A stretch of 64,000 nucleotides of DNA from Eledone cirrhosa (Eukaryota), in NCBI GenBank assembly GCA_964016885.1, contig OZ024740.1, forward strand, positions 332,010,001-332,074,000. Direction: 5' to 3'. The notes under the pieces are model-generated. The model was not told the origin of the DNA and did no database searches. It worked only from the letters and a program-made list of their open reading frames with translations. Shown in pieces: positions 1 to 64,000 of this stretch (positions within the stretch are counted from its first letter, which is position 1; every line of letters starts with the position of its first letter). The position numbers and the translations under genes are program-made.

Positions 1-74
1 ACAAGATGTTTTCATAGTTAGGCAGCGTGTTCGCGAGAATTCCTATGCTTACTTGGAGTAATTATAGTGAAAAT

Positions 75-232
75 TTGAGGATTTGATCAGAGGTAAATAA
101 TGTAATGGAGATCGAGTGACGCAACTTCGAGCGATTAGCATTCCAGACTCACCTGATCAATGAAACAATTGTTGGACCTGAAATAAAGCCCCTTGTTTTA
201 CAGCCGACTATGTTACTCTTCAATCTTTCACT
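75..232 (+). repeat. Fragment of the repeat family also found at 60969-61110, with a putative long-helix-II hammerhead remnant
   Basis: 83-232 aligns by eye with 60977-61110, and 1-81 with 60497-60581. TTGATCAG (83-90) pairs with CTGATCAA (153-160), followed by T-GAAA-CAATTG-TT. Confidence 0.55.
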
Positions 233-255
233 ATATATATATATACCCACACACA

Positions 256-362
<107 letters not shown>

Positions 363-779
363 GTAGGGAAATGGAAAATCTCGGTGTTTGGAAGCTGTTA
401 AAACAGCAAAATATCGTCGAAGCGGCGCTGGGTGAAATATTACCTCGAACGACAGAGATCAGCGGCTCGATGTGGGTTGACGAAGAAGAGAAGAGAAGAT
501 AAGAAGGAAGAAATAGAACGGATGAATGAGAACAGGTCACAAACATTAAATATGCTCTTCAGATCTTAACCTATTGCAGTTTCGACGAATTAATGAGATT
601 ACTGCGAAGAATAGGAGGCTCGGAACGGAGAAATAAATATCTTGTTTATTTAATGTTTGCGTTGGCACATGTTAGAGAGAGAGAGAAAGATGCAGTGCGT
701 CCAATAAACCTCAAGTAGTCGCGAGAAAGGAAGAATAGTGGCGTCGTAAGGAAATCTGACCTGTAGAAGGCAGAGGAGG

Positions 780-908
780 GAAGGGAGAATGTAACAGTGG
801 GAGGGAGAGGGAAGGGAGAAAGTAACAGTGAGAGGGACAGAGAAGGGAGAAAGTAACAGTGGGAAGGAGAGGGGGAAAGATAAGGAACAGTGAGAGGGAA
901 GGGAGAGA
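780..908 (+). repeat. Purine-rich minisatellite, about 4 copies of a ~31-bp unit
   Basis: Repeated GAAGGGAGAAAGTAACAGTG(G/A)GAGGG. Confidence 0.75.
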
Positions 909-1063
909 AAGAAAGAATGAAAGCACGGGGGACGGAGGAAGAGGGACGAAAAGACAACTCAGCTTAGGCATGATAACAAATCCCGGATTTCTTATGATTT
1001 TCTGTCAATCCACGACGTTTGAAGGAAACTCGCTTGACGGAATCCGTAACATTATTTGTATTT

Positions 1064-1240
1064 GGGCGGTGGATTGGCAGTATCGGTAGAGGGTCGGACG
1101 CCATCCTTTCCAGCATAGTTACGCCCCTTTACGATCTGAGTTCAAATCTCGCCTTTCATCCTTACAGGGTCGATAAAATAAAGTACCAGTAATGCACTGG
1201 ATAATTGCTGGCCTTGTGCCTAAAGTAGAAACAATTATTT
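1064..1240 (+). mobile_element. tRNA-derived SINE (internally deleted copy)
   Basis: A-box-like TGGCAGTATCGG, B-box GAGTTCAAATC, central GCCTTTCATCCTTAC..GGTCGATAAAATAAAGTACCAG, (ATT)n tail. More than 10 copies in the window. Confidence 0.85.
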
Positions 1241-1637
1241 GTATTTGTAATTCCATCTTAGTTACTCATTGTGACCTGCCCATTATAGACGGGAATTATG
1301 TTAAGAGAATGTATTTCCATAGTTTGCTGATTTATACATGTTAGTTTAATGTGTACATAGGAATATTTTAGGGAACAACTGGAATATTCATCGTCGAACC
1401 AGATAGAGCGCTATAACTCTCGTAGCATTTGAGAAACCTCAGCAATATTCGAGTGATTATTGTATGATTATATACTTAGCATTAGTGTTAGTACAATAGC
1501 AATAATTGTGATTTAGTTGTTCTTGTATTTGCTGTATATATGTTGTAGAATCCAAAAATAAGTTGTAAATGCAGTCGAGATAGTTTAGCTTCAATGTTTT
1601 TATATGTTTTCTAGCAAGCGTTGTGGTATTATAGTTG

Positions 1638-1824
1638 TAATAGTTTCGACTTTTGGCACAAAGCCAGCGAATACCCCAGTGCATCACTTGTACTTTATTT
1701 TATCGACCGCGTAAGGATGAAAGGCAAAGTTAACCTCGGCAGATTTGAACTCAGAACGCAAACGGCCATAACTATGCTGCAAACCATGGTGTCTGACGTT
1801 TTACCGATACTGCCAATCCACCGC
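1638..1824 (-). mobile_element. tRNA-derived SINE
   Basis: Reverse complement of the same SINE consensus. Confidence 0.85.
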
Positions 1825-3839
1825 AGTTGTAATAGTATTGGTAGATAGGCAGCAGTTGGGGTATATTTGGTATAGATAGTTTATTTCTAAACCTTTTTGC
1901 TAGATGGACAAATCACGAGTGTGGTATAAAGTGCATATGTGTGTATAACTATTTCGAAGTACTTTATGAAATACTATAATGGGGATAATCATTGTCGCTG
2001 CACGAAATTAACTAACTATTCAGAGGAATCCCTAAAAATAGAATAAAACCTGGATTAAGCAAAAGAAAACACATATACAAAAAAAATGAATGCCGAAACC
2101 TTATTTCTTTTAGAATATAGAATTGTAGAGCGTATGCGTCGTTGTCATATATACTGGACAGATAAATTGTTTGACTAAATTCCATCTTGAAAAATAATTT
2201 CACAATGACAATTAAAGAAGAACCAATTGTAGTAGTAGAGGTTATAGCTATTGTGTTTGTTGTTATTGTACTTCATATCGTTGTTCTTCTTAATGATACT
2301 GCTGTTTTTTCTAATTGGCCATCAGTAAGACCTGAATCTGGCCTATCTAATCACGAACTAATCACGATCGGAATCGGTAAAAAGAAATAACTAAATCTCT
2401 TAAAATATATCGTGAAAACTGAAATTTCCTTTCAATAGCAATGAAGAAGGAGCTTCGAAAAACGAGCACATCGTTATTTCTTTAAACTTGTCTGGCCCTC
2501 TGCCAATAAGGGAGTTTATATTCATCTTTAGATTTATTATAACAACAACCAGAACAAAATAACAAAAACAGAAGTAAGCACATTAAGGCAAATGTAGGGG
2601 ATTGTCGTACTGAGCCATATTAGGCGGGCCTTTATCGAAGTTCGATTTTGGGACAATATTTTACGTCACATTCTTTTCCGAATGTTATGGCTATAGTCGC
2701 CTCTTAGAACACAGAGACATATGAGGAACCTATTCTAAACCGGATTGAAGCAGACCTGCAAAACATGGGAGCTAAATTCTCCACAAATTAAACCCTACTG
2801 CCTTTTGAAAACGAAATGGTGCAATATGAAAGCATTCCTAGTCACACCTATATATGTGTCATTAATAGAATATCTTTGCGAAATGTCTGTTTTATCATGG
2901 CTAGTCAGAAACTAATGAAAAAACAACAAATACGTTATACCTTCTTCAATATTTACACTAATGTTTTTCTGCTGAGATCTCTCAAATTCATATTTTGGAA
3001 TTCTGATATGTCACTTGTTTCTTTTAGATATTATTTACCTTAAATATATATGTCTTCAGAGCTTTTCGTTTTCTCTGATTCCTATTTCATTATCTTCCTA
3101 ACACAATTATAACTCCGAAAATCTGCAACAGTTATTGAATGATTAATATCTTTTTTTCCAAAATAATATACAATGCATTTGATTAAAACACAATTTCTCA
3201 ACATATATTGTGATAGCATTTATATTCTCAAGACCTTTCAATCCACATAAGCAATATTTGAATCTAATATATAATAAAATTCGAGCTATAGATATTTAGC
3301 CAACCGGTATATTACACAAAAAAATATATACACAGTTTTCACATATGTACACATACACTTATGTAACACAATTTTCCATACATAATCAACCAAGCTCTTC
3401 TAAAATATGAAGCACCATATCTATGAACCACTAAGCAATCTTCTGTCACCCTCCTGAGTACAATATAAATGAAACACTCAACTATTTCTATAAATTGTTT
3501 GGCGTCTAAATATCTGATAAATTATCAGAAACTTAATTTCACTTGAGGGTGATGCTTAAATTCAGAACGAGTGCACACTTTTCCACACAGCAAAAGTGTG
3601 TTTCAATTTAGAATATTTTCAGCATATTTATATTTGGTAAAGTAATATATTATAATTGGCTCGACATTCCTAATATTTCCAGTTGTAGAAATAGATATAT
3701 CCAGATAATTTTCTCTCGGGATGTAAAGGATATAATGAAAAAACTGAGGAATACTTAGCATCCAAACACACACATCAACATACATACACATTCCCGCCTC
3801 ACACACGCATACATACACACACATACATACACACACACC

Positions 3840-3919
<80 letters not shown>

Positions 3920-4249
3920 CTTACATAGGCATACATACGCATAATAAATCGTAATTCTATACTCACATATGCGCCAGTTCACACATGCACAACTCTATCA
4001 ATATGTGTATGTATTATACCAAGAAACTGCACACCTCTCACAAATTAGGTTATACATGCATCACAACGTCACCGCTATTAGCATAGAAAATTACAGCATC
4101 AACATGTGGAAGAACGTCTCTGGTAGCGTGAAGCTAAACAACTACACGTACGCAAATGCTACTTTGCATACGGTTCCACAATGACGTGGTTCTACTGCCT
4201 AATAAAAACTCATAAGAACAAAAGAGACGTAACCCATCTAAGAGTAGGC

Positions 4250-4650
4250 TTGATCGTTATCAACATTAGATCCGCTCTGCGGATAATAGAAAACCTCATA
4301 GCCAGGAGTCCTCGACTCTGGAGATGGAAAGCGCCCCAACGGAATACCCTCTCATCTGGGATGCCTCATGTAGTGACACGTTCTTCGCCTACAATGTAGT
4401 CGCTTCAGCTACAAACTCTGGTACTGTGGTCTGCAATGCCGAGGACAGGAAGACAGGAAAAACCAGGACTGGTCCGGCAGTTTCCCCTTTCCACCGATCG
4501 CCGTCAAGACCTCAGCCGTCATCGGACCTGGACAGCTGACCTCCTCCGTAAAATCGGATCGATAGCAGTTCGTCTAATGAAGGAGCTATTTTGCCATTTT
4601 GTCTGCGGGGCACAGCCGAAACACAGTTCTAACCTAAGTGTAGAGTCTGC
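4250..4650 (+). mobile_element. Decayed CRE-clade non-LTR retrotransposon, restriction-like endonuclease region
   Basis: Frameshifted translation gives DSGDGKRPNG / PLIWDASCSDTF..AEDRK / PPIAVKTSAVIGP / DLLRKIG, resembling the DGKRPDG..WDAT..ETxG motifs of CRE C-termini. Confidence 0.7.
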
Positions 4651-5967
4651 CAACTCATCCCCCATCCCCCTTTTTTTCTTCCTTTGTCAAATATTTTTTG
4701 CACTTCTCCTTTTTATCTCATTTATAGTCCTTTCCAATGCTGGTTTCTTTTTATTGTATGCTTGACCAATTTATAATTAGGATAAATAAATACGGAATTT
4801 TAAAAAGATAGGGCTATATTTCTCGGTCATGAATAGCGCTCAATTATGCAATGAATCTTTACCGTTGGATCTGATATTATGATATAGCAAGAAGTCGAAG
4901 TGGCGTAATGCGTTATATAAAGGCAGGCCTATTACTCCATAGAAGTGTAGAATAAAATAAACATATTTGAGGATAAATAATTCATATATAAACAAATCTT
5001 TACTAATATTTCATGTTTGAGTTAATAACCCATGTCATCATTTTGTAACAGAAGACCAGGTACCTTCCACAGGTATAAACCGTTAAACATATTAAGTAGC
5101 TACAGGTATGCATATGGTTATGCGCATCGATTGATAGTTCTAAATGTCACCACACCTTATAATACTTCGAGTCAGAAATCACTCGTTTCTCAATATGACC
5201 AAATCATTAATAACTTATAATATATGTTAATATCATGAAGGAATAGAAATCAGTGGGAGAAACAACATTAAAAAATATTACAATTTGTTTTAGTAAAGGA
5301 ATATCGAAATGTTTCAGTGACTGACTTGAATTCAAAAGAAAAGAGAAGTGTAATCCTAGAAAGAAATTAGGATTGTAGGATAATAGGAATGTACTGTTAA
5401 GAGTATAGTGAACGAAATATGTGACAAATCAAAAAGCAACGAAATATAATATATGTTAAGAGAGATAAATGCACTACTTATATGCCTTTCCAAGCATTTA
5501 GTAGATACTTGTTAAATCGGGGGCATTTCTTATATTATTCTGATCTGGTATATAGATAATTCAAGGAATTGTAGATATTATTGAATATTAGTTTCTTTAC
5601 AATGCACCATTTTGTCCCATTGATATATGTCTTGGAATACTACCGAATGTTCTATTTGATTTATAATCAATATCAATTTTCATAAATCCCAATTTTAATT
5701 CGATAACATTATTCTATTATAATTTTTTCTGTAGTGAATGAGTGATGTGTCATTGAATACCATTGTTTCCATGTCAAGAATATAGTGTTTACGCGATGTG
5801 GTTGAGTAGAATCAATTTCATTCTCATATATTATCGGTTCTGCATTGCCTGACTGATTGAGTGGACCTGAATCTATTTTTTGGTTGTCTTGATAGCCTTT
5901 CTCCCTCATTCTCTCATTGTATATGCGTGCGTGCGTGTGTATGCGCATATACATACATATCTACATC

Positions 5968-6064
<97 letters not shown>

Positions 6065-9000
6065 TATACATACTATAACTATATATTCTATACAGTCTCT
6101 GAACATACACGAGATATGAACGAAAATTAAGAGAGATAAAAATCTAAAATGGCAATAATTTATTGTTTTCCTTCGAGCAGTGAAGAGAAACTGTTTGATC
6201 AATATGATATTTGTTAATATGTAATATTCCATCAGCGTGTTATATTTCACAAAGCAACTGTCATAAAAATTATATATAGCAAGTTTTGTTCTTATCGACT
6301 CAACAGTTCTATTATTTTGCTGGATGCCTAATTAAATTGAACTTTCTCTGCATTTGGGCCGAATGAATTATTTTTCTCTTTTTTTCAATTAGATCTAAAT
6401 GCTTTTGCACACAAATTATCTAATGCGATATACAGAGAAATAAATTGAATTAATAAACGGTTATCCAAACTAATTTGTAAATGAAAACAAACCTAGACCA
6501 TTATTCATCGTTAAGATTCGATGGTTCGTTTAACTATAGATGATAGCTCAGAAATATATATATTGAAGCCTCATTTTATATAGTTGTCTTTTCAATTAAT
6601 CTTGTATTCTAGGCACGTCGCGGATGTGTCATATTTTTCATTTAAGAACTCACATAAAATGTTATAATTTTGCTGGAATTTTCTCAGGGACTATAACGAA
6701 GAAATGCGATGAAGTTTTCTGGTGCTTCCTGAGAATATGAATGTATGAGTGTGTCAAAATATGACCACGAAGTAATTTGATTTATTATATTAGACATGAT
6801 AATATATAGAAGAGAAAAATAGAATGATTAAGTAATATTTCGAGCACAACACAGTTCATATTAAAACTATATATAACGTTATTATAACTAAAGATTTAAA
6901 ATATAAGCCTCAGTGTAATAATGAACAAATATGCATACACTTTCTTTTATTAAAAGAAATCATTGTGATTGATTTTTTAAGAATGACATCCAGTTGGTTG
7001 TTGGTTATGAGGCAAATACTATGGAAGAATTAAGTGCATTTGTCATCTAATCAGCAGCCAGATTGCTATGATACACGTAAATGTAATCCCTATGTTTTTA
7101 ACGTACAACAATAAGAATACAATGTACTTATATATGCTGCTTTTTACAGCGACAATATAATAATCATGCAACCATGTATTATGAGGTGGGAAAGTATTCA
7201 AGTAAATCTTCATCCCGTACTTGATTAGTGCTTTATTGATCAACTCACGGATAAAAGATATAATCGCCCTCAGGAGTACTTGAACTTTACGTGTAAAGGT
7301 ATGTCACTAAATACTTTATTATAACAAAAGCTCTAACGAATCTGCTAACCATCACCTCTTTAATGTTAACATAAATAAGAAAATTAAATTGAATTACAGG
7401 AAGTTTCCAGAACGTTGAATGCAAATAAGTACAGTTCTAATATTTTCTATTGAGTTAAAAGATAATTTCTGCAATAACATATGGTTCAGTATATACATGC
7501 TAATAATATTATTTGTGGCTGTTGAACATTTGATGTAAAGTTGGAATAGAAATCTTAGTAACATTAAGTAAGTATATGATTATTCTGGCGAAATATCTTT
7601 TACATATGACAGTTCTGCTATAGTGATCTAAATGAACTAGAAGTTTTAAGTGCAGTAGTATTATAAATACTTAAGTAAAGTTTAAAACTGATCATTGAGG
7701 ATTTGCTTGACTAACATTTCCGTTTGATCACAAAGTCTTTGAAGAAGAAGTCTAAATCTATTTATCGATGTTTCATTGAAAGGAATAAAACAAGTATAAA
7801 TGATAATTTATGTGTAGAACAATTTGAAAAACTATTGATTTATTATTTACAGATATAAGGAATAATTTAAACAAGTAAGTATGTATGTGGCTGTGTGCAT
7901 GTGTGTAAACGTGGTTGTGTGTCTGGTAAAAATGACCTCAACATACGAGATTCAACAACAGAAAGATAAACTGTGCTGAACCTAATTAATAAGTCCTATT
8001 ACTTGATTTGATGCTTAAATCCCGCTGACTAGATTTTGTTTTATTATATGAAGCATACGAATATGATTTATACGCACACACAAACATATTTGTGACCATA
8101 TTACATTAATGTAATCAGATAGAATTGTTTTCTGTGTTGATACAATTGTATGGCTAGATTTCACTCTATAGCCACACTTATACAATGCACTACATTTATT
8201 TAGAGAGTCTCCATAAAGAAATAAGAGAAAAATCCAAATTAAAATTACTCTAAGAATTGGAATGCATAAATCTACTATACAATCTAAAAACGTATTCATA
8301 AAATTATTTGTTTCACCAAACATAATTCATTCAGTGGTATTATTTACATTCTTTGTAATTGGAAAATAATGAAATCATACAGGATGACATAGGGTCGAAA
8401 TTGAGCCGAATATAAATATAACTAGGTAGTTAGTATTGTAACTTCTACTGATATTGCATATATATTCATTTGATATTCTAGATTGTGACTATATTAGCAC
8501 TCATATATTTCTATTGGAATTTCCTGACATCCCTAATAAAATTAGAACGACGAGAAATATGACAAACAAAGAAAAGTATAAAATGGTATAACATTAATCT
8601 AATGTCATAACATCTCCAATTACATGTTATTTTATTGTAGAGCACCTATTAGAATTCATATTTCAATAGTCTTTTCATAGTAATATTACAGTACATTTTT
8701 ATTACCATAGTTTATTGTTCCCATCGTATGTATCAGTTACCATTACTTTTCCTCACACACGAATAATCTAAATAGTGCAATAAATAAAAGTTAATTAGAA
8801 AGATAGTGCAGACCATTGGAGTGAAAAATAACTCTGGATCTCTTCATGTAACTAAAAGTTACCACTGTCTCCAGCGAAATATACCAGTGGAGAGACGGTT
8901 ACAATGCAATTTGAAAAGAGGAATTATATTCAAACATTTAAATCTAAGAAATTATTACATTGCTAGACATATTCAAACTTTAGTAAGACTACATACAATA

Positions 9001-10849
9001 TATGTGTATGGCAAAATGATTGCAAATCATCAAAAATATTGCATCAGAGCACAGGCAATCACTGATGTAATTCTAATAACTGGATGTAATTTTTTTATGT
9101 TACACTGTTAATATATTCAGTTGTATATGGTAAAATATGTTTGTTTATAATAAAGATGCGTTAAATCTAGAAGTGTTTTAAGCAGTGAATATGTTACATC
9201 ATCCACACCATCCTTAAAGTGTGATAGATGCTTGCATTTCTCTCTCGTATGAGTTCGTCAGAAGTCGCCTACTTACGCCAAGTACCCATAGCCTAAATGT
9301 TCACAGCATGAATAAATGCTAGAAAACATCTATACGTCACTAATCGTGCCTTAACCTCAGGATTTGGGGGTCAGTAAGCTAGTGTTGACGATTTGTAATA
9401 AAAATGAAATCCATGCTACAACGTTCTTACGTTGATATTGAGGTAGCTGGGACTTGGTCACGGAATAAAATTTGTTTCACGGTAAGACTATATGCATATG
9501 TATTATACGTAAATATACTGTACAGCTGAATCACAATGTATTATTGTTTTCGTTAAATGCTTCACTAAACTCATCTAAATGGTAATCCAAAATAGAACTT
9601 TTAACAAGGTAGACAGTATAGCAAATTACCATCGCGTTTGAAAAGATCAAATTTTTCAGAGTATTAACTTCAACCCCATATGTTGTCATTAGAAGAATTA
9701 TTTGGGAATTGCGGTGTAGATATATATTACAAGTTCTTTTTTTTTTTTTTGTTCATCTCAAAAGTATTGGTTAACTGTCTAAAAATATAATATTACCAAT
9801 GACTCTTCTGAAATATTAAGATGTTTTTTCGTGAAACCTTTCATTATTATACGGACCAATCAGTACTGAGAGGAAGATTACCCGAGTTTTTAAACTGTAT
9901 GCCTTATTAAACTGATTCCAACATTAAGTGTTATTTATGTGAATATATAATAGGGTGATCACAAGAGTAACCAAGTCACATACTATTAAATTTTCGTACC
10001 GTATAATAATAGATTTACATCGCATGTTCTATATATTACAACTTAACACTTGAACATTTCTCCCATTTCAAATTATCGTCTGCTATTTCGTTTCGGCTAT
10101 GATATCCCGTACGATTCAGCATCAGTCGTATCATTTGAACGGATTTCACTTTGCCATCATTAAAGTGTCAATCACAAAAGAAGGAACCGTTTTCAATTTT
10201 CCGTATGTTTACTTTTTCATTAATAACATGCTGAACGATAAAATAATAAAAATAATGTGCTCAATACTATTTATTTGATCTAAGTGTATATGTAATTCAG
10301 TATTCCTTTGACAGTGAAGTTAATATATCTTAATTATTTATTGCGATAAATTGGTCTCACCACCGTTTAGAAGTTTCTTACAGAGAATGTCCTTCTAAAC
10401 TTAATTCGTGTTTGCGGCAATGAGATTGCCAAAGAAGAAAATTAGATTTAAAAGGTAGTCTTTGACAACATGTCATTCATGTAACGAACTAAACGTATTT
10501 TCCACGATGGATCATTTTTTTAATGGAAAAAATCACTGTTAAGAAAATGAAATCCATTTATTTCATTCTGACTTACCTGTCAAAATGTCTTTAGCATATG
10601 ACTGAAACGAAATTAACTAAAGTTGATAGAAAAGTTTTAGCATGTCTTTACTTTCCATGCAAATATTTCAATACTAATTCACAAAATATGGTTGGCTGTG
10701 GTACCAGCTGGTAGTTTAACATACACTGACAAGGGGAATACCCTATCATTTTTAAGTGAATTGACCAAGCAGTGTATCGATTAATATAATTTTGGAAAGG
10801 AATGTATATATATATATATATATATATACATATATACATATATATACAT

Positions 10850-10985
<136 letters not shown>

Positions 10986-11664
10986 CAGTTCTGTTTTTCT
11001 TATCGTTGCACACACTTCATGCGATGCCACCAAAAATATTTATTTTCTGTTGCCCGAGCTGACACAAAAGAATGTGCAGTCCTCTAAAATAATATGTGTG
11101 AAACGGCAAGCCAGTATGTGAGCTGACGAGGTCAGATGGGCCTGGGGTTTTGTATTGTTTATAACTATAATCTCGCCTCTTATTGTAAACCTGGTTTCCA
11201 TTTGTCTTCCTTTCTTCTTATCAGCTCTACATGGCATCACAAAGTTACTTTTCTCTTCACCGAACACTGGTCACCAATTTCTGTCCATATTGGCATTTTT
11301 CCCCGAGTTTCACGCTATTGTCATTGACAGCATTTAGCTGTTTTGAGACCTATTCCTTGCATTCATTTTTTCAAAATACCTCTATGAATTTCAAATACAC
11401 TCACGCTTGGATATTTAAATACAGTATGCATACACTGTAAGTATCCATATATATATATATAAATATATACAGATTAGAGCAAACATCACGGGCGCTCTAT
11501 CTCAAAATTATTTTTGAAAAGCATTAGAAATGCGCAACCGGTAAAAAGTTAAAACTAAAACTGAATACTAACCAATGCTTATTACTAATTTATACTTATT
11601 CCTAATTAAACTATTTTTCACTGAGAAAATATTCCCAGCATTTTCTTTTCCTTTTACTAATATA

Positions 11665-11738
<74 letters not shown>

Positions 11739-11764
11739 TTGCGAGGTTTTGATATGAGATCGTG

Positions 11765-12220
11765 TAACAAAACAAATATTGTTATACAGAAATAATAACA
11801 GAACACGCTCACTGTTTGGTTGGTTTTCGCTTCTGCATCTTTTATATCTCCTTATTTAATTCATTTGGCCATCAACGTTTGTCATTGACTGAACAACGAA
11901 GACAACAATAAATATATAAATAAATAAATAAAATAAAAATGCCGTAAACACAACACAATATAAGGAAGCATGATAATAGTATCACTGATGATGTTGCAGA
12001 TGTGCAACGAAAGAACTTTGTTAGACTATATATGTATATATATATATATATATATATACATATATATATCTGTATTTTTGACCGTTGGTCAGTCAATGAT
12101 AAACATTGATGGCCAAATGAATTAACTATGCAGATATAAAAGATGCAGAAGCGAAAACCAAACAAACAGCGAGTGTGTTCTGTTATTATTTCTGACAATA
12201 GTATTACAAAATTATGACCC
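11765..12220 (+). mobile_element. Non-coding fold-back element (PLE terminal-repeat relic with an inverted copy of its 3' end)
   Basis: About 110-bp inverted arms (11785-11897 vs 12083-12195), HHR motif in the spacer, 3' end abuts (TA)n. Confidence 0.65.
11978..12027 (+). ncRNA. Minimal type I hammerhead motif (PLE-type)
   Basis: CTGATGA-T-GTTGCA(GATG)TGCAAC-GAAA-G(AA)C-TT. Helix I is degenerate. Confidence 0.65.
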
Positions 12221-12255
12221 ATATATATATATATATAAATATATATATATATAAA

Positions 12256-12352
<97 letters not shown>

Positions 12353-12353
<1 letters not shown>

Positions 12354-12896
12354 TGGAAAAGAATGAAACGAAATTTCATTTCTCCCTCTTAGTAGGGCTG
12401 ATACCTAAATATAAGTATGTATACGTATGCACATCCGTTAATATGCATAAGGAAAGTATATACTTTCAGACGTTCAATCATCTGACAGAAAGGTATACGA
12501 TGCTGACGATAGCTAATAAGCTTGAAACTAGTACATCGTTCCTGTGGCAGTGTTGAACAAAAGGGCGACGATGGTTGCCGAGCACTGTACGGCGTAATTC
12601 GGGCTGTTTGTTTACAGAGAAGCCGAACATTATAATAAATGTTCGGTAAACCCATACGTACATATATATATATGTGTTCATGTATGTATATATGTACATA
12701 CTACTCTGCATTGGTACAAATATATGTATGTACGTATACATACTTATATTTAGGTATCAGCTGTACTAAGAGTGAGGAATGAAATTTCGTTTCATTCTTT
12801 TCATTCTTTTCCATTTATCGTTTTCGCTATACCCGGCCGACTAATTCACTCGATATGCCAATTAGGCTGCTCAGCGTAATTCGGGCTGTTTGTTTA
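12353..12896 (+). mobile_element. Dispersed monomer of the ~443-bp HHR repeat with a 5' inverted segment
   Basis: 12435-12875 equals one array unit. 12353-12434 is an inverted copy of about 12724-12814. Confidence 0.85.
12482..12550 (+). ncRNA. Type I hammerhead ribozyme (intact core)
   Basis: CGATG-CTGACGA-TAGC(TAATAA)GCTT-GAAA-C(TA)G-TA-CATCG. Predicted cleavage after 12533. Confidence 0.8.
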
Positions 12897-14186
12897 TAAC
12901 AAAAAACAAATCCTCCATTCCCTTATGCCAAACTCATGACTTCCAAATATCTGATCCACCGAAACTCAGCTGTATCGGACCACACCAAAATCAACATACT
13001 GATGTGGATTTGGTACGGGTGATGAGAAACGCGTCCCGCATGTGCAACCCCAAAGAACTAGAGAGACACATACAACACTTCATCCACCGTCTGCAGTTCT
13101 CTGGTTACAATCAGAGAGATAAAATTAGAGTATATAGAGGAGCCAGAACCAAATGGGAAAAAATGGTAAATAATGATACAAATGGTACTGCCCCTTGTAT
13201 AGGAGCAAATTTTGGAATAGAATAGAAAGAACTAGGAATAAGGTTAATAGAATAAACTCATGGTATGATAGTAATAAATACAAGAGTGTAATGTTTATCA
13301 ATACAACCCCTAGAGGTGAATTAGCTTACAAATTTAGAAGGGCCCTAGATAAACATAAACTCAATATTAAGATAGTAGAAAGACCAGGTACCGCCATAAA
13401 AACACTTATTAGCAATACATACCCTTTTCAAAGACCCCCCTGTATAGATAAGAAATGTATAATCTGTAAGCTAAGCTCCCATATTAACTGTAAAACTAGA
13501 AATGTAGTATATAGCATAAGATGTACTGAAGGACAATGTAGAGATAAGAATATAGTGTACATAGGTGAGACAGCTCGTAGTATAGGGGAACGGATAAATG
13601 AACACTGGCGAGAGCTTCAAGATAGTAAAGAATCATCTGTACTCCACCAACATACTAAAATAGAACATAAGGGTAAATTAGAGAACATAGAAATAAAAAT
13701 AGAATCTACACACAGAAAAGACGCAATGTTTAGACAAATCACAGAGGCAGTAAACATAAATGAATTACAACCAAAATTAAATAGAAAACATGAATGGAAC
13801 AGCAAATCACAACTTACAATTAAGGACAACATGAAAACACACACACACATAGAACAAACAAACAACCAGTAACATGTAAATAAACAAATAAATAAACAAA
13901 TATAAACACACACAGACACCCGGATGTAACACATGCGCAAACTAAACACACAACACACACAAACACAAGATGGCGTAGGACAGAACAAAGGAGAGGCACA
14001 AAAACAAAGAAAAGAATACCCAGTAACTGAAGAGGTCACAGAATGTGTCACGAAAGAACTTTGACAATATATGAACAATCGTCTGGTTGTGGAACCAAGC
14101 AACCAACCGGAAATTTATAAATTTAATTCATAATATATTCAAGTGAAAGCATGGTGCTTATTGGCAACATGACCCTCCCAAAGCAT

Positions 14187-14190
<4 letters not shown>
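12897..14190 (+). mobile_element. 5'-truncated Penelope-like element (RT thumb, GIY-YIG domain, 3' terminal repeat)
   Basis: Colinear with 21027-22469. Frameshifts near 12925-13000 and 13195. NVVYSIRC..VYIGETARSIGERINEH. Ends in (TA)n. Confidence 0.92.
14022..14066 (+). ncRNA. Degenerate PLE hammerhead motif
   Basis: CTGAAGA-G-GTCACA(GAATG)TGTCAC-GAAA-GAAC-TT, with mismatches in helices I and II. Confidence 0.55.
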
Positions 14191-14270
<80 letters not shown>

Positions 14271-15039
14271 GAAAGGGAGTAAGGTTCTATACAAAACAAG
14301 GATTATAGGGAAAAGTTGAAACTGGAAATAGCACGGAAAATATATTCAAGGATCTGATTTTTTTCCTTTTTTTTTTCGTTTGTTTTTGTTTTTTCGTTTC
14401 TTTTCAATAATGTCATCAAAATGACACTATTGTAAAAATTAGAGGGGCAATTCTTTTAAAAAAGAGTTTTATAATGTATGTAAAATACATAAAACATAAC
14501 CGGTTTCGATCTATTAGTAAAATCAAATGTATTAGTAAAATCAAAAGAATTCAAAAGGATTTAAAATTAAAAATTAAAGATTTAAAATTAAGTGTTGAAG
14601 TAAGTTTGTTCATCTTTCTTGTTGAGAAGAAGACTGGAAAATAGAATCTTGTGTATATAAAGTCACGGTAGTAACCGTAGCAGTAGCAAATGAGGTTAAT
14701 CAGCCCACCTACACAGGCGAAAAGACTATATATTTTCGACTGTTTCAAATTCCAGCAGTAAGCCAGAGGAAGTGTTCTATTGGTCAAGTAATTTATTTTG
14801 CAAGGCGATTATATAACTGTATTGAAACACGTATTAGAGACTCTATTTTAAAATTTATATTTTTTTCTCCATTTTTGCAATGTAAAAATCACTTATTGTT
14901 CAAAGAAATGCCGATAATCTTTTGATTCTTTTCAGATATTAGCTAAAAGCAATTATTTGAATAGTAGACCTCCAAGGATAACCTATTTACAAAACGCTGT
15001 AGCCGTCTAGTGAATGTCTGTCAATATTACCTACAAACA

Positions 15040-15230
15040 TGGAGGTGGAATGACAGAATCTTTGGAGCGCGTTGAACAAATGCTTTCATTCTCAGTTCAA
15101 ATTTCGCAGGGGTCAATTTTGATATTCCCTGGTTAACAAAATAAAGAACCAAGTACTGAGATCGAATTAATCGAGGAAATATTATCCCCAAATTCCTGGC
15201 CTTGTACCTCTGCTAAAAGCAATATTATTT
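15040..15230 (+). mobile_element. Old degenerate SINE
   Basis: CAGTTCAAAT B-box remnant and CCTGGCCTTGT 3' motif. Confidence 0.5.
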
Positions 15231-15903
15231 ATAGACATTAAGTTAAGTAAATCTGCCCTGTGCGAATACGCCTTGGCTCCGTACAAATTCTTCAGAAGCC
15301 GAAAAGGTGCAGAGTTAAACTATTTCCCCTTTATTTAAGACAATACCATTTCAGTGAAAAGTATGTACAACACACTTAATTTTCTCTCCTTTTATATAGA
15401 AAGCATTTCGGCTTTTCAAAATGAAATCAATTTCCTTGTTTACCTTCGCTTGGTAGATTCAACACCATTTCTTTGTCTAATATATTCCGCAAAAACAAAT
15501 ATAATAAAATCTAATAAAAACAAGTCCGGAAAAAAGAAAAAAAAAAAAGCATAAATACAGTTTAATTCTGGCGTCATGATTCAGACATCTTATACATATG
15601 TTGGAGATTAAAAGAATGAGAAACGAAATTTAAAAAATAGACAAAAGTCCTATATTTTGTCTGAATCTAAATAAAAAATACTTATTCATGTGGAATATTT
15701 GATGAAACTGCTACTTCTAATTCTCTCAATTTGATCTGAAAGTTCAGACAATAAGGAATGGTAGGATAAAAAAAAAAACAGAACGAATAAAAGCAAGAGG
15801 TGAAAAAAAACAACGCTATATATGTGCGTCAGAGTATTCGCGCGCGTGTACATGTATATCTACGTTTATGTATGTATTTATATATGTGTGTTGCGGGGAT
15901 ACA

Positions 15904-15940
<37 letters not shown>

Positions 15941-16153
15941 CGTTTCTGAATTTGTTTAGCAAGATTCTTTATCTGAAATCGTGTGTTGAAACCGATATTG
16001 TTATACTTTGGGAGGGTCATGTTGCCAATAAGAAACACACGCACCAGTTGCTTTCACTTCAATTTAATTTATTATATATTTATAAATTTACAAATTTATA
16101 AATTTCTGGTTGGTTGGTTGGTTCCACAACCAGATAGTTGTTTATATATATAT

Positions 16154-16198
16154 AGTCATAGTTCTTTCGTCACACACTCTGTGACCTCTTCAGTGACT
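16154..16198 (-). ncRNA. Minimal type I hammerhead in PLE terminal repeat (intact core)
   Basis: Minus strand reads AGTCA-CTGAAGA-G-GTCACA(GAGTG)TGTGAC-GAAA-G(AA)C-TA-TGACT. Confidence 0.8.
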
Positions 16199-16503
16199 GG
16201 GGATTTCTTTCTTCGTTTCTGTGCCTTTCCTTTCTTCTATCCTACGCCATTTTGTTTGTGTGTGGGTTGCGTGCTCAGTTTGCGCATGCGCCACATCCGG
16301 GTGTCTGTGTGTGTTTGTGTTCATTTTTCTATTTTTCTATTTATATTTTTCTATTTGTTTATTTATTTATTTATTTATTGTTGGTTGGTTGTTTGTTCTA
16401 TGTGTGTGTGTGTTTTCATTTTGTCTTGTGTGTGATTTCATTTTGTGTGTGTTTTCAATTGTAAGTTGTTTGTTCTATGTGTGTGTGTGTTTTCATTTTG
16501 TCC

Positions 16504-18867
16504 TTAATTGTAAGTTGTGATGTTGCTGTTCCACTCATATTTTCTATTTAATTTTGGTTTTAATTCTTTTATGCTTACTGCCTCTGTAATTTGCCTAAAC
16601 ATTGCGTCTTTCTTGTGTGTGGATTCTATTTTTATTTCTATGCTCTCTAATTTACCCCTGTGTTCTATCTTAGCATGTTGGTAGAGCACAGATGATTCTT
16701 TATTATATTGGAGGTCTCGCCAGTGTTCATTTATTCGTTCCCCTATACTACGAGCTGTCTCACCTATGTACACTATATTTTTGTTTCTACATTGTCCTTC
16801 AGTACATCTTATGCTATATACTACATTTCTAGTTTTACAGTTAATATGGGGGCTTATTTTACAGGTTATACATTTCTTATCTATACATGAGGGTCTTTGG
16901 AACGGGTATGTCTTGCTAATAAGTGTTTTTACGGAGGTACCAGGTCTTTCTACTATCTTAATATTGAGATTATGTTTCTTTATGGCCCTTCTAAATTTGT
17001 AGGCTAGTTCGCCTCTAGGGGTTGTATTGATGAACATTACACTCTGGTATTTATTGCTATTATACCATGAGTTTATTCTATTGGCCTTGTTCCTAGTTCT
17101 TTCTATTCTATTCCAAAATTTGCTCCTATACAAGGGGCAGGTCCCATTTATGTCATTATTTACCATTTTTTCCCATTTGGTTCTGGCTCCTTTATACACT
17201 CTGATTCTATCTCTCTGATTGTAGCCAGAGAACTGCATACGGTGGATGAAGTGTTGTATGTGTCTCTCTAGTTCTTCGGGGTTGCACAAGCGGGACACAT
17301 TTCTCATCACCCGTACCAAATCCGCAATCAGTATGTTGATTTTGGTATGGTCCGAAATGGCCGAGTTTCGGTGGATCAGATGTTTGGAAGTCATGGGTTT
17401 GGCATAATGGGAATGGAGGATTTGTTTTTGGTTGTTAATTGTATCTAACCAGAGCTCTGTGTCTAGTACAGGTAATCGATGGTTGGGGTGTCTACTTGGG
17501 TAGTCTATAGTAACTCTAATGCTCTGGTGGATGGAGTTTGCTATTTGCTGGATGCTTTCCATTGTGTTTTTCTCTAGTTCCTGACTGTTCTTTAGTGGGG
17601 GTGTCTTAACTACGATGTTTATATCATCTACGTAGCGGGAGTACATTATCAGGGTTAAGCTGTCTTCTAATTGTTCATTAAGTTTTTGTTTAAGTCTACT
17701 GTCCCACCATACCATGAATAAGTTAGCTATGTCGCCTGCAATGCTAACACCAATGGCTGCTCCTTCCTCTTGGGCATATGTTTTACCATTAAATTTGAAC
17801 ATATGTTCCTTAAGGGTTAATTTTATGCTGGCCCCTACCGCATGTGCAATCATTTTCTTCAGTTCATCGTGGTTTTCGGGTGTCCGTATGGCTCTGGTCC
17901 ACCCGTTCCATCTATCTGTGTGGGTTTTCTTGGCCATTGAGGTAATGTTAGGTGGTCTGCCTCTTGCTGGTCTTGTAGGGCACAGGTTGCTAAGGTTATA
18001 AGTGTCTAGGTAACTATTACTATGGGTAAGCTTAAGTAGAAGTCCCAGCTCACTGGTATCAATCCCACGGAACTCAACCTTGCTCTCGCTGATCATTTCT
18101 ACGCATTTCACCACAGCAAAATCCACGTCAATAGATGGATACAGGGACACAACATCAATACTGCCTATTATGCAGTTTGTTAGGTCCCCAGATCGGTTAC
18201 CCGCGCCGATTCTGCTGAGGAGATCCTCCGTGCTGTCACACACATCTGGGGACATCTCAATGATGGGGCGTATGATCAGGGAGAGGAAGTAGGACAGTCT
18301 GTAGTTACTAGCAATGTTAGCCCCACAGACTGGCCGTGTTGGTGGTCCCGCGACAGGGTCCCAGCCCGTTTTATGGTCTTTTCGAAGCCCATACAACGCC
18401 GGCATGTCATTGTTCCAGGCCTGGAAGTTGTTGGCAGTCCTTTTGTTGGGCTACATTATATTTGTCCACATCACCATATGGGCATTGAGGGTTTTTTCTC
18501 TATCCTCATGCTCCTGTGGTGTTACCTCTCTTGTGTTAGTGATGTGGGGTTGCATTGCCTGGATGTAGTTTGGCAGGCTGTCAACCGACATTCTGCCAGA
18601 CTTGTCTGTTGGAAAGCATGCTATCTCTCCATTACGCGAGCGCTGCATGAGCTTACGCAAGCCATTTGCAGATTCTTCTCCCAGTTGCTGGGCCTCTATT
18701 CTATTATGCTTCTTGCTATACTGTTCTATAATATTTCTAAGTTCGGATTTAGCTATACTAAATTGTGCTTGTTTGTTCATCGACCTGCGACGGCAACTGC
18801 GTGCGTTTGTTAAATGGCAAAGTCGTGGCGTGGACTCGTCGCAGGTCGAATGATTTATCGGAGGGGT
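16504..18867 (-). pseudogene. Inverted 5'-truncated copy of the PLE RT-GIY-YIG ORF
   Basis: 633-aa open stretch with YVDD and GIY-YIG motifs. CAG>TAG stop near 18452 and a 2-bp deletion near 18770 relative to the + copy. Confidence 0.92.
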
Positions 18868-21800
18868 GTCTGTGCTACGTCTGCCACCCAAATTTGCGAC
18901 ATTCAAGAAGGTAAATATGATTAGTTGTCTGTCAGAAATAGAAAAATCATTTACGAAACTACGCTGGGGCATCAAAAACAAAAACAAAACAACAATATAC
19001 GCACACACATATACAACACACATCCCAACAACAACAGACACACAGACACAAACAACAATAACAACAACAATAGCAACATACCCAGATACAACAACAACAA
19101 TAGCAACATACCCAGATACAACAACAACAGACACGCAAACACAAACAACAATAACAACACACACAACAACGATAACACACACACACACGGAGACAACAAC
19201 AACACACATCAACAACAACACACATCAACAACAACAACACACACGCATTCAATGCCTCTCACCACCACCACAATCTTAACAAACACACAGACACAGAAAA
19301 CAAGTAATGACAGTAGCATAGAAATCAGAGAAATAAGAGAAAGTAATAGGATTAAAAAGAAAAGGAGATGGGAGACTAAGGACAAAGAGAATAACCAAGA
19401 CGAACACACAGACACACAAAATAGGGTAGATAACAACATTGAGCCAGTGGAAAGAGACAGGAGTAATTATGAGAGACATAGAAACAACCATGAAGCTGAG
19501 GCTGCTGCTGTTGGTGGAAATAGAAACAAAACAACTAACAATAATAATAGCACTAGTACACATAAAGCAGCAGCCTGGAACTCTCCGTTTTATAACCCCT
19601 CCGATAAATCATTCGACCTGCGACGAGTCCACGCCACGACTTTGTCATTTAACAAACGCACGCAGTTGCCGTCGCAGGTCGATGAACAAACAGAAGCACA
19701 ATTTAGTATAGCTAAATCCGAACTTAGAAATATTATAGAACAGTATAGCAAGAAGCATAATAGAATAGAGGCCCAGCAACTGGGAGAAGAATCTGCAAAT
19801 GGCTTGCGTAAGCTCATGCAGCGCTCGCGTAATGGAGAGATAGCATGCTTTCCAACAGACAAGTCTGGCAGAATGTCGGTTGACAGCCTGCCAAACTACA
19901 TCCAGGCAATGCAACCCCACATCACTAACACAAGAGAGGTAACACCACAGGAGCATGAGGATAGAGAAAAAACCCTCAATGCCCATATGGTGATGTGGAC
20001 AAATATAATGCAGCCCAACAAAAGGACTGCCAACAACTTCCAGGCCTGGAACAATGACGTGCCGGCGTTGTATGGGCTTCGAAAAGACCATAAAACGGGC
20101 TGGGACCCTGTCGTGGGACCACCAACACGGCCAGTCTGTGGGGCTAACATTGCTAGTAACTACAGACTGTCCTACTTCCTCTCCCTGATCATACGCCCCA
20201 TCATTGTGATGTCCCCAGATGTGTGTGACAGCACGGAGGACCTCCTCAGCAGAATCGGCGCGGGTAACCGATCTGGGGACCTAACAAACTGCATAATAGG
20301 CAGTATGGATGTTGTGTCCCTGTATCCATCTATTGACGTGGATTTTGCTGTGGAGAAATGCGTAGAAATGATCAGCGAGAGCAAGGTTGAGTTCCGTGGG
20401 ATTGATACCAGTGAGCTGGGACTTCTACTTAAGCTTACCCATAGTAATAGTTACCTAGACACTTATAACCTTAGCAACCTGTGCCCTACAAGACCAGCAA
20501 GAGGCAGACCACCTACCATTACCTCAATGGCCAAGAAAACCCACACAGATAGATGGAACGGGTGGACCAGAGCCATACGGACACCCGAAAACCACGATGA
20601 ACTGAAGAAAATGATTGCACATGCGGTAGGGGCCAGCATAAAATTAACCCTTAAGGAACATATGTTCAAATTTAATGGTAAAACATATGCCCAAGAGGAA
20701 GGAGCAGCCATTGGTGTTAGCATTGCAGGCGACATAGCTAACTTATTCATGGTATGGTGGGACAGTAGACTTAAACAAAAACTTAATGAACAATTAGAAG
20801 ACAGCTTAACCCTGATAATGTACTCCCGCTACGTAGATGATATAAACATCGTAGTTAAGACACCCCCACTAAAGAACAGTCAGGAACTAGAGAAAAACAC
20901 AATGGAAAGCATCCAGCAAATAGCAAACTCCATCCACCAGAGCATTAGAGTTACTATAGACTACCCAAGTAGACACCCCAACCATCGATTACCTGTACTA
21001 GACACAGAGCTCTGGTTAGATACAATTAACAACCAAAAACAAATCCTCCATTCCCATTATGCCAAACCCATGACTTCCAAACATCTGATCCACCGAAACT
21101 CGGCCATTTCGGACCATACCAAAATCAACATACTGATTGCGGATTTGATACGGGTGATGAGAAATGTGTCCCGCATGTGCAACCCCGAAGAACTAGAGAG
21201 ACACATACAACACTTCATCCACCGTATGCAGTTCTCTGGCTACAATCAGAGAGATAGAATCAGAGTGTATAAAGGAGCCAGAACCAAATGGGAAAAAATG
21301 GTAAATAATGACATAAATGGGACCTGCCCCTTGTATAGGAGCAAATTTTGGAATAGAATAGAAAGAACTAGGAACAAGGCCAATAGAATAAACTCATGGT
21401 ATGATAGCAATAAATACCAGAGTGTAATGTTCATCAATACAACCCCTAGAGGCGAACTAGCCTACAAATTTAGAAGGGCCATAAAGAAACATAATCTCAA
21501 TATTAAGATAGTAGAAAGACCTGGTACCTCCGTAAAAACACTTATTAGCAAGACATACCCGTTCCAAAGACCCTCATGTATAGATAAGAAATGTATAACC
21601 TGTAAAATAAGCCCCCATATTAACTGTAAAACTAGAAATGTAGTATATAGCATAAGATGTACTGAAGGACAATGTAGAAACAAAAATATAGTGTACATAG
21701 GTGAGACAGCTCGTAGTATAGGGGAACGAATAAATGAACACTGGCGAGACCTCCAAGATAATAAAGAATCATCTGTGCTCTACCAACATGCTAAGATAGA

Positions 21801-21960
21801 ACACAGGGGTAAATTAGAGAGCATAGAAATAAAAATAGAATCCACACACAAGAAAGACGCAATGTTTAGGCAAATTACAGAGGCAGTAAGCATAAAAGAA
21901 TTAAAACCAATATTAAATAGAAAATATGTGTGGAACAGCAACATCATAACTTACAATTAA
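18868..21960 (+). CDS. PLE polyprotein: N-terminal domain, reverse transcriptase, Cys-rich linker, GIY-YIG endonuclease (5'-truncated; one frameshift in the low-complexity region 18972-19279)
   Basis: Motifs VLRLPPKFA..EKSFTKLRW (frame of ORF 18866), PTDKSG, LYGLRKDHK..RPV, SMDVVSLYPSI, QEEGAAIG, RYVDD, LPVLD, CxxxxCxxC, NVVY..YIGETAR..RINEH, EA..KP.LN. Confidence 0.93.
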
Positions 21961-22265
21961 GGACAAAATGAAAACACACACACACATAGAACAAACAACT
22001 TACAATTGAAAACACACACAAAATGAAAACACACACAAGACAAAATGAAAACACACACACACATAGAACAAACAACCAACCAACAATAAATAAATAAATA
22101 AATAAACAAATAGAAAAATATAAATAGAAAAATAGAAAAATGAACACAAACACACACAGACACCCGGATGTGGCGCATGCGCAAACTGAGCACGCAACCC
22201 ACACACAAACAAAATGGCGTAGGATAGAAGAAAGGAAAGGCACAGAAACGAAGAAAGAAATCCCC

Positions 22266-22310
22266 AGTCACAGAAGAGGTCACAGAGTGTGTGACGAAAG
22301 AACTATGACT
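22266..22310 (+). ncRNA. PLE hammerhead with a core mutation (CAGAAGA)
   Basis: Same as the 16154-16198 motif except T>A at 22272 in the CUGA turn. Confidence 0.7.
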
Positions 22311-22461
22311 ATATATATATAAACAACTATCTGGTTGTGGAACCAACCAACCAACCAGAAATTTATAAATTTGTAAATTTATAAATATATAATAAATTAA
22401 ATTGAAGTGAAAGCAACTGGTGCGTGTGTTTCTTATTGGCAACATGACCCTCCCAAAGTAT

Positions 22462-22515
<54 letters not shown>

Positions 22516-22548
22516 TTATATATTTATTCATGTGTGTATATATATATA

Positions 22549-22599
<51 letters not shown>

Positions 22600-22628
22600 G
22601 TGTGTGTGTGTGTGTGTGTGTGCGTGTG

Positions 22629-22678
<50 letters not shown>

Positions 22679-22729
22679 TGTGTGTATGTGTGTGTGTGTG
22701 TGTGTGTGCCTATTGCGTGTGTGTGTGTA

Positions 22730-23130
22730 GTTCGGTTTGTTCTATCACACATGCATCATACCAGCAGAGAGATTTACTTCTCTCTTGCACGATCCAGTAT
22801 TTTAAAATAGCGTTCTCAATTAAATTGTTGCTGGTTGGAAAGCTTGGTGAGGGTGAAGATGTGTGTGTGCGTAAACTTGTCTTGTACATCGTCGTTCTTT
22901 ATATACTTCTTCCAGTAAATTCTGTGCGCCTGCGCACTTCTCCTTGGCCTCCTCCTCTTTCAATCTTTTCTATATTTCATCTACCTCTCACCCACCTTGT
23001 CGATTGTCACTCTGTTACACATTCGTCGCTTGTCTTTGTCCTCTGAGACATTTTCACCCATTGCTGTCTTTGACTGCATTTAGATGTTTTATTGACTGTT
23101 CTAGCGGTGAGTTTTCTCGTTTTTATATGT
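22730..23130 (-). pseudogene. Highly decayed GIY-YIG-like relic (second PLE family?)
   Basis: Broken translation gives PLEQSIKHLNAVKDSN and FKILDRARE. Weakly similar to 10985-11400. Confidence 0.3.
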
Positions 23131-23179
23131 ATTCAAATACACTCTTGCTTCGTCCGATGAGAGATAACATTTTGTTGTC

Positions 23180-23213
<34 letters not shown>

Positions 23214-23519
23214 ATGAGAGAGTGTGTATGAAAACATGAGCCTGTATATGCATAAATATACATATATATATATCTGTCTGTGTGTGTTCGTGTGTTTGTG
23301 TATATGTGTGTGTGTGTGCGTATGTGGGTGTCTAGAATGTATAAGTCCTTTCATGTAGCGCTATTCTATTATTAGCTCGCATTGGCTCATGTAACTTTGA
23401 ATGGCTATCAAACAGCCTTAGATAGATAAACCCGATCACAAGTTCACAATTCGCATGGGTTCTTAATATTCAATGATTTCTGTTTCATCTGTTTCATTGT
23501 CTCGTTTATATATACTTAT

Positions 23520-23595
<76 letters not shown>

Positions 23596-24377
23596 TCGTA
23601 TCTATGTATATATACGTTTATATAAACAGCGGCACACATGCACGCCCAAAGTTACAGGAAACACGCGTACACACACATACATACACACATAGAGAAATAT
23701 ATATATATAAATATATATGTATGTGTGTATGTGTGTGTGTGCGAGTGTGTGTGTGGAAAATTGAAGAGCCTCAAATGTCAATCACAAAATAGATAGACAG
23801 CATAACAAGCCTTGATTATTAGGTTCGACTAGAAAAGCTCAATCACCACTCATGCCAATGTCACCCTGAACGCTACCTTATCTGCATGATGGGAAAAAAT
23901 ATTCCATCAGAATTAACAATATTATGTTGGAATCGTCTTTAATATACAGCTAAGGCTTGAGCCCCATGTTATTCGCCCATAACAAAAATGTAACTCGCAT
24001 TTGTATTAAACTTATGGCACAATTATTTCACCTCAGCTGGTCCTGCCCTCTCTAGGATTATACAAAAATAGAAAGCAGAAACAGATTCTATAAAGTTCAA
24101 AACGTCTTTGGAGAAATTGCTCCAAGAAATTATGTATATACCCCCTACACGTGGATTAGTCTCCCCAAACAATAACTCCCTACTTGAGTGAGCCATGTTT
24201 TCCAAATCATGATTTAAACTATATAGGTGGTGCTATTCTCAGTTCATCCATCCATCCATCTATCCATAAATATATACACGCATCCATCCACACATACATA
24301 CATACATGCATACATACATACATAATGGCTGCCCCTTCGTTATCGCGTATGGCCATTGCAAGGTTTACCATTATTAA

Positions 24378-24550
24378 TGAATTGGCAGTATCGGTAGAGA
24401 GTCGGGCATGCTTTCCAGCATAGTTACGTCCTTTTACGATCTGAGTTCAAATCGGGCCGAGGTTAACTTTGCCTATCATCCTTACGGGGTCGATAAAATA
24501 AAGTACCAGTAATGTGCTGGGTAGTGTGCCTAAAATAGAAACAATTATTA
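24378..24550 (+). mobile_element. tRNA-derived SINE
   Basis: Same SINE consensus. Confidence 0.85.
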
Positions 24551-25034
24551 ATAATTATTAATTAATTCTATCGTGCAATGCCTGTGCGTGAAGATATTTT
24601 TAAAGTGAGGAACAACTGAGCGCAGGTTTTATATTGGAGTTATCCCAGTTTCCTGAGTTTCATTCTCCTAGAAGAATGCCGTGACAAAGGCTAGGGGTCC
24701 TTCACTCTTAGTGGTTTAACCGCGCGATAGGGTGTCCAGCCCGACTATATCTATGTCACCGCGCATATAATTACACCCATGCATACACATATACATACAT
24801 ATGTACATGTGTATATAGATATTTACACACTTTGGGATGGCCGTTGACTTTTATGAGTTCTTTCGCTCTTTGTCAGGTTTTGCTTTTTATTCTGCAGGGT
24901 GTCCAAAATCCCGCTCCTCACCAAATAAACTTGGTGGGGTTGCCGGTTTAGTCGCTGACGACCCGACCATGCGATAGGTTATACTGGGTTACATGTTACC
25001 AGTAGCATTCAAGAGTGACCCGACATATATACAT

Positions 25035-25513
25035 ACATACATGCATGTATATACATACTAGTGTACGTCTGTAAACATATATGTATGTACGTATACATGC
25101 TTATATTTAAGTATGAGCCGTACTAAGATTGAGAAATGACATTTCATTTTTCCATTTATCGTTTTCGGTTCACCGACTAACTCACTCGATATGCAAATTA
25201 GGCTGCTCAGGCGTTAATATGCATAAGGAAAGTATATACTTTCAAACATTCAATCGACTGACAGGAAGGTATACGATGCTGATGACAACTAACATGCTAG
25301 AAACTAGTTCATCGTTCCTTAATCATTGTTGAACAAAAGGGCAACGATGGTTGCCGAACACTGTACGGCTACGAATTCGGGGTGTTTGTTTACAAACAAA
25401 CAGAGCATTATAATAAATGTTCGGTAAACCCATACGTACATATATATATGTGTATGTATGTATATAGATACTAGTGTACATCTGTATACATATATGTATG
25501 TACGTATACATGC

Positions 25514-25515
<2 letters not shown>
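25035..25515 (+). mobile_element. Diverged dispersed monomer of the ~443-bp HHR repeat
   Basis: Colinear with the array unit. CTGATGA at 25279, GAAACTAGTT-CATCG, helix II disrupted. Confidence 0.85.
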
Positions 25516-25555
<40 letters not shown>

Positions 25556-25629
25556 GATTGTTATTATAAATAAATAATATACTCTAGCTCTTTACTATTT
25601 TCCTTTATACATTCTACGGAAAATCTCGA

Positions 25630-25696
<67 letters not shown>

Positions 25697-26349
25697 GAAA
25701 TAACAAGTTGCGTGAGATGGACATAAAACATGACGAAGTAAATAAGAATAGATAGAAGCTGGAGTTGGAGAGAAATCATACATTATCTAAAATAAAAACT
25801 TTCTTGCTACTATTAACATCTAGTCTCAGCGAAGATTAGAAAGATCTTTATACTTTGATCAGTAGACGATAGCTGACCTATACATGTGTTATTGATTCGA
25901 TTTCAGGAAAACAAACAAATAATTGTCCGAATACGCATGTAACTGGTCACAAAAGCCGTATATAATGTTGATTATGCAGTTAGAAAAGAATGAAATATAT
26001 GCAGAAAGTAGATGTCTGTAGTTTAAATGCACAGCAATCCTAGGTTTCGCAACCCTATTTGGGGCATTTTCGTTCTACACTTCTTCTAAACTTGCAATCT
26101 CTTCCAATTTTACTCTATGTTTCCATTCCCCCTCTCTATATTTTGCTCTCGCTTTCTCTTCCCCTATAAAATGTTCTTATTTTTACTACTTAAGTGTTGG
26201 CAACACAGCAATGAACGTACAAGAATTCAGAGATTCTTACGGAAAACGTGTGCGCATGCAAACACACTCATACACGCACACACACACACACACAGACAAA
26301 CACACACACATAAACACACGCACACACACACACATACATACACAAAGAA

Positions 26350-26439
<90 letters not shown>

Positions 26440-26849
26440 GTAATTCTTTGTGGAGAACTTTATTAGATTGATTTGTTCCACAAAGAAATTAAGGGGAGGG
26501 AAGAATGTGTGGCTCAGGCAGCAAAAAAGATGTATGGAAAACATTTTGTAAGTATAACTGTTCCACAGTGGAGGTGTTGGCAGCAACAGAGATAAAAACT
26601 CTCTCGTATGGATGCATTGCTATCAAGTTGAAATGGCCAGAGCTAGTCATATAAACCCACGAGGAGGCTGCTCTGACGGGCTTGATTCCTGACATCCAAC
26701 ACATGGCAGGCATCAAAGAGTTTGATACCATATAGTGTACTTCAAAAGTGAGGCCGCTGCAAAGAAGTACTCTGTGGTCCCATGTAAAACGGATAATGTT
26801 TCTGTATTCACCATCATCTTGACATCGGAACTCTCTTGACAATCCCATT

Positions 26850-27380
26850 ACATACTGTTCAGTCCTGCATTACTTATGTACAGCCCTGAGTCACTGGGCA
26901 CCTATGTTGCTGGGGAAAGTCAGTTTTCGTGAATAGACACATCCAGAGGGATGCCACAGAAGGAGAGATGGAATGATTTCTTTGTCGGCTTGATGACAGT
27001 GACCAGCAAACTATAGTCTTTTTTTCTTGAGTCTGAAGGATATTGGAATCAAATCTCCGTAAATGGTTTCAAGTGTTGCGTGTGATCTCCAGCTTATGTT
27101 TTCTTATTCCTCCAAGCAGATTTGTATATGCTTCATCCAGAAGTCTCTCAAGACGAACAGATATGGTCCATGTTTCTGATCTATATAGTAGTACTGGTTC
27201 AATCAATATTCGAAAGAGTTGGACTTTTAAGGAGCAAGATAAATTTGAGCGCCAAGTCTCGTCAAGCTTGTTGTACGCATCCCATGCTTTACGGATGTTG
27301 AAATCTTTTTGGGAGTCTATGAGATGAAAGCTAATATATTTAACGTTCTCGACGCTTTTGATGGATGTATTATTGAGTGA
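26850..27380 (-). mobile_element. RTE-clade LINE fragment (RT C-terminal region)
   Basis: Minus-strand translation DSQKDFNIRKAWDAYNKLDETWRSNLSCSLKVQLFRILIEPVLLYRSETWT..LLDEAYTNLL. Confidence 0.8.
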
Positions 27381-28319
27381 TTTAAGTCAAATGGTACAGG
27401 TGAGTTATGTAATGATTCCTGTATTACATGGGAAGATGCCGTAAAGATCCGAATTGCTGGATCCCTCGATAATTAGATACCCGGTGGATTTTAGCCTGCG
27501 TAATTCTGGAAGGAGGTGAAGTCCCCTTTGACATGAAGAGGACCCAACGAGAGAACTAGTCTAGGATCAGGCATGAAATACTCTCCATATAAATGCAGAG
27601 AAGATGAACAAGATCCCAGACCTGATTTCACTTCTGGACGTGCTGCGCACCACAAGACCAGTGAGGGCAAAATCCGGGGTGTCACCGATACGAGAAAATC
27701 CACCTACGAGCTTTTTTCCCTCTAGATAATATGGGTAACCATAGGGTCCTCTTGCTGCCAACATCTGAATTTCCATCACCACCATCACAACAATTGTGAC
27801 ACCAACTACAGGAACTGCAGCATCATCAGCAGGAAAATCAACAACTACACACCACCACCAACAACAACTGTAGCAGCAGAACCATCATCACAACCACCAA
27901 CAACAGAAATAAAAAGAGACAATGGGTAAAACATGCAGGGGTCCTTCAAGCAAAACTCTCCCACAAATTCATTGTCTCTTCTAAACACAAAAAGCATACA
28001 TACACCCACACAAGAACAAACACACTCCCCCTAATATTTGACACAAATTATGCAGGCAGTGGGACCATCTCATCATGAATAAGACGATGTAGTTTCAAAA
28101 TAGAAAAAAAAAATGAAAACAACACAGAATCCGCTGGCATAACACCAACACACATAATAAAAATACGCAGAAATGACACATACAAAGAGTACAGGCATAT
28201 ACAAAACATTACCAACACCCCCAATACCACCATCACTACCACAAGCAGCACACGCAAACAAACGAAAACGCCCAACCACAACGACCAGCCACACAGACAC
28301 CACATGTTATGCTAGTAAG

Positions 28320-29412
28320 ATGGGCCGACCAAGAACTGATGGCACCTATAGCAAGTAATAAGATTGAGAAAGTGAGCCGATTTTTGCCACCAGCAACATG
28401 AAAGGGCCATAGACAGTGGTGAGGGTGCGAATGGCAATAAATACATATAAAAACATTAGGGAGAGCTTCCCGCGAGACTTAGGAGCCCAATGGAAGAGCG
28501 ACCTGAAAGTTTTGAAAGACGTTCTCAAAGTAACTTTCACCTGGGATGAAGGTCTGACCAGCCGATTTCCAATAACAAGCTTTGTTTTCTCTAAATATTA
28601 ATCAGTCAACATGGCAATTATAAAATTAGAAAGTATAAATGTACGTGAATTGGGGTCGTCCTGGAAGCAAAGTTGTTTCCTCAACGACCTCAGATCACTA
28701 GCCCTAGATGTGACTGCGGTTAGCAAGACCATTATTTCCGACACACGCTCGTGTGGTCCTGGAAATGTCACATAGTCTTATTTAGATCATATATAGATAG
28801 GTTTTCAGATAATAAATTCCTAATCTACAGCGTCAACCAAGATAGAATGTAAACAGGGACCTGGTTTACTAGAAGGAAGTTTAACCTGTCGTTATCAACG
28901 CGTAGCACCTACAGCGGCTGGATTTTCACTTTATCGACTAAGTCCATGGTGAAGATCACTCCGCCGATTTCTTTTGGCCTGAAAGGGCAGGGAGTTTTCC
29001 TCTGTCTGGTGGCTATAGAAAAAGAGGTTTTGTGTTAGAGGCGGCTGGAAAAAGACACTTCCCAGTACATTTGTTACAAGGTGAGTGAATATAATGAGGT
29101 TGCCCCGTATGAATGAGCTTAATCTCTCCGTTCATCCGTAGCCTCTCCTAGTTTGCAGAGGAAAGGGGCACCTTCTTAGGGTGCTCTTGAAATGCAGATG
29201 GGTCACAAATGGTGGGTTTCCTTTGTCACTTCTATGCGATGCTCCCTGCCATTGAGGAATATTCATTGTCATGTACATTTTTCTTTATTGATATCAGTTA
29301 TCTTTTTTATTCGATTTTTTTTTTTGTAAACCCACACTGTACCTGTCTTTTGTATTGTCCTATATGTGTCCGACTTTGGGCCAATAAAGACAATTTCATC
29401 ATTATTATTATT
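28320..29412 (+). mobile_element. Internally deleted L1/Tx1-clade LINE relic
   Basis: ATG at 28611 starts MAIIKLESINVRELGSSWKQSCFLNDLRSLALDVTAVSKT, resembling an APE N-terminus (NVRGL..D....ET). 3' AATAAA followed by (ATT)n. Confidence 0.65.
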
Positions 29413-29413
29413 A

Positions 29414-29605
29414 TGAATTGGCAGTATCGGTAGAGGGTCGGAGCCTTGCTTTGACGCATAGAGTTACGGCCCTTGCCGTTCTGAGTTCAAATCCTGCCGA
29501 GGTTAACTTTGCCTTTCATCCTTACGGGGTCTATAAAATGAAGTACCAGTAATGTAATGGGTAATTGCTGGCCTTGTGCCAATAGTAGAAACAATTATTA
29601 TTATT
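29414..29605 (+). mobile_element. tRNA-derived SINE
   Basis: Same SINE consensus. Confidence 0.88.
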
Positions 29606-30170
29606 CTTTGAGTCTCAGTCATTGATGTTATTTAACTGGAAAGTTTGTTGAAATGAATATCAAGCTGTTACCTGCAGCCTCAGATATTCAGGACGTATCA
29701 GAGGGTTCTTGCTGTTCCCAGCAAGCATTGACTTCATGGCAGTTCCAAATCCTTTTTACCTCCCACTTTAAGTCCTGGTATCGGTTAATTTTCTCCCTCT
29801 CCTTCTCTTGCACTCTCGTGTCGAATGGGCAGGCCACATCCACAATCAGGCACGATCTTTTTTCCTTGTCCAAAACCACCAGGTCAGGTCTATTGTGTTC
29901 CAATTGTTTGTCCGTCTGTATCCTAAAATACCACAGCACCTTCACCTGATCGTTTTCTATCACCGACTCTGGCTTATGCTCATACCACTTCTCAGAATGT
30001 GGTAAATTGTTTGCTTTGCATAGGTGCCAGTGGATCACCCTGCCCATCACATCATGTCTCCAGCCTTTATAGTGAGTCTGGGCTAGGTGTTACACTCGGA
30101 TACAATGTGAGCCACTGTCTCCTCTCTCTCTCCCCACAGATCCTGCACAGTGGGGTAGCCTCCTCCTTGT
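29606..30170 (-). mobile_element. R4/Dong-type LINE 3' fragment (zinc knuckle and restriction-like endonuclease)
   Basis: EETVAHIVSEC, IHWHLC..KWYEHKPESVIEND..LW, NRPDLVVLDK..IVDVACPFD..KEREKINRYQDL. Flanked by (TAA)n on both sides. Confidence 0.85.
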
Positions 30171-30173
30171 AAA

Positions 30174-30232
<59 letters not shown>

Positions 30233-30357
30233 TATTATTATTATTAGCACTCTATGCTGTAGCAGTGTGCATATATTAAGCAGAATAAAATGAAGTTTCA
30301 CATTGAGGTTTTTATTGATTAAGTTCAGTTACGAATGTTTCTCAGCTGGCTGGCTCA

Positions 30358-31180
30358 TGGATTGGCAGTATCGGTAGAGTGTCGGACGCCATGCTTTACA
30401 GTATAGAGTTACGGCCCTTTATGATCTGAGTTCAAATCCCGCCAAGTTTAACTTTGCCTTTCGTCATTATAGGGTCGATAATGTAAAGTACCAGCACTGA
30501 GGTCGATTTAATCGACTTTCCCCTCCTCCAAAATTGCTGACCTTGTGCCAATATAAGAAACCATTATTATTCAATATCGGAACAGCGTCAAGCGACATAC
30601 TTTGTGGCATACAATTACTGCCCTTTATTTTCAAATCAAGCCTTTACACATATTATTCATCCTGACGGCGTCAATAAATTAAATTATCAATATCGCAGCC
30701 AATCGGCGTAATGGACCTTCTGCTTCTTTTCAAACTGGTGGTCTTGTGCCAAAGGTAGAAATATTCATTATCATTATTATTAGAACGGAGGGCCGTAGAT
30801 TTGCAGTATCGGTAGAGGGTCGGACACCATGCTTTGCATCAAAACAGTTACGGCCCTTGCCATTCTGAGTTCAAATCGCGCCGAGGTTAACTTTACCTTT
30901 CATCCTTACGTGGTCGATAAAATAAAGTACCAGTAATACACTGGGATAATTGCTGGCCTTATGCCAAAAGTAGAAATAATTATCATTAGAACGCTGGATT
31001 GGCAGTATCGGTAGAGCCCTTTACGGTCTAAGTTCAAATCCCCGAGTTTATCTTTGCCTTTAATATTTATGGTGTCGATAACATAAAGTACAATTATCTT
31101 ACTGAGGTCGATTTAATCGACTTTCCCCTACCCCTTCAAATTGCTGGCCTTATGCCTAAAGTAGAAAATATTTATTATTA
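30358..31180 (+). mobile_element. Head-to-tail cluster of 4 SINE copies (30358-30570, ~30572-30780 degenerate, 30790-30985, 30994-31180)
   Basis: Repeated A/B boxes and GCTGGCCTT(G/A)TGCC..AGAAA 3' motif. Confidence 0.85.
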
Positions 31181-31324
31181 TTATTTAATCATCCTTTTCA
31201 TTACTACAAGACGGTGAATTTCAGAGTTGATTCAATAGTGGGAAATAATAGTTTCGGTAGTTATTTACGCAATTTCATTTATTAAACCATGAATCAGGTC
31301 AGAGTCAAAGTTACTGTTCATACA

Positions 31325-31381
<57 letters not shown>

Positions 31382-32091
31382 ATATATAAGATCAAAAGAT
31401 GGTTAAAGGAGTTCCATGTATTTTATTATGCGCATTTCAAAAACAAACATCATCATGCAATAATATTTGTGTTTTCATCAGATAAAACAGGAGGACATGA
31501 TATGAAGGCTAAAAAAACACTTGTGGATAGTGCAGTTTTAAATCAACATATGAAAAGTAATTTTAGATTGATGTGTGATATTGGGAAAAATATTTTATTT
31601 AGAGAGGGGGGTGGAAAGGATGAAAAAAAGGGGAGGAGATGAGAGTGAAGGTGGAGAGGGAGAGATGGGTAATAGAGAGAAAGAGATAGTTTTTATAACT
31701 GAGAAAAGATATATTGTTTTACATAGAGAGGTTGAAAACCGTTGGAAGATAATGTATGAATTAAAAGAATTTGAAAATTAACGAAGGGAAAAATATGTAC
31801 GAAGAAGGAGAGGGAGTTAATATGTATTGAGATTAAAAAGTTTGATGATAGAGAGAAAAGAATAATGGATTGCGGATGAATATTCTAACGTCAAAAAAAT
31901 TGTGTGTACGTTTACAAGTATTATGGAAATTTGAAAATTAACGAACAGAAAAAATTATTAAGGTTTGTGTATTGAAGGATTTGAGAAAAATAATGTGAAG
32001 TTAAGGTTTGTATATTGAAGGAATTGATAATATGTGCGAAGAAAGAGTTAATATGTATTAAGAATGAGTTAGATGAATAAAACTCACCTCC

Positions 32092-32179
<88 letters not shown>

Positions 32180-32261
32180 TATATACATATATATATTATT
32201 TATATTATATATATATATATATGTATATATGTATATATATATGTATATATGTATGTATATG

Positions 32262-32323
<62 letters not shown>

Positions 32324-33173
32324 TGTGTGTCTGTGTATACTCAAGTCAAGTAATTGTTTCCAGTATATTGCTCTCACAAGTTTCTCGAAGCTATTTTGAC
32401 ACTTTGTTAGAAAATATTATTTTTATTGATTATATTTCTTGAATTATTATTATACTTAGTATCGCTACGAACGTTATTATTTCTAAAATTCTGAGTATAA
32501 GTGGCATTGTTATTATAACCACCGCGACATAATTGATTCTGTTTTGTTTTAATTTTCCCCAAAACTTTAGACCTGGCTTTGCTTAGACTTTCAGTTCTTG
32601 TCAACTTACCTCTGTTTATCTTTAATTAGATACATTTGATATACTATTAGCAATAACACAGTTTAGTTTTCATCGTAGTGTGTCTATAACTTACTCCACA
32701 GAGCGCTGTATTCAAATAAAGAATGCAATACTAATCTTAGAGTGAACTTGAAACTAAATTCCTGAATAAATATCCTTAGCTTTGACTGTTCTATAACATT
32801 CTTTGATATTGATTAAGTTCACCCGATTGTAGGCTAAGCCGATTAAAACATCGATTAACCAGCTGAGGAGTTAAGCGGTTTGTAACTTATCAACATTGAC
32901 GGCGTTTTGCCTCATCCAAATACATTTAATCTTCAATAAAACCTAATTCTATGTTGGCTTGTGTGTAGGTTGTTAGATTCTGTGACCAGCATAAGACTGA
33001 TCTTCAAATTTACATGATATGCCATACCTCACATACATTAGTTTGTCTTCTAGTGTGTTCAATGGCCCCCTCAATTCTAAAAAATAAAGGTTCTTCATTC
33101 TCACGAGGGGCTCCTAATCGTGTTACTTATATAAACAAGTGCAAATACATACACCCGCACCTCCAACGATCGC

Positions 33174-33237
<64 letters not shown>

Positions 33238-33242
33238 AAGTG

Positions 33243-33693
33243 TGTATGTAAGTTTACGTACATACATATATGTATACAGACATACAGTAGTATGTATATA
33301 TATACATACCTTCACACACATATATATATGCACCTATCGTACTAAGAGTGAGAAATGAAGTTTCGTTTCATTCTATTCCATTTATCGTTTTCGGTGCGCC
33401 CGGCCGACTGAACTCACTCGATATGCAAATTAGGCTAACCAGCAGTTAATATACATAAGGAAATTATATACTTTCAGATGTTCAACCATCTGGCAGGAAG
33501 GTATACGATGCTGACGATAGTTAATAAGCTTGAAACTAGTACATCGTTCCTGTGTCAGTGTTGAACAAAAAGGTGACGTGGTTGCCTAAACACTGTACGG
33601 CGTAATTCGGGCTGTTGGTTTGTTTACAAACAAACAAACCGAGCATTATAATAAATGTTCGGTAAACCGATACGTGCATATATATGAGTGTGC

Positions 33694-33747
<54 letters not shown>

Positions 33748-36700
33748 TCTACTGTACGTCTGTATACATATATCTATGTACGTATACATACATACGTAGT
33801 TACATTTAAGTAAGTGCTGTACTAAGAGTGAGAAATGAAATTTCCTTTAATTCTATTCCATTTATCGTTTTCGGTGCGCCCGGCCGACTCAACTAACACA
33901 ATATGCAAATTAGGCTGCTCAGCCGTTAATATGCATATGGGAAGTATATACTTTCAGACCTTCAAGCATCTGGCAGGAAGGTATACGATGCTGACGATAA
34001 TTAATAAGCTTGAAACGAGTACATCGTTCCTGTGTCAGTGTTGAACAAACAGATGACGTGGTTGCCTAAACGCTGTACGCCGTAATTCGGGTTGTTTGTT
34101 TGTTTGTTTACAAACAAACAAACTGAGCATTATAATAAATGTTCGGTAAACCGATACGTGCATATATATGTGTGTGCATGTATGTATATATATACATACT
34201 ACTGTATGTCTGTATACATATATCTATGTACGTATACATACATACATACTTACATTTAAGTAAGTGCCGTACTAGGAGGCAGAAATGAAATTTCGTTTCA
34301 TTCTATTACATTTATCGTTTTCGGTGCACAAGGCCGACTGAACTCACTCGATATGCAAATTAGTCTGCTCATCCGTTAATATGCATAAGGAAAATATATA
34401 CTTTCAGACGTTCAAACATCTGGCAGGAAGGTATACCATGCTGACGATAGTTAATAAGCATGAACCTGGTACATCGTTCCTGTGTCAGGGTTGAACAAAA
34501 GGGTGACGTGGTTGCCTAAACACTGTACGGCGTAATTCGGGATGTTGGTTTATTTACAAACTAACAAACCGAACATTACAATAAATGTTGGGTAAACCGA
34601 TACGTGCACATATATGTGTGTGCATGTATGTATATACATACTACTGTACGTCTGTATACATATATGTATGTACGTATACATACTTACATTTCAATAAGTG
34701 CCGTACTAAGAGTGAGAAATGAAATTTCGTTTCATTCTATTCCATTTATCGTTTCCGGTGCGCCCGGCCGACTGAACTCACTCGATATACAAAGTAGGCG
34801 GCTCAGCCATTAATATGTATAAGGAAAGTATATACTTACAGACGTTCAACCATCTGACAGGAAGGTATACGATGCTGACGATAGCTAATAAGCTTGAATC
34901 TAGTACGTCGTTCCTGTGTCAGGGTTGAACAAAAAGGTAACGTGGTTGCCTAAACACCGTACGGCGTAATTCGGGCTGTTGGTTTATTTAGAAACTAACA
35001 AACCGAACATTAGAATAAATGTTCGGTAAACCGATACGTGCATATATATGTGTGTGCATGTATGTATATATATACATACTACTGTACGTCTGTATACATA
35101 TATGTATGTACGTATACATACATACTTACATTTAAGTAAGTGCCGTACTAAGAGTGAGAAATGAAATTTCGTTTCATTCTATTCCATTTATCGTTTTCGG
35201 TGCACCCGGCCGACTGAACTCACTCGATATGCAAATTAGGCTGCTCAGCCGTTAATATGCATAAGGAAAGACTATACTTTCAGACGTTCAAGCATCTTGC
35301 AGAAGGTATACGATGCTGATGATAACTAATGAGCTTGAATCTAGTACATCGTTCCTGTGTCAGTGTAGAACAAAAAGGTGACGTGGTTGCCTAAACACTG
35401 TACGGCGTAATTCGGGCTGTTGGTTTATTTACAAACAAACAAACAGAACATTATAATAAATGTTCGGTAAACCGATACGTGCATATATATGTGTGTGCAT
35501 GTATGTATATATATATACATACTACTGTACGTCTGTATACATATATGTATGTACATATACATACATACATACTTAAATTTAAGTAAGTGCAGTACTAAGA
35601 GTGAGAAATGAAATTTCGTTTCATTCTATTACATTTGTCGTTTTCGGTGCGCCCGGCCAATTGAAATCACTCGATATGCAAATTAGGCTGCTCAGCCGTT
35701 AATATACATAAGGACAATATATACTTTCAGACGTTCAAACATCTGGCAGGAAGGTATACCATGCTGACGATAGCTAATAAGCATGAACCAGGTACATCGT
35801 TCCTGTGTCAGTGTAGAACAAGGTGAGTTGGTTGCCTAAACACTGTACGGTGTAATTCGGGATGTTTGTTTATTTACAAACGAATAAACCGAGCATTATA
35901 ATAAATGTTGGGTAAACCGATACGTGCATATATACGTGTGTGCATGTATGTATATAGATACATACTACTGTACGTCTGTATACATATATGTATGTACGTA
36001 TACATACATACTTACATTTAAGTAAGTGTTATACTAAGTGTGAGAAATGAAATTTCGTTTCATACTATTCCATTTATCGTTTTCGGTGCACCCGGCCGAC
36101 TGAACTCACTCGATATGCAATTTAGGCTGCTCAGCCGTTAATATGCATAAGGAAAATATATACTTTCAGACGTTCAAACATCTGGAAGGAAGGTGTACGA
36201 TGCTGACGATAGCTAATATGCTTGAAACTAGTACATCGTTCCTGTGTCAGTGTAGAACAAAAAGGTGACATGGTTGCTTAAACACTGTACGGTGTAATTC
36301 GGGATGTTTGTTTGTTTACAAACAAACAAACCGTGCATTATAATAAATGTTCTGTAAACCGATACGTGCATATATATGTGTGTGCATGTATGTATATATA
36401 TACATACTACTGTATGTCTGTATACATATATATATGTACGTATACATACATACATACTTACATTTAAGTAAGTGCCGTACTAGGAGGCAGAAATGAAATT
36501 TCGTTTCATTCTATTACATTTATCGTTTTCAGTGCGCCCGGCCGACTGAACTCACTCGATATGCAAATTATGCTGCTCAGCCGTTAATATCCATAAGGAA
36601 AATATATACTTTCAGACGTTCAAACATCTAGAAAAAGGTGTACGATGCTGACGATAGCTAATATGCTTGAAATTAGTACATCGTTCCTGTGTCAGAGAAG

Positions 36701-39700
36701 AACAAAAAGGTGACGTGGTTGCCTAAACACTGTACGGCGTAATTCGGGCTTTTGGTTTATTTAGAAACAAACAAACAGAACATTATAATAAATGTTCGGT
36801 AAACCGATACGTGCATATATGTGTGTGCATGTATGTATATATATACATACTACTGTACGTCTGTATACATATATGTATGTACGTATACATACATACTTAC
36901 ATTTAAGTCAGTGCCGTACTAAGAGTGATAAATGAAATTTCGTTTCATTCTATTCCATTTATCGTTTCCGGTGCACAAGGCCGACTGAACTCACTCGATA
37001 TGCAAATTAGTCTGCTCAGCCTTTAATATGCATAAGGAAAGAATATACTTTCAGACGTTCAAGCTTCTTGTAGGAAGGTATACGATGCTGATGATAGCTA
37101 ATAAGCTTGAATCTAATAAATCGTTCCTGTGTCAGTGTAGAACAAAAAGGTGACGTGGTTGCCTAAACACTGTACGGTGTAATTCGGAATGTTTGTTTGT
37201 TTACAAACAAACAAACCGGGCATTATAATAAATGTTCGCTAAACCGATACGTGTATATATATGTGTGCATGTATGTATATATATACATACTACTGTACGT
37301 CTGTATACATATATCTATGTACGTATACATACATACTTACATTTCAATAAGTGCAGTACTAAGAGTGAGAAATGAAATTTCGTTTCATTCTATTCCATTT
37401 ATCGTTTTCGGTGCGCCCGGCCGACTGAACTCACTCGATATACAAAGTAGGCGGCTCAGCCATTAATATGTATAAGGAAAGTATATACTTACAGACGTTC
37501 AACCATCTGAGAGGAAGGTATACGATGCTGACGATAGCTAATAAACTTGAATTTAGTACATCGTTCCTGTGTCAGGGTTGAACAAAAAGGTAACGTGGTT
37601 GCCTAAACACCGTACGGCGTAATTCGGGCTGTTGGTTTATTTACAAACTAAAAACCGAACATTAGAATAAATGTTCGGTAAACCGATACGTGCATATATA
37701 TGTGTGTGCATGTATGTATATATATACATACTACTGTACGTCTGTATACATATATGTATGTACGTATACATACATACTTACATTTAAGTAAGTGCCGTAC
37801 TAAGAGTGAGAAATGAAATTTCGTTTCATTCTATTCCATTTATAGTTTTCGTTGCACGCGGCCGACTTAACTCACTCGATATGCAAACTGGCTGCTCAGC
37901 CGTTAATATTCATAAGGAAAGAATATACTTTCAGACGTTCAAGCATCTTGCAGGAAGGTATATGATGCTGATGATAGCTAATAAGCTTGAATCTAGTACA
38001 TCGTTCCTGTGTCACTGTAGAACAAAAAGGTGACGTAGTTGTCTAAACACTGTACGGCGTAATTCGGGCTGTTGGTTTATTTACAAACAAACAAACCGGG
38101 CATTATAATAAATGTTCGGTAAACCGATACGTGCATATATATGTGTGTGCATGTATGTGTGTATATACATACTACTGTATGTCTGTATACATATATGTAT
38201 GTACGTATACATACATACTTACATTTAAGTATGTGCCGTACTAGGAGGGAGAAATGAAATTTCGTTTCATTCTATTACATTTATCGTTTTAGGTGCGCCC
38301 GGCCGACTGAACTCACTCGATATGCAAATTAAGCTGCTCAGCCGATAATATGCATGAGGAAAATATATACTTTCAGACGTTCAAACATCTGGCAGGAAGG
38401 TGTACGGTGCTGACGATAGCTAATATGCTTGAAACTAGTACATCGTTCCTGTGTCAGTTTTGAACAAAAAGGTGACATGGTCGCTTAAACACGGTACAGC
38501 GTAATTCGGGCCGTTGGTTTATTTACAAACAAACAAACAGAACATTATATTAAATGTTCGGTAAACCGATACGTGCATATATATGTGTGTGCATGTATGT
38601 ATATATATACATACAACTGTACGTCTGTATACATATATGTATGTACATATACATACATACATACTTAAATTTAAGTAAGTGCAGTACTAAGAGTGAGAAA
38701 TGAAATTTCGTTTCATTCTATTACATTTGTCGTTTTTGGTGCGCCCGGCCGATTGAAATCACTCGATATGCAAATTAGGCTGCTCAGCCGTTAATATGCA
38801 TAAGGAAAATATATACTTTCAGACGTTCAAACATCTGGAAGGAAGGTGTACGATGCTGACGATAGCTAATATGCTTGAAACTAGTACATCCTTCCTGTGT
38901 CAGTGTAGAACAAAAAGGTGACATGGTTGCTTAAACACTGTACGGTGTAATTCGGGATGTTTGTTTGTTTACAAACAAACAAACCGTGCATTATAATAAA
39001 TGTTCTGTAAACCGATACGTGCATATATATGTGTGTGCATGTATGTATATATATACATACTACTGTATGTCTGTATACATATATGTATGTACGTATACAT
39101 ACATACTTACTTACATTTAAGTAAGTGCCGTACTAGGAGGCAGAAATGAAATTTCGTTTCATTCTATTACATTTATCGTTTTCGGTGCGCCCGGCCGACT
39201 GAACTCACTCGATATGCAAATTAGGCTGCTCAGCCGTTAATATCCATAAGGAAAATATATACTTTCAGACGTTCAAACATCTAGAAAAAGGTGTACGATG
39301 CTGACGATAGCTAATATGCTTGAAATTAGTACATCGTTCCTGTGTCAGAGAAGAACAAAAAGGTGACGTGGTTGCCTAAACAATGTACGGCGCAATTCGG
39401 GCTTTTGGTTTATTTAGAAACAAACAAACAGAACATTATAATAAATGTTCGGTAAACCGATACGTGCATATATGTGTGTGCATGTATGTATATATATACA
39501 TACTACTGTACGTCTGTATACATATATGTATGTACGTATACATACATACTTACATTTAAGTCAGTGCCGTACTAAGAGTGATAAATGAAATTTCGTTTCA
39601 TTCTATTCCATTTATCGTTTCCGGTGCACAAGGCCGACTGAACTCACTCGATATGCAAATTAGTCTGCTCAGCCTTTAATATGCATAAGGAAAGAATATA

Positions 39701-42700
39701 CTTTCAGACGTTCAAGCTTCTTGTAGGAAGGTATACGATGCTGATGATAGCTAATAAGCTTGAATCTAATACATCGTTCCTGTGTCAGTGTAGAACAAAA
39801 AGGTGACGTGGTCGCCTAAACACTGTACGGTGTAATTCGGAATGTTTGTTTGTTTACAAACAAACAAACCGGGCATTATAATAAATGTTCGGTAAACCGA
39901 TACGTGTATATATATGTGTGCATGTATGTATATATATACATACTACTGTACGTCTGTATACATATATCTATGTACGTATACATACATACTTACATTTCAA
40001 TAAGTGCAGTACTAAGAGTGAGAAATGAAATTTCGTTTCATTCTATTCCATTTATCGTTTTCGGTGCGCCCGGCCGACTGAACTCACTCGATATACAAAG
40101 TAGGCGGCTCAGCCATTAATATGTATAAGGAAAGTATATACTTACAGACGTTCAACCATCTGAGAGGAAGGTATACGATGCTGACGATAGCTAATAAGCT
40201 TGAATTTAGTACATCGTTCCTGTGTCAGGGTTGAACAAAAAGGTAACGTGGTTGCCTAAACACCGTACGGCGTAATTCGGGCTGTTGGTTTATTTACAAA
40301 CTAACAAACCGAACATTAGAATAAATGTTCGGTAAACCGATACGTGCATATATATGTGTGTGCATGTATGTATATATATACATACTACTGTACGTCTGTA
40401 TACATATATGTATGTACGTATACATACATACTTACATTTAAGTAAGTGCCGTACTAAGAGTGAGAAATGAAATTTCGTTTCATTCTATTCCATTTATAGT
40501 TTTCGTTGCACGCGGCCGACTTAACTCACTCGATATGCAAACTGGCTGCTCAGCCGTTAATATTCATAAGGAAAGAATATACTTTCAGACGTTCAAGCAT
40601 CTTGCAGGAAGGTATATGATGCTGATGATAGCTAATAAGCTTGAATCTAGTACATCGTTCCTGTGTCACTTTAGAACAAAAAGGTGACGTAGTTGTCTAA
40701 ACACTGTACGGCGTAATTCGGGCTGTTGGTTTATTTACAAACAAACAAACCGGGCATTATAATAAATGTTCGGTAAACCGATACGTGCATATATATGTGT
40801 GTGCATGTATGTGTGTATATACATACTACTGTATGTCTGTATACATATATGTATGTACGTATACATACATACTTACATTTAAGTATGTGCCGTACTAGGA
40901 GGGAGAAATGAAATTTCGTTTCATTCTATTACATTTATCGTTTTAGGTGCGCCCGGCCGACTGAACTCACTCGATATGCAAATTAAGCTGCTCAGCCGAT
41001 AATATGCATGAGGAAAATATATACTTTCAGACGTTCAAACATCTGGCAGGAAGGTGTACGATGCTGACGATAGCTAATATGCTTGAAACTAGTACATCGT
41101 TCCTGTGTCAGTGTTGAACAAAAGGTGACATGGTCGCTTAAACACGGTACAGCGTAATTCGGGCCGTTGGTTTATTTACAAACAAACAAACAGAACATTA
41201 TATTAAATGTTCGGTAAACCGATACGTGCATATATATGTGTGTGCATGTATGTATATATATACATACAACTGTACGTCTGTATACATATATGTATGTACA
41301 TATACATACATACATACTTAAATTTAAGTAAGTGCAGTACTAAGAGTGAGAAATGAAATTTCGTTTCATTCTATTACATTTGTCGTTTTTGGTGCGCCCA
41401 GCCGATTGAAATCACTCGATATGCAAATTAGGCTGCTCAGCCGTTAATATACATAAGGAAAATATATACTTTCAGACGTTCAAACTTCTGGCAGGAAGGT
41501 ATACGATGCTGACGATAGCTAATAAGCATGAACCAGGTACATCGTTCCTGTGTCAGTGTAGAACAATAAGGTGAGTTGGTTGCCTAAACACTGTACGGTG
41601 TAATTCGGGATGTTTGTTTATTTACAAACAAATAAACCGAGCATTATAATAAATGTTGGGTAAACCGATACGTGCATATATACGTGTGTGCATGTATGTA
41701 TATAGATACATACTACTGTACGTCTGTATACATATATGTATGTACGTATACATACATACTTACATTTAAGTAAGTGTTATACTAAGTGTGAGAAATGAAA
41801 TTTCGTTTCATACTATTCCATTTATCGTTTTCGGTGCTCCCGGCCGACTGAACTCACTCGATATGCAAATTAGGCTGCTTAGCCGTTAATATGCATAAGG
41901 AAAATATATACTTCCAGACGTTCAACCATCTGGCTGGAAGGTTTACGATGCTGACGATAGCTAATAAGCTTGAAACTAATACATCGTTCCTGTGTTATTG
42001 TTGAACAAAAAAAAGGTGACGTGGTTGCCTAAACAGTGTACGGCGTAATTCGGGCTGTTTGTTTGTTTACAAACAAACAAATCGAGCATTATAATAAATG
42101 TTCGTTAAACCGATACGTGTATATATATGAGTGTGCGTGTATGTATATATATACATACTACTGTACGTCTGTATACATATATCTATGTACGTATACATAC
42201 ATACTTACATTTCAATAAGTGCCGTACCAAGAGTGAGAAATGAAATTTTGTTTCATTCTATTCCATTTATCGTTTTCGGTGCGCCCGGGCGACTGAACTC
42301 ACTCGATATGCAAATTAGGCTGCTCAGCCGTTAATATGCATGAGGAAAATATATACTTTCAGACGTTCAAACATCTAGAAAAAGGTGTACGATGCTGACG
42401 ATAGCTAATATGCTTGAAATTAGTACATCGTTCCTGTGTCAGAGAAGAACAAAAAGGTGACGTGGTTGCCTAAACACTGTACGGCGTAATTGGGGCTTTT
42501 GGTTTTTTTACAAAGAAACAAACCGAACATTATAATAAATGTTCGGTAAACCGATACGTGCATATATATGTGTTTGCATGTATGTATATATATACATACT
42601 ACTCGACGTCTGTATACATATATCTATTTACGTATACATACATACTTACATTTCAATAAGTGCCGTACCAAGAGTGAGAAATGAAATTTTGTTTCATTCT

Positions 42701-44491
42701 ATTCCATTTATCGTTTTCGGTGCGCCCGGCCGACTGAACTCACTCGATATGCAAAGTAGGCGGCTCAGCCGTTAATATGTACAAGGAAAGTATATACTTA
42801 CAGACGTTCAACCATCGGACAGGAAGGTATAAGATGCTGACGATAGCTAATAAGCTTGAATCTAGTACATCGTTCCTGTGTCAGTGTTGAACAAAAAGGT
42901 GACGTGGTTGCCTAAACACTGTACGGCGTAATGTGGGCTGTTGATTTATTTACAAACAAACCAACCGAACATTATAATAAATGTTCGGTAAATGGATACG
43001 TGCATATATATGTGTGTGCATGTATATATACATACTACTGTACGTCTGTATACATACATACTTACATTTAAGTAAATGCTATACTAGGAGTGAGAAATGA
43101 AATTTCGTTTCATTCTATTCCATTTATCGTTTTCGGTGCACCCGGCCGACTGAACTCACTCGATATGCAAATTAGGCTGCTGAGACGTTAATATGCATAA
43201 GGAAAGAATATACTTTCAGACGTTCAAACATCTTGCAGTAAGGTATACCATGCTGACGATAGCTAATAAGCTTGAATCTAGTACATCGTTCCTGTGTCAG
43301 TGTAGTATAAAAAGGTGACGTGTTTGCCTAAACACTGTATGGTGTAATTCGGGGTGTTTGTTCGTTTACAAACAAACAAACTGAGCATTATAATAAATGT
43401 TCGGTAAAACGATACGTGCATATATATGAGTGTGCGTGTATGTATATATATACATACTACTGTACGTCTGTATACATATATCTATGTACGTATACATACA
43501 TACTTACATTTCAATAAGTGCCGTACCAAGAGTGAGAAATGAAATTTTGTTTCGTTCTATACCATTTATCGTTTTCGGTGCGCCCGGCCGACTGAACTCA
43601 CTCGATATGCAAAGTAGGCGGCTCAGCCGTTAATATGTACCAGGAAAGTATATACTTACAGACGTTCAACCATCTAACAGGAAGGTATACGATGCTGACG
43701 ATAGCTAATAAGCTTGAAACTAGTACATCGTTCCTGTGTCAGTGTAGAACAATAAGGTGAGTTGTTTGCCTAAACACTGTACGGCGTAATTCGGGCTGTT
43801 GGTTTGTTTACAAACAAACAAACTGAGTATTATAATAAATGTTCGGTAAACCGATACGTGCATATATATATGTGTCCATGTATGTATATATATACATACT
43901 ACTGTACGTATGTATACATATATATATGTACGTATACATACATACTTACATTTAAGTAAGTGTCGTACTAAGAGTGAGAAATGAAATTTCGTTTCATTCT
44001 ATTCCATTTATCGTTTTCGGTGCGCCCGGCCGACTGAACTCACATGATATGCAAATTAGGCTGGTCAGCCGTTAATATGCATAAGGAAAGTATATACTTT
44101 CAGACGTTCATGCATCTGCAGGAAGGTATACGATGCTAACGATAGTTAATAAGCTTTAAACTAGTAGATCCTTCCTGCGTCAGTGTTGAACAAAAAGGTG
44201 ACGCGGTTGCCTAAACACTGTACGGCGCAATTCGGTCTGTTTGTTTGTTTACAAACAAACAAACTGAGCATTATAATAAATGTTCGGTAAAACGATACGT
44301 GCATATATATATATATGTGTGCATGTATGTATATATATACATACTAGTTTACGTTTGTATACATATATGTATGTGCGTATATATACATACATACATACTT
44401 ATATTATATAAGTGCCGTAGTAAGAGTGAGAAATGAACTTTCGTTTCATTCCATTCCATGTATCGTTTTCGGTGAGCCCGGCCGACTGAAC

Positions 44492-44496
<5 letters not shown>
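33243..44496 (+). repeat. Tandem array of 25 units of ~443 bp, each with a type I hammerhead motif (retrozyme-like satellite)
   Basis: Cores start at 33511, 33991, 34441, 34875, 35316, 35764, 36203, 36648, 37088, 37528, 37968, 38410, 38856, 39301, 39741, 40181, 40622, 41064, 41509, 41951, 42395, 42837, 43253, 43695 and 44136 (the last is degenerate, CTAACGA). Confidence 0.92.
43662..43750 (+). ncRNA. Representative intact hammerhead of the array (unit 24)
   Basis: ACAGGAA-(GGTATA)-CGATG-CTGACGA-TAGC(TAATAA)GCTT-GAAA-C(TA)G-TA^CATCG-TTCCTGT. Predicted cleavage after 43725. Confidence 0.85.
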
Positions 44497-44548
<52 letters not shown>

Positions 44549-44660
44549 ATAAGAGGAATTCCAACTTTGTCTCATTTACTCGATTTATTTACAAATTTTA
44601 ACATTTTTAATGGTATTATAATGTAATAGTATGATAGAATATTAAATGTTAAGTGTTAAT

Positions 44661-44699
44661 TGAACAAGTACTTTCATGCTTTCGCAATCTTCAGGTTCA
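44661..44699 (-). ncRNA. Minimal type I hammerhead
   Basis: TGAAC-CTGAAGA-TTGC(GAAA)GCAT-GAAA-G(TA)C-TT-GTTCA. Confidence 0.75.
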
Positions 44700-44775
44700 T
44701 AATGTGTGGTGACAGTCAAGTTTGCAATTGTCAACTGTCATTGAAATTTGCAAATTTGACTGTCACCACACATTA

Positions 44776-44814
44776 TGAACCTGAAGATTGTGAAAGCATG
44801 AAAGTACTTGTTAA
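44776..44814 (+). ncRNA. Minimal type I hammerhead (partner arm)
   Basis: TGAAC-CTGAAGA-TTGT(GAAA)GCAT-GAAA-G(TA)C-TT-GTTAA. Confidence 0.7.
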
Positions 44815-45000
44815 ATTAACACTTAACATTTAATATTCTATCATACCATTTCATTATAATACCATTATAAATTTTAAAGGATTGTAAATAAAACGAGTAA
44901 ATCAGACAAAGTTGGAATTCATCTTATTAATATAATCTTCTATACACAATCATACACACCTGTGTATATTTAACTATCTATCTCTCTCTCTCTCTATATA

Positions 45001-45125
<125 letters not shown>

Positions 45126-47325
45126 TCATGGGGGGGGGGACACACACACATACACCCGAAAGGCGAAAACAGAAGGAGAACAATATTCAGGGAAACGAGA
45201 AAATATTTGAGTTAGACGAATTTAGAAAAAAAGGATGTCTTATGGCATTTAATAACACGAACGATCTCTGGGTAGTCGTTGATCACAACCTAATGGAGTA
45301 TCCACATAAACTACAAGATTGACACGATGTGAGTCTGTATTCCTGGATCCTGAAATCATTTCGTCCAAGTGGTCCTGGTAACATTATACTGCTCGTTTTT
45401 TACACTTGTTAGGTCGTGTCTTGAATGTAAAACAAAGTATTATGAAAATGAAAACCGCTCAGAGTCAATACAAAAATATGTATATAAAGCAAATGGTATG
45501 ACAGGCTTCGATTACTAGCATTGGTTTGAAAAGCTCAATCACCATTATCTCTAACGCTGTCGTTATCGCTACATCATTTTTATGACGTGGAAAATATTTC
45601 TTCAATACTGATGAAATGATGTCCTCAACGTTAAAACACAGCACAATTTGGTCTCTATGCCATTCACCCGCCTACAAAAATCGAGATTGCATCATATAAT
45701 ATTATTATGATAGAACTATTTCACCTTAACAAACCCTTTCATTTTTATTATCATCTTTCATTTAGTTGATCTGCGTTCCCAATAAATGATACCCATAAAA
45801 TGTCCCGGCGCTATTTTTCAGACTTCGAATTTCAAAGGCTAAGCGCTACGCTCTCATCTGTTTGATTAATGTATAACATGTTGCTGTGTTCCCATTCACA
45901 ATGAACTCGAGGCTATGCATTATCGCACCACATAGACATAGACATATAGTGTTTGTGTTAGAGATAACGGCAATTCGTCACTATGTGCAGTGATGTCAAA
46001 CATCGTATTGTCGCCACCACTCTATTGCAATTAGAGTTGCTAAGCTATTTTTATTCGCAAAGTTTCATGTGTGGAGATAAGTATTTGTCCAGCGAGCCCA
46101 CCACAAATATGTTTTCCATTGATGGGCTATAGTATTAGATCACGCAGGAGGGAAGATCATAGGCCTTGCATCAGATACAATAGAAACTGTAGTTTCGATC
46201 CAGTCCACTAACCTGTAGGGAAAAGTTATCTTCCATATAGAATTCTACTTTAAAAAATGCATTTATTAAATAAATATTTCATATTTAGGTTTTCTGTTTA
46301 TTCTCGGGGCCTAGATGCTGTTTGGATAATAAATAGTCTATTGTACTGCACTTTACGCCATCTGTTATGTGATGACTTTAAAATTCAACCAGTTTTGACA
46401 TTATTTAATTGTGTTTTGTTAGTTTGGTAGAATGTCTTTACTTATTCATTGCCGGTCCCACCAGGGTAAACTTTGTGGCATATTATTCTGGGCATGATAA
46501 AATAAAATACCTGATACTTTTAGAGATTTATATAAACGACCCAAAATGCATGTACTTATATCTATGTTAGGAAAACGTTATATCTATCCATTAGAAAAGG
46601 ACAATAAATGAAGTATTACTATTGTTATTATTATCTTTATAATTATTGCTAGATACTGTGGACGAAATAATTTGCCGTATTTAGTTACGTTCCTATAATT
46701 TCTAAGTTCATATTTTCACAGGGTGATGTACATTGTATCTTTCCCAGGTGGCGAAATAGCTACTAACATGTAATTGCATAAATATAATCAAGAATTGTCT
46801 ACCTACTTACGAAAAATATATTTTCAGACTTATTCGTAAATATATTCGCATTATTACAGTCATTATAAAGTACCAGTAACGTACTAGTTAATTGCTGGCC
46901 GTGTGTCAAAAGTAGAAATGTGAATTAGATCTATTTATGTTCTCAGTTCAGATACCACAAAATATGTTTCATCAGTCGAGATTCGTTAGATTAGCAGATA
47001 ATAATTGAGATCATTCGTTGTAATCGACTGTATTATACACGATAGTATTATTCCATTTTAGACATCAGAAATCTACGATATTCCTTTTAGCGAGATTGCA
47101 TAAAATAATATTAGAATATTTAAACAGCTTAACAATAGATTGAATGTTTTATTAAGTTACGTCACTGAAAAGTAATTGTTTAAAAGAAGAAGAAAAAACA
47201 AAGGAAGTAAACACTTGTGTTCGTTATCAAAATGTTTTATTGTGTATAAACTCAACAGATCAGTAACGTGCTCAAAATATACAAGTGACATTTGTTGTAG
47301 ATGCACTCACCTTTCACATTATGTA

Positions 47326-47366
<41 letters not shown>

Positions 47367-47432
47367 ATGTGTAAATGTATATGTATATATATATATAGTT
47401 TTTTTTAATATATATATATGTATACATATATA

Positions 47433-47481
<49 letters not shown>

Positions 47482-47484
47482 AAT

Positions 47485-47552
<68 letters not shown>

Positions 47553-48029
47553 TGTATATATGCATATATTTATGTATTACATGTTATCCAATCAGTTTTT
47601 CCCAATACAATTAGGTTACAGTAGATTTAATGAATCAATCAATAGTTCAAAGTTGTTCAATGATTGACAGGTCGTTCAGCGGAGATATTTGTGTGAGGGC
47701 CGGAACAATACCCACAGGTAACAACGGCACTCATTAATGCAAAAGTAAAGCAAATCCTTTAGAGAAATAAATATGAATCGGTTGCTAATAAATTAATAGA
47801 AGCACTTTAAGCAAAAATGTTAGAATAAAACAATAATTCATAATCATAAGAATTGTGATCGCAAGAGAACAGGAAATCAGCACCGTTAGTAATATCCATC
47901 GATCTCAGCACCTGTATCAAGATCAGTATCATCAAAATTACCACCATCATCATCGAACTGTTCATCATCAGCATCAGTAATTATATATATATATATATGT
48001 CTGAGTGTGTGTGTCTGTGTGTGTCTGTG

Positions 48030-48092
<63 letters not shown>

Positions 48093-48599
48093 GATAATAA
48101 TAATAATATCATTTTCTAATTCTATAATATCATTTTATAATCATTTTGTAATTATTGTTATCATCATTATAATAATAATAATAATGGTAATAAAATTATT
48201 ATAAGTAACGTTTGTTGTTGGTATTGTTGTATTTCCATCGTCATGAATGTCATATTATAAACAATAGTGAGGATAACAATAACATCATATATTATTCCAA
48301 TAAAAATTAAGATAAGACTAAATACAAAAACATTAAATACAACCTTAAAAATAATGACATTTGTTATATGTTTTAAATTGCATTAAACGAATGATTGATA
48401 GTGTATCATTTAGATATTATGTTACTGAGGAAGAAACAAATATACATTTGAACATAAATAAACAACACACAAGAAAATAGATACACATATGTATATATAT
48501 ATAATTGTGTCTGCGAGTGTATGCAACAGTGTGCATTCAGATACTAGCACAATAATACACACACAGGCATACACCCATACTGACACACACACACGCACG

Positions 48600-48671
<72 letters not shown>

Positions 48672-49015
48672 CACAAGCATCAATGCCTGACATATTTGTG
48701 ATTTCTATAGTTCTTTTTATTAGAGTTTTTCTTGCTCTGAAACAAATATGCAAAGTTTATAATTCTTCCGATGATAATGCAGCGCGTATAAAGATGGAAA
48801 TTCTAATCGTACGTCCCTGTGAAGATATTTATCACTGGGGTCACCATAAATGTTAGCTTGAATCAATGCATCGGAAATGGATTAATGTTAATTACGATTG
48901 CGCGTTATATATATGAGAAATCTCTCCGGTATCAATTATACACACACACGTTTCTTTCACTACCTCACACACGCACGCTCACACACGCACTACCTCTCAC
49001 TGTGTATATATATAT

Positions 49016-49056
<41 letters not shown>

Positions 49057-51177
49057 CTGATAATCGTGTCCTTTTATATAAATAGCATGTTTATGTTACT
49101 CTATTTCAGCCGAAATTGATTGTCAGTATAAAACGGGAAGACTTAATATGGGATATGCCATCGGAATAGTTTGAACAATAAATGACAATTGTATATCCTC
49201 ATGCATTTATATACGCATACGGAATATTTCCCAACATTGTCTGTTTTTCATGTTCCATGTGGAAAAGCAAATAGGCGTAAACATTATGCGTTATCATTCG
49301 AAATTGTGATTTCATTCTTGCATTACTTCTTAAATCCGACCACCTGTCAGATACCCAAAGGCGTATTTGAAAATGTAATTTGCAACAAGAAAATCTTACT
49401 TGTTTACCAATCACTCTGTTTCTTCTTTCATTCATCAGCCTTATAACACATAGCAGGTGCCTGAAAGAATATTTACGGTACAATAAGCTTTAGATCATTT
49501 CACCAAGATCAGAGAGCGCATATGTTGCTTGGCGATTTACCTCCATTTGCAACTAGCTATCTAAAAAAAAAAGGTAAACATTCCGAAAAAAATACCCTTA
49601 ATCTATTCTCTTCGACTAATTGAATTGTTGCGTATTGACTAAAGCGAAATCTAACAAAAGTGAAATGAGCAGCGCATAAAAATTGTACCGCAATTCTGAA
49701 ACAAATGATTCTACAAGAATGGATTTTCTTTTGCATCGGTTGTTCTGCCAAGTTATTTTTTGTAAGAGCCTTTGTTTGCAAGCTTACTGATGAGGATTCC
49801 ACTTCTCTGAAGAAGTAAACGACAATATATATTTAAACCTTTTTGCATGTGTACATCTTGAAACGAATAACTCTTGAACCCAATCCGACGAATATTCACA
49901 TATATATTGACTATAGTTTTATAGTGAAGCATCTATATACAGTTTATGTATAAATACTTTAAAATAAGCTTATACTTATGAATTTTATGACAACAAATAG
50001 ACAAAAGTAGTAAATGTATAATTCCATTCGAAGTGTTGTAAATATTCGGTTTATATAAAAGGAAAGATATATTTCTCAGAACGCTTATGTGGAGTTGATT
50101 TTCTAATATATCATAAGAATTCGAGGACATAAAGTAGCAAATTTATACTAACAAGAAAGTGTTACTTAATTAAAATACGGGTATTCATTTATTTGTGTTT
50201 GTGTGTGAATGTTTGGATGTCTAGTTAAATTAAATTGTGATTGGAAAGATTTACAGAGTCATATGGAAGAAAACAACGCAATGAAAAAAACGTGAATGTA
50301 CATATATATACATTTCGTAACAAAAATCACATTTGGTATTGCTAAACATTTTTAGTATATTACAATATAATCGGTGGAAATTATGTAAATATATCTAGTA
50401 CAAAACAAATAAAACTTCAAAATATAAGAAACATATCATAAGCGCCGAAGCTATTGACAGCATTTAAGTAGATATTATTGCAATAAAAAATGTATTATTT
50501 AGTTATTATTACTACATAGGCATGAGATATCTAGAACTATGATAGGAAATTATATTTTCAAATTATTAAATTCGCTTTGGAATTGTTTACCGTTATTGAT
50601 ATTTCGAATGGCATTATCTTTTTACAAATGTATTGCATAGGTATGGAGATGTGTGAGTGTGTGTATATATATATACATTTACATATATATATACACACAT
50701 AAACACTTATGTATATGTGTGTGTGTGTACGAACATAGGTAAACGAACTTCAGAGTTACACTTTATTTAATAACATAACAATACACTACCGAAAATCTTA
50801 GTGAATGAAAATAAAACACTCGAGGGTATAATAACAATAAATACCATATAGATAACGTTAAATTTGAAAAATAAATTCCTAACGAAAAAAAATCCTAAAA
50901 AATAGCAAATAGAGAGAACTACGAAATAGTTGTTTAGGCTTTAAATAAAAATATTTCTTTTGTTTGTATCCATGATACTTTATCATGAGTCGAAAATAAT
51001 ATTTCGCAACACCTGCTGTTTTCCGAAAATGAAAGAAAGGATATTTGCATCAATAAAAATTATAAGTACACTTTTCTTTGAAGATGAAATAGAATCTTTG
51101 ATATTTCTCAAACAGAAAAACACATTGTACTTATATCTATACATATATATATATAAATGTGTATATATAAATATATG

Positions 51178-51268
<91 letters not shown>

Positions 51269-52395
51269 TTAGCTGGATATATAACTATATAAATGTAGTT
51301 ATATTTATAGATCCTTTGGAAATTGTTAATTGCATGCAAAAGTAATTCTTTCTTTCTCAGGTTGCTAAACAATGTTAATAAAATAGCGAAACATTACATG
51401 TATAATACTTAAAGTGAAAGTTTTAAGGGGCTGTCAAGTTCAATTTAATGTACTTATGATGACAACCATGATTCCTATCGTAAAAGGAAAGCTGTTGTTT
51501 ATAAAACTAGCTATTATGAAACCTTAATTGTTCACGTTTGAAACATATCTACATAATAAACGAATCACTTTTTCTTAGAGGCATGTTATGAATTTTATTT
51601 AAAAAAACCCATTTGCAATGCATTGATTCAGGTGACAATTGAATATCATGTTTTAACTAACGACTGTGTCCTCCACTAAAGTTATAAATTTAAAGAACAT
51701 TCTAGGAAGACATCACTAGAAAATTAACATGCCTCTTTCCTCGAACTGACAATATATATACATATTCATATGTATATTGAGTGGCAGCTGTACGAAGACC
51801 ATGAAAACAAAAAATCAGAGTAGTACCCGATGCATGGTGCGATGCATATTTGCTTTGTTGTTTTACACTCGTCACAATTGTAAAGAACGTAGATGTTTGT
51901 ATAGTCATGTAATTTTAGGAATTCGTCACACCGAATGCCTGATACAGTATTGCGATATTACATTATTTTGTGATGATGATGATGATGGTGATGATGGTAA
52001 TAATATATTATTAACATAATTAATAATGATAATAATAATAATAATAAGTTATCTGAACAGTAAAATGACAAAATGTTCGGGAAAGGAATTTCGTGCCTGG
52101 AAACAGAAAAGCAATTAAACGAGTATCAATGAAGTGTAAGAAATTAGATAAACAAACACCTCCATCATTATGACATTCGGAGGAAAATATTTTGGCCGCT
52201 CTCCACTATGTTCTGTCCAACTTACAAGGGAAACGCACACACTTGTAACGTATCTCATCAAATATGATTATGTATGTATATGTAATCAATTACTCGTGAA
52301 TATATATATACAAGCATACGTACGAACATACATATAATATAAATACATACGTACATGTATATGTATATTTATACATGTAAATGTATATGTATATT

Positions 52396-52450
<55 letters not shown>

Positions 52451-52490
52451 TGATTAATAGCTTGAATAGCTTCCACACTCACACAATATA

Positions 52491-52565
<75 letters not shown>

Positions 52566-53032
52566 CGAGAATGTATAGATAATTAAATATGCAAAAAAAA
52601 ACCTAGAAACATATACACACTGCAACAAGCTGGGACATGTTGAGCTTAAACACAATTGCGTTATCCAAAAAAAACAAACAAAAAAACTAGAAAGTAATAG
52701 CAAAACGTCCATCTGCATGAAATAGTTTAGACTATGGATAAAACAACAAAAAACTAACATTCATAAATTAGTGAATAATCAAACAATAATAATACTCATT
52801 TGCAAACAAGAGCATCTATCTTCCAAAACAATCAACATTGGATTTTCGTCTTGTTTAAATATCGTTGGTTCATCAAATAATAATCCTCGTGAGAGTGAAA
52901 GAAATATTAACAATGGCAAGTTTGCCATTAAACCGTTGAGGATTTCTCACACACGCATACATATATGTGAAAGCATTAATACATGAATCGACATTGCACA
53001 GGAAAAAAAGCTGATCTTCAATTCTTCATTCA

Positions 53033-53105
<73 letters not shown>

Positions 53106-53108
53106 AAC

Positions 53109-53150
<42 letters not shown>

Positions 53151-54228
53151 GTGTATATATATATATATATATATATATATGCATATGCATATATACGTGG
53201 TAATAATTTGTCAGAGACATTGTTATTGAATAATATCCCGGGACCTGATACCTTCCGCCATTGACTGTATCGTCTGTTGAGTCTTTTTCACCGTTATTAT
53301 ATTTGATCACCACATTTTTTACCAACATCGCGGTTAATTAGCATCACATGATTTTATCAGAATGATGTCAGTTCACTTGTGCCAATTTGTATTTGTGTGT
53401 GTATGAATGTATATGTGTGTTGTTTTCCTTTGTCCTTTTTTTTCTCTTTTACATTATTTTCATTGCCACTCTTTTTAAAATTTTACTGTTATATTTGCTA
53501 AGCAACAATCCATATTTGCATATTTTTCACCATTTATAAATGTCTGTGCAGGGTGATGTTGCCAGCAGAGTTTCTGTGTAAAAGTCTCTTAACAACCAGA
53601 ACAAAGATAATAGAAAAATGCATGAAAGTTAGTGAAGAAATAGTAAGTGGCGAAATTCCAACAATACTTTACTCGATTTGATAATCCAGAATATTTCAGT
53701 AATACTGTTGTTTGTTTTTTTTCCTATGAAAAGAACGTGTTTATGTCATTTCCGCTTGGTGTTTACCTCGAAGAGGATATTTTATCTTCCCAATAAAAAT
53801 CCTTTGTATAACAGTAGTACATTATTTATCCAAAATACTTCATCCAAAAAGTCAGTTTTGAACATAATGTCAGTTTTATCAATAATATATTTGTCCGTCA
53901 GATACACTAATCATTCAGTCAAAACCTTTCATTCCTACCCTGTCTCTCTCCTTCTTTTTCTCTCTCTCTCACACAACCACGCAATCTCTGTGTATCTCTC
54001 TTTCTCACACTCCCTCTTTCTCTGTGCGATAAGGAAAATTTTGCACTTTATAACGATGGGAATTTCAAATTGAAAACATGAACTCGCCATATTTTTCCAT
54101 TTTCTAATGTACTTCGTTTTCGATGTGAAAAGGATTTGGATCGTGTTTCCAAATTAATGTCTGCATGTTTATTTTGTGTATATGTATATATATACATACT
54201 CACACACATACACACACACACACTCGTA

Positions 54229-54262
<34 letters not shown>

Positions 54263-54369
54263 AACATTTTGTCACACATTTATATTTCAATTGTGTTTTC
54301 AGTTTACTATATATAAATCATACTTTTGTAGAGCTAACGAAACGGAAAAGTCTTCATCGCCGAATATAT

Positions 54370-54441
<72 letters not shown>

Positions 54442-55393
54442 TGTTTATTAGTCACATTTGTGTTAATTATTTCATTATTATCCTCCTTGCCGTCGTTTAA
54501 CAGAATTATACCAATACTTGTTTGTTGTTTGCAGTTTTCAGCAATTATTGTATAATAAATGGTTTACTAAGCAAAAATGCAGTTGTCGCCATCTGCAAAT
54601 ATTCTCTATATAAAATATATGAAGATTATATTCCTAATGTTGTGAATGGAAAAGAATGATAAACACGATTCTGTTATGGAAACTCATTTCATCTGATTGA
54701 ATAGACCATAATGAATGGTATGTATGTTTTTAAGAAATTTATGAAATGAAAGTTTATATTGCTAAATCAATATATTATGAATATTTACAATTCAATAGCT
54801 GACATGTATGTATAAACCTGTGAGCCTATTGTTAGTTTCTTTTTTTTTTTACATTAATTGCCGCTCTATCTAAACACAGCGAAACCAACAAATAGGTTAT
54901 GTAAACTACTCATACGCAAATGTAAAACATGATATAAATTATTTATATATTGTATATTGACGTAGATCTTGCAAATAGTAATCAAACTAACATGCTGATG
55001 AACCAAATGGTTGTGGAAATGAAATCATTTTTACCTACATAATCATTTTTCAGAGATGCTTGTTCATATGTCTATTTTATAAGAATAGATAATCCTTCTA
55101 TAACCTCTAGATATCCTTTTTTAACAACTTAAATACATTTACTTACCTATGTACCCTTATATATGTATATATTAACATTTAGCATATTAACGATGAACTA
55201 GCATGAAATATCAGGAATGATTTCAAAATCAAAGCCTCGTTGATACGGGAATTGCAGAACTGTTTCAGTGTTTGGCGGAGCTCAATCCCTGCGCACAATC
55301 ATACAGAAAGCTTCAACGTTAAAACAATTGCAGAAAAAAGTAGTTAAATGGATCAGATCTACACATCTTTCTATATATCTCTCTAAATATGCA

Positions 55394-55427
<34 letters not shown>

Positions 55428-55429
55428 TG

Positions 55430-55498
<69 letters not shown>

Positions 55499-55502
<4 letters not shown>

Positions 55503-55688
55503 GTTTCTACTATTGGCACAAGGCCAGAAAATTACCCAGTACATTACTGGTACTTTATTTTATCGACCCCGTAAGGATGAAAGGCAAAGTTAACCTCGGC
55601 GGGATTTGAACTCAGAATGGCAAGGGCCGTAACTCTATGCGTCAAAGCATGGCGTCCGAACCTCTACCGATACTGCCAATCCACCGCC
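55499..55688 (-). mobile_element. tRNA-derived SINE (near-consensus, full length)
   Basis: Complete GGCGGTGGATTGGCAG to AGAAACAATT on the minus strand. Confidence 0.9.
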
Positions 55689-55799
55689 ATTATATATATA
55701 TATATAATGTACATCATACTTTGTTTTTCCTATTACTACAATAACCACTTTAACAGCGAAGTGATATTCTAACCAGCAATATATTATTTCATCTAAATA

Positions 55800-55906
55800 T
55801 AATTGTTTCTACATTTGGCACAAGGCCAGCAATTATCCAGTACATTACTGGTACTTTATTTTATCGACCCCGTAAGGATGAAAGGCAAAGTTAACCTCGG
55901 CGGGAT
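55800..55906 (-). mobile_element. 5'-truncated SINE
   Basis: 3' half of the consensus only. Confidence 0.85.
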
Positions 55907-57768
55907 GTGAACAATACTGTCTAAAGCAGAGTTTCTGAATTACACTTTTAGAACAAAATATATTTTCTTGCTTGGATAAAGATTTCATCAAATACGAAGC
56001 CAAAAATTCATGTAATGTATATATCATATATTGGCTGAAACATGTTAAAAATCACAGCAATACAGGTGATACTGAAAAGCACATGACCATAATCGAATTG
56101 ATGCTGGGCAAACGCTCCATGTTGTTTAGCCAGAATATAATTACATTCCTGGCATATCGAAAGCATGTGTTTGAAAAGCATTAACAATCAAAAGCATAGT
56201 TGAGAAGAGAGCTTTCTTACAAAACACTAAACCACATTGCACTTTTATGCTAAATTAAAAGAAATGTCTACACCATATAAACATTGATGTATTTTACTGT
56301 ACTAATCCGATTCACTTGAAACAGCATATTTGTACATTTGATTTAGTGTTATGTCAGTCGAATACAAAATAGTTTATCGCAGATAATGTCCTACTTTTCT
56401 GTATATGAACTGTTTGATAATGCATAATATAGGCAAATGTTTGACTCTGTCCAATTAACGTTATTTGTTTATTACAAAACGTAGCTCTAGACCATGAAGA
56501 GAGAACTCAACAGCAAATTATGAAACAGTTTGTATACTCAACCGGCAAACAAAGGAATGATTATAGCATTTCTCTACGCTTCTTACCTGATATTTTAGTT
56601 AAGTATCATTCGCTAACTTACCTTGGACAACCACTTAAATGCTAATTGATATCAAATAGAAGTTAAAACATACATATTGCAATGTACTATTAGTATTATG
56701 ATTGATTTTTTTATAGCAGCATGTTAAAACTGAGTTCATATAAATAAAGGAATCAAATATATTTCTTTCATTTTGGTGAAATATATGCCATATCTATAAT
56801 TTAATGCAAACTATTGAATATGAATAAATACTGATTTTAGGGATGAGTTCGAAATAATAATTAATACAATATAATTATGTAATTATATATGTTTACTTCG
56901 TGTGACTGTAAGTATTATTGACTTTAATTAATATTTCGAACTAAACCAAGACAAGGCGATTTAGTTGAATTCAACAGGTTCACATGTTAGTTTAGTGTAA
57001 GATGAATGGTTAAATAAGACGACTGATTACAAGTGTGGAGTGCAAGAAATATCCTAAAATTAGGTAATATATTGTTAATAATATTCGAATATGATTTACT
57101 CAAAAAGGAGTTTGTCTTAAATTCCCAGATGTATCTTCCAATAGGCATAATGATTTACAGTAACTGCTCATTAATTAGTTAACATACATATGTTAAATTG
57201 CTGCATTATGATGAAATTATGAGTGGGATAAAGGAAGATAATCTTTCGTGCTGTACATAAAACATTTGGATATGTTAAATTGATTTTGAAAATGATTCAG
57301 TTTTGTGGTAAAGAGATAATTTAGCCCAAACTAATCTCTAGAATATCGACGAAGTTTATCAATGTGGGCAACAATAATAGTTGATAACAACAAATAACAG
57401 AAAGTAACATACGTTAAAAATGAGAATCGTTGCAATGGTAAAGGCTAATAGAGCCATATATTTCATTAACATTACCTGAATAAGACGTTGCGTGCAACGC
57501 CGCATTCTTGTTAGTTAAAGATACTCAATAATAAGTTGGAACTAATACTTTGCACTAGATATTACACAGCCATAGTGTTTTTCATAATGTCTTTAAAAAA
57601 CTTAAGATAAAAGAAAATACGAAACTTAAAGACAATACATTTGATACTCTGAATATGACAGCAGAATGTGGTCAGAATTAATCAGAGTTGTACACCTTGT
57701 ATATATGGTTATTTTAGCAGTATTCTATGCGGAGCATAAACACAGCTCATATATGTAATATTTTATAC

Positions 57769-57844
<76 letters not shown>

Positions 57845-57990
57845 ATATATATATATATATATTTATGTCTACATATATATATATGTATGTATGTGCGTAT
57901 ATACCCTTATTTATAAACATACATGCACTCATGCACGCACACACACGCACACACACGCATACATACATGCATATATATATGTATATATAT

Positions 57991-58085
<95 letters not shown>

Positions 58086-58441
58086 AAGAACGCCTTTCTT
58101 AATGCACATCGTATTAATGGAGTATGTTCCTGACCGTGGCAAGATCACAAGGCTTGAAGAGTGAGTAGTTAATCCAATAGAATCACGTGTTTCCCCACAT
58201 CAAGTGAACACTGAAATATAATTTCAGAATCAGAGGGAATTTATAATTTTATCAACGCCATTAGAACCTGACTAATTTTTAACAAAGATACATATTTGTT
58301 TCAATGAAAGATCAAAGTTGATATCACTTGACCTATAGTTTCATCTTAGTGAGGATTAAACATGTACAAAATAGTAGAGGAATGGATTATTGTACTTAAG
58401 CAACTACACCAACGTTCCACATTAATTTTTCTACACTTGCG

Positions 58442-58473
<32 letters not shown>

Positions 58474-58963
58474 AATGTGCCTGACGTATGTACAAACATG
58501 AACCCAATATTATCTGAACTATTTTCAAGTATCTTTAAAGCAAGCGTTCCATAAATGGAAAGTAATTTCCTGATATATTGTACGAAACGCTAATAATGGT
58601 CGGGGTTTCGTTAACAAGTATCCATAATACAACTTTTAAATCGGGAAGCTTTCGTATGATATAGCTTCACACTTCCGCACGTGATTTTCACGTGTATATT
58701 ATCGTCTTCTATCATGAAACGATTCATGTTGGTGTTATTACACCAAGATCTTACCACAGCGTTTTCATAAAAGAGAAAACCAGAAAGGCTGACGGCTGAG
58801 TTTTGGAAATTTTGAAAAAAAAACATAACAAAAACGAAATAGAGAAAGGTGGGCACCATTTTCAGTATTCAATACTTTCAGCGTGAATAAATATATAGTA
58901 CAATTAAACTGATATCGAATTCTTTAGCCTAGTTTGTCCTGTATCTTCTCATAATTTTATGCA

Positions 58964-59075
<112 letters not shown>

Positions 59076-59142
59076 CGTTATACATTTGTTGTATTTTGAA
59101 TACATATCATGATACGATAGAAATTAGAAATGTGTGACCTAC

Positions 59143-59177
<35 letters not shown>

Positions 59178-59740
59178 TTGAAGAGAGAGATGGTGAGAGA
59201 GAGGGAGAGAGATTTCAAAGTACTACTATTATACAATTAGGTTTGTCAGATGAAGTAAATGTGCTCCATCAACCAAAACTTTCACATCACGTTTTTCATA
59301 ACAGTTTCTCTTCATGAATGATGATATTCGATTGTCTTTGATGAAGGTTAAGTGGTGTCGGTTGAGTGGCACTAATCGTGTCCTCTCTTTCATTATCCAT
59401 AACATAAACATCATTTTTTATATAGATTGTGACTGCCGAACAACGGAAACGTAACAAGAGAAACTAAAAACAAAATTATAGTGTAAATATACACTGAACA
59501 TAAAAGGGAATTTCGTGCGTGAGGAAAAGACTTGGACACTTTGATGCAATATATTAGTTGTAACTATAGTCTTTCATTTTTGAACTGATATTATTCTTTT
59601 TTATCATATGTTTAAATAATTTTGTCATGTTTTGAAAGAGGATTTTAACCAAAATAAAGAAGTGACGAAACATAGAGGGAGGTAATTATACAGCCAGTGT
59701 TCTTTGTTGTAATCGCGACTGTAGTTTACATTACACACAC

Positions 59741-59793
<53 letters not shown>

Positions 59794-60345
59794 GTATGCA
59801 CGTGTATGTATTGATATATGAGTATGTACGTATGCATATATATTTCCGAAACAATGGTTCAATTGGCAGTTTAATTTTTGGTTTATATTTGTTTAAAATT
59901 TTGAAGGATTCACACATCAGAGGGGTGGACAGTGGCCTGTCTACTGTCGCATTTATGTCTCATAGCTTTCGGTTGTGTCTCAGCACAACACTCCTCGCTG
60001 CTGTTATACCTGCGTATGGGAGTTTCCGTCAGCATAAGACTCAAACGCTATCAGTTGTGGAGCAGTATACGTGAACTAAATTGAGAGAAAAATAGATATT
60101 TTAATGAATGTTTAACTTGAAATTATATGAGAAAAAACATTTCTTTAAAAAAAATAATTCATTAAAAACATACAATATACGAATGATTTATACAAGGATA
60201 TATTGTTATATCATATATCACACACAAAAACACACACAGACCGGTACTTTTACCTGTTGAGTAGACTGAAGAAGCGTGAGATCGATTCCACGCACCTATG
60301 ATCGTGAGTGAAAAGAAATATTTAACCGCGCTGTCAGGCGCCATA

Positions 60346-60406
<61 letters not shown>

Positions 60407-60597
60407 GATGACAAGTTATCGTTATAGGTAATCGAGTTAGAGGTTGTGAGCACCCTGCGTTGTGGATAGTTTTAAATTACAGCTTTTTTTTACTCAACAA
60501 GATCTTTCCACAGTTAGGCAGCGAGTTCGCGCGAATTCCTCTGCAGGTTAATCTTGGAGTAATAAGAGTGAAAGAATGAGGAGTAACATGATTACTG

Positions 60598-60820
60598 TAT
60601 TCATGAACGGGAAATAGAGAAGAACACAGGTCATGAAATTTAATCAAATTAATAGAATATGCGATGTCATAAAATAACCAATTAGCCTTAGTTACATCTG
60701 ATAGTAACATATATGTACACACGATGCCAGTAATTGCATTAGATAAACGTATGAACACATGAGTACACAAGTGAAACTCGACAGTAAAAGGACTTATGAC
60801 TTAAACATAAATGAGGAATA

Positions 60821-60884
<64 letters not shown>

Positions 60885-61124
60885 TATAGTGAAAGAATGA
60901 ATAGGAACATGGCTGGCTGTACAACAAGGCGCTTTATATCAAGTATTAACAATTGTTTCATTGATCAGGTGAAGATTTGGTCAGAGGTAAATAATGTAAT
61001 GGTGATCGTGTGACGCAACATCGACCGATTAGCGGCCTCTAGACTCATCTGATTAATGAAACAACTGTTAATACCTGAAATAAAGCCCCTTGTTGTACAG
61101 CCGACCATGTTACTCTTCATTCTT

Positions 61125-61179
<55 letters not shown>

Positions 61180-61398
61180 CTTATTTATGTTTAAATCATG
61201 AGTCTTTTTACTGTCGAGTTTCACTTGTGTACTCATGTGTTCATACGTTTATCTAATGCAAATACTGACATCGTGTGTACATATATTTTACTGTCACATG
61301 TAACTAATCCTAATTGGTTATTTTATGACATCGCATATTCTATTAATTTGATTAAATTTCATGACCTGTGTTCTTCTCTATTTGCTGTTCATGAATAC
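60598..61398. mobile_element. ~800-bp fold-back element with internal (TA)n in both arms
   Basis: 60598-60972 is the reverse complement of about 61045-61398. Confidence 0.85.
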
Positions 61399-61737
61399 CG
61401 TTTCCAATGTGTGTTTTTATTAGTCTTCTTACTTAAATTATTTTTGAAACTCACTCTAATCTAGGTTACAAAGAGAAATGCGGCTCTGTTGCTTTTATTG
61501 AGTAGAATAGTATATATTTAGTTTCCTTTTCTCGTTTGTATATGAACATTTGAATATTGATGAATACATCTACGAATTTCCTTCTGCAAATTATGTATAT
61601 CGAATTCCATTCTCATAAAAGAATTTGGCTTATTTCAATATCTGAAAATCTTGTACGATATAACATTTAAGATGTATAGATACGTCTTCGCTGTAAACTA
61701 AAGAACGTAACTCATTAACATATCTTAATATAATTGA

Positions 61738-61924
61738 TTATAATTTAGGCACAAGGCCAACAATTGGGAGGGGGTCGATTAAATCGACCCAGTGCATTAC
61801 TGGTGCCGTAAGTATGAAAGGCAAAGTTAACCTCGACGAGATTTGAACTCAGAAGGTAAAAGGCCGCAACTCTATGCTGCCAAGCAGGGTGACAGGCGCT
61901 ATACCGATACTGCCAATCCACCGC
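61738..61924 (-). mobile_element. tRNA-derived SINE
   Basis: Same consensus with an internal deletion. Confidence 0.8.
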
Positions 61925-63136
61925 TTAATATAATAATGTCAATGCCGTGAAATATCCTCCCATTCTATTGCTTTCCCTAAATATATTGAATTTCTAAACA
62001 CATCTATTTACCACCATTTTGCTGAAGCAATGTATAAATTCGAACTTTCCTTTGTTAAATGAAGGCATATGCATGCGAGAACGAAAGAGAGCGAAGAGAG
62101 AGCGAGTGAGAGATAGGGAAAATTTGAGAGTTATTTTATCAAGAAATCGGCCAACTCAATGGATTAGCTTGAAAAGTGGCCGAGTATTCTATAGCAATGT
62201 GTAGTCAGTATAGCTCTCAATTTGAAACTTCAGCAGACAATGTAACAAGGCTCTATTTCTGAATTACAAGCACATATCATCCGACGGGCTTTCATTCAGC
62301 TTCTTCGAATTTTCTTTACATGTCATAAATCAAGCCCAGGCTAATTTCTTAAGTATTTCCACTCTCTCTCAATAACGACACTAAATATATTTATCGTAAT
62401 TAAGTATCATGTCTAATTTTCTCAATGATTACATTGTCGTTATACTGATAATTCGTCTATTTATCAGATTATAGCAATATAACTACTTGATGATATAGTA
62501 CAATTTGGTTCAAACAGCTATTAGGGAATTTTGAAATCTCTACAGTCAAAAATATATTACATAAATATATATATATGGTGCATGATAAGAATGAGAAGAA
62601 ATATATATGGTGTATAAAAATAAAACTGGTCGAACTGTTAGATATCAGTTATATTTCAAATATATATATATTCCCTGTAATTAATGACAATGATGATGGA
62701 AGTCGTTAAGGACACTAATTTAAGACAGATATCTGCAGTTCATTCTATCGCTCATCTGCAGGTCGCTAAAATACACATTGACATCGACATTGCATATGCT
62801 TCGATACTAACTAATACTTATTACTAATTTATACTTATTCCTAATTAAACTATTTTTCACTGGGAAAAAAATTGTCAGCATATTCTTTTCCTTTTTACTA
62901 ATATATCACAACTCGTGTGTCACACCTCTATTTTTTTAAATATATATATATATATACATCACTCATAGTGATTTCTATTTTTAACGTAAATATAAATGTA
63001 TTTCACTACGCTTTAAAAACATTAACGCCAACAAAAGTGGAGCACCATACACATGAATGGTGAAGAAAGACATTTTTAGACAACATTGGTTTCACTCTCA
63101 TGTCAACATCAAATCAGAACCTGTTCATTCTATAAT

Positions 63137-63318
63137 AATTGTCTCTACTTTTGGCACAAGGCCAGTAATTTCCCCAGTGCATGACTGATACTTTATATTA
63201 TCGACTTCATAAGGATGAAAGGCAAAGTTAACCTCGGTAGGATTTGAACTCGGAACGTAAAGGGCCATAACACTATACTGCAAAGCATGGTGTCTGATGC
63301 TCTACCGATACTGCCAAT
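63137..63318 (-). mobile_element. tRNA-derived SINE
   Basis: Same consensus. Confidence 0.85.
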
Positions 63319-63724
63319 AATAGTAATTAATCATGTTATATACACACACAGAAGATAAAACAGGACAGAACTATACATACATACATACATACAGTCATAT
63401 ATTTGCGAAAGAAGGCGAAAAAGATGGTGGGGCTGGCAGGATAAAACTGGTGTATGGAGTATACATATGTATTCAATTACACATATACATTAATATACAT
63501 ACATACACACAAACATATCTACACATGCATACACACTAAATCCACATATGTAGGTGCTTACATATATGTAAATAAATATATATGTATGTAATTATAAAAG
63601 ACATATAATTAAAATTATAAGCCATTATTTAAACATGCATTTGGTCACTTTTCACTAAATATATGAATTACATACAAGGATAAGACAGTGTAAATATATT
63701 TTAAAAAGCAATATTGTAATATAC

Positions 63725-63829
63725 CGTAGAAACAGCTTTTTCAGGCATATAGTCAGGACATAGGTGAACAGGTCCATCTTTGTCAACAGAACTTCCATCG
63801 CCTGACTTACGACCGGGAATGTATTCACC
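63725..63829 (-). CDS. Candidate internal exon of an unidentified host gene (GEYIPGRKSGDGSSVDKDGPVHLCPDYMPEKAVST)
   Basis: 105-bp stop-free segment, more GC-rich than its flanks. Acceptor TTTCGTTTTACCTCTTAG and donor ACG|GTATAT. Confidence 0.5.
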
Positions 63830-64000
63830 CTAAGAGGTAAAACGAAACCACATTATTTTTGTAAAGAACGCGCACAAGCAAATATTATCTTGATTTCAAA
63901 TATATCTTAATTTCAAAAATACATATGCACATTGACCGTGGCCTGCAATGTTATATAAATACATATCTGTACATTACAATAACATCCTCATTAAGTGTAT

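Follow-up and report, generated by a model that had tools for sequence, protein, structure and literature searches.

A retrozyme monomer fused to a truncated Penelope-like element in Eledone cirrhosa, and the insertion footprint of the two repeat families

As to which enzyme moves the animal retrozymes, the literature, in its accessible text, points to Penelope-like elements (PLEs) on the grounds that the two occur together, both carry hammerheads and resemble each other in the pLTR; it offers no mechanistic evidence. In the portions available to us, Cervera and de la Pena (2020, PMC7229834) regard PLEs as a strong candidate for retrozyme mobilization, and Li, Clavereau and Pollet (2026, bioRxiv 10.64898/2026.07.22.740005) report co-occurrence together with pLTR similarity and leave the mechanism open. 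A locus of Eledone cirrhosa at which a retrozyme runs directly into a PLE raises the question of whether both parts were written in a single event. A first-pass annotation of the window, a stretch of 64,000 nucleotides of contig OZ024740.1, had read it as one insertion in which the reverse transcriptase (RT) of the PLE switched template from its own RNA to that of the retrozyme. We re-examined the locus and compared it with other copies of both families in the genome (3.0 Gb in 1796 contigs).

The composite consists, from left to right, of (TA)67, an inverted 72-nt retrozyme arm, a full monomer of 440 nt, a 23-nt retrozyme piece, a 5'-truncated PLE that we call PLE1, and (TA)40 (Table 1). Much of the earlier description was confirmed: retrozyme and PLE meet on one strand at 12896/12897 with no (TA)n spacer, (TA)n stands on either flank, and the repeat is not resumed beyond the PLE 3' end at 14190. 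The left part, described as a retrozyme monomer, does hold a full monomer, but also the inverted arm and the 23-nt piece, and the break placed "mid-RT" is indeed within the RT, but about 55 codons past the YVDD motif and therefore in its C-terminal part, as judged against the longer copy at 16504-18450. By the end classes of the family copies, the outer end of the inverted arm is the long 3' end of the retrozyme, facing left into the (TA)n, and PLE1 at 12897-14190 stops at the short 3' end of its family, without the tail. The 5' joint of the 23-nt piece skips about 157 nt of the monomer, including the hammerhead. On the other side of (TA)67, which it shares with the composite, lies a remnant of a second PLE family (11735-12215) with its own hammerhead at about 11984-12025 and an inverted left arm; this family follows an endonuclease frame at two other loci (L069 and L072).

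Table 1. Features of the composite locus, with positions in the window, and classes of head-to-head loci found elsewhere in the genome
Feature	Position or loci	Strand or orientation	Remarks
Left (TA)n tract, 67 units	12221..12354	.	Common to the composite and to the second PLE family remnant on the tract's left
Inverted retrozyme arm, monomer positions ~378 to 304	12353..12427	-	12356-12427 is 94% identical to 12731-12802
Full retrozyme monomer + 8 nt, 448 nt, period ~440 nt	12428..12875	+	Sequence comparison
Predicted type I hammerhead	12497..12539	+	Read from sequence; predicted cut after 12533
23-nt retrozyme piece, monomer positions 165-187	12874..12896	+	Identical to 12592-12614
5'-truncated Penelope-like element (PLE1)	12897..14190	+	Frameshifted C-terminal RT part, GIY-YIG endonuclease, 3' UTR
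Open reading frame containing the CX4CxxC linker and the GIY-YIG/CCHH motifs of the endonuclease	13177..13872	+	87% identical to frame 16504-18450
Minimal hammerhead of the PLE1 pLTR; degenerate here	14022..14066	+	Read from sequence
Right (TA)n tract, 40 units	14191..14270	.	Repeat annotation of sequence
Spacer-free fusions (10/30)	L154, L216, L220, L223, L224, L270, L274, L276, L278, L281	head-to-head	L274 borderline
AT-rich-run joints (2/30)	L217, L256	head-to-head	
Nested insertions, target resumes (5/30)	L267, L275, L280, L282, L284	head-to-head	

The monomer at 12428-12875 shares 80-84% identity with the tandem array at 33731-44496 (24.4 units of 442 bp), which belongs to the same family, and 96-97% over 233 nt with dispersed copies. 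The hammerhead core and helices can be read in the array units as well as in the monomer; at 12497-12539 they comprise a 6-bp helix I, the core CUGACGA, a 4-bp helix II closed by GAAA, and a palindromic 2-bp helix III, and the usual G10.1-C11.1 pair is absent. The predicted fold recovers helices I and II, with a score (z -1.18) that is not significant by itself; no Rfam model reached its gathering threshold in the 64-kb window (0 matches), and the short palindromic helix III predicts that the putative ribozyme would be active as a dimer, following the available text of PMC4209133. The motifs are high-copy, dispersed as well as tandem (18,847 and 22,017 exact matches), the first of these figures being that of a 15-mer of the hammerhead core, against 3 for a control; these counts mix families, as the core motif also marks arrays with a period of about 465-510 nt (e.g. 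G000:C1:5541137-5543115), which are, to judge from the shared core, sister retrozyme families. Coding capacity at 12353-12896 is confined to short low-complexity frames, and a search with the PLE1 protein at 59 other repeat loci gave no RT or endonuclease match adjoining the repeat. As in the animal non-LTR retrozymes described in the accessible parts of PMC7229834 and bioRxiv 10.64898/2026.07.22.740005, this is a non-coding repeat, both tandem and dispersed, that is present in thousands of copies, has a single predicted type I hammerhead in each unit and co-occurs with PLEs, here with arrays of 24 units. Unlike those published retrozymes, ours has a unit of about 440 nt. The Xenopus families in the same preprint resemble a PLE pLTR, whereas the best match of this retrozyme to the pLTR of PLE1 was 18 nt (E 0.06, not significant). 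That the repeat is PLE1's own pLTR was therefore rejected.

The retrozyme arms cross the monomer boundary, which fits a circular or multimeric template. The idea that a length of one monomer reflects one round on a circle found no support, as 5 of 83 arms came to within 12 nt of a single period where 6.9 would be expected. Both ends of the one-monomer piece fall at a GC-rich hairpin spanning the monomer boundary (12855-12880 and 12428-12450), where the 5' junctions of arms seem clustered: 27 of 155 arms have theirs at positions 1-23, partly through a chaining artefact. The 24-unit array (33186-44496) shows an apparent higher-order periodicity and a non-standard end position, and two further partial copies are located at 25025-25522. 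Elsewhere, an abundant SINE-like repeat is inserted at the same AT-rich site (monomer position ~202) of two retrozyme copies (L058:2079-2136 and L060:1020-1204).

The fused PLE1 has 92% DNA identity to copies at 16466-17433 and 21031-21998. In a longer copy, the frame at 16504-18450 (648 aa) carries, as read from the sequence, YVDD, the CX4CxxC linker and a GIY-YIG/CCHH endonuclease; Pfam returned a weak RVT_1 match for it (E 2e-4, below the curated cut-off) and none for the frame at 13177-13872, and a PDB sequence search gave 0 matches. An exact 29-mer of the PLE1 3' end occurs 26,604 times in the genome. Copies of the family have a pLTR with a minimal hammerhead, a tail at one end and inverted 5'-truncated copies. 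The pLTR hammerhead of the fused copy does not fold as such (z +1.08), whereas its counterpart at 16140-16200 does form helices I and II. PLEs with a C-terminal endonuclease of the Neptune/Nematis type, in the accessible parts of PMC8557442 and PMC4209133, show the same order of RT, CX4CxxC linker and GIY-YIG/CCHH domain, the same minimal pLTR hammerhead and (TA)n targets, and the same 5' truncation, inverted copies and one-sided tail, which in PLE1 is about 60 nt long compared with 30-40 nt. By its motifs, PLE1 matches the description of Neptune/Nematis elements given in the available text of PMC8557442. Near full-length PLE1 copies also form a 6.5-kb head-to-head pair at 15925-22465, with the tail on the left arm and the short end on the right. 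Three loci (L218, L281 and L005) share one right flank at 90-99% identity past the PLE end and (TA)n, which is either an unnamed repeat or a duplication.

At the junction itself, retrozyme family copies continue past the break with ACAAACAAAC and the PLE reads ACAAAAAAC, in agreement with the ACAAA-rich runs noticed earlier on both sides; the run in this locus's own monomer is mutated. Such imperfect homology flanking the break fits a switch onto RNA and a switch onto DNA equally, and the junction can alternatively be read with a residual TATA. The missing (TA)n spacer is not special, because about half of the single-armed PLE1 copies join non-TA DNA at their 5' ends (5 non-TA, 5 TA and 1 GT run, counted after removal of 3 rows that were the element's own sequence). 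Two of 29 other PLE copies (L002 and L025) are cut at the very same nucleotide and are joined there to (TA)n. A DNA query spanning the junction found this locus alone among the best 40 of 1099 candidates, and the second joint, 23 nt upstream, had 1 exact match in the 3.0-Gb genome, so that an amplified fusion family was rejected. A composite DNA query gave 40 places, mostly retrozyme, with no new direct fusion among them. RNA ligation at the ribozyme cut was likewise rejected: the cut lies at about monomer position 106 and the joints at 187, 165 and 8, a difference from what is expected for ligated cut RNAs.

More informative are the ends of ordinary copies in both families. PLE1 copies end either at the short site or about 60 nt beyond it, after the tail, and retrozyme copies end at monomer position ~322 or ~378, which gives two fixed ends, again about 60 nt apart, neither of them at the predicted ribozyme cut. 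Across 237 loci, none of which had been picked as fusion candidates, 50 of 51 two-armed retrozymes had one long and one short end (p 8.5e-15 versus independent ends), although in two of the 51 an internal (TA)n (34 and 52 nt) makes separate insertions possible. The same held for 19 of 21 classified two-armed PLE1 copies (p 6.7e-5 versus independent ends), the exceptions being one short-short and one long-long pair; one further case was unclassified. Given these fixed ends and their long-plus-short pairing as in PLE1, we consider it very probable that a PLE-type enzyme inserts this retrozyme family. PLE1 is not thereby named as the driver, because it has no significant sequence in common with the retrozyme. 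A structure common to the two tails was also rejected, since only the retrozyme tail region folds (z -2.6 and -5.5, compared with -0.1 for the PLE tail). The proposal that PLEs mobilize the retrozyme is hence well supported by the end geometry of the family (50/51), and not by the junction that had prompted it.

In the accessible text of PMC11167929, a purified PLE protein (Poseidon of Anolis) is described in vitro that cuts both strands at AT-rich DNA, extends both, and begins reverse transcription at two internal positions in the RNA, which set the tail. This two-site start fits the two ends of both the retrozyme and PLE1, with the reservation that the clade differs; the same text reports no heterologous RNA or chimeric product. 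One-sided tails and inverted truncated copies are PLE features according to the available part of PMC8557442. Two-armed copies hold 115 of 177 retrozyme arms, and 17 internal skips were counted in retrozyme-only arms at 179 retrozyme-centred loci. At L284:993-1742, a PLE1 copy has received a two-armed retrozyme in its AT-rich 3' UTR. About 15 nt are duplicated and (TA)n is absent, so that such tracts are not required for insertion. In another set of loci (L126:2850-2950, L128, L131 and L228), (TA)n is repeatedly broken by a short CTTA/TAAG motif matching the retrozyme short end, and a miniature long-plus-short retrozyme remnant is present; the interruptions are possibly repeated abortive priming events.

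Ten head-to-head pattern windows yielded 34 rows and, after removal of 4 repeats, 30 distinct loci, which were classed by inspection; besides the classes in Table 1, in 13 the neighbours were kept apart by (TA)n or by other DNA. An eleventh spacer-free fusion, in addition to the present locus, is L011 from the 29 other PLE loci, and short extra pieces also occur at the joints of L216 and L220. Same-orientation junctions, which the first-pass annotation had suggested looking for, were scarce: six same-strand windows gave three matches, namely L257 with an AT-type joint and two spaced pairs, and no strict case. L257 shares the layout of our locus, with an outward long arm, a sense piece and a second-family PLE with a short end. 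None of the 179 retrozyme-centred loci, some of which overlap, was fused directly to PLE1 or PLE2. Enrichment of such junctions over random co-insertion, against which the earlier reading was to be judged, was not apparent either: the two motif sets gave 3 and 5 new strict cases, within the 3-12 per set expected under an approximate model that places single-armed PLEs beside flanking DNA taken at random. By orientation, ten spacer-free fusions in ten head-to-head windows compare with 0 strict (1 AT-type) in six same-strand windows, with a rough p of 0.016-0.025 that depends on estimated motif counts and overlapping windows. This bias makes large random deletions less likely, but it is compatible with a PLE landing next to the retrozyme 5' side with a short loss. 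The five nested insertions, both sides of which can be seen, show the target continuing with no large loss; these cases were selected for having none.

The long/short rule is relaxed in the fusions. Five of the ten strict fusions with two natural ends pair long with short (this locus, L154, L216, L223 and L278) and five break the rule (L220, L224, L270, L274 and L281), L276 and L011 being left out for a non-natural end; with three AT-type joints added, the count is 8 of 13. Both figures differ from the 69 of 72 within the families (Fisher p 4e-4 and 2e-3), and the fusions are therefore not ordinary two-armed events. Either two RNAs each picked a site freely, or the parts arrived separately. 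The rule was also considered as proof of single events and dropped, since the 7 of 9 found at first became 5 of 10 strict cases with more loci.

We put the chance that this locus was written as one event, by a PLE-type enzyme copying two RNAs, at close to even, nearly tied with a PLE biting into an older retrozyme. In the former case, the endonuclease would cut both strands of an AT-rich target, and each DNA end would prime reverse transcription at an internal RNA site. The right end would prime on PLE RNA at the short site, 1.3 kb would be copied, and the PLE cDNA would hop by the ACAAA-rich homology to the retrozyme RNA, then hop again after 23 nt and copy one full monomer. The left end would prime on retrozyme RNA at the long site for 72 nt, and the two cDNA ends would be joined into a back-to-back insertion between the (TA)n tracts. 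A simple one-strand switch is insufficient, because the inverted left arm would have to be primed at the opposite DNA end. In U6-L1 and other chimeric LINE retrocopies, the copy of a foreign RNA is joined to the 5' side of an autonomous element that is truncated, and in L1 twin priming, where both DNA ends act as primers, the 5' arm is left inverted; our locus resembles these in its fusion and its inverted arm, with a different enzyme class.

What makes one event plausible is that the outer ends of the composite are both natural and complementary, long for the retrozyme and short for the PLE, that divergence from the nearest family majorities is alike (8/300 versus 19/901 substitutions, Fisher p 0.65), that the two joints lie 23 nt apart, and that deep same-strand fusions are rare. 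Against it stand the fusion pairing of only 5/10, a fusion count within chance expectation, the 0 direct fusions in 179 loci, the PLE break point as a hot spot for (TA)n joining (L002 and L025), and the ordinary occurrence of internal skips in retrozyme-only arms; a head-to-head bias is expected as well if target losses are short. The single template switch of the earlier reading is plausible by its natural ends, similar divergence and homology-guided joint; enrichment was not apparent, and 5 of 10 fusions keep the pairing.

In the nearly equal alternative, only slightly less probable, the insertions were successive. A two-armed retrozyme, long on the left and short on the right, would have come first, and the (TA)n on its right would later have served as the priming site of a PLE; the far end of the PLE cDNA would have annealed via ACAAA into retrozyme DNA, copied 23 nt and removed the right end and its tract. 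Several observations agree with this order of events: the end classes of other fusions look independent (5/10) and the fusions are not clearly more numerous than chance predicts, the two families are concentrated on the same tracts (13 of 30 spaced neighbours and 5 nested), and the second PLE family abutting (TA)67 makes a third element on this tract. The inverted arm can be explained without a PLE, as 115/177 arms are in two-armed retrozymes, the same break is joined to (TA)n in L002 and L025, about half of the single-armed PLE1 copies have no 5' spacer, and internal skips are common. However, this order requires the loss of a tract and of 135 nt or more of the retrozyme, a loss seen in none of the five nested insertions, deep same-strand fusions are rare (1 AT-type, L257, in six windows), and there is no age gap between the retrozyme and PLE parts. 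That a later deletion between the ACAAA runs, unrelated to either insertion, fused two complete neighbours separated by (TA)n is improbable: the imperfect homology on both sides and the frequency of (TA)n-spaced neighbours (L115, L078 and L117) would suit it, but joints 23 nt apart need two deletions or templated repair, and same-strand fusions should then be as frequent as head-to-head ones, which is not seen. Least probable is an assembly chimera of two high-copy repeats. Four runs on 12760-13200 gave no spanning contig or read, as expected where contigs break in repeats and the raw run is reduced-representation; on the other hand, microhomology is present at the two joints, the layout is insertion-like, private changes occur in both parts, and comparable fusions, broken at other points, exist on several contigs. 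A search for paralogous empty sites of 20 insertions gave no convincing case.

Retrozymes and PLEs are known kinds of element and their link has already been proposed; the end geometry and the fusion catalogue were not found in the literature searched, as far as its accessible text goes. Two fixed ends and long-plus-short two-armed insertions are not reported in the available parts of PMC7229834 or bioRxiv 10.64898/2026.07.22.740005. Searches on PLE template-switch chimeras with a hammerhead repeat, PLE twin priming and cephalopod retrozymes, in which few subscription journals were covered, returned only reviews or unrelated work in the text available. We tentatively picture a dimeric Penelope enzyme that would start on a single RNA at two sites separated by 60 nt, each serving one of the cut strands, hence the strict long-plus-short rule, and that would sometimes load its own and the retrozyme RNA into one break. 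This locus and about ten others may then be fossils of trans-mobilization, the relaxed end pairing marking the two-RNA events. One junction cannot prove a shared event, and the case rests on the family-level footprint rather than on the junction. The fusions name PLE1 and PLE2 as candidate partner families, and a retrozyme with PLE-specific end geometry (50/51) gives two defined candidate priming sites for the enzyme that moves it.
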